Source of the DNA: an uncultured virus (IMG/VR IMGVR_UViG_3300031665_000001)
Taxonomy: Duplodnaviria; Heunggongvirae; Uroviricota; Caudoviricetes
Direction: 5' to 3' (one strand)
IMG/VR virus record: IMGVR_UViG_3300031665_000001
Length of the DNA: 64,000 nt
Position 1 is the stretch's first letter. Every line of letters starts with the position of its first letter. Below the pieces are notes generated by a model. The model was not told where the DNA came from. It did no database searches and saw nothing but the letters and a program-made list of their open reading frames with translations. The translations under genes were made by a program, and so were the position numbers. Of this stretch, positions 1 to 64,000 are shown in pieces.

Positions 1-109
1 TATTGATGACATAATGAAATAATTGTAAAATCGCATTAAAAAGGCTACTAGCTGCCAATAGTAACCTTTTACAACAATAAACTTCCTGTAATTAAATTTT
101 TGGCCAGTC

Positions 110-2518
110 TTAGATAATAATTCTTATATAATCTTCTTTAGCCTGGTCCTTTAATTTTATATTTTTAAATCCTCTGAATTTTTTACCATCTTTATCAAGA
201 CAATTTTCTGAGTATTCTACATTACATAATTTTGCTTCATTTATAAATTTATTCCTACCTAATGGAGAATATCCATTTTCTTTACAAAATAGTTTATACC
301 AGTTATACATTTCTATAGATCTGATATTATTATTTTCTTCTTCTATGAGTGCATCATCTATAAATTGGAGTACATTATTATTATCTTTTTTATATTGTAA
401 TATAAGTCTATCATTTTTTTCATTTGTTGAGAATTTAAATTTATTTGATAATAGTCTTTGAAGACCTTTGATACCCCAGTTTATTACTCCAATCATATCA
501 AATTTATCAATTAAATGTTCGTCCTGTTCTTCTTTAGGTATAGCAGTTTCAAAAGGAATAATTAAAAATCTATTATAAAATTCATTATTTTTATCATAAG
601 TAGGTGGTAGATTGTTCATGGAACAAATCAACCTAGCTTTATTATAGAATTCAAATTCATCTAGTCCTTTTCTTTCAGCCTGGATTATATCATCACCTGT
701 AAGCATTTTAATTAGACTAGTATCTTTTAATGGTGCTGATGATAAATCACCTACTACATTTGCTAATTTTCCATATAATGCAGCAGAAGCAAATCTATGG
801 CTAGGATTTGCAAGTTTTTGAAGGGTTACGGCTGTTACTAATTCTTTTCCTAATATCTTTACTATAGTGTTTAATATCAGTGATTTTCCAGAATCTCCAA
901 CACCATAAAGGGCAAAGAATTTTTTAGCACTATTATTAAGTAACATTAGATATCCTATTATTTCTTGTAATAATTTTTGCTGGTCTTTAGGTAATACTTC
1001 ATTCAAGAATTTTTCCCATACACTACAGTGTATATCTGGATTAAAATCATAATAGAATTTATGTGTATTCATATATTCTAAGCTATGTTCTTTAATTTCA
1101 TAAGTTCCTTTTTTACTAAACTCTAAAACGCAATTATTAAACACCATTAAATTATTCTTTTTATTTAGCATATCTATTTTTTCTTCTTCCCTCAATAATC
1201 TATTGAATACTTCATTAACTGACGATGTACCTTGATATTTTTCATGTAAATGTTTTGCTATGAATTTTTTTACCCTATTGTGGGTAGTTGATTCATAAAC
1301 ACCATCCTTATAAATATAAAATCCATTCTTACTATTAAAAGTCTTATGTTCTGGATCATTTACTAAATGTTCTACAATTTGTTTATAATTTAATTTTAAT
1401 TTACCTTCATCGTCATAATAATGATAATTTGCTTCATGACCTGCTTCTACTTCAAATGCTGCCTTAACATTTTTATATCCTAAATTTTCTTTAACATATT
1501 TAATTGTCTTAGCTACATCACCTTTAAATCTATGTATCTTTAGCATATTAAATCCATTGTGACAATGATCATCATTTAAAGGGTCTGTGTTATGGAAACT
1601 ATATGCATATGTAGCATAATTACCTTTTTTATCTGGATATACTTTTAATCCATTTTCCGTTGAACCTTCACAATATGTATAACATTCTTTCTGAGTCCCT
1701 TTTTTATAAACATCATCTAAAAAATTTTCTATTATTTCATGAATATTATATTTTTTACAGAATTTATGTATAACTTCATTTTCAGGCATATCATGAGGAC
1801 TTTTAATACCACCTAGTTTTTTATTCAAATCTATCTTATCTGTCTTATTTATCTCATCTATAGTCTTCTTAGTCGCATATTTTATTTTCCTTTTATCCTG
1901 TTCAGGAGTCAATAAAAAATCAGCAGGATTCACAAGTTTTCCTTCAACATGTTTACTTTTGAAATCTATGTCACTTGGTGAAGAAGGTAAAAACATTACC
2001 TGATTATATTTAAATGATGCTCTGTCAATTTCTTCCCATCTACTAGAATCCAATTGCTTGAATCCTAATTTTCTGGACAATTCCTGGACAATTATCCTAT
2101 AATCTTCTTTATTAGTTATAACTTCTTTTAATGGTAAAAACACTCGAATTCGAGGGTTTTCTTCGGTATGACTATGTGTTGTATGCCAGAAATGTTCATA
2201 TGGTATTTTATTTATCTTATCCCATATGGATTTATCACAATCATCAATATCTAATGCTATTATGTTCCTATACTTAATGTTTTCTTCTTTCCTTATATCA
2301 CCTTCTAATTGTCCAAATATAATACATCCTATATCTTTTTTACATGCTAATTCTTTTTTATTTTCAAGATACTGTTTGGATGTATAGTCTTGCTTTTTAC
2401 ACTTTGATAACATTATTTCGATGTTTTCCCAGGTGTCTTCCTTATTAATCCACCCAGTTTTCTTATTGACTAAATTATTATAAATAAATGAATACACAAT
2501 ATCTTTATTTTCTTTCAT
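110..2518 (-). CDS. P4/D5-family primase-helicase (N-terminal primase domain, C-terminal SF3 helicase)
   Basis: LDIDD, HTTHSH and PRIRVFLPL primase motifs; Walker A GVGDSGKS; KMLTGDDIIQAERK and ICSMNNLP typical of P4-family primase C-termini. Confidence 0.9.
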   Translation of the reverse strand: MKENKDIVYSFIYNNLVNKKTGWINKEDTWENIEIMLSKCKKQDYTSKQYLENKKELACKKDIGCIIFGQLEGDIRKEENIKYRNIIALDIDDCDKSIWDKINKIPYEHFWHTTHSHTEENPRIRVFLPLKEVITNKEDYRIIVQELSRKLGFKQLDSSRWEEIDRASFKYNQVMFLPSSPSDIDFKSKHVEGKLVNPADFLLTPEQDKRKIKYATKKTIDEINKTDKIDLNKKLGGIKSPHDMPENEVIHKFCKKYNIHEIIENFLDDVYKKGTQKECYTYCEGSTENGLKVYPDKKGNYATYAYSFHNTDPLNDDHCHNGFNMLKIHRFKGDVAKTIKYVKENLGYKNVKAAFEVEAGHEANYHYYDDEGKLKLNYKQIVEHLVNDPEHKTFNSKNGFYIYKDGVYESTTHNRVKKFIAKHLHEKYQGTSSVNEVFNRLLREEEKIDMLNKKNNLMVFNNCVLEFSKKGTYEIKEHSLEYMNTHKFYYDFNPDIHCSVWEKFLNEVLPKDQQKLLQEIIGYLMLLNNSAKKFFALYGVGDSGKSLILNTIVKILGKELVTAVTLQKLANPSHRFASAALYGKLANVVGDLSSAPLKDTSLIKMLTGDDIIQAERKGLDEFEFYNKARLICSMNNLPPTYDKNNEFYNRFLIIPFETAIPKEEQDEHLIDKFDMIGVINWGIKGLQRLLSNKFKFSTNEKNDRLILQYKKDNNNVLQFIDDALIEEENNNIRSIEMYNWYKLFCKENGYSPLGRNKFINEAKLCNVEYSENCLDKDGKKFRGFKNIKLKDQAKEDYIRIII

Positions 2519-2520
2519 AC

Positions 2521-2742
2521 TTACCCCCCTTTTGTAATTATTATCTTATCGCCTTTTCTCTCTAACCATACTCCATCATATAGATTTAAATCTTCTACTG
2601 TAGTTGGTGGAATAGCTACTGTATGACTATTGCCATCTTGCCTTAGTGTCCTTTTAACCTTATATTCTTTAGTATTCCCTTTAGTTCCTGTTCCCTTTAC
2701 ACCTCTAAAAAATGAACTTGTTAATCTTAATCTAGTTAGCAT
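2521..2742 (-). CDS. AbrB/MazE-type DNA-binding protein
   Basis: LRQDGNSHTVAIP...LNLYDGVWLERKGDKIIITK swapped-hairpin pattern; RBS AAGGAGG. Confidence 0.65.
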   Translation of the reverse strand: MLTRLRLTSSFFRGVKGTGTKGNTKEYKVKRTLRQDGNSHTVAIPPTTVEDLNLYDGVWLERKGDKIIITKGG

Positions 2743-2797
2743 TTTGTTTCCTCCTTAATGTTAAAGAACGTTCTTTATTAAGATAATAAAAAAGCGT

Positions 2798-3004
2798 TTA
2801 AGATGCTTTTTCCTCACCTGATTTTTTTTCTTCTTTTGATTGATCATATGCAGTATGTATTAAATGAGCAGCTACTTTATTGATACTAATTTCATTAAAT
2901 TTAGATAATTCTTTCAATTCATCAATTATATCTACAGATAAATATAATGATATTTTTTTCATACGTTGTGTATCTATTTTCAATTTATTTTTCAATTTAT
3001 CCAT
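2798..3004 (-). CDS. ribbon-helix-helix DNA-binding protein
   Basis: KKISLYLSVDIIDELKELS..NEISINKV pattern; RBS AAAGGAG. Confidence 0.6.
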   Translation of the reverse strand: MDKLKNKLKIDTQRMKKISLYLSVDIIDELKELSKFNEISINKVAAHLIHTAYDQSKEEKKSGEEKAS

Positions 3005-3034
3005 CTTTACAACTCCTTTTTTTTAAGTATTTAT

Positions 3035-3063
3035 ATAGTATCACTTTATATTAAATAATGCAA
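3035..3063 (-). promoter_or_regulatory. sigmaA-like promoter for the RHH-AbrB-primase operon
   Basis: minus strand TTGCAT-17 bp-TACTAT. Confidence 0.5.
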
Positions 3064-3089
3064 CCAAAAATTATATGCATTTTTTTTAA

Positions 3090-3445
3090 ATTTTTTTTTA
3101 CACGTTTTTTTTATAAAAAAGAGTGTAATCAAAAAAATGAAAAAATCTTGAAGCTATTGGTATTACTAGATTCTTATTTTTATCTACACTTTTTACACTG
3201 TTTTTTACCCTATTTTCATATCAGGCACCAGATTTCAAAATAATAATAAATAATATTTCCTCATTACCTCTACTCTTTTTTTTCTATTATATTATTTTTA
3301 TTTATTTTTTTATTTTTCTATGTGGAAAAAAAAGAGTGTAAAGCGTGTAAAAAGTATTTCAAGACCAATAATATAAAGCGATTCAGACAATTAAAAAAGC
3401 GTGTAAAAAGCGTGTTTTTTACACGCTTTACACGCTTTTATAAAA
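3090..3445. repeat. iteron cluster (GCGTGTAAA/TTTACACGC), degenerate copy of the 34 kb palindrome; candidate replication element
   Basis: 3240-3440 aligns by eye with 34165-34370 (shared TTTCCTCATTACCTCT and AAAAAAGCGTGTAAAAAGCGTGTTTTTTACACGCTTTACACGCTTTT). Confidence 0.75.
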
Positions 3446-3453
3446 ATTAGAAT

Positions 3454-4062
3454 TTAAGAATAATTTCTAATGAGTTCTAGTAAATTTATATCTTTTTTAT
3501 AGTTTACCGTAATAAAAAATTTAATTTCTAATAATTTCTCAGTTTTATTTTCTTCACGAAATATGCAAGGAAATGCAAATAAAAAGAAAAATAATTGTTT
3601 TTCTGTTAGAAAATAAAATTTAAGAAGTTTAAAATTATTGCATTGTTTACCAGTGATGTTACCTGTAACTATTTCATCTAGTAATTTAAATTTATCTATA
3701 TTTTCATCTATAAATTTAACAATGATAGAATTATGTTTATCTATAATACTAGATAATTCATGAGTAGTTATAGTTTTTTCTATTGATACACCATGTTGCC
3801 AGTAACCATATTTAAAAGATGTATTATCTTTTATGTATTTGTGCATTTGCTCAGGTGTAGGATAAGAAATAATTTTGTCTTTATATTTTTCAAGGTCTTC
3901 AAATGCTATATCTTTATTTGTATTATGTACACCCCATCTATTGTTAATTTTATATAAATGGACATTGGTGTTTCTTATTAATTTAGTTATCTTATTATCT
4001 AAATCATCTATTTTTTGATATATTTTTCTAAAGTCTCCTAATCTTGATAAATTATTTAACAT
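3454..4062 (-). CDS. hypothetical protein (202 aa from the RBS-supported start)
   Basis: AGAAAGGAG upstream of ATG at 4062; the longer ORF start overlaps a terminator hairpin. Confidence 0.65.
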   Translation of the reverse strand: MLNNLSRLGDFRKIYQKIDDLDNKITKLIRNTNVHLYKINNRWGVHNTNKDIAFEDLEKYKDKIISYPTPEQMHKYIKDNTSFKYGYWQHGVSIEKTITTHELSSIIDKHNSIIVKFIDENIDKFKLLDEIVTGNITGKQCNNFKLLKFYFLTEKQLFFFLFAFPCIFREENKTEKLLEIKFFITVNYKKDINLLELIRNYS

Positions 4063-4090
4063 TGTAACAAATCTCCTTTCTAATGTAATA

Positions 4091-4122
4091 AAAGAACCCA
4101 TCAATTTTCAATGGGTTCTTTT
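4091..4122. terminator. intrinsic terminator hairpin
   Basis: AAAGAACCCAT...ATGGGTTCTTT with flanking A/T runs. Confidence 0.65.
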
Positions 4123-4157
4123 ATGTATAAATATTTGCAATCAAGGTCCAAAGTTAA

Positions 4158-5081
4158 TTATTTTAATTTTTTTTGTTTTATTTTATTTCTTCTATCGGCA
4201 GCATCTTTAGCCATTTTTTGCTGTCTTTCTTTTTTTGCATTCGTTACTTTTATTATCTGGTCCGCAATATCCTTAGATGTCGGATTGAATACTGTTTTCA
4301 TTGGCAAATTTAGAAATGCTGATATTTTCCAAACTTCATCAAATTCAAAATCTATTTTCTTATTTAATTTATTATATACATGTGATAAAGATAAATTTAA
4401 TATTTGTGATAAATCTTTCGGTTTTTTGTTTTCCATATACAATAAGTTCGATATATATTGTTTGTCTACATTTATGTTATTCATGTTAAAACCTTCAATT
4501 AAAGATTTATTAATTATTAATTTATCTGATTCATTACTTTTTTTTAAAGATTTATTAAATTCTTTCGATATCACCTGAATTAATTCATTATCTGTTGGGC
4601 AAAATATCCGTTCAATAGGTAATTCCATATAACTACTTAATAAAATACCTTCTTTTACTGTTATCTTTGTGTCACCCCTTAATTTATCGTAAATAGATAC
4701 AATTTTTAAACCCCATAAATTACATAATTCATTGATATGTATTCCTTTTTCATTCAATAAACGCTTTAAATACTTTTGATTTAAATTGAAGTCATTATAA
4801 GAATTTTTATTATAATATTTTTCTATATTATAATCATTATAATACACTTCAAACATCATTTGTTCTGTTGGGCAAAATACATCAATTACATTAATATGTA
4901 ATTCATCTGATAATAAAATTGCTTCATTTATATAAATTAGAGTACGACGGCTTATTTTAAGATTTAACGCGTTTTCGCTTATTTCTAATCTTTCGCATAT
5001 TTTTTTCCTATTTGTAAATTCATTAGTCTTTATTAATTTGTTAATATAATGCGTATTAAAATTATATTTTCTATAAATCAC
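4158..5081 (-). CDS. transcription regulator with three tandem Cro/CI-like HTH domains
   Basis: three internal repeats N.KY...LL....L...L......Y.KL.......E.I.LS..L..P....F.PT; GTG start with AGGAGG. Confidence 0.7.
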   Translation of the reverse strand: MIYRKYNFNTHYINKLIKTNEFTNRKKICERLEISENALNLKISRRTLIYINEAILLSDELHINVIDVFCPTEQMMFEVYYNDYNIEKYYNKNSYNDFNLNQKYLKRLLNEKGIHINELCNLWGLKIVSIYDKLRGDTKITVKEGILLSSYMELPIERIFCPTDNELIQVISKEFNKSLKKSNESDKLIINKSLIEGFNMNNINVDKQYISNLLYMENKKPKDLSQILNLSLSHVYNKLNKKIDFEFDEVWKISAFLNLPMKTVFNPTSKDIADQIIKVTNAKKERQQKMAKDAADRRNKIKQKKLK

Positions 5082-5115
5082 TATTACACCTCCTATTTTT
5101 TTATTTTTATTTATA

Positions 5116-5144
5116 ATATTATAACACTTTTTACATTATGTCAA
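5116..5144 (-). promoter_or_regulatory. sigmaA-like promoter of the triple-HTH gene
   Basis: minus strand TTGACATAATGTAAAAAGTGTTATAATATT. Confidence 0.6.
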
Positions 5145-5201
5145 GTAATATACAATATAATGGAAAAAAAATAAACATAATATGTCAAATTTTACATAAC
5201 A

Positions 5202-5228
5202 ATAGACCTGTTTAGCGAACAGGTCTAT
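5202..5228 (-). terminator. terminator hairpin ending the protein/tRNA-like RNA unit
   Basis: ATAGACCTGTT-TAGCG-AACAGGTCTAT perfect 11-bp stem. Confidence 0.6.
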
Positions 5229-5458
5229 AAAAACAGTCTGTAACAAAGAGATTTACTAACAATTTTATTATATAGAAAAATCTTAATTATAACAATGCTA
5301 TTCTTGTTACAAAACCCTCAAACTACCGATTTGAGAGTTTTATCATACTTTTTGGCTTTTTTGATATTAAAACAAGGCATCCTATCCATGATGCCTTGTT
5401 ATCTGATTTTTGCCAAATCATTTTAAAATGTATATATCTTCAATGTTTAACGGCGTTT

Positions 5459-5645
5459 AATGTATTGGTTTAATTTTAAAAAGGTTTTTGCATAACCACT
5501 ATGCTATTCTTGCATATATAGGGGATTATTAATCCCCTAGTGAAAGGAACATATTAAATATATACACTATACTTGCCACAATTATTTACTTGCCAAGCAA
5601 GAAATTGGATTTGAACCAATGTGAAACCAATATTACCAATACACC
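5459..5645 (-). ncRNA. circularly permuted tRNA-like domain 2 (T arm, acceptor 3' strand, 83-nt insert, acceptor 5' strand, D arm)
   Basis: T arm ATTGG-TTCAAAT-CCAAT (5620-5604); TTCTTGC (5603-5597) pairs 7/7 with GCAAGAA (5513-5507), then TA and D arm GCAT-AGTGGTT-ATGC; closing stems GGTTT/AAACC and TGTATTGGT/ACCAATACA. Confidence 0.75.
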
Positions 5646-5705
5646 TCGATTTAAACAAATATACTATATTAAACTTTTGAGAATAACTTAAATTTAAATT
5701 TTAAT

Positions 5706-5790
5706 AGCTAATGTCTGCCATTGCATCACCACGACATTTCAAATAGTAGAATCAAAGTCGTGGAAAGGATTCGAACCTCCAAAAATAGCT
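5706..5790 (-). ncRNA. circularly permuted tRNA-like domain 1 (YrlA-like topology)
   Basis: AGCTA, T arm GGAGG-TTCGAAT-CCTTT, CCACGAC, 21-nt linker, GTCGTGG (7/7 pairing), TG, D arm ATG-CAATGGCAGA-CAT, TAGCT. Confidence 0.8.
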
Positions 5791-5821
5791 TTATTTAACT
5801 TGAGTCTTAGCTTATCTCAAA

Positions 5822-5895
5822 TGGGATCGAATGGAATTGAACCATTAACTCTAGGATTTTTTAATCCTAAGCTCTACCGATTGAGCTACCATCCC
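5822..5895 (-). tRNA. atypical tRNA with an 8-nt anticodon loop (TTAAAAAA); identity undetermined
   Basis: GGGATGG TA GCTC-AATCGGTA-GAGC T TAGGA-TTAAAAAA-TCCTA GAGTT AATGG-TTCAATT-CCATT CGATCCC A; one G:G acceptor mismatch; no encoded CCA. Confidence 0.75.
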
Positions 5896-5905
5896 ATATT
5901 AAAGT

Positions 5906-6643
5906 TTATTCAAACAAATATTTAAATATTGAATTTATATGTTTTTTTTCTACTTCAATACTATTAGCTGTTTCACGTGCCATCTTGACAGCTTTTATAA
6001 GTTTTTCAACTTTTTTTAACAATTTTTCTTTATCTGGAATCGGTATAGCACCTGATAATTTTTCAGTATTCCAGTAACCTATAATAACATCTTCATTATA
6101 TACTTCTGTCTGTGCTGGATGCTTATCTGTTGCTTCATACCTAATTAAAACTTTAGGTACTTTTTTAGTTCTATGTGTTTCAATAGGTTCAGTCTTATAT
6201 AGATTACTATTTACATCAGGTTTCCAATCCTCATTAATGTCCAATGTAGGAATAGAATTAATTATTGTTCTTATATCTATTAACTGTTTTTCTAAAAATA
6301 TGATGAATGTAGCTGGTACATGTTCAACAATAGTAACATCATCAACAACTATATCTGAAAATGCTGTCGTATTACCATAATCTTTAGTCAATATATAATC
6401 AAAAGATTCAGTCATTGACTCTATAATTAAATTAAATAAAGATTCAACATTAGCGACTACTTTTTTATTTTCATCTGCAAACTTTTCACCTTCATCGTCT
6501 AATGGTCTATATTTCTTTGTGAATCCATTAAATAAATCTGGTTTTTGAAAAGTTTTATAAATATTAGTAATAGTCTGCTGATTCCTTGCTTTTACTTCTT
6601 TTTCAATCGCAATAACTTGATTCAATTTATAAGCTTTAGACAT
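5906..6643 (-). CDS. conserved hypothetical protein (245 aa) linked to the tRNA-like RNAs
   Basis: RBS AAAGGAG; motifs KLNQVIAIEK, FNGFTKKYRPLDDEGE, VPATFIIFLEKQL, THRTKKVPK, ATDKHPAQTE, SGAIP resemble an uncharacterised bacterial/phage family (recalled, not searched). Confidence 0.9.
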   Translation of the reverse strand: MSKAYKLNQVIAIEKEVKARNQQTITNIYKTFQKPDLFNGFTKKYRPLDDEGEKFADENKKVVANVESLFNLIIESMTESFDYILTKDYGNTTAFSDIVVDDVTIVEHVPATFIIFLEKQLIDIRTIINSIPTLDINEDWKPDVNSNLYKTEPIETHRTKKVPKVLIRYEATDKHPAQTEVYNEDVIIGYWNTEKLSGAIPIPDKEKLLKKVEKLIKAVKMARETANSIEVEKKHINSIFKYLFE

Positions 6644-6745
6644 TGTTAGTAAATCTCCTTTCTATAATTTAAAACCCTGAAAATTCAGGGTTTTTAGAAA
6701 AATATTTTATATGCTATAATATAATTAGTACAAACTAATTATCTA

Positions 6746-6775
6746 CATCATAACACATGTATTACATCATGTCAA
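6746..6775 (-). promoter_or_regulatory. sigmaA-like promoter of the 245-aa gene/RNA unit
   Basis: minus strand TTGACATGATGTAATACATGTGTTATGAT (17-bp spacer). Confidence 0.6.
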
Positions 6776-6970
6776 TAAAAAATACTGGTTCGACTTTCCA
6801 GTATTTATGCAACTTATTTAAATTAAAAAAAAACTTTGAAGTATTTAAAATTTACAATTTATTATATAATACATATAGGATAAATTAAACCATATTATTA
6901 TAGTTTATATTGATATTCCAAAAAGAGAGCCAGTACCAACGGCTCTCTATAAACAGTACATTATCTTAAC

Positions 6971-7216
6971 TTACTTATCATAAAATTCATTAATAGCTGA
7001 GTTCCAGTTTGCTATATCTTCTTCGCTTGGTTTATTCGCTATTGACTGTTGGTCTTTTATTCCTAGTTTGCTTGCTACTTTCATTAAGTCAGAATAATCT
7101 TCACCAGCTTTAAAACAGTTATCAAATTTTTCCATATATTTTGCTTTAAAAGCCTCTCTTGACATCGAATTTGCATCAACTTCCATCTGGTCTAAGTTAT
7201 ATTTGTTTGTATTCAT
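6971..7216 (-). CDS. hypothetical protein
   Basis: RBS AAAGGAGGTG; open 81-aa frame. Confidence 0.75.
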   Translation of the reverse strand: MNTNKYNLDQMEVDANSMSREAFKAKYMEKFDNCFKAGEDYSDLMKVASKLGIKDQQSIANKPSEEDIANWNSAINEFYDK

Positions 7217-7272
7217 TTACAATTTCACCTCCTTTCACTTTCATTATTCATAATAAACAAAACCATACATTT

Positions 7273-7470
7273 CTATAAAGTCCCTTTGTTATCTGGGCTA
7301 TTAATTACGCCAAACCCGGTTAAACATAAAAGGATAAAGTCTATTGTGTGTTGTATAACTTCTTGTTTTATTCCTATCATTTCATATAGTCCCCATTCAC
7401 CAAGAAGTAATAATAATGCACTAGTTAGTCCAATCCATAAAACCTTACTTTTTAGTCTGTTTTGTGTCAT
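7273..7470 (-). CDS. holin (65 aa, two TM segments)
   Basis: MTQNRLKSKVLW... and GFGVINSPDNK match small Firmicute phage holins; RBS GGGTGGTG before ATG 7470. Confidence 0.85.
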   Translation of the reverse strand: MTQNRLKSKVLWIGLTSALLLLLGEWGLYEMIGIKQEVIQHTIDFILLCLTGFGVINSPDNKGTL

Positions 7471-7760
7471 AATTTCACCACCCTTTTGATAAAGTCCCCG
7501 AATCTGATTAATATCAACCGTAATCGGGGACATGAAACATGGAACATTAAACAATTATTAATCTATTGAGAGAAAAACTCTCAATTATACCTTTTATGTA
7601 CTCAATACATATATTTTTTTTAGGATATAATATGTATTGAATATTGATAATTTAAATATTGGCTACCACACCAGTATTTAATATGAATATATTTTATTTT
7701 TGCAAAAAACGTCTTCAATTGACGTAATTAGAGTCTCCTTCTACACATGGTAATTGAGTC

Positions 7761-8258
7761 AACTTGTGGGATTGTGTATTATCGGATTTCCCTTTTAAAA
7801 TTATATTGGTCCAGACAATGTTCTTTTTTTTGGAAGAACAAAATCTGATTTTACAGTGTCCTTTTTTTGGAAGGACAAAACCTGGTTTTTTTTTTTAACT
7901 TGTGGGATTGTGTATTATTGGATTTCCCACAAACCCTATAGACTCATACACTAAGCCAGGAATCTTGATCTCATAATCATTGATTTCCCGTAACCTGTTT
8001 TAAAACTATGTTGGTTCGATTTTTAGGTAGTTAGTATGAATATAAATACCGTCATACACGGTGCGTCTTGGTAATTAATGTCCCCAAGCGGAATAGACAA
8101 CTACCAAATTATGTCTACGAGTTTTACCTCCTTTTAACTTGTGGGATTGTGTATTATTGGATTTCCCACAAACCCTATAGACTCATACACTAAGCCAGGA
8201 ATCTTGATCTCATAGTCATTGATTTCCCGTAACCTGTTTTAAAACTATGTTGGTTCGA
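7761..8258 (-). repeat. two 127-bp direct repeats (7893-8019, 8132-8258; 1 mismatch) plus an internally deleted third copy (7761-7812); probable structured ncRNA
   Basis: direct comparison; non-coding; starts immediately 3' of tRNA-Thr on the minus strand. Confidence 0.85.
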
Positions 8259-8331
8259 AGCTAGTAGTTGGAATTGAACCAACAACCTACTGATTACAAA
8301 TCAGTTGCCCTACCTATTGAGCCATACCAGC
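8259..8331 (-). tRNA. trnT: tRNA-Thr(TGT)
   Basis: GCTGGTA...TACTAGC T cloverleaf; anticodon arm ACTGA-TTTGTAA-TCAGT; T loop TTCAATT; no encoded CCA. Confidence 0.92.
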
Positions 8332-8441
8332 AATTTATAATTTATCTGGGTTACTGTCCTTTTTTTAATAAGAAGTTCACCCAGATAATAGTTTTGGGAT
8401 AATCTACTAAAAAGTTTATATTACCAATTAGTAATATAAAC

Positions 8442-8470
8442 ATTATATAACACTTTTTACATTAAATCAA
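8442..8470 (-). promoter_or_regulatory. sigmaA-like promoter for tRNA-Thr/ncRNA/holin
   Basis: minus strand TTGATT-17 bp-TATAAT. Confidence 0.65.
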
Positions 8471-9242
8471 GGTATTTTTTTATTCAATGCATTAAATAAA
8501 AATTCTTCCCATGGTAATTTTGATGATGCTCTGAAATGCTTCATCCATACTTGCCAATACTCAGGTGAGATTATTTTAGCATATTCTTCTAATTTACTTA
8601 CATTATTTTTTTCTTCTTTATAATTGATACCGAAATAATCACAAATACCTTTTAATACTTCAATTGCACATTCTTGTTGATATGATAAATTCCTCATTAA
8701 ATTGGCTTCAACATGATTGCTCATGAAGCCACACTCTAGGAGTACTGCTGTCATTTTAGTTTCCCTCAATTCGTGGAATCCTGATTTATAAATAACGGTA
8801 TCTTTTTTTACTCCCCTATCCTTTAAATTAGTACCTTGTAATAATTGTTTGTGTATTGCAGTAGCTAATTTTTTACCTTCTATACTCCCATCATGATAAT
8901 ATGTTTCAATACCACCTATATTATCATCCCATTTATCACCCATCGAATTAAAATGATAAGATATATAAATATATTTTTTATATTTTCCTAAATCATATTG
9001 TACATTCGCCCTATCTGTCCTGGTTTTTAATACTGTATCTGTTCTCTCAGGACTAACATCATATGTAACAAATCCAAACTCTTTACAAGCTTGTAAGAAA
9101 ATTGTCTTAGTTGGAGTATTAAATTCATTCTCACAAATTACAGAACCATCTTCAAATTTAGGTGTCCTTTTTCCTGCAGTCTCTAAACCATCCGATGACC
9201 ATCATTACCTATGATTAAAATATCTTTTGGTAATAATGACAT
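8467..9242 (-). pseudogene. N-acetylmuramoyl-L-alanine amidase endolysin (Amidase_3) frameshifted by a 5-nt insertion at 9190-9194
   Basis: RBS and ATG at 9242 give MSLLPKDILIIGNDGH; another frame continues GLETAGKRTP...ENEFN...RTDRAN...SYHFNS...LLECGFMSN; deleting CGGAT gives one 256-aa ORF. Confidence 0.85.
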
Positions 9243-9395
9243 ATAGCATCACTTCCTTTCTTAAAATAAAATCCCTATAATACCTATTATACTAATTATA
9301 CCATTAAAACAATATGTTTTTTAAAATAAATACAGTATTAAAAAATAATATTTAAATAATGTATTTATCAGCGTTTATGTAACATACATAAAAAA

Positions 9396-9422
9396 ACTCT
9401 TGTATCAATAGATACAAGAGAT
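9396..9422 (-). terminator. terminator after the tail module
   Basis: CTCTTGTATC-AATA-GATACAAGAG followed by a T run on the minus strand. Confidence 0.7.
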
Positions 9423-9426
9423 ATTT

Positions 9427-11130
9427 TTACAATTTGATTGCCTTGATATATGATCCTTTATCAACTTGCATGGCAGTAGCATCACTTGTATTCTGTGCCC
9501 ATTGCATTTGTAAAATACATCCACCATCACCAGTTTTAATTAAAATCTTTTCATAGTGTGGCATTTCACCAGTCGCTACCGTACCCATTAAAACGGATGC
9601 AGCAAGAGCATAATTATTCATTTGTAATGCACAATCTGTATAAACTGTAGTACCTGTAGCTGCTGATATTGTAACCCTTCCGTCACTGAATACTTCATAA
9701 TCCCCACTAACAGACCAGGCGACTTTTAAATCAGGAGTAGCACTTCCAGAACTATATATTAAAACTAATTCAACTTCAAACAAACTATTAGAAGGTAATT
9801 TAATAATTAATTCATTATCATTTTGTAAAGTTGTGCTTGACGTAACTGTTTCATCATAGTATTTAACAACATTTATAGGAACACTTTTACCATCAGTTAT
9901 CAATGGTATCATGTTATTATTACTGATGGTAAAATCTGTTACAAAATAATATTGATTATTTGCACCTGTTGAAAATCCTACATCACCACTGGCAGTGGCT
10001 GAAATAGTAATAGGATATTCAGCATATACAGGTTTCATACCATCTACTTCTAATCTTGCTCTTATAACATTATCAGGTGTTTTATCTATCCACAGCATCA
10101 TTCTATCACCAGTAGCAATACTTCCAGATAATGAACCTGTGGCAACATAAGAACCTGAACCACTTACATATTCGTATATCTTCAAATCATCATGAATATC
10201 AATCCTAATATAATTAGAGGCATCAACATACCAGGTAATACTACCTCCATAAGTAGCTATTTTAGAATACATTTCGCATTTAAATGAAAATGAATTTACA
10301 TCGTTCATTATCTCTATCATGTCATTATATGATTCATCAGCATATTGAAAACCTTTTTTACCTATTTTTTTATCAAAATATACTAAAGTATCTGTATCAT
10401 TACCTATCCATGGTGATTCATCATAATTATCTGAACCATCATTTACAATAAAAGGTGATGAAACACCTGACACTTGTCTAACCATATATAATTTATTACA
10501 TATGATATATTCATTTTGAGCTGATGCTGTTGTCGCGGCATATATAGCAACAAATGTTATATCATCCCATCCACTAGGTGAACCATCAGTTCCAAAAGAA
10601 CTTTTATCAATATTGTAAAAATTCCAACCAGTTGAATAACTACAGAACTTATAATAACAATTAGAAGCATCTGTACCTACTCTTAATAGAATACTACTGA
10701 ATTTAGTACTATCTGATATATAAAATACAAATACTATATTATCATCTGAACCTTCTGCAGCACCAGAAGGATATGTTGTACAATCTACACTAGTGATTGT
10801 ATCTGTAATTTCAAGTGTTCCAGATGATGCATCTGAATCTAGCATCTTAACCCCTCCTATACCACAGATTACATCGGTATATATTACTGTTGATGCTGTT
10901 ATTGTACCAGATGTACCAAAGTCACTATGATTCTCAAAATTATGTATTTCTCTAACATTGTTTTCGATACCATAATCTAACATATTATTGGCATTTATAG
11001 AATTTGAATAATTTAATTCTTCCATTACTTTTGTTAATGTTATTTCATTTTTATTTAAATTTGTTTCGTCTAGTGCAGGAATAGTACCATTAACAAATGT
11101 ATTTTCTGTCCAATTTCTAAAGTTTGACAA
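9427..11130 (-). CDS. putative receptor-binding/tail tip protein, paralogue 2
   Basis: end of tail module; beta-rich S/T/G/D composition; colinear with 11502-13220; TTG start. Confidence 0.7.
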   Translation of the reverse strand: MSNFRNWTENTFVNGTIPALDETNLNKNEITLTKVMEELNYSNSINANNMLDYGIENNVREIHNFENHSDFGTSGTITASTVIYTDVICGIGGVKMLDSDASSGTLEITDTITSVDCTTYPSGAAEGSDDNIVFVFYISDSTKFSSILLRVGTDASNCYYKFCSYSTGWNFYNIDKSSFGTDGSPSGWDDITFVAIYAATTASAQNEYIICNKLYMVRQVSGVSSPFIVNDGSDNYDESPWIGNDTDTLVYFDKKIGKKGFQYADESYNDMIEIMNDVNSFSFKCEMYSKIATYGGSITWYVDASNYIRIDIHDDLKIYEYVSGSGSYVATGSLSGSIATGDRMMLWIDKTPDNVIRARLEVDGMKPVYAEYPITISATASGDVGFSTGANNQYYFVTDFTISNNNMIPLITDGKSVPINVVKYYDETVTSSTTLQNDNELIIKLPSNSLFEVELVLIYSSGSATPDLKVAWSVSGDYEVFSDGRVTISAATGTTVYTDCALQMNNYALAASVLMGTVATGEMPHYEKILIKTGDGGCILQMQWAQNTSDATAMQVDKGSYIKAIKL

Positions 11131-11487
11131 TTAAATCACATCCTTATCTTTTTCATCACCAATAACATCATAATTCCTTTTAATCTTTTGTTTTTCTATT
11201 TTTATTTTATTATTATCAAAGATCAAATTATATTTTCTACAACCTTTATGCGATAATCTATTTTTATTATCCGTTGTTTTCTTCAATATGATTGTTGCAG
11301 AACAAATATAATTATCTTCTTTCTCTGTACACGTATATTTGGTTATCCTTATTTCATTTCCTTCTTGAATAAAATCTAATATAATTTTAGCAAAATTAGC
11401 TTCTATATTAAATTTAAATTCTTTTGTCAATACGCCATCTATCCTATCTTTTTCACCTATCTTTGTAGTTGTTGATATTATATTCAT
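11131..11487 (-). CDS. hypothetical tail-associated protein
   Basis: RBS AAAGGAG; N-terminus resembles 13228-13638. Confidence 0.65.
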   Translation of the reverse strand: MNIISTTTKIGEKDRIDGVLTKEFKFNIEANFAKIILDFIQEGNEIRITKYTCTEKEDNYICSATIILKKTTDNKNRLSHKGCRKYNLIFDNNKIKIEKQKIKRNYDVIGDEKDKDVI

Positions 11488-11501
11488 GATTTTACTCCTT
11501 T

Positions 11502-13220
11502 CTATAGTTTTCTAGCTTTTATATATGAACCCTTATCAACTTGTATAATTGTTGTGCTAATATTATTTTGTGCCCATTGTAATTGTAGTTTACACCCACT
11601 GTCACCAGTTTTAATTAGAATCTTTTCATAATACGGTAATTCACCTGAACCAATAGTCCCAATTGCAACGGGTGTTGCAAGAGCATAATTATTCATATAT
11701 AATGCTATATCTTGATATGATGTTGAATTTACACCTGTTGCGATAATAACTCTACCATCACTAAATAATTCATAATCCCCACTAGCAGACCAGGCGACTT
11801 TCATACCTGGTGTAGTATTCGAACAACTATATATTAAAACCAATTCAACTTCGAACAAACTATTAGAAGGTAATTTAATAATTAATTCATTGTCATTTTG
11901 TAAAGTTATACTTAATATTAAAGCTTCATCATAATATTTAGTTACCATTATATTTGTTGATTTACTCCAATTAGATAATGGAATTGATGGATTACTACTG
12001 GCAACATAATCAGTAATAAAATAATATTGATTTGCATTATCATGTGTAATTCCTAAATCCCCACCCAAAGTAGATGAAAAAGAACTAACAGCCTCAGCAT
12101 ATACTGGTTTCATACCATCTACTTCTAATCTTGCCCTTATAATATTATCTGCTGTCTTATCTATCCATAATTCCATCCTATCACCAGATTCAATATTCCC
12201 AGACAATGAGCCTACAGCAACATAAGAACCTGAACCGTTAATATATTCATAAATAGTTAAATCATTTTCAATAGATATTGAAATCCAATTATTATAATCT
12301 ATATGCCATATTATAGTACCTCCATAATAATCTATCTTAGAATACATTTCGCATTTAAATGAAAAACAATTTACGTTACTCATTATTACTACTTTATCAT
12401 ACGAATATGGTCTTGCATTATGTAGCCCTTTCTTTCCAATCTTTTTATCAAAATATGTTACTATATATTCATTTCCTTCTAAATACATATTTGTATCATA
12501 ATTACCTTCCCCATCATTTACTATTAAAGAACTTGATATTGTAGTATCCGATATTCTTCTTATCAAATATAATTTATTTAATATAATATAATCTAATTGA
12601 CTATTGTTTTTAGTCGATACATATATTCTTACGAATGTTATATCATCCCATCCACTAGGTGAACCGTCAGTTCCAAAATCACTTTTTTTAGCACTATAAA
12701 AATTCCATCCAGTAGATAATGATATATATTTATAGTAACAATTAGAATCATCATCACCTAAACGTAAAAGTAAAGTAGTAAATACTGTACTATCAGAAGC
12801 ATAAAAACATAATGTAATATAATCTGATGTACTTGCACTAGCACCAGAAGGATAAGCAGTCAAATCAATAGATGTAATATTGTCGTATACACCAATACTA
12901 GATGCTGATGTTACATTACTTTGCATGGTAATACCACCGATTCCACAGATAACATCTGATGATTTTACTTGATCAAGTGACATGTCGCCATTAGTAGTAA
13001 AATCACTTATATTCTCAAAATTATGTATTTCTTTAACATTATTTTCAATTCCGTAATCCAATGCTTGTTTTAATGATGTATTGTTGTATGAGTTTAATTC
13101 TCCCATTATGCCAGTTAATGCTGTTTCATTTTTATTTAAATTAACAGTAGTAAGATGAGGTGCAGAACTATTCACATATGTTACTGGTGTCCAATTTGCA
13201 TAATTAGACAATATAATCAC
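11502..13220 (-). CDS. putative receptor-binding/tail tip protein, paralogue 1
   Basis: shares FGTDGSPSGWDDITFV, FSFKCEMYSKI and LQNDNELIIKLPSNSLFEVELVLIYS with 9427-11130; true start may be the TTG a few codons in. Confidence 0.7.
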   Translation of the reverse strand: MIILSNYANWTPVTYVNSSAPHLTTVNLNKNETALTGIMGELNSYNNTSLKQALDYGIENNVKEIHNFENISDFTTNGDMSLDQVKSSDVICGIGGITMQSNVTSASSIGVYDNITSIDLTAYPSGASASTSDYITLCFYASDSTVFTTLLLRLGDDDSNCYYKYISLSTGWNFYSAKKSDFGTDGSPSGWDDITFVRIYVSTKNNSQLDYIILNKLYLIRRISDTTISSSLIVNDGEGNYDTNMYLEGNEYIVTYFDKKIGKKGLHNARPYSYDKVVIMSNVNCFSFKCEMYSKIDYYGGTIIWHIDYNNWISISIENDLTIYEYINGSGSYVAVGSLSGNIESGDRMELWIDKTADNIIRARLEVDGMKPVYAEAVSSFSSTLGGDLGITHDNANQYYFITDYVASSNPSIPLSNWSKSTNIMVTKYYDEALILSITLQNDNELIIKLPSNSLFEVELVLIYSCSNTTPGMKVAWSASGDYELFSDGRVIIATGVNSTSYQDIALYMNNYALATPVAIGTIGSGELPYYEKILIKTGDSGCKLQLQWAQNNISTTIIQVDKGSYIKARKL

Positions 13221-13227
13221 TTCCTTC

Positions 13228-13638
13228 TCATTTTATCTTTAAGTTTGTATTTTTAGCAGGAATCCTTGATTCTTGAACTATAATATCTTTACCATCGACT
13301 ACTTTTGGTTTAAGTTCAGTATCTATTTTTTTTACGTATCCTGGTACATATTCATGTATATCTAAAACACAAATGCAATTATAACAATCTTTTGTAACTT
13401 TCTCTTTTAAGATTGATTTTTTTTGTGTATCAGGATCAATAACTTGTACATCTGTTGATACTTCAATATTCTGTCTTTTAAAAACTAGTTTTTTTATTGT
13501 TATATCAAGACCATTTTTAACTTCATCCATTAAAGACTTCATAAAATTAACCTGTGCATTTAATTTAAAATCTTCTTTCAAATTACCATTTGCCTTTACA
13601 TCTTCTGTTACTTCTATATTTGAACTTAATGTTTTCAT
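13228..13638 (-). CDS. hypothetical tail-associated protein
   Basis: RBS AAAGGAGG; similar to 11131-11487 (FKxNxxxNF). Confidence 0.7.
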   Translation of the reverse strand: MKTLSSNIEVTEDVKANGNLKEDFKLNAQVNFMKSLMDEVKNGLDITIKKLVFKRQNIEVSTDVQVIDPDTQKKSILKEKVTKDCYNCICVLDIHEYVPGYVKKIDTELKPKVVDGKDIIVQESRIPAKNTNLKIK

Positions 13639-13655
13639 ATTACATTACCTCCTTT

Positions 13656-14192
13656 TTAACTTAATGTTATTACATATTCTATAAGCAATTCTTCACTTCC
13701 TGACTTAGTATATGACCATAGTACATGTGATAATAAATACCCTGTATCAACTGTTCCACTAGCAGTAGAACCACCAAATATACCAACTTCTTCAATACTA
13801 CCTACATAATCTGTGGTTGTTATATAAAATGATGCATTAACTGTAGTAGTTAATGCGTTGTCTATAGCTACATATGGCATCCTGAATACTTCTGCACCAA
13901 GTACAGAATCAGTAGCCGTAACTGCTGTATTATCTGTACCTATAGCACAGTATTTAATTTCATAATATAAACTTAATGAATATCCTAAAAATGCTCTAGC
14001 TATTCTATAATGTACATCAGTCATAACAAGATTATGTTTTTCATCAATCTGTTTCTTCTTCCCGTTTTTTATAGAATAAAAATTATATACACCATCTATT
14101 TTACATGTTTCAATAGATTTGGGTTTTATTATTCTCTGATGTTTCTTAAGTAATCTTCTTTTTATAATATACAAATTAATCCCCCTAATCAT
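13656..14192 (-). CDS. minor tail/baseplate protein
   Basis: AIGTDNTAVTATDSVLGAEVFR...EEVGIFGG motif typical of tail-fibre attachment proteins. Confidence 0.7.
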   Translation of the reverse strand: MIRGINLYIIKRRLLKKHQRIIKPKSIETCKIDGVYNFYSIKNGKKKQIDEKHNLVMTDVHYRIARAFLGYSLSLYYEIKYCAIGTDNTAVTATDSVLGAEVFRMPYVAIDNALTTTVNASFYITTTDYVGSIEEVGIFGGSTASGTVDTGYLLSHVLWSYTKSGSEELLIEYVITLS

Positions 14193-15648
14193 TTACAGTA
14201 TCAGTATCAGTTATAGTACTTGGATATAAATCTACTGCAGGATATAAGTCCGTTGCAGGTGTAAGTGGAGTTATTTCATAAAATGTATATTCACCCGCCT
14301 GTGATATTGTTTCATATACATCATGTACATATACTACTATTTCATCAGTATCTACACTTATTTTTGTCGCTTCAATTATATTCTTAAAAAAATCTTCCCA
14401 CCCACCAGTGTTAGGACTATCTAAAATTTCATAATCATACGTTATTGCATTAACACTTCTAGGGGTCCATGTACAACTTTTTATTAAAAAGTATTCATAT
14501 ACAGTTCTCAAATCACTCATATTTACTAATACTTGCTCACCTGGTTCATATGTTTTACTATACATTCTATAAGTAAATGTATCTGCCGTATTGGCGTATT
14601 TCTCAAGAAGATTATTACCATAAAGTAAAGCATCCGTCAAATTTTCTATTTTACTATTGTATTCATAAGCATCATAATAACCCCTAGACGATATTTCATT
14701 TGTATCATGTGTAACAATGATTAATGGTATAAGACCATAATATGTAATTCTTATTTGATCTGTAGCTGTTAATACTGATTCATTCTCATCATGCGTTAAT
14801 TGAGAACTTCCGTAACTCCACCACCATTGTTTACTTTCTCCTTCGTCCAATCCCCTTACACCAACATCTTGTACTACCCATCCACTACCGGTATTAACCT
14901 CAACCAAAGGTTCTAGACCTATTTTATATTTAACAAAAAATTCTCTGTTACTGGAATTAGGTGTTGGAGTAGGAGTCTTTTGAGTCTGGATAACAGATAA
15001 TCTATCTTGACCTTTTACATATTGCCTGTTCCTATAATTTTCCATTGTTCGTTTTCTTCTAAAATCATTTATAATACTTGTCAATGATGAATCAACAATA
15101 GGAGTACTTGATATAGAATATCCTATAATTTGAAAAGATAATTGTTTATTCTTATCTACATTCCAAATATAGTTACCAAAACTTTTTAAATGATTTAAAG
15201 CAGAATGGCCATATACATATGAAAAAGGTACTTTATTTATAATAGTTGTAGGTGTTATTGTACCTGCTGTAATACCATAACTTGCGAAGAAATTATCTAT
15301 TAAATATGTTACCATTTCAGTTATAGTATAGTTACTAAATCCTTTTACAATTAAAGGTCTTTCCACTAATTCATTATAATCTGTAGCAACAACATTATAT
15401 TCTAATCTTCCTACACCTGGTGAATAATCATCTAAATCCTTTATATATCCTCCCCATAAAAAAGTAGTATCTTCATAGAATGTAACTTCTGTACCAGCGT
15501 CAATTGTTGCACCATTTAAATCTTTAATGTTGAATGAAAAAGTTGATTTAGTACCAACACTTTCATTAACAGACCATGTATTTTGTTCAATTTGTACTTC
15601 TGTACCTGTATCTTTATTTCCACCAAGATATACATGTCTTATACCCAT
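14185..15648 (-). CDS. baseplate hub/minor tail protein
   Basis: directly after tape measure; hub-like WGGYI and YIWNVDKNKQLSF motifs. Confidence 0.7.
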   Translation of the reverse strand: MGIRHVYLGGNKDTGTEVQIEQNTWSVNESVGTKSTFSFNIKDLNGATIDAGTEVTFYEDTTFLWGGYIKDLDDYSPGVGRLEYNVVATDYNELVERPLIVKGFSNYTITEMVTYLIDNFFASYGITAGTITPTTIINKVPFSYVYGHSALNHLKSFGNYIWNVDKNKQLSFQIIGYSISSTPIVDSSLTSIINDFRRKRTMENYRNRQYVKGQDRLSVIQTQKTPTPTPNSSNREFFVKYKIGLEPLVEVNTGSGWVVQDVGVRGLDEGESKQWWWSYGSSQLTHDENESVLTATDQIRITYYGLIPLIIVTHDTNEISSRGYYDAYEYNSKIENLTDALLYGNNLLEKYANTADTFTYRMYSKTYEPGEQVLVNMSDLRTVYEYFLIKSCTWTPRSVNAITYDYEILDSPNTGGWEDFFKNIIEATKISVDTDEIVVYVHDVYETISQAGEYTFYEITPLTPATDLYPAVDLYPSTITDTDTVND

Positions 15649-15651
15649 TAT

Positions 15652-18396
15652 TTAACCTCCTTTGTGAGTTAGAACACCTAAATCATTCAATTCTTTTATT
15701 AATTGTTTTCCAACTGCTTTACCATTAGTCATAGAATCAGCATAAACATTTAATACAATAGCATTACTTGATGATACATTACCTGTTGTAGCTGTTGCTA
15801 TACCAGGTATACCTTTGCTAATCCCATTTGCCATACCTGATAAACCTGCTGATATATTACTAGATGCCATATTAGCGGCATTAGCAAGTTTTTTCTTATA
15901 TTCTTTAAAACCATTTAGCATCATATTCATTAAATTAGGAATCCATTTATCACTATCTTTACCTGCACCCTCTTTAGTTGGAGAAGCCCATCCCAAATAA
16001 TTTTTAACAGTAGAAGATATTGAACTTACAGTATTTTTAACAGATTGTATTTTACTCTTTATTCCATTTATAAGACTTTGTATCAAGTTTTTACCTGCAT
16101 TATATAGACTAAAATTTAAAATACTTTTAGCACTAGTTTTTAAACCTGTGAAAACTGTTTTGATTGAATTTACTTTATCATTTATTATAGTTCTCATTGA
16201 TGTAACTTTACTTTTTATAGTATTATAAATGCTTGAAAAAATGCTACTAGCAGTACTTTTAACACTATTGAATTTATCTCTAACACCAGAATAAATGCTA
16301 CTAACAATACTTACCACTGTATTTTTCATACTGCTAAATTTACTTGTTATCCCTGAATAAATACTACTAGCAATACTTACTACTGTATTTTTCATACTGT
16401 TAAATTTATTTTTTACAGAATCATATACATTGCTGACTACATTCACTAATGCTTGAGGTAATTTCTTAAACCAATTGATTATACCATTTACCATTTCAGG
16501 TATAACGGAATGACCTATTAATTTGTCGTATAAAAGTTTAAAGAAATCAATAACTCCTGTAACTATTCCAACTATAACATCTAATATTGCTAAACCTGCA
16601 TTTTTAAGAGCTTCTATAATACTTTGCCACATTAGATTCCAATATTTATCCATTTTCTCTGTTTCACCTGTAAATATAGCACTAAAACCATATATAAGAA
16701 ATCCAATAAAATTACTTAATGCTGTAAGTACATTTAGTACAACTGCAACTACATTGTCAAAAGATGCTATTATACCTTTTAATGCACCTAACCTCAATCC
16801 TTCTAATACTGAATATACTACACCTACTATTACCCCTAATGCTTTTAACAAAGGTTCAATTCCTGATAAAGATTGTTTAAAATCATCCCAGGCTTTTTTG
16901 ATAGTTTTCATATCAAACCCTTTTAATCCATCTAGCACAATTTTTATAGCACCATCATATAAACCTTTCAGTATACTACCAAATGATATTATATTATCAA
17001 TTATAGTTCCTAAATTATCTGCAAAAAATTTAATAATTTTAGAACCTTCTGTCATACTATTTATAAATAAGTTTATAAAGAACTTTGCTACTTTTTCTAT
17101 TGTTGGTTCTAATGATTTTAAATAATTTTTTAAAACATTAAAAGCATCTAAAAATGGTTTCATATCCATTTTAACAAGAGCATTAATCATATCTTCAATC
17201 GCGGGTAATGCTTTAGATTCAAACATATCTTTAAAATAATTTAATGCATCTCCTGCTTTACTTTTTAATTTATTAAATGCAACCTCTGCTTTATCTGCTA
17301 AAAAACCTAATCCATTCCTTAATTTTAGAATGATTACATATGCTTTAAATAATAAATTTTGAAATTCTTTAGGTATTAAATTTTTTAATGATTCATAAAT
17401 TGCATGTGTGTCGCCTGCTACAAACGCTTTAAAAAAATTAACTATTTTAGGAATCACCTTACCTAATGCATTATAAATAACATCAACACTTGCAGTTAAT
17501 TTTTTAATACCTGTAAGTGCTAAAGGTAATACTTTTGATGCTAATATATCGTACAAAGGTTTGGTTACTTTACCCCAGAAAATTTCTCCATATTCTTTTA
17601 TTTTTTGACTCTGACCTTTATATGTATTACTCAATGCATCCATTGTATCTTTAAATCTACCTGTACCACTAGTAGCTCTTTGTAATGCTTTCGTTACTTC
17701 ATCCGATGATACTTTACCAGCTCTCATTCTTTCCTGTAGTTCACCAAGTGTCTCTCCTGTTTCTTCTGCTATAAATTTTAATGGATTAAATCCCTGATTT
17801 ACCATTTGCCTTACTTCTTCTGCTTGAAGTTTACCTTTAGATATTACCTGACCATATGCTAAAGATAATCTATCAAATGCTGTAGCATTACCTATTGAAA
17901 TATTACCTAACATTTCCATTGATTCTATTACATCTTCTTGTGCTACTCCATAACCTAGCAAAGTTTTACTTGCTTTAGCATAATGAGTAATCTGAAACGG
18001 TGTTTCTGCTGCTAATATTATCATTTGCTCAGTCAGTTTATTTGCTGTTTTTGTACTTCCTACTAATGCCTCAATTGCTGCAGTTGTATATTCAAGATTT
18101 GTATTATAATTTAAACCTGTTTTTATACCATCTTTTATTATATTTACAAAATACATTATTGCATCGCCAGCAATATCCGCAATTTTTAAAGCCGCAAATA
18201 CACCTGCCATTTTTTTTAAAGTGCTATTAAATATACTTGATGCAGAATTAGCAGTTCTTGAAGCATTTCCAAAATCTCTTGTAGACCTACCTGCATTATC
18301 AGTATATCTTATGATTCTTTGTAAAGCTGTTAACACTTGTCTATCACCATTTACTTCCATTCTTAATAATAAATCTCCAATTGTAGTAGTTGCCAT
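15652..18396 (-). CDS. tape measure protein
   Basis: AAETPF...LLGYG...LAYGQVISKGKLQAEEVRQM tape-measure domain; 22-aa helical repeats; C-terminal SPTKEG. Confidence 0.95.
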   Translation of the reverse strand: MATTTIGDLLLRMEVNGDRQVLTALQRIIRYTDNAGRSTRDFGNASRTANSASSIFNSTLKKMAGVFAALKIADIAGDAIMYFVNIIKDGIKTGLNYNTNLEYTTAAIEALVGSTKTANKLTEQMIILAAETPFQITHYAKASKTLLGYGVAQEDVIESMEMLGNISIGNATAFDRLSLAYGQVISKGKLQAEEVRQMVNQGFNPLKFIAEETGETLGELQERMRAGKVSSDEVTKALQRATSGTGRFKDTMDALSNTYKGQSQKIKEYGEIFWGKVTKPLYDILASKVLPLALTGIKKLTASVDVIYNALGKVIPKIVNFFKAFVAGDTHAIYESLKNLIPKEFQNLLFKAYVIILKLRNGLGFLADKAEVAFNKLKSKAGDALNYFKDMFESKALPAIEDMINALVKMDMKPFLDAFNVLKNYLKSLEPTIEKVAKFFINLFINSMTEGSKIIKFFADNLGTIIDNIISFGSILKGLYDGAIKIVLDGLKGFDMKTIKKAWDDFKQSLSGIEPLLKALGVIVGVVYSVLEGLRLGALKGIIASFDNVVAVVLNVLTALSNFIGFLIYGFSAIFTGETEKMDKYWNLMWQSIIEALKNAGLAILDVIVGIVTGVIDFFKLLYDKLIGHSVIPEMVNGIINWFKKLPQALVNVVSNVYDSVKNKFNSMKNTVVSIASSIYSGITSKFSSMKNTVVSIVSSIYSGVRDKFNSVKSTASSIFSSIYNTIKSKVTSMRTIINDKVNSIKTVFTGLKTSAKSILNFSLYNAGKNLIQSLINGIKSKIQSVKNTVSSISSTVKNYLGWASPTKEGAGKDSDKWIPNLMNMMLNGFKEYKKKLANAANMASSNISAGLSGMANGISKGIPGIATATTGNVSSSNAIVLNVYADSMTNGKAVGKQLIKELNDLGVLTHKGG

Positions 18397-18447
18397 TAAT
18401 AAAACCTCCTCTCTATAAAATAAACCGATTTATAAAAAATAAATCGG

Positions 18448-18741
18448 TTACATTGATAATGTTCCTTGTTTGTCCAATATATCTTCTATTGGAACAGCAC
18501 CATCAAGATTCAAACCTTTTCTTTCTGGTTTCATCCCATGAATAGCTTTTTGGAAATTTATATCTTCAAGTCTTCTTTTATTTATTTTATTTATAAATAA
18601 TGCTATTTGACCTCTAGTAAGTTCCATACAATATTGAATTGACCAATTGTATTGATTCATCAATAAATCAAATACATCACCCCATCCTTGCGACTCATGA
18701 GTTTCTATAATGATTGAGCTGCTAGGGGAATCAAGTTTTTT
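18448..18741 (-). CDS. tail assembly chaperone, -1 frameshift extension (gpGT-like)
   Basis: slippery A AAA AAC at 18741-18735; the -1 frame stays open into MNQYNWS...ELTRGQIALF. Confidence 0.8.
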   Translation of the reverse strand, partial: KKLDSPSSSIIIETHESQGWGDVFDLLMNQYNWSIQYCMELTRGQIALFINKINKRRLEDINFQKAIHGMKPERKGLNLDGAVPIEDILDKQGTLSM

Positions 18742-19172
18742 AAGTACTCATAATTTAAAGAAATAGCTTTAGTTACTATATTTCCTACTTCCCTTTTTGT
18801 AGCATTAGATTTTATAATACTATCCATTGTAACTTCACCTTGTGTAGCAATAGTTGCTAATTCAACTAAACCATTCCTTAAAATCTTTTTCATTACTTTC
18901 TCCAATAATTCTCCAATATTTATTTTTTTAAATATTGAAAATAATGAATCTTCTTCATCAATTTCTGTTTTCAATATACCAGATAATTCTTTAACATATT
19001 TTAAAAAAGCATCTTCGAATTCATCACCTTTTAACCATGGTAATTCTTTTATAACTATTGTAGTATTTCCAAAATTACATGTTATACCTGTATTTTTAAT
19101 AACTTCTTCTTCTTTTCTTTCCTTATATCGTTCATATACTTTCATTTTATCTTCATTATTTATCTTTCCCAT
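18705..19172 (-). CDS. tail assembly chaperone (gpG-like)
   Basis: between major tail and tape measure genes; slippery site at YLKNL. Confidence 0.8.
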   Translation of the reverse strand: MGKINNEDKMKVYERYKERKEEEVIKNTGITCNFGNTTIVIKELPWLKGDEFEDAFLKYVKELSGILKTEIDEEDSLFSIFKKINIGELLEKVMKKILRNGLVELATIATQGEVTMDSIIKSNATKREVGNIVTKAISLNYEYLKNLIPLAAQSL

Positions 19173-19195
19173 ATTAATAAACCTCTCTTCCTATA

Positions 19196-20095
19196 TTATG
19201 GCGCAGCCGTTTCAAAATCTATAATTTTATCTGCCGCCATTCCTTGATCATCGTCTAATGCTCTTACATTTTCACTGATTACCAGTATATATGTAGTACC
19301 TGCCGATAAATCACCTGTTATAGTTACTGTTACATTGGTACCTGCATCACCTGTAAATGCCACAGTTGTAGTATGTTCCACTGCTGCTGCTGTCATAAGT
19401 ACAAAATTTCCACCAATAATAGATTGTGGACTAACATTTCTATTGAAAACTATATCAATAGTACCTACATCAACTGCTACTGGTGATGCTGCATCTGCCG
19501 GGTCAGTACTAGAAACGGCTAATGTAGGTGTTCCAGTTGTTACATCAGAAGTTTCATTTCTATAATAACCTAACTGTTGACCTACAGATTTTGTAACATC
19601 TGCAACAGCTTTAAATGTCAATTTATAAACTGTAACTCCATCTTTCTTATAAACTGCTTCAAGATTAGGGCTAATATTTACAATATATAATCTAATTACT
19701 ACAAAACAATTGGCTTGGTTTCTTTTTCTTGCTTTATATTCTAAAACATAATCTGTTAATATATAATTTCCACCAAATTTAATTTCTGTATATGCCTTAT
19801 GCGTTTCATCTGCTGTTTGAGTAGTAACTGATTGGTCAGTTGCACCAAGAGCATATTGTAATGTAATTGCAGTTGATTCAACAACCATCATTTCAAATGT
19901 ACATTCTTCACCGGGTATATAATATCCTACTGGTGATAATACCTGGTCTACAGAAATTGGCTCAATTTCAGCACTATATGTTAATGTTGCACCATCTTGT
20001 GATGATTCAAATGATACAGGTGAGCTGTCAGGATTCAATGTTAATGTTCCTGCACCTATATGTATGTTTGACGGTGTCATAGTCATAAAATTCAC
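19196..20095 (-). CDS. major tail protein with C-terminal Ig-like (Big_5-like) domain
   Basis: position; NIHIGAGTL tube N-terminus; C-terminal VSSTDPADAAS..IDIVFNRNV..LSAGTTYILVI..DFETA. Confidence 0.85.
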   Translation of the reverse strand: MNFMTMTPSNIHIGAGTLTLNPDSSPVSFESSQDGATLTYSAEIEPISVDQVLSPVGYYIPGEECTFEMMVVESTAITLQYALGATDQSVTTQTADETHKAYTEIKFGGNYILTDYVLEYKARKRNQANCFVVIRLYIVNISPNLEAVYKKDGVTVYKLTFKAVADVTKSVGQQLGYYRNETSDVTTGTPTLAVSSTDPADAASPVAVDVGTIDIVFNRNVSPQSIIGGNFVLMTAAAVEHTTTVAFTGDAGTNVTVTITGDLSAGTTYILVISENVRALDDDQGMAADKIIDFETAAP

Positions 20096-20104
20096 TTCCT
20101 TTCA

Positions 20105-20572
20105 TTAAGATAAGATATAATCAATAGTTGCTTCAACTAAACAACCTTGAGCATACCCAACAGTTTCTTGTCTATATAAATCAGTATTATCAGAACGCTC
20201 TACAACAGGATTATGTAAACTTGTATTCCAATTAGTTTCGCTTCTCATTATTCGCAATACTGAATCAACATATCTAACCAAATGAATATGTAAATCACTT
20301 TTATCATTATCTAAAATCCAACTTAAGACACGTATATACACACGTCTATTTTGATACCCATATTCATCTGTAATTTTTTCAGAAGTAGGACTCCATATTA
20401 ATATTGATGGAAACGTTGTCAATATATCAGGATCATACTCACCTATGTTATATTCTGCAGGTATAGGAGAAGTAATACTACTACTTGCCTCTACTTTCAA
20501 GGTTGTAAGCATAGTAGATAAATTATTCTCTAACATAGTCTTAACATTATTTAATATATATTCACTATTCAT
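20105..20572 (-). CDS. putative tail terminator
   Basis: size and position before major tail protein; FPSILIW motif. Confidence 0.6.
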   Translation of the reverse strand: MNSEYILNNVKTMLENNLSTMLTTLKVEASSSITSPIPAEYNIGEYDPDILTTFPSILIWSPTSEKITDEYGYQNRRVYIRVLSWILDNDKSDLHIHLVRYVDSVLRIMRSETNWNTSLHNPVVERSDNTDLYRQETVGYAQGCLVEATIDYILS

Positions 20573-20574
20573 AA

Positions 20575-21042
20575 TTATAACCCTTTCAATATTTCATCTT
20601 TTACAATAGTCGCCCATTTCTCCCCTTGATATTTAGTAAATGTTACAGGTGGTCTAGCAGGTAAACCCCTATTAGTACCTTTTTGATGCCATATGAATTT
20701 AGGATCACTAGAACCTATTGTTATTGAATTTTTTGTAATTCTTTCAATATGATTCTTACCTTTTGTCGCTAATGAATTCCTTAAATCACCTGTCATTTGA
20801 AGTATTGGTTTACCTGGAAAATGAGCATTTTTCCAATCCCTATATTCTAGTGTTAACGGTTTCCAACCTGGTCTTGAACCATAATAACCTTGTCCTTTAA
20901 AAACTCTATCTTCTGTTTGTCTAAAATCATCACCTATTTTTTTGAAAGCAGGTGTAAGGTCTTTTACTGTACCTGCTATCTTATTGATTCTTTTTGTTAC
21001 TGTTCCTACACCATCTAAATTGATATTTATATAAATAGGCAA
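20575..21042 (-). CDS. virion morphogenesis/neck protein (Mu gpG-like)
   Basis: WKPL...ILQMTGDLRNSL...HQKGT..LPARP motifs. Confidence 0.85.
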   Translation of the reverse strand: MPIYININLDGVGTVTKRINKIAGTVKDLTPAFKKIGDDFRQTEDRVFKGQGYYGSRPGWKPLTLEYRDWKNAHFPGKPILQMTGDLRNSLATKGKNHIERITKNSITIGSSDPKFIWHQKGTNRGLPARPPVTFTKYQGEKWATIVKDEILKGL

Positions 21043-21063
21043 TTAAACCACCTCTTCTTTTTT

Positions 21064-21522
21064 TTACCATTGGTCAACACCCATGTTCCAAGTAGGATCA
21101 GGTGCTTCTTCACCTAATGTACTACTACCATGTGCAGTAAAAGAATATAATCTTCCTCCATCGACATTGTCCAGTAAAGTAGAATTAGGTAATAATATAT
21201 CTTGTGTTAATAAAGCATCTAATTTTTCTTTTGCCTGGTCACACCATCTATTAACTATAGGTGATATTTCTCCACTTGATTGTAATACTAAAACATGGGC
21301 AATTTCACAGGCTACAATTCTACATGAAATATATTTAAGTATCTCAATATCATCTGAATCTGTTATTGGTACTGTGTATACTCTTTGTAGCTTAGAATCA
21401 ATTATCTTATCTGCTTCTGGAATAAAATAACTAGTAACTTCACTTGATGTAACTTTTGAAGAAGCACCAAATGTAAACCATTTTAATAATTTTTGTACAT
21501 CCTCTAATTCACAATAAGCCAT
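21064..21522 (-). CDS. head-tail adaptor (Mu gp36-like)
   Basis: MAYCELEDV...ADKIIDSKL..VYTVPI pattern. Confidence 0.8.
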   Translation of the reverse strand: MAYCELEDVQKLLKWFTFGASSKVTSSEVTSYFIPEADKIIDSKLQRVYTVPITDSDDIEILKYISCRIVACEIAHVLVLQSSGEISPIVNRWCDQAKEKLDALLTQDILLPNSTLLDNVDGGRLYSFTAHGSSTLGEEAPDPTWNMGVDQW

Positions 21523-21537
21523 ATAAAATCACCTCTA

Positions 21538-23031
21538 TTATGCTGATGCTACACTTGCTCCATTATCTAATGGAATATACCATAATTCAGCTTTTATCAA
21601 TGCTCCACCTACTCCACCATCAGCTGCTGATAATAAGTCAATTCCACCTTCTGGTACTACAAACCCTTTAATTTCCATACCTGGTGCACCTCCACCAGAA
21701 CCGCCTACCATAGCATCACCTGGTTTTCCAGTAATACTATAGATTGTTCCTACTTCATCACCATCTACATCTAATACAGCACACATAGGTGCATCTGTAC
21801 CAACTGTAGGATCTGTTACTATTTGAGTATTATTTGCTCCTGCATCAACTGCTGCAGTAGTTACTTCTAACTCAATATGTGTTACAAATACTCTACCACC
21901 TGATACAGTAAATAAAGTTTGTTGTGTACCATCTAAAATATCTGCTTCCGATTTAGTTACTTTAGTTCCTAAAAAACTATTATAACTAGTATTAGAACCA
22001 ACTAAAGCACTCCAAGTTGTTGCACCTGCAGCATCAGGGTTTCCTAATAATGCTAAAGATGTTTTAAGATTAGTTCTACCAGAATAATCACCTAAATCGG
22101 TTTGAATTGCTGCTACTGCTGTGCCAAGAGTACCAACATCATCACCTGCCAATGAGAATGAAGAACCATTACCACCACCAGAAAATTTACCACCTGCTTC
22201 TAAATCATAACAATCTTTTACGATAACAGTTGATGTACCTGCTGTATCAGCTATATCATCAGAATAATCAGATTTACCATCAACATAAAATACACAATTA
22301 TCTATAAGCCCTCTTAAACATTCTGTAGCTAATTCAATAACTGCTGAACCTGCTGTAGTACCTGATTGAGTCATGAATATACAATTTTGTATAATAAAAT
22401 CATCTACACCAGATAATTGGAATACTGAATCATTTGCATCACCGCCAATATATCCTATATGTTTATAAGAATCTACTTTTAATCTATTTGCAGTTGTTGC
22501 AACTGTCCAAGCATCAAGAACTTCTTTATCAGTAGTATCTCTCGATTCACATGCAATCATAATACAATCTGCACCTGAGATAGTACCAAATGTTACAACA
22601 CTATCAACAGCAGTTAAGAATAATAAGTTAACTAATGTTATATTCGCTGCTGAAATTGTCCAAGTTGAACCTGTATGGCCAAAACTAAATGTTGGCCTAT
22701 TTGAACCTGTACCTAAACCAATAACTGTGATGCCTGCAGTATCAAATGTAGCTTTAACACCAGTAGTTGTATATGATTCTGTATGACCTTCTGCTACAAA
22801 AATCACATCACCTTGATTAGTACACTTATTTATAGCACCGTCTAATGTAGCCAAACATGTTGCCCATGATGTCCCACTTCTTGTATCTGCTGCACCTGTA
22901 GCACTTGAGTCTACAAAATAAGCACTGCCTTGATTAGCGTATATAGCTTGATTACCTATTACTGCTTTTTTATTTACTTTTAGATTGTTGGTAGTAATAT
23001 TTCTAAAAATACCATTAAAATCATTAGCCAT
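21538..23031 (-). CDS. putative virion structural protein with beta-helix-like region (head fibre/decoration)
   Basis: YFVDS..GTSW...TLDGAINKC...GDVIFVAEGH pectin-lyase-like start; G/T/A-rich; follows MCP. Confidence 0.6.
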   Translation of the reverse strand: MANDFNGIFRNITTNNLKVNKKAVIGNQAIYANQGSAYFVDSSATGAADTRSGTSWATCLATLDGAINKCTNQGDVIFVAEGHTESYTTTGVKATFDTAGITVIGLGTGSNRPTFSFGHTGSTWTISAANITLVNLLFLTAVDSVVTFGTISGADCIMIACESRDTTDKEVLDAWTVATTANRLKVDSYKHIGYIGGDANDSVFQLSGVDDFIIQNCIFMTQSGTTAGSAVIELATECLRGLIDNCVFYVDGKSDYSDDIADTAGTSTVIVKDCYDLEAGGKFSGGGNGSSFSLAGDDVGTLGTAVAAIQTDLGDYSGRTNLKTSLALLGNPDAAGATTWSALVGSNTSYNSFLGTKVTKSEADILDGTQQTLFTVSGGRVFVTHIELEVTTAAVDAGANNTQIVTDPTVGTDAPMCAVLDVDGDEVGTIYSITGKPGDAMVGGSGGGAPGMEIKGFVVPEGGIDLLSAADGGVGGALIKAELWYIPLDNGASVASA

Positions 23032-23288
23032 AATTTTTTTTTCACTCCTTTAAGGATAACTCAAGGTATTAAATACCCAGGATATCTTCAAATTTTATTT
23101 GAAGACCTCTATTTACAAAAATTGTAAATAGGAACACTTAATTTGAATCTAACACAAGTACATTGTGTTAGATTCGCGAAATCTTTGTATCTATTGATAT
23201 AGTTGAGCGCAAGTCACTTTTATAAAAATAGTAATTTTTTTTATCGTCTTGAATCTAACATAATGTATCTATATAAACGTTATGTTAA

Positions 23289-24239
23289 TTAAGTTATTGC
23301 ACCTTCTATAACATAACCTAAATCACTTGCAGTAATTTTATGGTCAAAACTACTATATGCTTCTATAATATCACTATGAATATTTTCATCTCTCCATCTT
23401 CTTACCCCACCTATACCAACAGGTTCTCCACCAGGAGAATTACTATAATCCCATTTATAAGTGTAAGCTGCTGATACTTCCTCAAGACCTGGATTTTTAT
23501 TAATATATCCAACCCAAACATCTTTTGACCATATTTTACTATAAGACGCGGTTTGACCTATTTGAGCAGTATTCTTACTTGCTTTACCAATATAAATATA
23601 CTCTATATCAAACAATTTTTTTAAATCATCTAATGATAATATTCTAGTAGTATCATTTGATAATCTACCTATCAATTGTGGATGATGTTTTAATTTTTTC
23701 CAAACATTTTTAGCTAATATAAAAGTATTACAAGATAATCCATTTCCTGATTCTACAGTATCAATAGCAGTTTCAAAATCAGTTATAGGGTCTGAGTTAT
23801 CGTAATCATCCCATAATACAGGAGGTGTTGTTGAATTATCCCAGTTTGTTGTTGTCATAAATAATGTTTCTAAAAGAACTTCATTTTTTAATGAAATTTT
23901 ATTAGTTACAAATCTGGTTTTTGCAGATTCTATTCTTAATACTGCATCCGCATTAGCTCTAGTTTCATCTTCTAATCTTGTTGATTGTGCTATTTCCTTA
24001 CATTCATAAGAATCTGTAGATAATCCGAATCCATCCCTATTTGAAGATGTTCCTGGTGCTCTATATTGTGCTGTATCTCTAAATTCATCCGCTTTTGAAA
24101 ATACATAATAATGATCTGACCTAAAAGTCACAGGAATTACTGGTGCTATTTGATCACCAATAAATTCTCCATTTTTATATAAAATACTAACGTTTCCTAA
24201 AATTTGGTCATAATGTACCTGACTAGTAGTTGGTGTCAT
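23289..24239 (-). CDS. major capsid protein
   Basis: 316 aa after protease and decoration genes; WDDYDNSDPI...WKKLKHHP motifs of lambda-E-like capsids. Confidence 0.9.
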   Translation of the reverse strand: MTPTTSQVHYDQILGNVSILYKNGEFIGDQIAPVIPVTFRSDHYYVFSKADEFRDTAQYRAPGTSSNRDGFGLSTDSYECKEIAQSTRLEDETRANADAVLRIESAKTRFVTNKISLKNEVLLETLFMTTTNWDNSTTPPVLWDDYDNSDPITDFETAIDTVESGNGLSCNTFILAKNVWKKLKHHPQLIGRLSNDTTRILSLDDLKKLFDIEYIYIGKASKNTAQIGQTASYSKIWSKDVWVGYINKNPGLEEVSAAYTYKWDYSNSPGGEPVGIGGVRRWRDENIHSDIIEAYSSFDHKITASDLGYVIEGAIT

Positions 24240-24264
24240 TTAAAATCTCCCCTTTCCTCTAATA

Positions 24265-24633
24265 TTAACCTGCATACATGCAACCAGGTGTTAATAATAC
24301 TCTAACAACATCATTTGCGTCTGTTGCTTCTTGAATAACTACTGCTGCTACATGGTCTGTATCAGTTGTAGTTGTAACTCCTTGCCCATTTGCAGCACTT
24401 TCTAATCTTGCCATTAACGCACATGCAGCAGATACAGATAATCTTGAAATACCTAAAAGCATAACTTCTGCAATCGCGTATTGTACAGGATTATTCTGTA
24501 GTATACCGATTGGCATTGTACCAGCACCACAAAGGGTTACAGTATCTGCATCACTAAGGTATACGAATCTATATTGACCAGTAGTAGAATAATCGGCTGC
24601 TGCTATAAAAGACCTACTTAATACAGTTTCCAT
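24265..24633 (-). CDS. capsid cement/decoration protein
   Basis: AAADY...QYRFV...IGILQNNP...ANGQGV pattern just before MCP. Confidence 0.75.
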   Translation of the reverse strand: METVLSRSFIAAADYSTTGQYRFVYLSDADTVTLCGAGTMPIGILQNNPVQYAIAEVMLLGISRLSVSAACALMARLESAANGQGVTTTTDTDHVAAVVIQEATDANDVVRVLLTPGCMYAG

Positions 24634-25971
24634 TTATATTAACCCCTTTCTTTCCATATGGGAATTTTTAGCTAATTCTGGATTTTCTTTAGCTACTATT
24701 AGGATTGCTTCTGTATAATCTAGTTTTTGCTCTTTCATTACTTTAGCTGTTTCAGATTCAAAAAGTTTTACATAACTTTTATCATCTGAATTGTTATTTG
24801 AAGAACCATTCTCACCTAATTTGACTACTACTGGCAAAACTTTAATCATTTCTCTAGTTGCTGTAGGGTCTGCCATGAATTGTTTCTTAAATACTTCACT
24901 CATGGCAGGAGTCATTCTCCCCTCATTTAAAGCAGTCGTATAAACATTGGTCCAATCTGCTTCTGTAAATTTCAAATTAATATTTTTAATACTTTCATTT
25001 AATTTAACAATTTCCTGCTCTGCTGTTGATTTACTTCCTATTGCTTCATTTAATTTAGTAGTTAATGCTGCTTTATCAGTTTCTAAAGTCTTTTTTTCTT
25101 CTTCTAAAGTCTTTTTTTCTGCTTTCAAAGTTTCATTCTCTGCAGATATTTCAGATAATTTTTTAGAATCTTCAATCATTTTATTTACTACTGTTTCAAT
25201 TTCAGCTTCTGTTGATGTTTCTGAAAGTTTTAATGCTTCTAAAAGCTTCTTATTCATTCCTTTATCCCCTTTCTCATTATCACTTATACATGGAGAATAT
25301 AATTCACCATTCAAATCTATTGGATTAATTGTCTCAGAAAGCATTAACGGAGACATATTTTTAATAAATGGTCTATTAGTTAATGCTCCACCAAATAGAA
25401 CATTATTATAAGTTTTTCCTGATTCTGCATCTGTATATATAAATTTAAACTCAGGACTAAAATACCTGAAAGATTTACTTTTTACTTTTTCTTTACCAAA
25501 ATCGGTCCATTCAATTTCTGCCAAAAGTGTAGAACCTTTTTTGATAAGTTTCTTCACCCAACATACAGCTTCTGATTTATGATTTGTTTCACCATGTTCT
25601 AAATCGAAGCTTATATCAATTCCCCTAACATTATTTTCGAAATTTTTTATAATACAATCAATAGTATTTTCTGTAATTTCTAAATTTTCATAGATGGAAT
25701 GTCTCCATTTACCTGTCCTCATTATTTCTATCTGATTAGGTAAATTTTCGGCTTCTGACAAACATATATAATAAAAGTTTTCTGATGCCTTAACCCATCC
25801 TTTTTCAGTCTTATGATATCCTGCTTTTTTTACTGCTGCCCATGCGACCTTGTTACATTTTTCTTCATCACCTTTATATTGCTTAAAGGCACTATTGAAA
25901 GCAGCCATCCATATATCTCTTGCATGAGAAGGTAAACCTTTAATTCTATCAGGTGCTTTATTATATGGCAT
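24634..25971 (-). CDS. Mu-like prohead protease/scaffold with N-terminal ChaB-like domain
   Basis: FDLEH, EIEWTDFG, FRYFSPEF, GGALTNRPFIKNM; coiled-coil scaffold; N-terminal LPSHARDIWMAAFNSA...AWAAVKK. Confidence 0.9.
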   Translation of the reverse strand: MPYNKAPDRIKGLPSHARDIWMAAFNSAFKQYKGDEEKCNKVAWAAVKKAGYHKTEKGWVKASENFYYICLSEAENLPNQIEIMRTGKWRHSIYENLEITENTIDCIIKNFENNVRGIDISFDLEHGETNHKSEAVCWVKKLIKKGSTLLAEIEWTDFGKEKVKSKSFRYFSPEFKFIYTDAESGKTYNNVLFGGALTNRPFIKNMSPLMLSETINPIDLNGELYSPCISDNEKGDKGMNKKLLEALKLSETSTEAEIETVVNKMIEDSKKLSEISAENETLKAEKKTLEEEKKTLETDKAALTTKLNEAIGSKSTAEQEIVKLNESIKNINLKFTEADWTNVYTTALNEGRMTPAMSEVFKKQFMADPTATREMIKVLPVVVKLGENGSSNNNSDDKSYVKLFESETAKVMKEQKLDYTEAILIVAKENPELAKNSHMERKGLI

Positions 25972-26976
25972 TTACACACCTCCTAAATCAGTAATAGACC
26001 ATGTATCACTTGTAATTAAACTCGTCCTTGATGCTTCTGCTGCACCTCCAGTTGTATAATATGAAGAACATCTAAAACTAACTCCACTTTGAACACTTAA
26101 AGCATCCCAAGCAATTAAGACAGCATCATAATTTGCAGTAGACCAACTTGTACAACCTGTCAACATTTCTTCCATCGTTGTTACATTAGAAATATCCCAC
26201 GATGAAATATTTTGATTAAAGTTCAAACAATCACTAAACATATAACTCATATTTGTAACTTTAGAAGTGTTAAAATTAAAAATGTCTTGATTAAAATTCG
26301 AACAATTGTAAAATAGTGCATACATATTTTCAACTTTAGAAGTATCAAAAGTATTAACAGGTTTATTAAAAGCAATACAACTATAAAACATACCTGCCAT
26401 AGTAGTTACATTTGAAGTATTTAATGATGTTACATTACCATTGAATACTGTACAACCTCTAAACATATATGTCATATTAGTTACATTTGAAGTATCTGAG
26501 AATTTTATATCCCCATTTAAACTACTACATTCATAAAATAACCTATACATATCTGTAATATCAGAAGTATCTAATGAATCAGGTGTATCAATTTGTAAAT
26601 TGGCACAACCATAAAAATTACTATTCACAGAACCTAATCTAAAATCTACTCCCCATCTATCTATAGTTAATAACTTTAATTTGTCACCACTATTATTAAA
26701 TTGCCATCCTTCACATTGACCTTTTATATTTACTTCATAAGTTCCTATAGATGAATATGTATGTGTGGTTTCTGCTTGATTCCAAGTAGTTATATAATCA
26801 CTTGATCCATCTCCCCATTCAACTACACAATTATATGTCCCTGTAGCTATAAAAGGTAATTTTATTTGGTCATTATTACTAGAGCCTACAGAAATATTAT
26901 CTGTCTTCCAAGTTTGTGTTGCATATTTATTTTTTGGCATCATCCGTATTTTTTTTGAACCATACATTTTATGCAC
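25972..26976 (-). CDS. BspA/DUF285-type leucine-rich repeat protein
   Basis: about six ~25-aa repeats (D/N)TSxVTNMxxMFxxCxxFN; N-terminal VEWGDGS...THTY PKD-like motif. Confidence 0.85.
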   Translation of the reverse strand: MHKMYGSKKIRMMPKNKYATQTWKTDNISVGSSNNDQIKLPFIATGTYNCVVEWGDGSSDYITTWNQAETTHTYSSIGTYEVNIKGQCEGWQFNNSGDKLKLLTIDRWGVDFRLGSVNSNFYGCANLQIDTPDSLDTSDITDMYRLFYECSSLNGDIKFSDTSNVTNMTYMFRGCTVFNGNVTSLNTSNVTTMAGMFYSCIAFNKPVNTFDTSKVENMYALFYNCSNFNQDIFNFNTSKVTNMSYMFSDCLNFNQNISSWDISNVTTMEEMLTGCTSWSTANYDAVLIAWDALSVQSGVSFRCSSYYTTGGAAEASRTSLITSDTWSITDLGGV

Positions 26977-27484
26977 CTACTGTCTCCAGATCAATATTAA
27001 TTACATCTTCACTCCCTGGTGTCCACCCTGCATCAGTAACAAGTTGACCATAAATACTTGTACTTCCAGTAGCTAATTTCCTCTTTATATTAATATTTTC
27101 TAACCAATAAATTAAAGTTGTTCCTAAATCTACAGGAGTACTAAATTGAATGCTACCTAAATATTTACCTCCATCGGCTAATAATAAAGTCCATGCTAAA
27201 TTATCTGTTATTGCTGTCGGTGTTGCGTCATATAAGTGTAATGTGAATGAACTCATACCTGCAGGAACACTTGACTTTTCTACTTCTATTTTTGCATCAG
27301 TTATATAAAAATGTTGTCCCGATTCTGGTAAAATATTTGTAAATTCTAAATTTGTAGCTGGATTTGTGCCTACAACATCACCTGCTGTATATGCTGTAGT
27401 ATTCGCTGGTCTTGTTATAGCGACTGAACTACTGCCCGCTTGTGATTTAATATAATTTCCATCAATACGTCTTATACCAGACAT
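26969..27484 (-). CDS. putative virion structural protein (171 aa)
   Basis: RBS GAAGGTGG before ATG 27484; TRPANTTAYTAGDVVG motif. Confidence 0.65.
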   Translation of the reverse strand: MSGIRRIDGNYIKSQAGSSSVAITRPANTTAYTAGDVVGTNPATNLEFTNILPESGQHFYITDAKIEVEKSSVPAGMSSFTLHLYDATPTAITDNLAWTLLLADGGKYLGSIQFSTPVDLGTTLIYWLENINIKRKLATGSTSIYGQLVTDAGWTPGSEDVINIDLETVGA

Positions 27485-27731
27485 TAAACCACCTTCTTTA
27501 TTTATATTAAAAATTGAAATATTCAAACACGAAAATAAACTATTAATACAATCCGTCTTCTTTTCTTCCAATGAAAAGATTCATTAAATTGCTAGAAAAG
27601 TTCATAAATCTTTTTAATCTTACAATCGAATCGACTTAATGACGAAACTTGTTGATTATATTATTTACATAAGATTTAGAATAACTTAATTGTACCATAG
27701 TAGTTCATTTTTCGTCAATTATTTTTCAATT

Positions 27732-29489
27732 TTATAATTCATTTATGATATCCTGTGTAATTATATCTATATCTAAATAAGTATTATTAATATATTCATT
27801 TAAAAACATAGATTTTACTTTTTCTGATATAGTATTTGAAATAATATTAGATTTTGCCGTAAACTTAATATCTGATTCTTTAAATTTTAATTCATTTTTC
27901 AATAAATCATTTATAAATTTAGACAATTCACCTTTATACTGAACTTTTATACTCGACAAATTATTAATGTCCATTTCTTGTGCTTTCTCATTTAATTTAA
28001 TCAATTGCTTTTTAATTAAATCTTTAAGACATGTTAACGCTTCCATAGAAATTTCAGAAAATTTAATATTACTTGAATTCTCTTTCATATTTTTATTTAT
28101 CTTATCATTTTTTATTTTATCTTTATATTGATTTTGCTTGCTTGTATTATCAATAGGTGTTTTAGACTTATTAGTTTCTGGAATCTTATTATTACCCTGT
28201 TGAATACTTAATTTATTTTGTTTAAATTGCTCAATTGCTTCTTCCCTAGACTGTGCAGGGTTTTGTTCTGGTAAATCTAACATGTCTCTTATATAAACTT
28301 CTAAATCATCATCAGGTAATACAAGTTTACCATCAACTAAAGTTTTAAGAGCATTTATAAGTTTAGTACTATTCATAGATTTAAATGAAAGTATTGGATA
28401 TAAATCGGATGCAAAATTATACCCTACTAATTCAGGTATAGCATGACAATTTATTATATTACATATATTTTTTGCTGCAGAATCCAACATCATCAAGAAC
28501 ATTTCTGATTGATCACTGGATAATGCAAAAGAACCACTAGTTGAATTTCCTGAACCTAAATTCATAAATTGTGCGACTATGCTTTTAGCTATTGCCAAAT
28601 CCTGATGGTCTATATATGGTTGTACATCTGCTAATGTCCTTTTTCCTTCGAACATTTCTAATACAAATCCATCAGGTAATCTAACTCCACCATATTCTGA
28701 ACTTCTTAACGTTGTAACAATTTCATCAGCCAATTCCTTGTCTTCTTGTGTATAATTCTCAGGTAATGTAAGTATTGGTGTACCTACAAAATTTCTTTCA
28801 ATTCCTATATTTACAATCTTATATAAATAATCTTTTATCTTCCAATGTTTATAAGCTGCCCTGAGAACTGATATACCTCTTACATTACCTTGCTGCATAT
28901 CATGTGAGAAAAACAATAATTTTTGTATAGGTATGTTCACAGTTTCCCAATTATTATGAATCATGTATTGGTCAATTGATTGCAAATCACCTGCATTATC
29001 ATAATAAATATCATATATAGTTGATTGAGGTCTAACTGCAAACTTCTTCCACTTATATTGACCTTTTTTTACTTCAAATACTTTCTCAAAAATACTATGT
29101 CCAAATTGAAACATAGTTGTTACATTTCTAATAAAATCATCAAATCCAAGTTGCAAACCTATTCCATAGCCACCAAATAAACATTCTTCAACAAAAGATG
29201 CTATCTTTTTAGCTTTACTTGATCCATCTTTTGACCTGATAAACCATTGTGTAGAACGAATAGGTAATGAAAGCATTAATAATACTGCTTTAACTTGAGC
29301 ATCTGACCTTCCCATTTTTTCATAAATAGAAATATCATTAGGATATTTTAAAGCTGCTAAATATTCATCAGTACTTAATTGTATTTGTTTATATATAGAT
29401 GATGTTCTACCAGTACCACCTAATTCCGTTTTAGATGGTTTTCTAGTTACTGAAATAATTTTACCATTTACATCATAAATTTTAGCCAT
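27732..29489 (-). CDS. portal protein (DUF935/Mu gp29-like) with C-terminal extension
   Basis: FGHSIFEKV, GISVLRAAYKHW, GIERNFVGTP, IAKSIVAQFMNLG..GSFALS. Confidence 0.9.
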   Translation of the reverse strand: MAKIYDVNGKIISVTRKPSKTELGGTGRTSSIYKQIQLSTDEYLAALKYPNDISIYEKMGRSDAQVKAVLLMLSLPIRSTQWFIRSKDGSSKAKKIASFVEECLFGGYGIGLQLGFDDFIRNVTTMFQFGHSIFEKVFEVKKGQYKWKKFAVRPQSTIYDIYYDNAGDLQSIDQYMIHNNWETVNIPIQKLLFFSHDMQQGNVRGISVLRAAYKHWKIKDYLYKIVNIGIERNFVGTPILTLPENYTQEDKELADEIVTTLRSSEYGGVRLPDGFVLEMFEGKRTLADVQPYIDHQDLAIAKSIVAQFMNLGSGNSTSGSFALSSDQSEMFLMMLDSAAKNICNIINCHAIPELVGYNFASDLYPILSFKSMNSTKLINALKTLVDGKLVLPDDDLEVYIRDMLDLPEQNPAQSREEAIEQFKQNKLSIQQGNNKIPETNKSKTPIDNTSKQNQYKDKIKNDKINKNMKENSSNIKFSEISMEALTCLKDLIKKQLIKLNEKAQEMDINNLSSIKVQYKGELSKFINDLLKNELKFKESDIKFTAKSNIISNTISEKVKSMFLNEYINNTYLDIDIITQDIINEL

Positions 29490-29530
29490 AATTCTCCCCC
29501 TTTCTATAGAATTAAAATTTTATTAAGTTT

Positions 29531-30031
29531 CTATTTTTTCTTTTTTGAATAAGCATCTGGTTTCCTTCTTTTTTCTTTAGTAACTTCTATTAATGTATTA
29601 TCTTTATTTTTGATCTTAGCTTCCTCAGAAAATTGTATATCTTCTACTTTATCATCATGAGCTAATGATTCTCTAATTTTATTATTTAAATCTGATTTAT
29701 AATTATCAGCATTAACAGGTCCTTCAACATTTGAAACTTCCTCAGTTGTATATTTTACATCTAATTCTGGTGTTGCTTCTAAAATTGGTTCTGATATAAC
29801 CTTTTCTTTTAAAGATTCTAGTGTAATTGTAGAATTATCTACTGAATATGTAGGTTCTTTATAATAACTTGATATTTCATCTACTAATTCATTTTTAATA
29901 TTCTTCATTACACTTATTACACTTTGATGCTGTTTCATATATTTTGTTGACATTATTATTTTTTCTATATCAAGGACCATTTTTCCAAATTCTAAAATTT
30001 TTTCAATTTCTCTAAATCTTTCATCATTCAT
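29531..30031 (-). CDS. hypothetical protein
   Basis: RBS AAAAGGAGAG; lies between terminase and portal. Confidence 0.7.
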   Translation of the reverse strand: MNDERFREIEKILEFGKMVLDIEKIIMSTKYMKQHQSVISVMKNIKNELVDEISSYYKEPTYSVDNSTITLESLKEKVISEPILEATPELDVKYTTEEVSNVEGPVNADNYKSDLNNKIRESLAHDDKVEDIQFSEEAKIKNKDNTLIEVTKEKRRKPDAYSKKKK

Positions 30032-30047
30032 TAATAAATCTCTCCTT

Positions 30048-31586
30048 TTACCAATTATAATTAAATTTCTTTTTTTGATATATTCTTATATCTGAAACAG
30101 TAGCTACACCTTTTATCATTGCAACTGCCACCGTACAAGCATCAAGAATATTAGGTGACCTTCCACCTGGCTCAAATTCTATAAATTCATCTATAAATTC
30201 ATTATGAGTTTTTTGTATGAAAAATCTCTTTGTCTCACAGTATACACCAAATGACTCAATCTTAGTGGCTTTACTTTGTGTACCTGTGTTTACTCCTATT
30301 ACTGGTGGTAAAGATTTTAACAAGAAAGCCTGTTGTTTCAATGCTTTCTGGAATGCTGCTTGCTCTATACCAACCTTTTTGACAGTATTTATATTTGAAT
30401 ATTTCTTATAATATTTATCAATTAATTTTATTTGCTCTGGAAATGTATAATAATTTGTATCATAATCCCATAAGAACATATGCTTGGTAACTTTATCAAG
30501 TCCAATTACAGCAAGAGCAAATTTATCTAACCTTCTTTTTTCTGCTGTAGTCTTATCATCTGCAATTGCAGGATCAATCGCAATATAAATATCAACATCA
30601 TCATCTTTTATATCAAAATTATATTTTTCACCTGCTCCATAAAATTGTAACCATTCAACCTTCAAAGATTTATTAGAACTAACATGCCTATCATTCTGCA
30701 TTACTTTTGCAAAAGCTAAAGAACCTATAGTTTCTTTTTTCTTTTTCAATCTTGATAAAGACCAATACTTAGACCATAATGGAACATTATTATTAGCAAG
30801 TGCTTTTAAACAGATATACTTATAATACTTATTACTAGATAACGTACATAATAAATCATTATTATGTTGGAGTGTACCTATTACAATCTTACGTCCATGT
30901 TCAACTACCCTTGAGTCAATTATCTCATTCCACCAACTAAGTGTCTTCTGTCTTTGTATCTCATTTGCTGTATTATCTAAATCACATACATCATCAGCTA
31001 TTACCCATTCTAACCTAGTACCAAGTACAGCATTCCCCGTACCTCTAGCAATTATTGAAGGGTCACGACCTTGCATTGTCTTATCCCTGACCACCATTAT
31101 TTCTTTCTCTGTCCATTTTCTATCATAATCTGGCATTAATTCTGGAAAATCATTATGCAATCTATCATTTTCCTCTATATGCCATTTTATAGCTGATAAA
31201 AAACCACTAGCCTGTGTAGATGTATTAGAAAGAATAGCACCATGAGTATTTCTATCATTGATTAAGAACCATAAAGGCAATACTAAACTAAACCATGTAC
31301 TTTTAGCATGTTCAACAGGGATATGAATTACTATAGATTCATGTCGTAATGCTTCAAACATCATATAATATTGATGCTTTGCTGTTTCTGTATTCCATCT
31401 TCTTATATATGGCTTTATATACTGTTCCCCAAAAATACAAGGGTTTAATTTAGCAAACTTACGTCTTTCCTGTAAAGTTGCTTTCCAAAAACAATCTCTT
31501 ACTGCTATTGTTTCTTTTTCCCACCTATCAATATAATCAGTAGGAAATGGATATTCTGGAATTTTTATGTTTACAGGTTGTATCAT
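30048..31586 (-). CDS. terL: terminase large subunit
   Basis: Walker A-like PVEHAKST, Walker B WVIADD, VIGT motif, nuclease IAIDPA and IEQAAFQ. Confidence 0.92.
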   Translation of the reverse strand: MIQPVNIKIPEYPFPTDYIDRWEKETIAVRDCFWKATLQERRKFAKLNPCIFGEQYIKPYIRRWNTETAKHQYYMMFEALRHESIVIHIPVEHAKSTWFSLVLPLWFLINDRNTHGAILSNTSTQASGFLSAIKWHIEENDRLHNDFPELMPDYDRKWTEKEIMVVRDKTMQGRDPSIIARGTGNAVLGTRLEWVIADDVCDLDNTANEIQRQKTLSWWNEIIDSRVVEHGRKIVIGTLQHNNDLLCTLSSNKYYKYICLKALANNNVPLWSKYWSLSRLKKKKETIGSLAFAKVMQNDRHVSSNKSLKVEWLQFYGAGEKYNFDIKDDDVDIYIAIDPAIADDKTTAEKRRLDKFALAVIGLDKVTKHMFLWDYDTNYYTFPEQIKLIDKYYKKYSNINTVKKVGIEQAAFQKALKQQAFLLKSLPPVIGVNTGTQSKATKIESFGVYCETKRFFIQKTHNEFIDEFIEFEPGGRSPNILDACTVAVAMIKGVATVSDIRIYQKKKFNYNW

Positions 31587-32315
31587 TTATATTACCCCTT
31601 TAGTTGCCTTATTAATTCTTTCAGTTAATGATAATACATTTGATTTTAAAGTTTCTTCTGGTTCTTCATCCAATTTTGAGAAATCGACTTCCTCTGGCTT
31701 AATTGACTCTTCATCAATCGCTTTTGTTGATAAATTAGATGCCGCCATAGCAGTCGACATTTTGAATACCATGTTACTTGCTTCTGTAAGTGTCTTAATT
31801 TCTTTTGCTGTACCTTCTACAATTGAAGCATGTAATCTGGTTAATATAAGCGGCATTGTTTCTTTAAACATTACATTGACCAATGATATTCTTTCATTCT
31901 CCATATCTGAATACTCTTTTATAAGTTCTGCTTCTATCTCACTAATCATTTTGGCTTTTTCTTTAGCTGTTAAATCTTCTATGTTTTTATTTTCTACAAT
32001 ATACCTTGCCCTCTTAAAAATTGTCTTGATTGCTGTATCTTCCAACATGTATGGTAAATATTTTTTATGTGAATCTATTAAATCTTTTAAATGATTAGTA
32101 GATTTAAATATTTTTGGAAATTGTTCAGTTAGATATAATTGAATTTTTAAATGATCTGAATCTTCTAATATCATTATGTCTATTTTTTCTCGTATTTTCT
32201 TAGGTAATTTACAAATCCTACAACTCCTTGTGTGAAGGTAAGATTTGTAATATCCTGAATTTTTTATAAAATTTGTAAAATTATCATCAAATTTATCTGA
32301 GAATACGTTTGACAT
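31587..32315 (-). CDS. putative terminase small subunit
   Basis: immediately upstream of terL; AAAGGAGG before ATG 32315; CxxC...H N-terminus, helical body. Confidence 0.6.
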   Translation of the reverse strand: MSNVFSDKFDDNFTNFIKNSGYYKSYLHTRSCRICKLPKKIREKIDIMILEDSDHLKIQLYLTEQFPKIFKSTNHLKDLIDSHKKYLPYMLEDTAIKTIFKRARYIVENKNIEDLTAKEKAKMISEIEAELIKEYSDMENERISLVNVMFKETMPLILTRLHASIVEGTAKEIKTLTEASNMVFKMSTAMAASNLSTKAIDEESIKPEEVDFSKLDEEPEETLKSNVLSLTERINKATKGVI

Positions 32316-32687
32316 AAAATTACCTCCTTTTAGAGTTTTTATTGCGTTTATTTCATTATATCTCATATTAATACTCTATGTTACGTAAAATACAAAAAAA
32401 AGACCTGTATTTTATTAAAACACAAGTCTTTTTATAAAATATATGAAATTTTATGTATAATTTCTTATCTTTTCTGTAAATCTATAACATTTTTATTCAA
32501 TTTAGGTTTTAAATATATTGATTTATTATTTATTTTTTTTTAGTAATAGTATTTACATTATTAAATAATTAAAATAATATATAATATATATAAACTAATT
32601 ATTTATTTATATCTACTTACAATTTTTAATTAATAATCATAAAAAAAAAGAATAACTCAAGTCGAAGGGTTATTCTTTTAGTTTATT

Positions 32688-32897
32688 TTATTCTTGTTCC
32701 GACTTCTTTTCATTTTCAAATGTATTGCTATAATCATAAAAATTTGTAAATGTCTTTTCACTATCACCTTCTAATACTCTTAATTCATTCAATATTCTTT
32801 CATTTTCTAATAATTTCTTGATTTCTATTAACTTATATGATAGAAATCCTATGATACTTGTTTGACTTAATATAATACATATTAATAATATAACCAA
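32688..32897 (-). CDS. small membrane protein
   Basis: TTG start with AAGGGGG; N-terminal hydrophobic helix. Confidence 0.6.
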   Translation of the reverse strand: MVILLICIILSQTSIIGFLSYKLIEIKKLLENERILNELRVLEGDSEKTFTNFYDYSNTFENEKKSEQE

Positions 32898-33134
32898 TAA
32901 TTATACCCCCTTAATACTTATATTTCTTTTGTTGCTTAAATGACTATATATACTTAAATGACTATATATACTTGGATAACATTTGAATACTTAGAAAATT
33001 TTGGAAGCTAATATTTTAAATTTTGGTGTACATAATTTTTGCAGGGACATCTATCTACGGTTTTGAAAAATTCCAGAATTTTTACGGATTCCAAAATTTT
33101 CCAAATATACAAATGTTACAATTGAAATACAATT

Positions 33135-33512
33135 TTATTTCAATTTATTTTTCGACTTATTTTTCAATTGAATTAAAAATCTTATCATATATATTACTAC
33201 GGCCACAAATATCATGTATACTATAATATCCCTGGATCTATAGACTTCTATGTATTCTTGTGTCTTGCTGACACGTACTACAGTATACTTGTCTTTACAA
33301 GGTATTATTATATGTATACCTTCTATTACTGTCTTATACATATATTGATCTTCTGTATTAGGTATATCCTTATTATCATTAATATCCCTATATGTAGATG
33401 TATCTACCAATACGCCTATATCAAATCGTAAGTCCGTATATATGGAACTTACTACTACTACCCCTAATACCAATATTACCATTACAATACTTGTTATTAA
33501 TGTTTTTTTCAT
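33135..33512 (-). CDS. membrane protein, two TM helices
   Basis: RBS AAGGAGAATAAAAAAT; own promoter; hydrophobic termini. Confidence 0.7.
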   Translation of the reverse strand: MKKTLITSIVMVILVLGVVVVSSIYTDLRFDIGVLVDTSTYRDINDNKDIPNTEDQYMYKTVIEGIHIIIPCKDKYTVVRVSKTQEYIEVYRSRDIIVYMIFVAVVIYMIRFLIQLKNKSKNKLK

Positions 33513-33554
33513 ATTTTTTATTCTCCTTTAAATTTTAATTTTTTACTACTCTAT

Positions 33555-33608
33555 CATTATATTACACTAATTACACAATGTCAATACTTTTTTGAAAAAA
33601 TGTAAAAA
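33555..33608 (-). promoter_or_regulatory. leftward sigmaA promoter (twin of 34551-34603)
   Basis: TTTTACATTTTTTCAAAAAAGTATTGACATTGTGTAATTAGTGTAATAATAAT. Confidence 0.75.
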
Positions 33609-33940
33609 TAAATTTCTTAGCTTCTTCGGCTTACCTGAGATACCTGGGAAATAAAGGAAGCTAAGAAAGATTTTGGAATTTTTGATCGATCGTCGATTAT
33701 TTTTAAGCCAATGTAGCAAATAAAAAATGTGTTTTCATAAAATGTCATTAATACTGTATAAAGCAACGTTGCGATTGCAACAAAAATTTCCCAAGAATCT
33801 TAAAAATCTCTTGTATCCCTTGACAAATGTAGAATTGTGGTCCCATTAAAAAATTGTATCGATACACTTTTATCAATAAAAATCTTAAATTTTTTTTTAT
33901 TTTTTTTTATTTTTTTTTATTCATTATAAATAAAAAAAAA

Positions 33941-34450
33941 TAAAAAAAAATAAAACTGATAAACCATGATATAAGTGACTTTGAACAGTTTTTTCTTAAT
34001 TAATTACTTTTTTTTCCAATATAAAAAGCGTGTAAAGCGTGTAAAAAACACGCTTTTTACACGCTTTTTTAAAACCTCGAATCCTATGGTATCAGTGGCT
34101 TATAATACTTTTTTACACGCTTTACACGCTTTTTTTTCATATCATACTACCCAGCATTTAAATAAAAATAATAATAAATACTTTCCTCATTACCTCTCTT
34201 TCTTCTTATTATTATTATTTATTTTTATTTATTTTTTTATTTTTCACTATGGAAAAAAAAGCGTGTAAAGCGTGTAAAAAGGTGTTATAGGCTACTGATA
34301 CCATAGGATTCGAGGTTTTAAAAAAGCGTGTAAAAAGCGTGTTTTTTACACGCTTTACACGCTTTTTATATTTTGAAAGAATAGTCAATTAAGAAAAAAA
34401 ACTGTTCAAAGTCGCTTGTATCAAGGTTTATCAGTTTTATTTTTTTTTAT
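33941..34450. repeat. large imperfect palindrome (~200-bp arms, 113-bp spacer) with about a dozen ACACGC/GCGTGT iterons; candidate origin
   Basis: 33941-34138 is the near reverse complement of 34252-34450; flanked by A/T tracts. Confidence 0.9.
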
Positions 34451-34550
34451 TCTTCATTATAAATAAAAAAATAAAAAAAAATAAAAATAATTTTGAAAAA
34501 AAAGAAATAAAAAGACTCCGAATAAAGAATGCAACGGTAATACAAAAATT

Positions 34551-34603
34551 TTTACATTTTTTCAAAAAAAGTATTGACATTCTGTAATTAGTGTAATATA
34601 ATA
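34551..34603 (+). promoter_or_regulatory. strong rightward sigmaA promoter of the early array
   Basis: TTGACA at 34574 and TATAAT about 17-18 bp downstream; A-tract UP element. Confidence 0.85.
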
Positions 34604-34609
34604 ATAATT

Positions 34610-35030
34610 GTCAAAGGGCAACACATTGACACAAGCACATTGAAAAGTAAATATCGGTCGCAAAAAATATACTCTTTACTTGGAGACTACGACAGAGGGA
34701 CGTAAATCACAAGACAGGTAATTTCCTGGTGAATACATGGCAATATATCGTGGATACATAACCAGTAAGTACTAAATAAACTCTAGTCATCCATATCATA
34801 TGGATGATAAAGCAAATTCTGGCCGGTTCTGGCAATGTCTTAGACTTATTTAGTAGTAGCAAATTTTTATTTTTCTCCTAAAATACATAATAATGAGGGA
34901 TAAACGGATTAATTTGGTTTTTGATAGTCCCTGATAGACATAAGCGTATGTAAAAAAATCGTGGTAGCTGGTGCTTTGGTAAAGGTTCAATTCCTTTATA
35001 CCTATTAAATAATAGTCCATGAGACTTAAA
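34610..35030 (+). ncRNA. long structured leader / candidate ncRNA
   Basis: no ORF; boxA-like CACATTGAAAAGTAAATA; stems TACTAAATAA/TTATTTAGTA and TCATCCATA/TATGGATGA; T-loop hairpin AAAGG-TTCAATT-CCTTT. Confidence 0.55.
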
Positions 35031-35046
35031 AAGGAGATTAAAAACT

Positions 35047-35271
35047 ATGATTAAATTACAAAGATTGATACAAAAAATGATGATATTAAGATATAGAGTT
35101 CTTAAAATACCTGTATTAATGGTATTTCAAGAGCAAACAATAAAAATAATTTATGGCAAAAAGACCAAATACATAAGTTTTTCAAGGTCTATGTATATTA
35201 ATGCGTTATTATCTGCTATAGATAATACGATTAATTTGACTGGTAAAAAGCCAGTTGTAATAAAAGTATAG
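35047..35271 (+). CDS. early hypothetical protein
   Basis: RBS AAAGGAG after AGTCC hairpin. Confidence 0.7.
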   Translation: MIKLQRLIQKMMILRYRVLKIPVLMVFQEQTIKIIYGKKTKYISFSRSMYINALLSAIDNTINLTGKKPVVIKV

Positions 35272-35282
35272 GAGGTTATTAG

Positions 35283-35465
35283 ATGAGTAAATTATATTTA
35301 GTTGATAGGTATGACACAAATAAGAGTTACATCATAAAAAGATATAAATCAGGTAATTATTACTTTAATCAATCGATTGACGGTATAGAGATATACCCAA
35401 GATATGAAAAGACTACTAAAGAAGCTTTAAGATTGATAGGATTTCCAGTATATATATTCAAGTAA
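35283..35465 (+). CDS. early hypothetical protein
   Basis: RBS AGGAGG. Confidence 0.7.
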   Translation: MSKLYLVDRYDTNKSYIIKRYKSGNYYFNQSIDGIEIYPRYEKTTKEALRLIGFPVYIFK

Positions 35466-35536
35466 TCACGTGTCAAAGCGTGACTGCTTTTTACTAATAG
35501 TCCCATAAGGACTTAAAACAAAGGAGAATAAAAAAG

Positions 35537-35827
35537 ATGACAAAAAAAGAAATTAATAGAAATTTATACTATACTATAGAAAGTATTCACTCCAATTTTT
35601 ATGGGGATGACAAAGAATTAAAAGAAATCTTAGAAGCTGTTGAAAAAATAGCAACTAAGAAAACGAGAAATATATCTCAAATAAGAGATTTACATATATA
35701 TTTAAATCCTGATTGGAATAAAAAAATATTGATAAGTATGTATGAATACTTATCAAAACTACGCACAAAGTATAGTACTCAATTTTTAGATGATATGATT
35801 CAATTGGATAGTAAGATTGATTCATAA
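35537..35827 (+). CDS. early hypothetical protein
   Basis: RBS AAGGAGAATAAAAA. Confidence 0.75.
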   Translation: MTKKEINRNLYYTIESIHSNFYGDDKELKEILEAVEKIATKKTRNISQIRDLHIYLNPDWNKKILISMYEYLSKLRTKYSTQFLDDMIQLDSKIDS

Positions 35828-35923
35828 TTAGAAAAAAATCATTAAAAATCTTACCATTGTGAATGTTAAAGTTTGCAAGGGTATTATCAGTCCACTGGAC
35901 TTAAAACAAAGGAGAATAAAAAT

Positions 35924-36292
35924 ATGAATAAATTAAGAACAAAAAAAACAATCAAGATATATCATTTAGATAATAACTATGAAGGTACTTTTACCTCTAA
36001 TGGATATAAAGTATATAAAAGTAATTTACATCATGATCAATATATATATAATAATCAAATGATATGTAATGATATGAATACTTCTTGGAAATACTCTTAT
36101 TCAATAGAGTATAAACATCCAATAAATGGTGAAACATTATTTATAAAAGCATGGGTATACGTACCTTATACATTTATTAATCTTTTAAAAAAAGAAGATA
36201 GTAAATCATATTACAATATTCTAAATTCTTTAGAATATTATTTAGAAAATTATCTAAAAAATCGATGTTTATACATCAAAAAATATCATTAA
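35924..36292 (+). CDS. early hypothetical protein (start revised to ATG 35924)
   Basis: RBS AAGGAGAATAAAAAT. Confidence 0.75.
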   Translation: MNKLRTKKTIKIYHLDNNYEGTFTSNGYKVYKSNLHHDQYIYNNQMICNDMNTSWKYSYSIEYKHPINGETLFIKAWVYVPYTFINLLKKEDSKSYYNILNSLEYYLENYLKNRCLYIKKYH

Positions 36293-36382
36293 AGATAAAA
36301 GTTGCTCAGGGTAATATAGAGTCAAATTTATATTACCTTTTATCAGTCCATATTAGGACTTAAAAAAAGGAGAATAAAAAAT

Positions 36383-36706
36383 ATGAAAAAATCAGATAAT
36401 TTAACAAACAAAAGAATTATAAAATTATCAAAGGTATTTAAGGAATACTTGGATAATTCAATTTTATCCAGTAATTTGTATGACTGGATAAAACATACTA
36501 TGAAAAAGTATCATATAGTAAATGATACTGAATACATGTATCAGATTAATACAATTGGTATCTTAAGATATCGATTAGTTAATGGATTAAAAGAAGACTT
36601 TGTTTTCTTAGGACATTACAAAAACGGCAAACAGATTGAAGACAAAGGAATACAATGTTTGAAATATTTCATTAAAGACGAAGGGTTTTTATTGAATGAA
36701 ACATAA
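36383..36706 (+). CDS. early hypothetical protein
   Basis: RBS AAGGAGAATAAAAAAT. Confidence 0.75.
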   Translation: MKKSDNLTNKRIIKLSKVFKEYLDNSILSSNLYDWIKHTMKKYHIVNDTEYMYQINTIGILRYRLVNGLKEDFVFLGHYKNGKQIEDKGIQCLKYFIKDEGFLLNET

Positions 36707-36789
36707 ATTTTTAGGATTGTCACAAGTCAAATTGTGACTATCTTTTTAATAATAGTCCATTGGACTTAAAAAAAGGAGAATAAAAAATA

Positions 36790-37104
36790 ATGAAAATTAA
36801 ATTAAAGGAAATATTAAAATCAATTAATTTAAAAGAATCAATTGATGATATTGTAATTGTTGAAAAAAAGGCAGATATGCCACAATTAAAACCAATAGAA
36901 TATAGTGAATATGAATATAAAGATAATATCATTATATTTAAAGATGATAATGTTCTTATAATAAAAGAACACTACCATAAACATCACTATTATAGGAATG
37001 AATATATGGAGGACTATGATTATTTTAAATATATAGTTTATATAACAGTAGACTTTAAATTTAAAATATCTCATATCCTCGATAATTACCACAAAGATTT
37101 TTAA
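36790..37104 (+). CDS. early hypothetical protein
   Basis: RBS AAGGAGAATAAAAAAT. Confidence 0.75.
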   Translation: MKIKLKEILKSINLKESIDDIVIVEKKADMPQLKPIEYSEYEYKDNIIIFKDDNVLIIKEHYHKHHYYRNEYMEDYDYFKYIVYITVDFKFKISHILDNYHKDF

Positions 37105-37178
37105 ATTTTTATCCTTGTGAATATCAAAGTTTACAAGGGTTTTTAAGTACAATAAAAAATAAAAAGGAGAATAAAATT

Positions 37179-37526
37179 ATGAATACTGAATTAAAAAAAA
37201 TGATGGAAAAATGTTTCGAATTAAGAGGTAAAATTATAGAATTAGACAATTATAATAGGTCTAATAAACCAGGTTTTGGACGTGAAGCTGTTTTTATGAG
37301 AAGTAGTAAGGATATAAATTCTTATATTGACGGTAATATAAGAGTCTGGAAAACAAAAATATGTATAGGTAAAATTGATGTTCTGGATTTACCAGAACAG
37401 ATACAGGATATACTATTAACATATATCCTTGATGTAATGAAGGATATAAAAGAAATGATGATAAAAATTAAATATTATATGTCAGGTGATTTGATACATT
37501 CTGATTTAATTGAAAAGGACAACTAA
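37179..37526 (+). CDS. early hypothetical protein
   Basis: RBS AAGGAGAATAAAATT. Confidence 0.75.
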   Translation: MNTELKKMMEKCFELRGKIIELDNYNRSNKPGFGREAVFMRSSKDINSYIDGNIRVWKTKICIGKIDVLDLPEQIQDILLTYILDVMKDIKEMMIKIKYYMSGDLIHSDLIEKDN

Positions 37527-37625
37527 ATAATATCAGGTAGTCACGTGTCAAAGCGTGACTGCTTTTTTACTAATAGTCCACTGGACTTAAAAACAAAAAA
37601 AATTTTAAATTAAAGAGTTGATTAA

Positions 37626-37862
37626 ATGAGAGACAGTTTATCAGATTTCCAGGATGTCATCCTCAAAAATGATTTCCCCAATCACAGAATAAAATACTCT
37701 GCATACGCTCGAATCTTAAATATATATATAGAGCACGTATGGGACGGTTGGGGTATATTACAAGAAAAATTTGAATTGTGGATAAGCCTTGATTTCGATA
37801 AAGGCTTTTTCCACGAAGTTGAGGAAACCGCGAGGGAACTTAGATTTTTTGAAGGGAAGTAA
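37626..37862 (+). CDS. early hypothetical protein
   Basis: bounded by cassette hairpins; weak RBS; visibly more GC-rich codons than neighbours. Confidence 0.6.
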   Translation: MRDSLSDFQDVILKNDFPNHRIKYSAYARILNIYIEHVWDGWGILQEKFELWISLDFDKGFFHEVEETARELRFFEGK

Positions 37863-37948
37863 AAAAAAATATCAGGTAATCACGTGTCAAAGCGTGATTA
37901 CTTGTTTTCAATAAAAAAAATAAAAAAATAAAAAGGAGAATAAAAAAT

Positions 37949-38740
37949 ATGAATAAATTAAAATTAACAAATAATGTAAATATAGGTTTTAAAAATGGTC
38001 GTCACTTAGGAAGACGATTAACTGACTGCATAATGGTTGATTATTTAGAGATTAATTCAATTAATTATTATGTTGAGTCAAAATCTTATAGATTGAGTTT
38101 TAAAGAGCTTATAAGAGATTATATAATTTGGGACTTGAGGGAAGATTTAAATAAAGAATTATCAATAAGACTTTCGACAAATGATTTAAAAATATTTTTT
38201 ATGAAAATAAATTATATATTAAGTAATTATAAGATTGATATTAATAAATATAATTTATCAGGTTCATATAATGAATTTGATAAATTATATAACGACATTT
38301 TTGTAGCTTATAAAAATTCATTAATATGTGAATTTGAGTTTGATTTTGAAAATATCTTTGACAATAAGATTAATTGTTGTCATAGATATAACATTATTGA
38401 AACTTATTTCAGTTTTGATTTAGAAACATTCAATATCATAAATAATTATTTTATTAAAGACAATGATTGGATTAGTATTAAATATATTTTAAAGGTTTTA
38501 GCTTCATGTATGAACCCTTTATCAGATAATGAATATATGGTACAAGAGTATTTCGAGTTGTTTAAATTTTTACAAGGCAAAAAATTTGTTAAAATCGGTC
38601 AAACCGATTTAAAACAAAATACTAATTCAATATTTAATTTATTAAATACATTAAAATCCAATCATACAAAAGTAGTGTATCATGGTAGAAAAATGTTTAC
38701 ATTAGAATATTTAAATACAATATTAGAAATAATGTCCTGA
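37949..38740 (+). CDS. early hypothetical protein (263 aa)
   Basis: RBS AAGGAGAATAAAAAAT. Confidence 0.75.
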   Translation: MNKLKLTNNVNIGFKNGRHLGRRLTDCIMVDYLEINSINYYVESKSYRLSFKELIRDYIIWDLREDLNKELSIRLSTNDLKIFFMKINYILSNYKIDINKYNLSGSYNEFDKLYNDIFVAYKNSLICEFEFDFENIFDNKINCCHRYNIIETYFSFDLETFNIINNYFIKDNDWISIKYILKVLASCMNPLSDNEYMVQEYFELFKFLQGKKFVKIGQTDLKQNTNSIFNLLNTLKSNHTKVVYHGRKMFTLEYLNTILEIMS

Positions 38741-38824
38741 TATTGTAACTAAGATTACTGTAAATCATATTACAGTAATCTTTTTAATAAAAAATAATAA
38801 TAAAATAAAGGAGAGAAAAAAACA

Positions 38825-39241
38825 ATGAATAAAATAGAAAAAGAAATATATATAAATTTGCTTCAATTTTCGTGGGATAATATCCATGAAATCAATGAAT
38901 ATTGGGGAAAAAATATTCTAGTTGAAAATCCTCATCAGAAGCAATCTGACGAGGTAATAAAAAAATATAAGTCTCGTAAACGATGGGACTTTTATCGTAA
39001 AGACAAAGCATTTGTGGAATTTACAAAATTTAATAAGTCAAATATAGATTTATTGGTAGACATAATTAATCATCATGAAAAATATGGGGTAGACCATGAT
39101 TTTACGGTCTACAACAAACAGACAGGGAGTGTTATGGTAACTGATATAACAGTCGCCATAACACCATTAAGTCAAGGTTATACTAATTTGTTTTATTTTA
39201 TTAATAATTTATATTATGATAAATGGAAGGAGCTGGAATAA
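38825..39241 (+). CDS. early hypothetical protein
   Basis: RBS AAGGAGAG. Confidence 0.75.
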   Translation: MNKIEKEIYINLLQFSWDNIHEINEYWGKNILVENPHQKQSDEVIKKYKSRKRWDFYRKDKAFVEFTKFNKSNIDLLVDIINHHEKYGVDHDFTVYNKQTGSVMVTDITVAITPLSQGYTNLFYFINNLYYDKWKELE

Positions 39242-39355
39242 AATGACAATAAAAAATTAGACAAAATATTCTATAGATAGTCTAAAAAGGAAAAGAAGGA
39301 TAAGTTTAAAAAGGAAGGGACTTAGTCCCTTCTTAAAAAAAAAATAAAGGGGATA

Positions 39356-39700
39356 ATGAAAATGATATGTAAAAAAAATTTGATTACTATAAAACAGTTT
39401 AGACAGGCAGAAGAATATTACAGCGAAAGTACTTTTGAAAGTACTGGATATATAAATAAAAAATTGAAGGCAAAAGAAGTAAAAAAATTCGTCAAAATGA
39501 TGAATACCTATCATTTAAGGTACTATGATAGTGGAGATAATCATTATGTAGTCAATGAGGATGGCGTGAAATTGTATCAATACAATGATTTGCTAGGAAT
39601 ATTATCAATGTTAAGTAGTGGCGGACTTTTAAATGAAGTAAATTTATTTTTTGAAGACTTAGAAAAAAATACTGATTATTACAATGAGAATAATCAGTAA
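39356..39700 (+). CDS. early hypothetical protein
   Basis: RBS AAAGGGG. Confidence 0.7.
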   Translation: MKMICKKNLITIKQFRQAEEYYSESTFESTGYINKKLKAKEVKKFVKMMNTYHLRYYDSGDNHYVVNEDGVKLYQYNDLLGILSMLSSGGLLNEVNLFFEDLEKNTDYYNENNQ

Positions 39701-39743
39701 TATGAAATTGAAATCGAAACCTATATAACGAGGAGGAAGAACG

Positions 39744-39917
39744 ATGAAATTTTGTAAAAGGTGCGGTTCACAATTGATTAATGACGATTGCCCTAATAAA
39801 ATGTGTCCTTACACGACACGTTTTATCGAAAAACTGTACAATAGAGAATTTGGTGATGATATAGAGGAGGTTAAAGATGGGAATAATGAAAATTATAAAA
39901 AATATGAAAAAAAATAA
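39744..39917 (+). CDS. small zinc-ribbon protein (57 aa; not in ORF track)
   Basis: RBS GAGGAGG; MKFCKRCGSQLINDDCPNKMC. Confidence 0.6.
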   Translation: MKFCKRCGSQLINDDCPNKMCPYTTRFIEKLYNREFGDDIEEVKDGNNENYKKYEKK

Positions 39918-40206
39918 TAAATTATATTCACAATATAAATTTAATTTGGTGGGATATAATTTATTGCAAGATGAATTAGTCCATCTTGTAGATGGATATG
40001 ATGAATTACACTTTGAAAGCATTGGCAAGCTTAATTTTATTAAGCTTGCTAATCAAGGCATTACACCGTACACGATCGTATATGGTGTAAACTACACTTT
40101 AAATAAAAAAGAGATATTATTTTATCTCCCAATATCATCAGATATTGATGGTATCGGAAGAATAAAATATTTTCAAGATTATAAAATAAAAATAAAAGGA
40201 GAATGA
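39877..40206 (+). CDS. early hypothetical protein
   Basis: RBS GAGGAGG. Confidence 0.7.
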   Translation: MGIMKIIKNMKKNNKLYSQYKFNLVGYNLLQDELVHLVDGYDELHFESIGKLNFIKLANQGITPYTIVYGVNYTLNKKEILFYLPISSDIDGIGRIKYFQDYKIKIKGE

Positions 40207-40212
40207 AAAATA

Positions 40213-40464
40213 ATGAAAAACAAGAGATTCCAAGAAATTTTAAATTGGGCAAAAAGACAAAGAAATAAAAATGAATATATATTTAGTCTATATGATGATT
40301 ATGACGGCATATATAGACTAAATATATGCCAACAAAAAGATAAAGAGGGGTTTTGTAGTAATTATTGTAATTGTGATTGTGCTCATTGGGAAATGAGCAT
40401 TGAAGTAGAAAAAATGAATAAAGTTCAATATGATTTGTTTGAAAAAGTAGTTGAAGAAAAATAA
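40213..40464 (+). CDS. early hypothetical Cys-rich protein
   Basis: RBS AAGGAG; CSNYCNCDC. Confidence 0.7.
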   Translation: MKNKRFQEILNWAKRQRNKNEYIFSLYDDYDGIYRLNICQQKDKEGFCSNYCNCDCAHWEMSIEVEKMNKVQYDLFEKVVEEK

Positions 40465-40548
40465 TTAAAATCTCAAGTAATCACGTGTCAAAGCGTGATT
40501 GCTTGTTTCAATAAAAAAATAAAAAATAAAAAAGGAGAATGGAAAATA

Positions 40549-40884
40549 ATGAGATTAATAGAACAATTGAAAAACGGTATGATAGTAGAAATATCATCAT
40601 TTGAGCATTTGGGAACATGTTTAAAAAAAATTGATAAAAAAATTTTTGAATACTTTGAAATAAAGATGTTTGAAGATTATTACAAGTGTGAAAATCCTAT
40701 TGATGCGAAAATGGCATTGATAGACCATTTGAACTACTACAACACTAGAGACAAATGGACAAATAGTAATATGTTTTCTCATGAATCATGGGAAATTGGT
40801 ATTGCTTATTTTACTTATATTTGCAATGAATATTCATGGCGATATACACAATTTGATAATAAATTATATATTGAAATGAGATAA
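40549..40884 (+). CDS. early hypothetical protein (start revised to ATG 40549)
   Basis: RBS AAGGAG; the longer start lies inside a repeat hairpin. Confidence 0.7.
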   Translation: MRLIEQLKNGMIVEISSFEHLGTCLKKIDKKIFEYFEIKMFEDYYKCENPIDAKMALIDHLNYYNTRDKWTNSNMFSHESWEIGIAYFTYICNEYSWRYTQFDNKLYIEMR

Positions 40885-40901
40885 TGGAGGACTAAAAAAA
40901 T

Positions 40902-41099
40902 ATGGATAACATGTTGTTTTTCAAATCAATAATAACTTTTATAATCTATTTATTAATTTATAGATTTTTAAAAGATTTAAAAAGTAATATAAATAATAAA
41001 ATTTTATTAGTTATATTTGATATTATTAACATTTATGCGATATTAAATATCATAGGTATACCAATACTATTAGTAATAATTATATTGAAAGGAGGATAA
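40902..41099 (+). CDS. small two-TM membrane protein
   Basis: RBS GGAGG; two hydrophobic segments. Confidence 0.65.
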   Translation: MDNMLFFKSIITFIIYLLIYRFLKDLKSNINNKILLVIFDIINIYAILNIIGIPILLVIIILKGG

Positions 41100-41102
41100 A
41101 TC

Positions 41103-41318
41103 ATGTTTTTCAATAGTTATAAAGACATATTAGTATATTTTGAGAATAATTATCCTAATATAAGATTTAAATTATCTGGATATATCTTATCATTAAGAAA
41201 TAATGATAATGATTTAATAGTAAACTATGATTTAAGGTTTACTAATTTCATCCTATTAGATAATGATATAAACCATCTACATGCTAAGTGTACAATGGAT
41301 TTAAATTATAATTTTTAA
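41103..41318 (+). CDS. hypothetical protein
   Basis: RBS AAAGGAGG. Confidence 0.7.
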   Translation: MFFNSYKDILVYFENNYPNIRFKLSGYILSLRNNDNDLIVNYDLRFTNFILLDNDINHLHAKCTMDLNYNF

Positions 41319-41332
41319 GAAGGTGTTTTATA

Positions 41333-41668
41333 ATGAGATTAAAATTATTGGAAAAAATTCTAACAATAATAGAATTTGATAAAACTCATATACAAATGGT
41401 TTTAAATGGTTCTATTATTAATTTTGAGTCAAAATCTTTATTAGCTTTGATGTATGAATCAAGGCTAAAATTAAACACAGAACTCAAAGAAATATATAAA
41501 CACTATAGAATACTACAATTAATAAATAAGTTGTTAAATCAACTTGATTTTAGCTTTAAAATCGATTTAACAAAAGCATATGATTTAAAGCAACTAAAGA
41601 AACTGGAATTTAAATTAATTTCTTTAAGTGATCTAGATTTTGACAAACAATTTAATTTATTAGCTTAG
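41333..41668 (+). CDS. hypothetical protein
   Basis: RBS GAAGGTG. Confidence 0.65.
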   Translation: MRLKLLEKILTIIEFDKTHIQMVLNGSIINFESKSLLALMYESRLKLNTELKEIYKHYRILQLINKLLNQLDFSFKIDLTKAYDLKQLKKLEFKLISLSDLDFDKQFNLLA

Positions 41669-41812
41669 TAGGTGTTAAAGCCTACTAGGTTATTTCAATC
41701 ATATATAAGATATTCACTATATCTTATATATGATTAATTATAAAAAAAGAAAAAGGAGGAAAAAATTATCAAAAAGTTATTAAATATAAATATTACAATA
41801 GGAGGAAAAACT

Positions 41813-42148
41813 ATGGTTATTAATGCAAACGAAATAAATCTTATCGAAGTTAACGCTTGCACAAAAGAACATCTAGAAGATATAAAAAAAAGTATCTCTC
41901 AAAAAGGATTTGTAGGAACGCCTGTATTTTATGACAAAAATAGAAATAGGCTTTTGACAGGGAGTCACAGATATAAAGCATGTCAAGAACTAAACACAGA
42001 TATAGAACTAATAGACATTGGCGATATAGTCGAAAGATATTTACAATCAAATGAGCTTGAATTTGATGAAATAAACTTTGAAGATATAAATGATTTAGAT
42101 GAATATGAAATAGAGAGATACTTTAGCCAGTTTAATGATGAACAATGA
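41813..42148 (+). CDS. ParB/Srx-like N-terminal domain protein
   Basis: IKKSISQKGFVGTPV...LLTGSHRYKAC (GxHR motif); acidic tail. Confidence 0.75.
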   Translation: MVINANEINLIEVNACTKEHLEDIKKSISQKGFVGTPVFYDKNRNRLLTGSHRYKACQELNTDIELIDIGDIVERYLQSNELEFDEINFEDINDLDEYEIERYFSQFNDEQ

Positions 42149-42260
42149 AATAAATAAGGAAGAAATCGACGATATAGGCAAAGGTATTCTTGTAGACTAT
42201 GGAAACATGTAATCATTTAAAAAAGATAGTATCACAAGTAAATAAGGAGGATAAAAGAAA

Positions 42261-42758
42261 ATGTTATTAAACAAAATATCTAAAAATACTTTAGTGCAAT
42301 GTGCATTAGAATTAAACAAGTTTATAAAAGGAAAAGATGATTTAGAGATTAAATCAATGACATCAAGAGAACTGAAAACTTTATTATACGATTGGTTATC
42401 ATATGAATATGATAGCCAAAAGATGAAAGAATATATAATACATGATATTTATAATTATATATATCTTTTGGAAGAACAGGAGATGCAATTCTCCTGGACA
42501 GAAATGGTGGATAATTTAGATTATGATGCACCGTTCGAAAAAAAGAAACCTTTAGTACATTCTGAATTAATATATATTAGAGATTTCAGACTTTATGAAA
42601 AATATTTAACTGATAAATCAGAAGCTCAATATCAGATTATAAATCCTATGGATTATAATATGGATAAATTGGATTCATTTTATACTAAATTCATGGATTT
42701 AGTACATAAAGAAAGCATATTTAGTAAAATTAAATCAGTAAAAGAAAAAATGCAATGA
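42261..42758 (+). CDS. hypothetical protein
   Basis: RBS AAGGAGG. Confidence 0.7.
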   Translation: MLLNKISKNTLVQCALELNKFIKGKDDLEIKSMTSRELKTLLYDWLSYEYDSQKMKEYIIHDIYNYIYLLEEQEMQFSWTEMVDNLDYDAPFEKKKPLVHSELIYIRDFRLYEKYLTDKSEAQYQIINPMDYNMDKLDSFYTKFMDLVHKESIFSKIKSVKEKMQ

Positions 42759-42860
42759 AAATCATAGTAATATTAGTAACAATATTTACATTACCTATCA
42801 TAGCGTTATTAGTAATATTTAAAAAAATATGTCAATGTTTCCAATTTTTTTTAAATGTTT

Positions 42861-42889
42861 AAGACCGTCAATTTGACGGTCTTTTTTTT
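42861..42889 (+). terminator. terminator closing the early array
   Basis: AAGACCGTCAA-T-TTGACGGTCTT plus T run at the convergence point. Confidence 0.8.
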
Positions 42890-43020
42890 GTGTCCATTAA
42901 AAACGTATTTCTTTGATATTTTATAATCTTTTTATCTATTTTCAAATTCTGAACCCTTAAATAAATCTTTAAACTTCTTATAATAATCTGTTTTTTCTTT
43001 TTTTTCTTCACACTTTATTT

Positions 43021-43248
43021 TTAACAATTGTTTTTTTTTATTTCACCTACTTTTTTTGTTCTACATTCAGGACATCTCCACTTTTGTTTTCGAATTCCTT
43101 TCAATTTTTTATAGTCCCATGAATTATCTTTTGCAAAATGCATAATTTGTCCTATTACATTAAATTCTTTTATTTCTTGTTTATAATTATCGCTTAATTT
43201 GTTTTCGCAAAAATCACATTGTAAGTCATATTTTTTTATAATTCCCAT
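43021..43248 (-). CDS. zinc-finger protein
   Basis: CDFC...CPEC. Confidence 0.65.
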   Translation of the reverse strand: MGIIKKYDLQCDFCENKLSDNYKQEIKEFNVIGQIMHFAKDNSWDYKKLKGIRKQKWRCPECRTKKVGEIKKNNC

Positions 43249-43304
43249 TATTTATTATCCTCTCATTTTTTTGATTTTTGTTTCTATTATACCAATGATA
43301 CATT

Positions 43305-43697
43305 TCAATAATATTCCTTTTCTAATTTAATTCCCCAGTTATAATTAGAGTCTAATAATCTGTTGTTTATTTTATTTACATGACGGTTGTAAATTTCGTA
43401 ATCATTCTTGTATTTATGATTTTTATCGTAATACAAACTGAGACAATGAGCTAAATTGATTCCAGCATTTATTAAGTCAAATAGCTCTTTTCTAAATCCT
43501 ATTGTATACTTAGGTTCAGCCATTAATTCATAAAATTCTTCCCTTAATTTGATTATTTGTTCATTTATTTCTTCAAAATGAACTTCTTTCCTATCATCAA
43601 AAAGATTTATGAATTCATATTTGCTTACACTACCTATATATTTCAATCTTCCATCAGGATATTTTTTAACTTCTGCTTCATGTTTTTTTATTTTCAT
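43305..43697 (-). CDS. MazG-like NTP pyrophosphohydrolase
   Basis: KLREEFYEL...KELFDL matches ExxE...ExxD. Confidence 0.55.
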   Translation of the reverse strand: MKIKKHEAEVKKYPDGRLKYIGSVSKYEFINLFDDRKEVHFEEINEQIIKLREEFYELMAEPKYTIGFRKELFDLINAGINLAHCLSLYYDKNHKYKNDYEIYNRHVNKINNRLLDSNYNWGIKLEKEYY

Positions 43698-43784
43698 TAT
43701 CCTAACTCCCTTACATTTTCTTATATTGTAGCATGATTGTTATAATAATAAAAGACTCTTTAAGAGTCTTTTATTATTATTTTT

Positions 43785-44126
43785 TTATACCTTCTCCTTA
43801 TTTAAAATAGTTATAGTGGAATTATTTTTTACCACTACTCTAAAATTACCTTGGTCAAAAATACCATCACCCATTATCCTATAACGTTCTTTCAAATCTT
43901 GTTTAATTATTTGATTTTTTATTTCTTCGATATCAAATCCTAATACTCTCTTAAAGTAATTGACAATACTATGATCTGTTATTATCAGACCTCTTTTATT
44001 TTTTTCTCTTTTGTATTCTTCTGTTTGTTTGACCAGATGTTTTTTTCTTTCCATAAGTCTGTTTAATTCTGTGCAGACATCATTTAATTCGTCCATATTC
44101 TTTGATATTGCTTCATCATAGTTCAT
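43785..44126 (-). CDS. hypothetical protein, possible RelE-like fold
   Basis: ITDHSIVNYFKRV and terminal VVVKNN..ITIL. Confidence 0.55.
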   Translation of the reverse strand: MNYDEAISKNMDELNDVCTELNRLMERKKHLVKQTEEYKREKNKRGLIITDHSIVNYFKRVLGFDIEEIKNQIIKQDLKERYRIMGDGIFDQGNFRVVVKNNSTITILNKEKV

Positions 44127-44139
44127 TTTTTATCCTCCT

Positions 44140-44427
44140 TTACATATATGGTTTAGTTTTTGTTATTTCATTTTTAATAAAATCTTCGATTGTTATTTCT
44201 TCTCCAGTATCTTTTAATTCATAGGTCCTTATGGTATATCCTGTGAATCTTTTTATAAGTTCTTCAATTCCATCGTGCAGGCAATATTTTGCCTGTTGAG
44301 TAAGACTTCCTTTTATATGTGCTTTAGAAATATAAATATTTTTACCGTTTCCAATAGCTTTCCTGTTACCTTTTTCATCAAAGACTATATAGACCTTTTT
44401 ATTCTTATATTTTTCTATGTCATTCAT
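44140..44427 (-). CDS. hypothetical protein
   Basis: start overlaps the polymerase stop codon. Confidence 0.7.
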   Translation of the reverse strand: MNDIEKYKNKKVYIVFDEKGNRKAIGNGKNIYISKAHIKGSLTQQAKYCLHDGIEELIKRFTGYTIRTYELKDTGEEITIEDFIKNEITKTKPYM

Positions 44428-47336
44428 TATTTTACCCCTTCCTCATTGTAAATTTTTATTTCCTGTAGATTACAAGTGAATTCGCCATCTAATGTAATTA
44501 CAGGTATATAATCAGCATTTACTATATTTACTTCATTATATTTGCCCAAATCAATGAAGAATCCATTTTTTAATACATACATTGTATAACCTGATTTGTG
44601 AGTTACTTTGAATGTATTAAATTCATCAAGTATCTTGATATCCTTTTTGTTGTTTGTGGATAAACAAGTAAATTCTTCATCATTTTTCAAGCTGAATCCT
44701 TTGACTTCTGTACTATTTAGTATCTTAGTCATGGTGTAATTACTAAGTTCTTTTACAGGTTTCAAATCATCAACCATGATTTGTTTGACATCTGCATTTA
44801 ATCCATTTATACATATAAATCCTTTAGCTATTTTGTTTAACATTTTCCTTATATCCTTCTTTTTCTTTAAATTGTTTTCATCAACATCATCTTCTAATTT
44901 ATAAGGATAATATTTGATATCATCAGTTTCCTTTAATGTAAAGTTTATTATCTTATCTCTGGTGATTTGGGCAAACTTTAAATATTCTTGTGGGTCTGCA
45001 TCATCCTTGTTTGTTGTGAAATACATGTATTCCCCTCCCCATGTTAATACAATAGGTTTTGCTATCCACTTAATAGCTATTTTACCTTTATTCTCTGTAG
45101 TAAGGTAATATACTTTGTTTTTACTGGTTTCTTCACCTTCTAATGTAATAGTAGATTTTACAGCAGTATTATGGAATAAAATAGGCAACACTTCTGGTTT
45201 TTCATGATTAATAAGTTTTAAAGCATTACTTATGTTACATGTTAATTTTTCGAATCTATGGAACGCTTGTTTTATACCTGTTCTATAAGCGTTGCCTTTA
45301 GTTTTCGTCTCACCTTTTGTTATTTTTATATAATTGTTTACATCATTCTGGATAATCTTATCAATCTTGTTTATACCTAAAATTACTATGTTATCTTGTT
45401 TATCCTGGATTGCTATTTCACTACAAATAAATTTATCTATATTATCTATTATTATTCCATCTGTATTTATGTTAACTAATTTACTTTTTGGACTATTTTT
45501 TTTAATTAGTTTACATAATTCAATTGCCCTATATTGGCCATAGAGACATATAAAACGGCCTAATTGTTTGTGGGATATACTAAAGTTGAATTCTGAATTT
45601 ATTAACCCATATAAGTAATTTAAGAGCAATTTACAACCATCTGATAAGTATTCCAATCTATTCTTTAATTCTTCTAATTCTTGTAATTCACCTTGATATT
45701 CCATTATATCTGCTCCATCATTACCTCCTTCATCTATTTTAGTATAGATAGCATTTATTTTTTCATCTATTTCTTTTAGTTGTACTTTAACTTCAAAGTT
45801 CCTAAAATTATAGAGTGCCTTGTATAATGGTATTTTTATTATTTTTCCATAATATTTCTCAAATAATATTATAATACTTGGGTATAAACTTCTGTAATCT
45901 AGATGCCATAAGTTTTCATTTATGTATTTCTCTATAGCACCGTGAATCCCGCCTAACCCCGTTGTAACCTCAGTTCCAAACAGATTAAAAGTATCAAATG
46001 AATCAACTATTACCTGTATTTGTCCTTCATGTTCTTGTTGCTTATCATCATTAATATACTCTTTTTCGTATGATTCACAATATAATTCTTTTAATTTCTT
46101 GTCTTTTTTTATAAATCCATGATTATTTACAAATTCTACAAAATCATCGAATTTCTTATAACCTGTGGGTTTTATGTAATCTGTCATATTAATTGATTTT
46201 TGTAAATAATCTGTAGCTTTTTTGAAATCTATACCAAACTTATTTTTAGGTTTTTTAAAGTGTTCATATTTTTCTATAATTTCATTAAATGACTTAATGA
46301 AAGCACCATCACCATGAGGTATTAATTCACCACTTAAAAATTCAGTTTCATATGTACCATTTGATTTTTCAGTTAATTCATTTAATTCATCTAACATTTC
46401 ACCATACGTGAATTCATCTAATTCCATTTCAGATTCTTGTTTTAATGAATCATTTGAATCATTTGAAACATAACCAGGTAATGAAAAGGCATTAATTAAT
46501 AAGTTTGTATTATTTTCACTATGAATCATTCGTTCGTTAGGTTCGAATGATTCATCGAACATCTTAATTGCTTCACATGCCTTTACCCTATTTTCAATGA
46601 TAGGAAGGCAGTGTTTTTGAAAATACCTGAATAGAAAGTCACTATCATTCAGAGCATATTTTTTGAAATCTTCATATTTACCACTTTCAACAAGTTCATT
46701 ATAATCAAATGAATGTTCAAAATCATGAGTAATATTAGTTTGTTCTTCAAAAAGTTGAATATTTTTCAAAGATATTGATGGTCTTATTACGCCATCATTT
46801 CTTATTGTATAGTAATACAGCATTTTAGGAACATCTATAATATTAAGGTTTTTAAAAACCTTAGATTGTCCTAACAGGTAAGGAAATTCTTCTAAAAAAG
46901 ATGTAATATATTTATCATTTTTATTTAAACTTATTCTTTCTATTGATTCTTTAAATAACTCAGTTTTATTATCAAATTGAGTTTCTAGTCTATAATAATA
47001 ATTACACCAGAATTCTCTATTGATTCTAAAATAATTTAATTGTCCCATTATCAAGTAATCATTAACTCTCCTTAATTTTGTCGGAATATCGGTAATTCCT
47101 TTTTCAACGAATTTACAAAGAGCATTAAGCATGGTTTTGTCGTAGTTAATTGAGTAGCAATACATCGATCTGTTAGCTTTTTTGAGATTGTTATAGAATC
47201 TATAGCAATCTTTATCACTTTTGCACTCTATCATTTTTGATTCTTCCATATTCTCATTTCTCCATTGATAGGAGAAATAAGAGCCTTTAAGACATTCTGT
47301 ATCAAACACTTGATACTTTAAGTTTTCTGTTAACAT
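44427..47336 (-). CDS. family B-type phage DNA polymerase
   Basis: ExoI VFDTEC, ExoII NYDKTML, ExoIII YALND; motif A DYRSLYPS, motif B KLLLNYLYG, motif C NINTDG. Confidence 0.9.
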   Translation of the reverse strand: MLTENLKYQVFDTECLKGSYFSYQWRNENMEESKMIECKSDKDCYRFYNNLKKANRSMYCYSINYDKTMLNALCKFVEKGITDIPTKLRRVNDYLIMGQLNYFRINREFWCNYYYRLETQFDNKTELFKESIERISLNKNDKYITSFLEEFPYLLGQSKVFKNLNIIDVPKMLYYYTIRNDGVIRPSISLKNIQLFEEQTNITHDFEHSFDYNELVESGKYEDFKKYALNDSDFLFRYFQKHCLPIIENRVKACEAIKMFDESFEPNERMIHSENNTNLLINAFSLPGYVSNDSNDSLKQESEMELDEFTYGEMLDELNELTEKSNGTYETEFLSGELIPHGDGAFIKSFNEIIEKYEHFKKPKNKFGIDFKKATDYLQKSINMTDYIKPTGYKKFDDFVEFVNNHGFIKKDKKLKELYCESYEKEYINDDKQQEHEGQIQVIVDSFDTFNLFGTEVTTGLGGIHGAIEKYINENLWHLDYRSLYPSIIILFEKYYGKIIKIPLYKALYNFRNFEVKVQLKEIDEKINAIYTKIDEGGNDGADIMEYQGELQELEELKNRLEYLSDGCKLLLNYLYGLINSEFNFSISHKQLGRFICLYGQYRAIELCKLIKKNSPKSKLVNINTDGIIIDNIDKFICSEIAIQDKQDNIVILGINKIDKIIQNDVNNYIKITKGETKTKGNAYRTGIKQAFHRFEKLTCNISNALKLINHEKPEVLPILFHNTAVKSTITLEGEETSKNKVYYLTTENKGKIAIKWIAKPIVLTWGGEYMYFTTNKDDADPQEYLKFAQITRDKIINFTLKETDDIKYYPYKLEDDVDENNLKKKKDIRKMLNKIAKGFICINGLNADVKQIMVDDLKPVKELSNYTMTKILNSTEVKGFSLKNDEEFTCLSTNNKKDIKILDEFNTFKVTHKSGYTMYVLKNGFFIDLGKYNEVNIVNADYIPVITLDGEFTCNLQEIKIYNEEGVK

Positions 47337-47373
47337 CTAATATCAACTCCTTTATTTTTTTTTTTTCATATTT

Positions 47374-47790
47374 TTAGATTTTGATAAATTCTCTAACTTT
47401 CTTTATATTTTCTATATCCATCTTAATGAGTTCTTTATCTATGTCTAAAATAAGATTATGGCCTTTTTGCCAATTTTTAATTATCTCTATTGTTTCATTA
47501 CAATATTCGTATAACCCGGGTATTGATGACCTGTAAATTATATTTGATATACTGATTAAATCTCCATGATGATTTTTTTCTTGACATAAGTCTACACGTA
47601 TTTGTATTTTAGGATATCCACGATAAATAGATATGAATAAACAAGCACTTCTAATGTTATCTGTAGTAGTTTTAAATGGTTCCATTAATCGTATTAATCC
47701 ATCAACATCATAACAATATTTTTTTTCATCCATTTCTAAAAAACCTCCATTTTTATTTAAAATGAATACATGGATAACTAAGTTATCCAT
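47374..47790 (-). CDS. hypothetical protein (likely start MDEKK)
   Basis: internal GGAGG RBS. Confidence 0.65.
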   Translation of the reverse strand: MDNLVIHVFILNKNGGFLEMDEKKYCYDVDGLIRLMEPFKTTTDNIRSACLFISIYRGYPKIQIRVDLCQEKNHHGDLISISNIIYRSSIPGLYEYCNETIEIIKNWQKGHNLILDIDKELIKMDIENIKKVREFIKI

Positions 47791-47817
47791 GTATTACATT
47801 TTATATTATTATACTTT

Positions 47818-48543
47818 TTAGTTAAATGGTGAATCGTCATCATCACCCAATGGTATTCCATGTAATAAATCGTCACTTGTTGTCTCAGAACCAACAGCTT
47901 TTTGTAAAACTTCTTCTTTTTCATTTTCTCCAAACTCTACAGCATCAAAAGCATCTTCTGCACTAATATCAAATTCAAATGCAGGGTTTTGGTCAAATAC
48001 TTGTATTTTAGTTACAAAGCATGTAACACCTTTATTTGTTCCCCTGTCATAATTTTTGAACTGCAATACTGCATTGCAATATTTTCCATCTAATTCAGCA
48101 TCTTCTTCTGGTTCATATGGTTTAACATATTTATCATAGAATTTGATATTAAATTTAGAATGAACTTTTAAAAAATGTGTATTTAAAAGTCTATCTCCAT
48201 TCTTTTCTTTACTTTCTAATTCTTCTGCTTTTTTGTCTCCATTTTTAAAACAGCTAATTCCAGATTTTGGAATTTTGTGTTCTTTCCATAACTTAATTAT
48301 AATATTTTTAATTTCTTCTATACTAGGATTTTTACTACCATCAGGCAATGTATTATTAATAAGTATTTCTGCCCTATGTTCTAAACTGTCATTGTTCTTT
48401 AATTCTTGTTTATATTTTTCTTTAGGTACTCTTACAAAAGTACCTGTCTTTGATTTGTATTGACCATCCAATAAACAAGAAAATTGTAATGTGTTTAAAT
48501 TAACACCTTTTAACACATAATTAATTTTTGTATCTTTACTCAT
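47818..48543 (-). CDS. single-stranded DNA-binding protein (DUF2815/gp2.5-like)
   Basis: FKNGD, GKYCNAVL, NKGVTCFVTKIQ; acidic tail DDDDSPFN; between helicase and polymerase. Confidence 0.8.
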   Translation of the reverse strand: MSKDTKINYVLKGVNLNTLQFSCLLDGQYKSKTGTFVRVPKEKYKQELKNNDSLEHRAEILINNTLPDGSKNPSIEEIKNIIIKLWKEHKIPKSGISCFKNGDKKAEELESKEKNGDRLLNTHFLKVHSKFNIKFYDKYVKPYEPEEDAELDGKYCNAVLQFKNYDRGTNKGVTCFVTKIQVFDQNPAFEFDISAEDAFDAVEFGENEKEEVLQKAVGSETTSDDLLHGIPLGDDDDSPFN

Positions 48544-48598
48544 TTTTCATTCTCCTTTATATTTTTAGTATTTTTTTGTGTTCTCTTATGAACAATTA

Positions 48599-48655
48599 TT
48601 ATTATATAATAGTTATTACAGAATGTCAACACTTTTTTTGAAAAAATGTAAAAAA
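48599..48655 (-). promoter_or_regulatory. sigmaA promoter of the SSB-polymerase operon
   Basis: TTTTACATTTTTTCAAAAAAAGTGTTGACATTCTGTAATAACTATTATATAAT, near-identical to the 34551 promoter. Confidence 0.75.
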
Positions 48656-48671
48656 TTTAATTCAATAAGTA

Positions 48672-50330
48672 TTATGTTAATTCTTTTCTAAAATCTTCCA
48701 TGATTCTTCTGATTACTTTCGAATCTGAATCACCTAGAGCAGCTTTAGCACTCTGTTTTTCACTCATTATCTTATTGTGTTTATATTGATGTATTGTTTT
48801 TTCTACTATTATAAAGTAATAAAATTTTGTCCTGGTACTAGTCATCCTGTGAATTCTGTTTTCAAATTGTAGATTGACTCCATAATTCCATTCAATATCA
48901 GCATAGATAATGTAATCACAGCAATCAAGATTTGCTCCTTCGGCCAGACATTTAATAGTAGTCACTAAAATTCCAGTATTATCTTCTTTGAATTTTTCTA
49001 CTATTTCATACCTATTTCTTACCTGTGAATTTATAAGGTATACATTTCTTCCAGGATATTTATTTTCTAATGATTTTTGAAGATTTTTTGACATTTCTAT
49101 ATATGTACATGCTACCATTATCCGTTGTTCTCCGATATCATCACATAAATTTATAGTTGCATTTTTTACACAAGATACATCATGTCCACCTAAAATTACA
49201 GGATTTTGAGCAATCTGACATATCCTAATAAACTTTTCTACATCTGATTCAATTATGTCTCCTGATGGATTTAAATAGTCTTCTAGTGCATCATTATAAT
49301 ATTTAGTTTGCTTGTCATTCATATAAACTGGAACATTCATATAAATTTTATCAGGTAATTCACTGGCAACATCTTCTTTTAACTTCCTGATCATATATCT
49401 ATTTATTAATTGTTGGAATTCTTTAGGTCTTATAACATGACCTATTACTAATACATTTCTAAAACCCTCATGTACATCGCAATAATACTTAACAAAAGTC
49501 CAATAGCTTGTAAACCTTTCCCTATCTAATATCTTTAATAAACTATAAATTTCACCAGGATTTTTAGTTAGTGGTGTACCTGTGAGCATAAGTCTATTTG
49601 TGGTATTGATTGCATATGCACCCTTAGATATTTGACTATCTCTAGTTTTTAATCTATGTGCTTCATCCCAAATTACCAGGTCAAACTTAGTCTTCTGAAT
49701 ATACTCATGTACATTAATTTCTATTACCTTACCATTTTTCTTAGTTTTTACTCTTATCTGTTCATAGTTAATGATTAAGATAATTTTCTTTTGTTCCTGA
49801 TGTTTTTTGAATTGTTGTTCCCTTTGTTCTGGTGTTCCATCGATAATTGTATAAGTAAGTTTGGGACACCATTTTTCAATTTCTTCACCCCATGAATATT
49901 TAAGGTAACTTGGGCATACTATCATTGTCTTGTATGCTTTTATTGCTTTAATACAATTGATACCTATTAGTGTTTTTCCCAAACCCATGTCGTAACCTAT
50001 GATACAATTCCTAACGTTTAAAAAATAGTTTACTGCTTCTAACTGATATTCTTTTAATTCTTTATTTAAATTATCTAAAATGGTTCTTTTTTGATTTAAA
50101 GCTAATTTATTTTTTTCAATTTCCTTCTGATACCAGGTTTTTACTTCTTCTGTAGCTTCTGGCTTTTCTGATGTTTGTTTGAGAAGATTACAAAGGGCTT
50201 GTATATCTAGATTCATACTGGCATAACCCTTAAGATAATTAGGAGTCCAGCCAATTAATTGGTGAGACTCAATTTCATTTAAATTATCAGATTCTATATA
50301 TAATCTTTTTCTTTTGATTGATATATTCAT
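48672..50330 (-). CDS. SNF2-family helicase
   Basis: DMGLGKT, DEAH, LTGTP, EGANL, QFENRIHR. Confidence 0.92.
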   Translation of the reverse strand: MNISIKRKRLYIESDNLNEIESHQLIGWTPNYLKGYASMNLDIQALCNLLKQTSEKPEATEEVKTWYQKEIEKNKLALNQKRTILDNLNKELKEYQLEAVNYFLNVRNCIIGYDMGLGKTLIGINCIKAIKAYKTMIVCPSYLKYSWGEEIEKWCPKLTYTIIDGTPEQREQQFKKHQEQKKIILIINYEQIRVKTKKNGKVIEINVHEYIQKTKFDLVIWDEAHRLKTRDSQISKGAYAINTTNRLMLTGTPLTKNPGEIYSLLKILDRERFTSYWTFVKYYCDVHEGFRNVLVIGHVIRPKEFQQLINRYMIRKLKEDVASELPDKIYMNVPVYMNDKQTKYYNDALEDYLNPSGDIIESDVEKFIRICQIAQNPVILGGHDVSCVKNATINLCDDIGEQRIMVACTYIEMSKNLQKSLENKYPGRNVYLINSQVRNRYEIVEKFKEDNTGILVTTIKCLAEGANLDCCDYIIYADIEWNYGVNLQFENRIHRMTSTRTKFYYFIIVEKTIHQYKHNKIMSEKQSAKAALGDSDSKVIRRIMEDFRKELT

Positions 50331-50575
50331 TATCTATTTACTCCTTTCTCTCTTATTTTTTTTATTAAAGATGACATAAGTATAAAAGGATATATGAAGG
50401 ATACTATTAATATTGGTATCATGAGAATAATTATATTATCTCCATAATCTTGTACAAATTTTGAAAAAAAATCTCTATATCCTTCATGTTCTTTTTTTAA
50501 TTTTTTAGTTGCTTTAGGTATTAAAATATATCCTAGTATTAAACCTATTATCCAGTAAAATATAAAAAATTTCAT
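50330..50575 (-). CDS. small membrane protein
   Basis: two hydrophobic segments. Confidence 0.6.
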   Translation of the reverse strand: MKFFIFYWIIGLILGYILIPKATKKLKKEHEGYRDFFSKFVQDYGDNIIILMIPILIVSFIYPFILMSSLIKKIREKGVNR

Positions 50576-50700
50576 TTTCTTTTATTCCTCTTTCTTTTGG
50601 GTTTACCAAATAATTTTTTTTAACGCCATGATTCTCTAGAATGACGAGGGAATCAATATAGCTGCTAGTAAATACATTATCGATTGGTCTATTGTTTTTA

Positions 50701-51006
50701 TCATTTTTTATATCCCTCTTTAAATTGAATTATTCTATGTTTTACAATATCAAACATGTAATCTATTATATATTCTTTATTGTCTTCAAATATGTTATAT
50801 ATATTATCAATATCATCTACTACTATCATCATATTATCTTTATCTAATTTATTTATTGATTCTATAGATACATTTCTGTTATAACCTTCATATAATCCTA
50901 ATTTACATATCAGATTACATAATTTTTGTGATATTTCACATATTTCATATTCATTTAAATGAAATACTGTATTTATATCGAGTATAGTTAAATTTTTTTC
51001 TTTCAT
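50701..51006 (-). CDS. hypothetical protein
   Basis: RBS GGAG. Confidence 0.65.
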   Translation of the reverse strand: MKEKNLTILDINTVFHLNEYEICEISQKLCNLICKLGLYEGYNRNVSIESINKLDKDNMMIVVDDIDNIYNIFEDNKEYIIDYMFDIVKHRIIQFKEGYKK

Positions 51007-51058
51007 ATTTCAATCTCCAATCTATTTAAGACATAATTTGTATTAGATATTACAGTAA

Positions 51059-51523
51059 TCATTTGAATTTTTCAATCCCTCCATGTTTATTTAAGTACCA
51101 TAAAATATGGGCGAAAGCATCTATATTATGTATTCTATATGAATATTTATCAAAATTACTTTTCATATATTTTTCTGCTATTTTTCTGAATCCACGTCTT
51201 AAAGATGGTGGATTTTGATAATAATTTAACTTATTAACTTCACAATATCCTTCTATATAACCTACTTTCTTACACATATCAAATTGATCTTGAGTAATCA
51301 TTCTTCCTACGTTTTTTTCGAATATAATGATATCGTCAGGTCCTACAGTTTCTAATGTTGTATTAATATCTTTATAATTAAATAGAATCTGCATAGACTC
51401 TATTGTACCTTTTTGTCTATTAAATCTTACATATCCTGTAGACTCACCTGGATCGAAACTATGTATAAATTTATTATATTTCAACTTCTGATCCCCCCGA
51501 TTCTTCAATATCTTTAATGACAT
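51059..51523 (-). CDS. RuvC-like Holliday junction resolvase (start uncertain)
   Basis: SFDPGESTG, IIFE, HNIDA catalytic pattern. Confidence 0.7.
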   Translation of the reverse strand: MSLKILKNRGDQKLKYNKFIHSFDPGESTGYVRFNRQKGTIESMQILFNYKDINTTLETVGPDDIIIFEKNVGRMITQDQFDMCKKVGYIEGYCEVNKLNYYQNPPSLRRGFRKIAEKYMKSNFDKYSYRIHNIDAFAHILWYLNKHGGIEKFK

Positions 51524-51728
51524 TCATTTTCATTGATTCTCCAAAATCTTTTAATGCTTCCATTTTTGTTGATTCGCTTAACTCTTTTGATACTTTATCA
51601 CTATTTAAATGATAAATAGCTTTTTCAATACTTTCGGCTGCCTTATAATGCTTGTTCTCAGTTAAAATTTCAATAGACAATTCAAGATTGCCTATTAATG
51701 CTTCCATTATCTGATTATTTTTATCCAT
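51474..51728 (-). CDS. hypothetical protein
   Basis: RBS AAGGGG. Confidence 0.65.
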   Translation of the reverse strand: MDKNNQIMEALIGNLELSIEILTENKHYKAAESIEKAIYHLNSDKVSKELSESTKMEALKDFGESMKMNVIKDIEESGGSEVEI

Positions 51729-51981
51729 CAGTTTTTATCCCCTTTATAATGTTTTTTATTGAACTCATGATGTAAATTAGTACACCATTGTTTTACTGTG
51801 TCTTTTGTAAATGTACCACAATATTTACAAAAATTATATTTTTTCTTTTTTGAATACTTTGAAGTATTTATTGCATTTTGTTTATTCTTCATATTTTTTA
51901 ATCCCCTTTATATTTTAATAATTACATTATATTACTTATTTTACATTAAGTCAAATAAAAAAAAGAGAGATAAACTCTCTT

Positions 51982-52224
51982 TTAGTTTTCTGTAACTAGT
52001 TTCATTATTTTTTCTACTATGTTATCTATTTCATGGACATGAATCATATCAAACTCACACATTACTTGCGTTTCAGGACATACTGTTGGATCATCAAGGC
52101 TTTCTTGTGATGTTCTATAACTATCAATTATTTCTTTTATTTCATCAGCTAATTTTGAATATTGCTTATTATATTCTTCTTTAGCTTTTTCTAAGTTTAA
52201 CATAGCTTGTTTTAATTCATACAT
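51982..52224 (-). CDS. hypothetical protein
   Basis: RBS AAGGAGGT. Confidence 0.7.
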   Translation of the reverse strand: MYELKQAMLNLEKAKEEYNKQYSKLADEIKEIIDSYRTSQESLDDPTVCPETQVMCEFDMIHVHEIDNIVEKIMKLVTEN

Positions 52225-52242
52225 TCTTATACCTCCTTGTAA

Positions 52243-52617
52243 TTATCTTTTATCTCTTAAAAATTTACATAGTAAACTTTTAAATTTTTCATCATTTTTA
52301 TCATTATATTTAATCAATGCTTCCATATTATAAGGTGCTAATAAATCATAAATCAATTTACATAGATTATGTGAATTGATTATTTCACACTCTGATTTTT
52401 CAAAATTGAAACGAAATGTACCCGAAAATCCTTGTAATTTTAGAAATTGTGAATCTAATTTAGGATCAGGATATGTAAGACCATGATGCTTGAATACTAT
52501 TGCTTTCTTTATATCTACATAATTATGGTCTGAAATAAACTTTGCCTGATTGTGGTCATAAGCTATTATTACATCTCTAATTTTTTTATTCATTTTTATC
52601 ATCCCTCCATTTATCAT
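52243..52617 (-). CDS. hypothetical protein, paralogue of 52632-53015
   Basis: MNKKIRDVIIAY.HNQAKFISDHN shared. Confidence 0.7.
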   Translation of the reverse strand: MINGGMIKMNKKIRDVIIAYDHNQAKFISDHNYVDIKKAIVFKHHGLTYPDPKLDSQFLKLQGFSGTFRFNFEKSECEIINSHNLCKLIYDLLAPYNMEALIKYNDKNDEKFKSLLCKFLRDKR

Positions 52618-52631
52618 GTTTTTAATATACT

Positions 52632-53015
52632 TTACCTATGAATATCTTTTGATACTTTTGATAATAATCTACCAAATGTTTCATCTGCTAAAATGCGATA
52701 TTTAACCTCATGAGTTGATAATAAATCATAAATCAATTCCCATAATTTAGGTGTATCTATTATTTCACATATTGAATGTTCAAAATGGAAACAAAATGTT
52801 CCTGAAAATCCTTTTAATTGTTGAAATTGTGAATTTAATTTAGGATTAAGGTATGTAACATTTTCTTTAACATTCAAACAATCTGATGATTCACCATGAT
52901 GCCTGAATACTATTGCTTTCTTTATATCTATATGATTATGGTCTGAAATAAACTTTGCCTGATTATGGTTATAAGCTATTATTACATCTCTAATTTTTTT
53001 ATTCATTTTTTTCAT
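52632..53015 (-). CDS. hypothetical protein, paralogue of 52243-52617
   Basis: tandem duplication visible in DNA and protein. Confidence 0.7.
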   Translation of the reverse strand: MKKMNKKIRDVIIAYNHNQAKFISDHNHIDIKKAIVFRHHGESSDCLNVKENVTYLNPKLNSQFQQLKGFSGTFCFHFEHSICEIIDTPKLWELIYDLLSTHEVKYRILADETFGRLLSKVSKDIHR

Positions 53016-53039
53016 CTTCTTTCTTTTTTTTAATCTCTT

Positions 53040-53450
53040 TTATAAATATTTATCTGGAAGTTCATCTTCTTCTATGTCTTCTTCTATGTCTTCTAATGTA
53101 TAATCCTCATCAATATTTTTTTCTATAATATAATGATCTACTAAATCTAAGTAATAATCAAAATCCTCAATCACTGAACATGAATATAATAATATTACCT
53201 TGCTATTAGTTATATCAATTCCTGATTTTTTTAATTTCTTAACTTCATCATTTATATCGTTCCACATATCATATTCAACCCAAGGTTGTTCTGCTATCTC
53301 ATATGTTTTTATTTTTCCATTATTCAAGACGTCTAAGTATATTACACAATTTACTTTATTCTTATGTTCTAACCTGAACAACTCATCCCTTTGTTGCTCA
53401 GGTGTCATTTTTTCCAATGATTTCATTATCTTCTTCATTGTCTCATTCAT
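53040..53450 (-). CDS. hypothetical protein with acidic tail
   Basis: RBS AAGGAGAG; promoter TTGACA...TATAAT at 53490-53513. Confidence 0.7.
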   Translation of the reverse strand: MNETMKKIMKSLEKMTPEQQRDELFRLEHKNKVNCVIYLDVLNNGKIKTYEIAEQPWVEYDMWNDINDEVKKLKKSGIDITNSKVILLYSCSVIEDFDYYLDLVDHYIIEKNIDEDYTLEDIEEDIEEDELPDKYL

Positions 53451-53732
53451 CTTTTTATTCTCTCCTTTATATTTTAATAAGGTAATCGTATTATACCATT
53501 TACATTATGTCAAGTATTTTTTTAAATAATGTAAATTAATTAAAAAATAAATGTTCATTTTGTTGCTAGGGGAACAATCTACTACTTAGCAAGATAATTA
53601 TGTAAAAATGGATATAAGTTTTATATGGAGATATAAAAAGTAATTGTTGCAAATAATGCAACAATTACTTTTTATATCTCCACACAGCATTACAAAAATC
53701 AATTGCACACTAACCTATAATATTTTTCCTTT

Positions 53733-53969
53733 CTATTTTTTTAATGTTATACTTTTTATTGCCCTATGAATACTTTCTTCTAAAGCTGTTATAGCAATAG
53801 ATAAATTGCGTGAAGCTGGGCAATTTTTTAAAATAGCTTCACCAGTTTTTATATAACTTTTTCTGATATTTTCAATCTTTTGAATCTGATCTTCATCAAG
53901 AGATTTATTTGTAAAACTTTCATTTAACTCTTCTATTTTTTCTTGTAATGTCATTTCTCTATATGCCAT
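53733..53969 (-). CDS. Acb2/Tad1-like helical-hairpin protein (putative immune-signal sponge)
   Basis: F...IENIRK...CPASRNLSIAITALEESIHRAIKSI matches the CPxSRxxSLAxTxLEE pattern. Confidence 0.65.
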   Translation of the reverse strand: MAYREMTLQEKIEELNESFTNKSLDEDQIQKIENIRKSYIKTGEAILKNCPASRNLSIAITALEESIHRAIKSITLKK

Positions 53970-54071
53970 ACTATCGCTCCTTTATTGTTTTTCATTATTC
54001 TTTTATTCTCTTTTTTATTTTAATAAGAATTACTAAAATTAAATAGTTTCATATTTTTAATGGTTTTAATT

Positions 54072-54563
54072 TTATATAGTTTTTATATTATATTTATCTA
54101 ATTTTTTAAAATTAGATTCTAAAGGTATATTTTTTTCTTTAGCATATTTAACTACATAAGATAAATCTAACATATACTTTTTAAAATCTTTTCTTACATC
54201 TTTTATAAAATTTTTAATATCTCTTTTACATGATTTATTTGTAATCTTTCTTATATGCTTTTCAATATAATCTGGTATATCTGTATATTTAAAAACTGTG
54301 TGCCGTATATGTGTAGCCTCATGACATGTAGGGCATAATGGTATAAATTCTTTTAATACTTGTATATTATTTTCAAATACAAATACTTCATGACAATGTA
54401 ATCCTTTCATTTTTTCATTACACCAATAACATTTATTATCATGTTCTTGTATTACTTCTTTTCTAATTTCATTCCATGAGTTATCTTTTAATATCATTCT
54501 GCAATTACTATACCAATTACATGGTGGTATAAATTGATAATAAAATTTAATTGTCTCCTTCAT
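54072..54563 (-). CDS. HNH-type endonuclease
   Basis: WNEIRK..CYWC...LHCHE...LCPTCHEATH. Confidence 0.75.
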   Translation of the reverse strand: MKETIKFYYQFIPPCNWYSNCRMILKDNSWNEIRKEVIQEHDNKCYWCNEKMKGLHCHEVFVFENNIQVLKEFIPLCPTCHEATHIRHTVFKYTDIPDYIEKHIRKITNKSCKRDIKNFIKDVRKDFKKYMLDLSYVVKYAKEKNIPLESNFKKLDKYNIKTI

Positions 54564-54654
54564 CTTTTTATTCTCTCCTTTGTATTGTTAGTAATATAAT
54601 ATTATTACAATAATTACAGGATGTCAAGTATTTTGTAAAAATAATGTAAATTGA

Positions 54655-54757
54655 TGTTTTTGCTAGATTTCATTACAATATTAAACCTAGCAAAGAATAA
54701 AAAGCTTTGCTAGATGCAATTTCAATATTCTAGCAAGGATTTTTAAACCTAGCAATT
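54655..54757. repeat. cluster of CTAGCAA/TTGCTAG sites upstream of the plus-strand island
   Basis: five copies in both orientations just before TTGACA at 54767. Confidence 0.6.
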
Positions 54758-54910
54758 GTTTTTAAGTTGACATAGGACCTATATATATGATATATTTTAG
54801 ATATATTTTAGATATACATTAGTTATACTATAAAGTTAAAGAAAAGAAGGAAGCTAAGACAGGATATAAAAAAGTTAATAATTATTATGAAGAAGGGGAG
54901 TGTATTGGTT

Positions 54911-55057
54911 ATGAAACTTATAAAAGAGTTGATAAGAATTACTAAAGATCAACAGGATAATATTATTGAATATCAAAAGAAAAATAATTTAACTACTAAG
55001 GCAGAAGCTTATAGACATTTATTAAGTAGTTTAAGCAAGGAAGGTGTTAAGGAATGA
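54911..55057 (+). CDS. small CopG/RHH-like regulator (48 aa; not in ORF track)
   Basis: RBS AAGGGGAG; LIRITKDQQDNI.EYQKKNNLTTKAEAYRHLL; ATGA overlap with next gene. Confidence 0.6.
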   Translation: MKLIKELIRITKDQQDNIIEYQKKNNLTTKAEAYRHLLSSLSKEGVKE

Positions 55058-55245
55058 AAAAAACAATAAAAGCTTCTTTATACGCTTTTGTCACTGGTAA
55101 TAAGATATTTTTTATTGATAGTACAAATGATAAAGCTATTGAAAAACTTTATAAAACTAAAGGTAAAGAAATAAAAAATATAAGGAAGTATAAATATAAT
55201 GAAAGATATATAAATTATAATGAAGAAGGTGAAATTAATGAGTAA
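55054..55245 (+). CDS. hypothetical protein
   Basis: translationally coupled on both sides. Confidence 0.65.
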   Translation: MKKTIKASLYAFVTGNKIFFIDSTNDKAIEKLYKTKGKEIKNIRKYKYNERYINYNEEGEINE

Positions 55246-56761
55246 TAAAGAAAATAAAAATGTAGTAGTAAATTTAATTGATTTTTGTAATAAATTTAAA
55301 AAAGATATAAGAAAGACTAATGTTAAAAATAGAGTAGAAAATCTAATGCTAGAAACTGAATTAAAACAAAAAGAAATAGATGCTTTTAAAATAAGAATGG
55401 ATCACGATAGGGTTGAAAGCAAATTAAATTATCTTGAAAGTATAGCTAATACTAAATTTATGACAGTTTTATTATTTTTATTGATGCTGTCTTCTATTGT
55501 ATTAACACCTATGGGATATGGATTGTTTTATGTTAGTTTTCTATCCATCGCCTTAATAATAGTTTTAACGATTATTCAAATACTTACTTTTTATGTAGCT
55601 GCTATTAAGACTCAGGTATATTTATATTTTAATAAAAGTTATGGTGTTATAAATATGATAACAATGATACTAGTTCCCATTAGTATCATTGGAAATTATA
55701 ACACCTTAATTAAAGTAATAAGATTAGATACACCTTTAATAGGTCAAATAGTTACTATTTTAATATGTATTATGCTTGATATTAGTATTATAACAATAAA
55801 CACTTTAAAACACGATAAGAAATATAAAAATTTTACTACACCTATCGAAAATGAAATGCAGGATAAAATATCAATCTTGCATATGTTGAAAACAATTTTT
55901 TTTGATCGGTTAAGAATAAAATTAATGAAACCATATTTTGAGACAAGAAAAAATTTTAAAGATAACTTAAAAATTTTTAAAGATAATCCTAAAAATTTTA
56001 AGGATAACCTAAAACTTTTTAAGGATAACTCAGAAAATTTTAAGGATAATCCTAAAAATTTTAAGGATAACCTAAAACTTTTTAAGGATAACTCAGAAAA
56101 TTTTAAGGATGACCTAAAAACATCTGAGTATAGCTTAGAAATTTTAAATGATTTTAAAGACAATCCTAAAAATTTTAAGGATAATAATATGAATAGCCTA
56201 AGCAAGCTTGAGAATTTTAAAGATAAAAAACAACTAGAAACAAGTGATACCAAAGGTATACTAGGAATTTCTAGTCAAGATAAAGACAACCCTAAAAATT
56301 TTAAGGATAACCCAGAAAATTTTAAGGATAACTTAAAACATTCAATTAATTTTAAGGATAACCCAGAAAATTTTAAGGATAACCCAAAAAATTTTAAGGA
56401 TAACTCAGAAAATTTTAAGGATAATCCTAAAAATTTTAAGGATAAGACAAAAATTTTTAAGGATAACCCAGAAAATTTTAAGGATAGCTCAGAAAATTTT
56501 AAGGATAAGACAAAAATTTTTAAGGATAACTTAGAATCTGAGGAATTAACATTTTGGGACAAATATGCAATTATTAAAAATCAGGTAAAAGCTTTAAAAG
56601 AAAATGAAGTCATATCAAAAAAAACTTTCAAATATTTAATTACTAAAGATAATGATTGGAAAAAAGTCAGAAAAAATTTAGTGAACGACGGTCTAGCATT
56701 TACAGAAAATACTACAACTAGAAGAACAAATAATAAAACAAATGAAAAAGTTGCAAAATAA
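55238..56761 (+). CDS. four-TM membrane protein with ~22 heptad repeats (xFKDNxx) and basic C-terminal domain
   Basis: hydrophobic helices in the N-terminal third; 21-bp tandem repeats at 55950-56180 and 56280-56530; RBS GAAGGTG supports ATG 55238. Confidence 0.8.
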   Translation: MSNKENKNVVVNLIDFCNKFKKDIRKTNVKNRVENLMLETELKQKEIDAFKIRMDHDRVESKLNYLESIANTKFMTVLLFLLMLSSIVLTPMGYGLFYVSFLSIALIIVLTIIQILTFYVAAIKTQVYLYFNKSYGVINMITMILVPISIIGNYNTLIKVIRLDTPLIGQIVTILICIMLDISIITINTLKHDKKYKNFTTPIENEMQDKISILHMLKTIFFDRLRIKLMKPYFETRKNFKDNLKIFKDNPKNFKDNLKLFKDNSENFKDNPKNFKDNLKLFKDNSENFKDDLKTSEYSLEILNDFKDNPKNFKDNNMNSLSKLENFKDKKQLETSDTKGILGISSQDKDNPKNFKDNPENFKDNLKHSINFKDNPENFKDNPKNFKDNSENFKDNPKNFKDKTKIFKDNPENFKDSSENFKDKTKIFKDNLESEELTFWDKYAIIKNQVKALKENEVISKKTFKYLITKDNDWKKVRKNLVNDGLAFTENTTTRRTNNKTNEKVAK

Positions 56762-56797
56762 AAAAAAACCTAGATAATTAAAAACTAGGTTTTTTTT
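56761..56797. terminator. bidirectional terminator
   Basis: AAAAAAAACCTAG...CTAGGTTTTTTTT between convergent genes. Confidence 0.75.
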
Positions 56798-56847
56798 CTT
56801 TTAAATTGCAACAATCACAACAAATATATTTATCTAAATATTCGCAT

Positions 56848-57129
56848 TTATATCATCAACTCCATTTCTTCGTAATCATTACAAAATATATAATAATCGT
56901 TTCCGCTTCTAATAATATAATGATTATATTTTCCTACCAAATATATCTCGCCGATTAATTCATCTTTCCAACAAGTATTAAAGGCGACAAGGGCAATACC
57001 AAAAATTATTTTTATAGCTTCTACTGTCATATGATTATGTATTCCGCCAATAAATAATAAATCTTCATCACCTTTTTTAATTTTTACTTTGTCCCCAATT
57101 TTAAACTTCTTTTTTAACTCATTTAACAT
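56848..57129 (-). CDS. hypothetical protein (SH3/KOW-like start)
   Basis: KFKIGDKVKIK; RBS GAGGT. Confidence 0.65.
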   Translation of the reverse strand: MLNELKKKFKIGDKVKIKKGDEDLLFIGGIHNHMTVEAIKIIFGIALVAFNTCWKDELIGEIYLVGKYNHYIIRSGNDYYIFCNDYEEMELMI

Positions 57130-57200
57130 TTATATTACCTCACTTTCATTAATTAAGTGCTTTTGATGTGTCCACCAACCACGTTTATATCCAGCGATTG

Positions 57201-57875
57201 TTATTTATTAGCTTTGTAAAACTGGTTTGCAAAACCTAAAGGTGTCATACTTCTCAATATAGACCTTTTTGAATAGCCAGTTTTTTCTCGGTAACCATCT
57301 GGTATATTTTTCAGATCTGTAAAATGTTCGACACAACTTACAAAATCACTTGCACCTTTTGTAGTTGGGTGTTCAAAATTTCTTTTTTTAACTGGATTTT
57401 TTTTAGGTTTATTAAATTGTCCCCATAGGGCAGTCTTTTTTGTGTATGGATCGCCGTATTCGTAAGGTTGGAATACTAAATAAGACTCACCTAAAAATCT
57501 TTTAAGATACCCTGAGTATGGATTTTCTAATGCCCAAAACTTTAAACCTTTAGAACTTTTTTTATAAGAATGATACAAACATTCATGGATAATATCTAAG
57601 CATGTTTGGACAATTTTCATACCTGCTCTTAAATCTCTTGGTTCTTTTGCCGTTTTATCATTTCTTGCAATACTAAACATTGTGCATGGTGGAGCACACA
57701 AGATCCCATATATTTCATTATTTTCAATAAGTTTTAATAACCATTCCCATTCTTTCCATTTTGTAATGTCATAATCTGGCAGGGTTAATACTTTCACATT
57801 ATATCCATTCTCTTTATATGGTAGCGACCACATACCTGTACCCCCGCACAAATCTAATATTATTTTATTTTCCAT
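57201..57875 (-). CDS. compact C5-cytosine DNA methyltransferase-like protein
   Basis: LDLCGGTG (motif I), PPCT (IV), LENP (VI), terminal RSMTP.GFA. Confidence 0.8.
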   Translation of the reverse strand: MENKIILDLCGGTGMWSLPYKENGYNVKVLTLPDYDITKWKEWEWLLKLIENNEIYGILCAPPCTMFSIARNDKTAKEPRDLRAGMKIVQTCLDIIHECLYHSYKKSSKGLKFWALENPYSGYLKRFLGESYLVFQPYEYGDPYTKKTALWGQFNKPKKNPVKKRNFEHPTTKGASDFVSCVEHFTDLKNIPDGYREKTGYSKRSILRSMTPLGFANQFYKANK

Positions 57876-58091
57876 TTCTCGAACTCCTTTTATTTATATC
57901 ACCTAAATGTATTATATTAGGATGATTTTTTCTTTAATATTTTAATTGTATATTTATTTATTTCACAATTTGCAACAATTACAAAAGTCAATAATGATTG
58001 GAAAAATGTCAAAAAAAAATTTAGTAAATGTTTGATATATATTTAATAATTTAATATCTATTATTTTTTTACCTTTTAATATAATATTCTT

Positions 58092-58169
58092 TTATTCTTC
58101 TAAAAACTTACCATGGCAATGTAAATCTGAAATATATTCATTCCCCCAAACGTCCCAATTTTCCCTCAT
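58092..58169 (-). pseudogene. C-terminal remnant of an MT-A70-like methyltransferase
   Basis: MRENWDVWGNE matches the R.GWDVWGNE end motif of phage MT-A70 proteins; rest of gene absent. Confidence 0.5.
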
Positions 58170-58225
58170 TTTTTCTCTTTTTTATAATTGTTTGAATATG
58201 ATACATTATTTTATATAATGATTCA

Positions 58226-58402
58226 TTATCTATATTTTCTTCTTTCTTCTTTTAATCTTTCATATTCTTCTTCTTTTCTTTCTTCTATTCTTTTTTTACT
58301 GAATTTCATATTATTATCACAGTCGTCACATTTGTAATATAACCATGTATCATCAGCACCAATGTATATTAAATCACCATCACATCTATCACAATACGCC
58401 AT
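58226..58402 (-). CDS. small zinc-ribbon protein (58 aa; not in ORF track)
   Basis: RBS AAAGGAG; CDRC...CDDC. Confidence 0.6.
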   Translation of the reverse strand: MAYCDRCDGDLIYIGADDTWLYYKCDDCDNNMKFSKKRIEERKEEEYERLKEERRKYR

Positions 58403-58443
58403 TTTTAATTATCTCCTTTTTTTTATATAATTTATTTATTCCT

Positions 58444-58659
58444 TTAAATTTTAATTAAATAATTTTTTATAAAACATTTGATATCAACATCGACGATCTC
58501 ACAGATCATTATTAGATCATTAATCGTAAATTTTCTATCATTGGCTATTTTACGACTTAAAGAAGCAGGTTGTAAACCCATATCTTTTGAAATTGCCTTT
58601 ATTGTAAGACCTTTATTTTTAATAAATAATCTTAATTCATCTGATTTTATCTTATACAC
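58444..58659 (-). CDS. Cro/CI-like HTH protein
   Basis: GLTIKAISKDMGLQPASLSRKI...FTINDL. Confidence 0.75.
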   Translation of the reverse strand: MYKIKSDELRLFIKNKGLTIKAISKDMGLQPASLSRKIANDRKFTINDLIMICEIVDVDIKCFIKNYLIKI

Positions 58660-58669
58660 AAAATCACCC

Positions 58670-59131
58670 CTATATTTTTATAAATACTATCCAATGAGTT
58701 TTATTTCGTTTATTTCCAAACAGTGGTTTATATTTAGTCAAATTTAGTATTTCATTTAACTTAATTTGTTCTTCATTCCATTTAAAAATTAAAAAGCCGT
58801 AGTTTTCTAAAACTCTAAAGCATTCAGAAAACCCAGTTTTTATATCTTTTTTCCAATTTTCATTTAATTTTCCATATTTTTTTGCTAACCAGCTTTTTTC
58901 GCCAACTTTTATTAAATGTGGCGGATCAAATATAACTAATTTAAAAGTGCTATCTTCAAATGGTATTTTCCTAAAATCACCTATAATATCAGGATTTACT
59001 TCTAATTTTCGGCCATCACAAAGAATATCTTCATATTCTCTATTATCCATATACACAGTATTTTTGTTGTTTTTATCGTAATAAAACATTTTACTTCCAC
59101 AACATACATCTAAAATAAATTTATTATTCAA
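58670..59131 (-). CDS. SAM-dependent amino (N6A/N4C-type) methyltransferase
   Basis: ILDVCCGSKMF, FDPPH, ECFRVL, LIFKWNE. Confidence 0.85.
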   Translation of the reverse strand: MNNKFILDVCCGSKMFYYDKNNKNTVYMDNREYEDILCDGRKLEVNPDIIGDFRKIPFEDSTFKLVIFDPPHLIKVGEKSWLAKKYGKLNENWKKDIKTGFSECFRVLENYGFLIFKWNEEQIKLNEILNLTKYKPLFGNKRNKTHWIVFIKI

Positions 59132-59179
59132 TGAAAATCACTCCCTTTATTAAAAACAGGTGGGTTTGTATCCCACCAG

Positions 59180-59356
59180 TTACTTATTTTTATACTTTTT
59201 ACGTCTTTGTTCGTGGTAGTCTTTGACTTTGTCGTTACCTGATGTTGTAGTCATTGGGCAACTATCAAAAATCCCTTTGTTACAATATCCACCATCTTTA
59301 GACGGTACATGATGTTGACAACTCGTAATATTGCATTGTATTTTAAAAAAACCCAT
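59180..59356 (-). CDS. small Cys-rich protein (58 aa; not in ORF track)
   Basis: RBS AAAGGAG; CNITSCQHH...YC...C; promoter upstream. Confidence 0.55.
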   Translation of the reverse strand: MGFFKIQCNITSCQHHVPSKDGGYCNKGIFDSCPMTTTSGNDKVKDYHEQRRKKYKNK

Positions 59357-59469
59357 CTGTTATATCTCCTTTCTAGGTGTAATCAGATGTTAACTCTAAC
59401 ATCTGATATTATTATATGATACCATAATGGATATGTCAACACCAAAATGGATATTATTATTAAACTTTT

Positions 59470-60090
59470 TTAATTACCTCTCTTGAATCCAAAATCTTTC
59501 TTTTTAATTTTACACATTGTAGAATATAATGTATCCACATTGAAATGATAAAATACTATACCTTCTATATCATTATTAAAAAGGTATTCTTTTATAGTTT
59601 CATAAGAAATTTTTCCAACCGGTATTCTTTCATTACCGTGTGCGATTAAATTATGACCATCTATCTTTTCTAGGTTGCCTTGTATTTTTTCGCCAATTAA
59701 TTCATAAGTACCATTGTAAAATGTATAAAAAATATTATATTGAGCTTCAGTTTCATATAAATTTAATAATCCTTCAAAATGATATTTATCCTCTGAATTA
59801 TTAGGATTACATTCTAACCATCCTGGATAATGTCCAGTTATTTTATCTGGTTCTTGTGCAGGAATAAAACCTGCTGGTGGTTTTTTACCTTTCTTACAAT
59901 CATATCGTTTATAAATTCTATTATTTTTAATAAGACATGCTGTACCATCATATTTTCTAGTAGCTATAACATTCTTAGAATCTTCAAAAACCCATTCGCA
60001 TCCTGGTGTTATTTCCTGGGTAACTAATCTTGTTTCTGAATCACGTTTAAATAATGTTGGTATTTTTCTCATGTTATTACCTCTTTTCAT
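59470..60090 (-). CDS. ATP-dependent RNA ligase-like nucleotidyltransferase (DUF5565-like)
   Basis: motif I RKYDGT, YELIG, motif IV EGIV, motif V CKIK. Confidence 0.75.
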   Translation of the reverse strand: MKRGNNMRKIPTLFKRDSETRLVTQEITPGCEWVFEDSKNVIATRKYDGTACLIKNNRIYKRYDCKKGKKPPAGFIPAQEPDKITGHYPGWLECNPNNSEDKYHFEGLLNLYETEAQYNIFYTFYNGTYELIGEKIQGNLEKIDGHNLIAHGNERIPVGKISYETIKEYLFNNDIEGIVFYHFNVDTLYSTMCKIKKKDFGFKRGN

Positions 60091-60119
60091 ATATTTTTTT
60101 GGATAAATTACCTCTTTTT

Positions 60120-60389
60120 TTATATCTTTTTTGGATAAATTATTAATGTTTCATGTTTATATATAATAGCCATTTCACCTATTAAAACTTCCATCATATA
60201 TCCGTTGTTCCATACTTTTATAGTATCACCTGATTTTAGAGTTTCATCATTTACAAAGGATGTTATATCAGTTTTTAATGTTGAATTTTTATTTATTTCT
60301 ATATTTATATATTTTATATCAGGATATAATTGTGTACTGAATTCTTTAATTGATATAGGTTTATATAAATTTTTGTCAAAAATGTTCAT
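60120..60389 (-). CDS. hypothetical protein
   Basis: coupled in minus-strand operon. Confidence 0.6.
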   Translation of the reverse strand: MNIFDKNLYKPISIKEFSTQLYPDIKYINIEINKNSTLKTDITSFVNDETLKSGDTIKVWNNGYMMEVLIGEMAIIYKHETLIIYPKKI

Positions 60390-60793
60390 TATATTACCTC
60401 TTTCTTATATGTTTTTATCCCTGGTTCACCCAGATTTACAACTTCTCTAAATCTACCATTTAATGCTTTATATATATTATTTTTTAAATATTTTATATAT
60501 TCTTCATCTGATTTATATTCTTCAATTAATTTTTTAATATTTTCAATATATAATTTTTCATCTATATCAACAAAATATCTTTGACCATCTTTCAAATGGT
60601 TTAAAGTATTTGAAACATATCTTGTATCATAATGCCAATTACTATGTTGCATCATACCGTCACATTGATTGCATTGTATTATAAATGGTGTTACACCATC
60701 TCTGGAATTCCATAATATTTCAATATGTTTATGGTTTTTTTCACACGTATATTCCATAAAACAATATGCTTCAACATGTTTAAATTTATTCAT
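60389..60793 (-). CDS. conserved phage hypothetical zinc-binding protein
   Basis: EAYCFMEYTC...WNSRDGVTPF..C..C. Confidence 0.7.
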   Translation of the reverse strand: MNKFKHVEAYCFMEYTCEKNHKHIEILWNSRDGVTPFIIQCNQCDGMMQHSNWHYDTRYVSNTLNHLKDGQRYFVDIDEKLYIENIKKLIEEYKSDEEYIKYLKNNIYKALNGRFREVVNLGEPGIKTYKKEVI

Positions 60794-60804
60794 CGTAAAT
60801 CTCC

Positions 60805-61080
60805 TTATATCTTATTTTTCTCAATGAAATCTTGAAATGTATTATGCATCAATATTTCAAATTCTTTTTGAGTTAATTCATATAATTTTATTGGTTTATA
60901 GTCTTGTTTACCAGATAATTTCTTTTTAACTTCAAATATGTTGAATATAATTTTTTCAGCAAATACCGAAACACCATAAGTATATTTAACATCTTTGTAT
61001 AAATAAGTAAAAAACCCTTGATCTTTAGTTATTTCAAATACTTTATCTTCTAATTTATTTAATAATTCTTGTTTATTCAT
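60805..61080 (-). CDS. hypothetical protein
   Basis: RBS AAAGGAG. Confidence 0.7.
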   Translation of the reverse strand: MNKQELLNKLEDKVFEITKDQGFFTYLYKDVKYTYGVSVFAEKIIFNIFEVKKKLSGKQDYKPIKLYELTQKEFEILMHNTFQDFIEKNKI

Positions 61081-61136
61081 TGCGAATCTCCTTTAATCTA
61101 TTGATTTTAAAAATCCTTCTATCTTAGTAATATTAA

Positions 61137-61448
61137 TCATATAGTTAGCTTTTTTAACTTTTCTATTGTTTGAACTTCTTGTTCTTCCTGTCTCTTTTGA
61201 ATTTTTTTATCTGTTGGAATTAAAGTTTCCAGATTATATCCTGACATATAATAACCTGCATAATACTTTTTGAGTAATTGATAAAATTCTTCTAGGAAAT
61301 CATCTGGAAATTTAGAATTTGAAAAATTTTCTCCCCATTTATTTAATACAAATTTATTACTTCCGTCTATTAAACCTGTATGTGATACAAAACTAATACA
61401 AAGTGAATATATTTCATCTTTCTCTATTTCTTTTATTACATCTGTCAT
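61137..61448 (-). CDS. hypothetical protein
   Basis: ATGA overlap with upstream gene. Confidence 0.65.
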   Translation of the reverse strand: MTDVIKEIEKDEIYSLCISFVSHTGLIDGSNKFVLNKWGENFSNSKFPDDFLEEFYQLLKKYYAGYYMSGYNLETLIPTDKKIQKRQEEQEVQTIEKLKKLTI

Positions 61449-61660
61449 CCTTCTTCACCCTTTATATTCATTGTTATATTAGTAACTAAACCATCACCCC
61501 AACCATCAAGGGTTATTTCTGGTTCTGGATAATACTTTCCATTTACATAGACATTAATAACCCTTTCTCTACCTGTAGCACCTCCATATTCATTACCTTC
61601 TAACAAGGTAATCAGCTCTTTAACTGTCATCTTCTTCACCATCACATTCTTTAAAATCAT
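61445..61660 (-). CDS. hypothetical protein (likely start MTVKELI)
   Basis: typical phage MTVKELI start; operon packing. Confidence 0.6.
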   Translation of the reverse strand: MILKNVMVKKMTVKELITLLEGNEYGGATGRERVINVYVNGKYYPEPEITLDGWGDGLVTNITMNIKGEEG

Positions 61661-61970
61661 TTATATTTACCTCTCCTAAAGATAACATGTTTACTATCAC
61701 TACAGCAATATTACTTGTACCTATTAAACCTATTGATAGTAGTCCTTGTTTTATATTCTTGAATAATTTTAATTTAGGGTTTTTCAATTCTTCTACAGAT
61801 AATTTCATTACCTCTTCACAAATGTTGAAATATTTTTCTGTAGTATTTATAGGTTCTTTAGTCCTATATGGAAATGGTACAAATTCACTTATTTTAGCCA
61901 TTTTTTTAACATCTATTAAATTTAAATAGAATATATAGTTATATTGTTTCATCTTTCGATTCCTCCTCAT
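61620..61970 (-). CDS. hypothetical protein
   Basis: GAGGAGG before MKQY. Confidence 0.65.
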   Translation of the reverse strand: MRRNRKMKQYNYIFYLNLIDVKKMAKISEFVPFPYRTKEPINTTEKYFNICEEVMKLSVEELKNPKLKLFKNIKQGLLSIGLIGTSNIAVVIVNMLSLGEVNINDFKECDGEEDDS

Positions 61971-62232
61971 TTTCTAAATCTATTATTGTTTTAATTTTTA
62001 AACCTTTAATTTGCTTATAAATACTACTAAAAAAAGTTATAAAACATTCTTGGCAAAATTTAATAGTACAAATATCTTTATATTCTAATTCAAAAAAATA
62101 TGCTTCGTCATGAAGATATAATTCATTACTACAGAAATTACATTTTTCTTTTCTTTTTTTCATACTCTTTTTTGCTTCTATTCCTGTAATATCTTTACCA
62201 CCTATAGAAAAAGACATTTTCTCAATACTCAT
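61939..62232 (-). CDS. zinc-finger protein
   Basis: CNFC...CQEC; RBS AAGGAGG. Confidence 0.65.
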   Translation of the reverse strand: MSIEKMSFSIGGKDITGIEAKKSMKKRKEKCNFCSNELYLHDEAYFFELEYKDICTIKFCQECFITFFSSIYKQIKGLKIKTIIDLENEEESKDETI

Positions 62233-62235
62233 TTT

Positions 62236-62664
62236 TTATACCTCCTTTAATATAGAATTTAAATATTCTTTAATATCTGGAATAGTCACAGGTTTAGAAC
62301 CTATTGTATAGATAATATATTTTCCATCTAGGTTTAATAGTTTTTCAACATCTTCTTTTATAAAAGGTACTATTAAACAATGGTATTTACCTATATCATA
62401 TTTTTTACATATCTTATTCATACTTGTAATGCTAGTTGCTTGTATTATAGGTAATTTTTTATCCATATCTTTATGATACTCCAAATATTGAATTATTATA
62501 TAATTTAGAGATATTTTTAAATCTTGTAACTTAATTCGAATCCTATTCTTACTTAGTTCTGGTAAATCGTCATATTCACCATAAGCCACCAGTGACAAAA
62601 TACCTAATAATTCATTATCATGTATATTTTTTAATCTAAACACATTCTCAGGAGTTAATTTCAA
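62236..62664 (-). CDS. hypothetical protein
   Basis: TTGA overlap; operon packing. Confidence 0.65.
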   Translation of the reverse strand: MKLTPENVFRLKNIHDNELLGILSLVAYGEYDDLPELSKNRIRIKLQDLKISLNYIIIQYLEYHKDMDKKLPIIQATSITSMNKICKKYDIGKYHCLIVPFIKEDVEKLLNLDGKYIIYTIGSKPVTIPDIKEYLNSILKEV

Positions 62665-62888
62665 AATTTTTCACCTACCTTACTATTATTTAATAAAAAT
62701 AAAAATCCTTTTTCAATTGTCTTAATATCAGCTTCACTTAATAATAAGTGATTGAAATTGATATTTAATTTCATTGAGATGCTATTATATATATTTTTAT
62801 AAACATTCAAATGTAGTGTATCAGCGTTACTATCTCTTATAAATAAATTAAAATCATTAAGTTTAATATGATAATCTTTTTTAATCAT
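62661..62888 (-). CDS. hypothetical protein
   Basis: ATGA overlap. Confidence 0.6.
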   Translation of the reverse strand: MIKKDYHIKLNDFNLFIRDSNADTLHLNVYKNIYNSISMKLNINFNHLLLSEADIKTIEKGFLFLLNNSKVGEKF

Positions 62889-63310
62889 TTTTTATCATCT
62901 AACTTATATATAAATTGTTTACCTGTTTCATCTAGTTCTGCATGACCTAATATATGATACGCTTTTGCAATATGTTTCAATCTTATAAAATACGTTTCTA
63001 TAGTATATGTATCTTCTGGTGTTATTTTTTCAGCATCAAAACTCTTTAAAGCTATATTTTTCATAGGTTTACAACATTGTATATCAATATAGTTTACTCT
63101 TAAATCTTTATATTTATCTTTGTATTTTTCAAATATCAAGAATTGTTTCATTTCATGTGTCTTATATTCATCTGTTAAATAGTCTATTCTAAAATCTAAT
63201 TTTTCTTTTGCCAATAGTTTATTTACCTCTATCAATATTCTTGAAATTTCACCTGGTTTAAATACGTCATTAAGTGACTTAAATGACTTAACTAATGATT
63301 TTTCATTCAT
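62885..63310 (-). CDS. hypothetical protein
   Basis: ATGA overlap. Confidence 0.65.
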   Translation of the reverse strand: MNEKSLVKSFKSLNDVFKPGEISRILIEVNKLLAKEKLDFRIDYLTDEYKTHEMKQFLIFEKYKDKYKDLRVNYIDIQCCKPMKNIALKSFDAEKITPEDTYTIETYFIRLKHIAKAYHILGHAELDETGKQFIYKLDDKK

Positions 63311-63675
63311 AATAATTTCCTCTTTCTGATCCAGGGTTCAAATGTATCAATTTGCTCTTTTAGACCTTCAAAAGAACCATTAAAACAAATTGCCCTATCA
63401 TCTATCGTCACAAATGCAGGTGGTTTTATATCTACTATATCATCAACTTTTATGTCATTTAAGAAAAGCCAGTCTCTTATGGCATACTTTCCCTCAGGAG
63501 TAGCACTTCTACTTGATACAATCACAACATTATAATTTTCTCTTAGTTCCTCAATAAACTTTTTAACTCCTTTTACTGGTGGATCTGGTATTTCAGTAAC
63601 ACCTTTCCATCCAGATGTATAACTATGAATTACTCCATCAAAATCCATAACTACTATTTTCTTAGGTTTATTCAT
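63307..63675 (-). CDS. HAD-family phosphatase
   Basis: DFDGV motif I, SSR motif II, K...IDDR motifs III/IV. Confidence 0.85.
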   Translation of the reverse strand: MNKPKKIVVMDFDGVIHSYTSGWKGVTEIPDPPVKGVKKFIEELRENYNVVIVSSRSATPEGKYAIRDWLFLNDIKVDDIVDIKPPAFVTIDDRAICFNGSFEGLKEQIDTFEPWIRKRKLL

Positions 63676-63977
63676 ACTATCTTTACCTCCTTAATTAAAT
63701 TAGTTACATCATCGAATTCTTTTCTATCAACATAATAAACACTTATATGCAATTCCCCACTGGCAAATACTTTTAATATCTTATGGCATACTGTAGAATC
63801 TTTATGGTTTATAATCGAATATAAGTCTACATTTTCAATTGTTAAATTAGACCATGTATAATCTGTATTTAAAATTTCCCACTCATTATAAATATCTTTG
63901 CCAATTCTATATCTTTTAGTCCTGGTCCTTTTTTGTGTATGCATTAGTCTATTTTGTAATTCAAACATAGTATACAT
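63672..63977 (-). CDS. hypothetical protein
   Basis: ATGA overlap with the HAD gene; start near window edge uncertain. Confidence 0.6.
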   Translation of the reverse strand: MYTMFELQNRLMHTQKRTRTKRYRIGKDIYNEWEILNTDYTWSNLTIENVDLYSIINHKDSTVCHKILKVFASGELHISVYYVDRKEFDDVTNLIKEVKIV

Positions 63978-64000
63978 TTCATCTATTTTTCGTATTTTTC

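Follow-up and report, generated by a model that had tools for sequence, protein, structure and literature searches.

A previously undescribed family of structured RNAs linked to tRNAs and tRNA-like elements in tailed phages

A 127-nt repeat starts at the base after the discriminator of a tRNA-Thr in a 64,000-nt stretch of DNA from an uncultured virus of the Caudoviricetes (IMG/VR record IMGVR_UViG_3300031665_000001; the whole stretch is called the window below). This repeat unit belongs to a previously undescribed family of structured RNAs, which is linked to tRNAs in the manner of the small RNAs rnaD and rnaC of phage T4. The explanation favoured here, with a probability of roughly 0.45, is that the unit is a new, compact phage non-coding RNA of about 120 nt, which would be cut out of a longer transcript by the tRNA-processing enzymes of the host and would act in trans.

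Genomic setting

The window has a G+C content of about 27% and carries the gene set of a tailed phage on the minus strand. Terminase, portal, protease, major head protein, tape measure protein, DNA polymerase, helicase and primase were recognised in it by PHROG matches. The terminase and the endolysin are closest to those of Bacillus, Weizmannia, Geobacillus and Clostridium phages (35-52% identity), which makes a low-GC member of the Bacillota the probable host. The RNA cluster lies between the endolysin and holin genes. Its surroundings are as follows.

8943..8467, minus strand: endolysin gene (PHROG match)
8442..8470, minus strand: predicted sigma-70-like promoter (TTGATT, 17 nt, TATAAT; 10 of 12 matches), predicted start of the RNA-cluster transcript
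8344..8386, minus strand: leader hairpin 5' of the tRNA (ATCTGGGT ... ACCCAGAT), read from the sequence
8259..8331, minus strand: tRNA-Thr(UGU) without encoded CCA (ARAGORN and Rfam, 70.3 bits)
7703..7725, minus strand: hairpin with a T run, similar to an intrinsic terminator; predicted end of the RNA-cluster transcript, upstream of the holin gene
7554..7273, minus strand: holin gene (PHROG match)

The predicted promoter (8470..8442) overlaps the end of the endolysin gene, and its sequence is kept in two related contigs, L015 and L044. At the site equivalent to the leader hairpin, L015 has CCGGGT and ACCCGG, which is a compensatory change with respect to the window. The bases right after the tRNA-Thr are TCG rather than CCA.

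Repeat units in the window

Five elements were distinguished between the tRNA-Thr and the terminator-like hairpin.

8134..8258 (127-nt repeat 8132..8258), minus strand: unit 1, structured RNA motif (repeat finder, alignment, model R1 with 157.4 bits)
8020..8131, minus strand: spacer element of 112 nt, unique, read from the sequence
7895..8019 (127-nt repeat 7893..8019), minus strand: unit 2, one base different from unit 1 (repeat finder; model R1 with 156.4 bits)
7805..7885, minus strand: two tandem hairpins with A-rich loops, 87% alike, with a sub-threshold resemblance to wcaG RNA
about 7761..7811, minus strand: truncated third unit (repeat family; partial match of model R1 at 7768-7792, 22.5 bits)

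The initial annotation had described a 127-nt unit that begins at the base after the tRNA discriminator and is present twice. ARAGORN, Rfam and the repeat finder agree with this description and place the start at 8258. According to the repeat finder, the two copies are 99% identical, and 32 nt of the 3' part of the unit occur three times (at 7761, 7897 and 8136). A third copy had been described as deleted between its two GGGAAATC motifs. The truncated copy does exist, but its deletion is 8 nt larger than the exact gap between these motifs. Unit positions 23-91 are missing from it, and with them the helices P1 and P2 and the 5' arm of P3 (see the section on the fold); the AAUACACAAUCCCACAAGUU end is kept.

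The spacer (8020..8131) opens with a Shine-Dalgarno-like GGAGG with no ORF behind it, and contains a long hairpin as well as the GUGUAUGA hairpin at 8062-8048. The latter had been pointed out as a further occurrence of a loop motif of the unit. The hairpin is indeed present, but it is not conserved: L044 has an otherwise almost identical spacer in which this third GUGUAUGA is altered. The third GUGUAUGA stands outside any conserved scheme. As for the spacer itself, it is a conserved element, found near-identical in L044 (2632-2745), there behind a tRNA(CAU). In phages of the L045 type, a shorter sequence that resembles the spacer (GGAGGUAA ... AUUACCAAG) stands before the tRNA-like element.

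An A run separates unit 2 from the tandem hairpins (7885..7805). These hairpins match the wcaG RNA model over its full length with 28.8 bits, below the gathering score of 42 (E = 0.021 in 6 kb, 0.0018 in 0.5 kb), and this is taken as a resemblance only. A single hairpin similar to the 7805-7885 pair is present in the leader of L015 and L044. The minimum free energy of the array is weakly better than that of shuffled sequences (z = -1.8; 6 of 100 shuffles fold as well).

The possibility that the duplication is an assembly artefact was checked. The nearest assembly is a 46.5-kb IMG/VR record (G001), which has the same layout (1285/1303 identity) and different SNPs in each copy. In the DNA run X1, the unitig of the 127-nt unit has a depth of 24.4 compared with 7.6-9.8 in the flanks, and a 172-nt unitig joins the end of the unit, the spacer and the start of the unit. 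Run X2, from another study, carries indels like those of G001. The duplication is considered genuine because of the SNPs proper to each copy of G001, the depth in X1 and the bridging unitig.

Relatives and copy number

Relatives were gathered by exact-pattern scans and by searches with the flanking proteins. The unit was found in 11 records, the window included, which belong to four sequence lineages.

Lineage i: the window, G001, contigs L011 and L009
Lineage ii: L044, a 70-kb MAG contig; L015 and L040, broken contigs from one sample that are identical to parts of L044
Lineage iii: L045 and L050
Lineage iv: L048 and L057

The copy number varies. Two near-identical units and a stump are present in the window and G001, one unit and a stump in L009, two diverged units and a short remnant in L044, and one unit each in L045, L048, L050 and L057. 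One full unit is thus found in five of the eight records with the whole cluster visible, and the conserved object is therefore the unit and not the array. The earlier idea of a repeated array as the functional feature is not borne out by these counts. The tandem copies of the window may provide a higher dosage or be a by-product of recombination, and do not seem to be required.

Further searches did not extend the family. With blastn against INPHARED (50,697 phage records), only the tRNA was matched and no relative was found. An exact-pattern scan of metagenomes gave six matches, all unrelated. The pattern was narrow and would miss the L045 and L048 variants, and the family may therefore be larger than 11 records. 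In viral scans with looser patterns, four of the eight loci in one scan and L060 in another were rejected as chance matches. Model R1 found no further copies in 16 sources, five whole records and the T4 tRNA region.

The records of L045 and L048 (G003 and G004) are single-unit phages of about 38 kb with direct terminal repeats, compared with 64 kb for the window. The RNA cluster together with the holin (68-69% identity) seems to be a module common to different phage types.

Fold of the unit and covariation

Six pairing elements are proposed for the unit. Their positions in unit 1 are given below.

8255-8252 with 8234-8231, minus strand: H0 (RNAalifold; invariant)
8249-8244 with 8216-8211, minus strand: PK1, pseudoknot (compensatory change)
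8229-8221 with 8203-8196, minus strand: P1 (compensatory changes, RNAalifold)
8195-8191 with 8185-8181, minus strand: P2 (RNAalifold)
8171-8164 with 8146-8139, minus strand: P3 (RNAalifold, compensatory change)
8190-8186 with 8153-8149, minus strand: PK2, candidate kissing pair (complementarity, invariant)

The structure was checked on two alignments, one made with MAFFT (eight units) and one model-based (11 units, 10 of them distinct), the latter being fitted to the nested helices and not to the pseudoknots. Standard pairs fill 97.9% of the cells in the MAFFT alignment and 97.2% of 360 cells for the 10 distinct units. When the 3' partners were slid by 1-3 columns as a control, these values fell to 29-43% over both alignments and to 30.5-42.2% for the 10 distinct units. 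Both sides of a pair have changed in six pairs of the MAFFT alignment and in 8 of 36 pairs of the model-based one, and with four lineages only, these compensatory changes represent few independent events.

In the model-based alignment, the changes on both sides are concentrated in P1 (unit positions 30-38 with 56-63), where they affect five of the eight pairs. One each falls in PK1, in P3 and in the closing pair of P2. In P3 (90-95 with 113-118), a G-C pair is replaced by A-U in unit A of L044, and one wobble occurs. P2 (64-68 with 74-78) shows mostly one-sided variation with the pairing always kept; the change at its closing pair is seen in one row only, where the alignment of L044 unit A is poor across P2. 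PK1 joins the 5' segment CAUAGU (10-15) to its complement ACUAUG (43-48) in the loop of P1. The corresponding segments of L045 and L050 are CACAGU and ACUGUG, a compensatory change, and unit 2 of the window has a G-U at another PK1 position. In the fold model, PK1 can be regarded as in effect a contact between the H0 loop and the P1 loop. As unit B of L044 carries an inserted tRNA-like element at this place, its row is out of register in H0 and PK1.

Moreover, 26 G-U cells of the model-based alignment would read as A-C mismatches on the opposite strand. The RNA is therefore read from the minus strand, as are the tRNA and the neighbouring genes. RNAalifold recovers H0, P1, P2 and P3 unprompted; it thereby predicts independently both hairpins that the initial annotation had named. 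PK2 and H0 never vary, and covariation gives neither any support. The fold of P1, P3 and PK1 is well supported by the compensatory changes, which, together with about 97% pairing across the lineages, argue for selection on the RNA structure.

Rfam 15 contains no match to the unit (E <= 10 on 5000-11000, on 7750-8262 and on four relatives; gathering scores on the whole window). Only tRNAs and the sub-threshold wcaG match were returned. With helices and one pseudoknot that covary and no Rfam match, the earlier description of the unit as a structured, undescribed non-coding RNA holds. Three other identities were tried and rejected. The unit is not a tRNA or tRNA pseudogene, as neither ARAGORN nor Rfam finds a tRNA cloverleaf on the units or the spacer. 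Nor does it encode a small protein: the short frames that open with ATG vary from lineage to lineage, and the substitutions compensate for one another in RNA pairing. An attP site or integration-site duplication was discarded as well, since the tRNA is complete and the unit is no duplicate of a tRNA.

tRNA and tRNA-like neighbours

Full units follow a tRNA or a tRNA-like element, and the proposed link to tRNA 3' ends is upheld by the relatives. The upstream elements all lack an encoded CCA. In the window, unit 1 stands directly behind the tRNA-Thr; unit 2 sits 5 nt after the spacer element, which no tool calls tRNA-like. L044 and L015 share the leader hairpin and promoter with the window, but a tRNA-Gln(UUG) comes next there, and then the unit. 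Unit B of L044 lies behind a tRNA-like element whose T stem has 6 bp and whose 'anticodon' loop has 4 nt, and a weak tRNA-like element (29.6 bits) is inserted between the 5' segment of this unit and the remainder.

In L045, L048, L050 and L057, the unit is placed between a tRNA-like element that ARAGORN leaves uncalled and a 57-nt mini tRNA-like element. The latter combines an acceptor-like stem of 7 bp with a canonical T arm, and the sequence between the two is too short for D and anticodon arms. The upstream element of L057 is tRNA-like with a 36-nt insert (31.8 bits). That of L045, L048 and L050, a longer tRNA-like element, is called neither by ARAGORN nor by Rfam at E <= 1; the ARAGORN check of this type was run on the same contigs under the ids L041 and L042.

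Aberrant tRNA-like elements are located in L044 (2745-2830 and 2856-2927), L045 (about 1245-1410 and 1553-1610), L057 (1613-1709) and L016/L017 (3033-3105). The types comprise a 4-nt 'anticodon' loop, an insert of at least 36 nt, the 57-nt acceptor stem with T arm, and an element to which ARAGORN assigns the 2-base anticodon 'ag'. Such elements are unlikely to decode, and therefore resemble processing signals kept for the unit. Because they look kept for the unit, an excised small RNA is ranked above an accessory for tRNA maturation.

The identity of the tRNA at one site swaps between close relatives, with Thr(UGU) in the window (8259-8386, minus strand) and Gln(UUG) in L015 (3040-3160) and L044 (2261-2331). 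This swap sits between the conserved leader hairpin and the unit, and resembles a cassette-like tRNA replacement. In a second tRNA of the window (5821-5896, minus strand), the anticodon loop is 8 nt long and includes six consecutive A, and ARAGORN gives the anticodon as 'aaaa' (56 bits). Its counterpart in L044 (5124-5196) and L040 has a 7-nt loop and is called tRNA-Phe(AAA). The 8-nt loop may reflect a length polymorphism of the A run or possibly a four-base decoder; no unit lies behind that tRNA.

Proposed maturation and mode of action

In Bacillus subtilis, RNase Z cuts CCA-less tRNA precursors after the discriminator, and an acceptor stem with a T arm is sufficient for RNase P. The unit would be co-transcribed with tRNAs or tRNA-like elements from the predicted promoter, which lies between the genes of endolysin and holin. 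Its 5' end would arise by cleavage of the RNase Z type behind the discriminator of the upstream tRNA or tRNA-like element, which has no CCA. The 3' end would be set by a downstream tRNA-like element, or by further trimming at the predicted terminator. The four hairpins (H0, P1, P2 and P3) would then be tied by two intramolecular loop-loop contacts, one between the 5' segment and the P1 loop and one between the P2 and P3 loops. The resulting particle is expected to be stable and may use its invariant loops and junctions to act in trans, most likely as a protein-binding decoy.

Transcription was looked at in one metatranscriptome run (X8). It contains a single 192-nt contig that corresponds to 7920-8111 with 100% identity, i.e., most of unit 2 and most of the spacer; the flanking 650 bases are absent, and the uncovered parts of the 851-nt stretch carry no evidential weight. 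The contig has no strand or end information. It is a weak hint of expression, because the unitig is of low depth (2.8) and the library may contain DNA carry-over.

Comparison with known tRNA-linked RNAs

The closest parallel in layout is found in T4. There, rnaD (species 2 stable RNA, 119 nt) starts one base after a tRNA-Arg, and rnaC (species 1 stable RNA, 139 nt) comes six bases behind rnaD. According to an extract of PMC3014915, both are small RNAs of unknown role. Likewise, the unit is a small RNA right behind a tRNA in a phage tRNA cluster. The likeness appears to be one of logic, namely the genomic layout and the presumed maturation by tRNA enzymes, and not of ancestry. Model R1 has no match in rnaC or rnaD with the filters off, and a three-way alignment shows nothing convincing. 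In contrast to T4, the window encodes proteins that resemble those of Bacillota phages, and the fold with two kissing-loop contacts is specific to the unit.

RNAs with tRNA-like punctuation are also known outside phages, for instance the mascRNA-type elements. In plant mitochondria, t-elements are non-decoding tRNA-like structures that mark RNA ends for RNase P and RNase Z (PMC1920247, extract). Whereas t-elements flank mRNAs, the phage tRNA-like elements flank a conserved structured RNA, and the corresponding processing is here a proposal by analogy.

Small stable RNAs are an old observation in phage tRNA clusters, with T4 rnaC and rnaD as the classic case, and the unit would stand beside these two as a second, unrelated example. 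The tRNA-like elements maintained next to it, which are unlikely to take part in decoding, point to tRNA-style punctuation as a general route to phage small RNAs. Furthermore, its compact and well-supported fold is suited to direct experiments, a ribozyme screen and structure determination. The wider importance is unproven, because the family is small and comes from uncultured phages only.

A possible self-cleaving ribozyme

The unit could alternatively be a new self-cleaving ribozyme or another cis-acting processing module, which cuts its own 5' end and thereby makes the 3' end of the upstream tRNA. This is unlikely, although several features are in line with it. The units lie 0-1 nt from tRNA 3' ends in the window, in unit A of L044, in L045 and in L057, and their size, pseudoknot and many invariant unpaired bases are typical of small ribozymes. 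A precedent exists in the theta ribozymes, HDV-like ribozymes reported in phages of Bacillota and Bacteroidota that cleave within +/-5 nt of phage tRNA 3' ends (PMC10879173, extract). Like them, the unit is structured and begins where a phage tRNA ends.

The resemblance does not extend to the structure. No ribozyme family matches, lax filters included, and the covariance models of the HDV type gave no match at E <= 10 on 5000-11000 or 7750-8262. HDV-like ribozymes are built as a nested double pseudoknot in which J4/2 carries the catalytic C. The elements of this fold are named P1, P1.1, P2, P3, P4 and J4/2 (PMC10879173, extract); the unit, in contrast, has four hairpins, and the 3' strand of its pseudoknot is inside the P1 loop. 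Theta ribozymes begin with G1, whereas the unit, adjacent to the tRNA at 0-1 nt, has U, UU or CU as its first bases. It is also longer, at about 120 nt. Moreover, lineages differ by 1 nt in the spacing of the discriminator and the invariant AACC, and a cut at a fixed position would therefore miss the exact tRNA ends. The upstream element of the L045 type is not recognisable as a working tRNA, and other tRNAs of these phages have no unit (5821-5896 in the window and the tRNA(CAU) of L044).

Possible control of holin expression

In each of the four lineages, the RNA cluster immediately precedes the holin gene, though the gene upstream of the cluster differs. The cluster could be a cis-acting leader of the holin transcript that sets holin expression or the timing of lysis, for example by antitermination or by an mRNA stability that depends on processing. 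Such a leader is a reasonable alternative, though quite unlikely. L045 has a strong promoter (11 of 12 matches plus TG) before the cluster, and no terminator was found there before the holin gene. In the window, a predicted terminator separates the cluster from the holin gene, and an element that governs readthrough could control it. Nevertheless, linkage among related phages reflects shared ancestry and is not independent evidence; it may simply be inherited. The tRNA-like elements, the terminator and a separate conserved hairpin stand between the units and the holin start, and no ligand-binding or antiterminator family was matched.

Loop complementarity and possible multimers or sponges

The loop GUGUA(U) of P2 is complementary to (A)UACAC of P3, as the initial annotation had observed. 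GUGUA and UACAC, the latter within a 17-nt loop, are invariant in all 10 distinct units, while the stems beneath them change. A covariation check thus sees a constraint on the loop sequences and, as they do not vary, zero covariation. Complementarity of 6 bp between the two loops arose in 754 of 20000 composition-preserving shuffles and is therefore, taken alone, marginally beyond chance; the corresponding figure for PK1 is 858 of 20000. P2 and P3 are neighbours, about 9 nt apart. Most simply, their loops would meet within one molecule and form a compact particle. PK2 is read as intramolecular because PK1 is intramolecular and covaries, and because P2 and P3 are adjacent.

Alternatively, GUGUAU and AUACAC may pair between copies or molecules and build a multimer, or the loops may sponge complementary RNA or mimic a type III antitoxin. 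The complementarity and invariance just described would suit such roles, and the sites are equal in number in the window (three of GUGUAUGA and three of AAUACAC). The phi29 pRNA assembles into a ring by loop-loop pairing. GOLLD and ROOL, which are phage-linked or bacterial, form homo-oligomers (PMC12286853, extract), and RNAs of less than 200 nt can form cages and filaments (bioRxiv 10.64898/2026.07.01.735769, extract). However, the unit is much smaller than GOLLD and ROOL, which have hundreds of nucleotides, and pRNA, GOLLD and ROOL gave no Rfam match at the gathering score or E <= 10. Unlike those of pRNA, the loops of the unit can pair within one unit, and there is no link to packaging genes. 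A multimer or sponge would be hard to reconcile with the single full unit that suffices in most complete clusters and with the altered third GUGUAUGA of L044. The PK1 contact inside one unit makes an intramolecular PK2 the simpler choice. Targets for the loops were sought within the window, and neither the motifs nor their complementary sites are enriched there.

Type III antitoxins of the ToxI kind consist of head-to-tail repeats of about 35-45 nt next to the gene of an endoribonuclease toxin. Nothing points to the mimicry of such an antitoxin that had been suggested earlier: the units have 127 nt, a unique spacer of 112 nt separates them, short tandem repeats are missing, most relatives have one full unit, and the neighbours are endolysin and holin with no toxin gene nearby. 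Taken together, pairing between units, sponging and antitoxin mimicry are distinctly improbable. A broader claim would be that the unit represents a new class of small RNA, either a self-cleaving ribozyme behind tRNAs or tRNA-like elements that is not HDV-like, or an oligomer of about 120-nt units linked by the GUGUAU and AUACAC loops late in infection; this is regarded as unlikely.

Finally, it is very improbable that the units are functionless repeats (a recombination scar, a mobile-element relic or a decayed tRNA) or that the P3 hairpin mimics a CRISPR repeat: truncated copies exist (7811..7761 in the window and the short remnant of L044), the copy number differs between near-identical phages and the tRNA content around the units is shuffled, but the compensatory changes and the pairing kept across lineages oppose decay, ARAGORN and the Rfam tRNA model leave the unit uncalled, and an exact-pattern scan for the P3 hairpin in 185,579 species genomes gave one phage-like contig and no CRISPR array.

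Other conserved elements around the cluster

Two further elements were noticed at the borders of the cluster in the relatives. The sequence TAAGGCAA is present in three to four copies just upstream of the strong promoter of the RNA cluster in L045 (1005-1060), and at the same place in L048 and L057. These copies are a putative binding site of a regulator. On the other side, an 8-bp G+C-rich hairpin lies in the 5' leader of the holin gene, just before the holin start (about 7494-7531 in the window, minus strand). All lineages retain this hairpin; L048 shows a compensatory change in it and L045 a wobble. It may control the translation of the holin.
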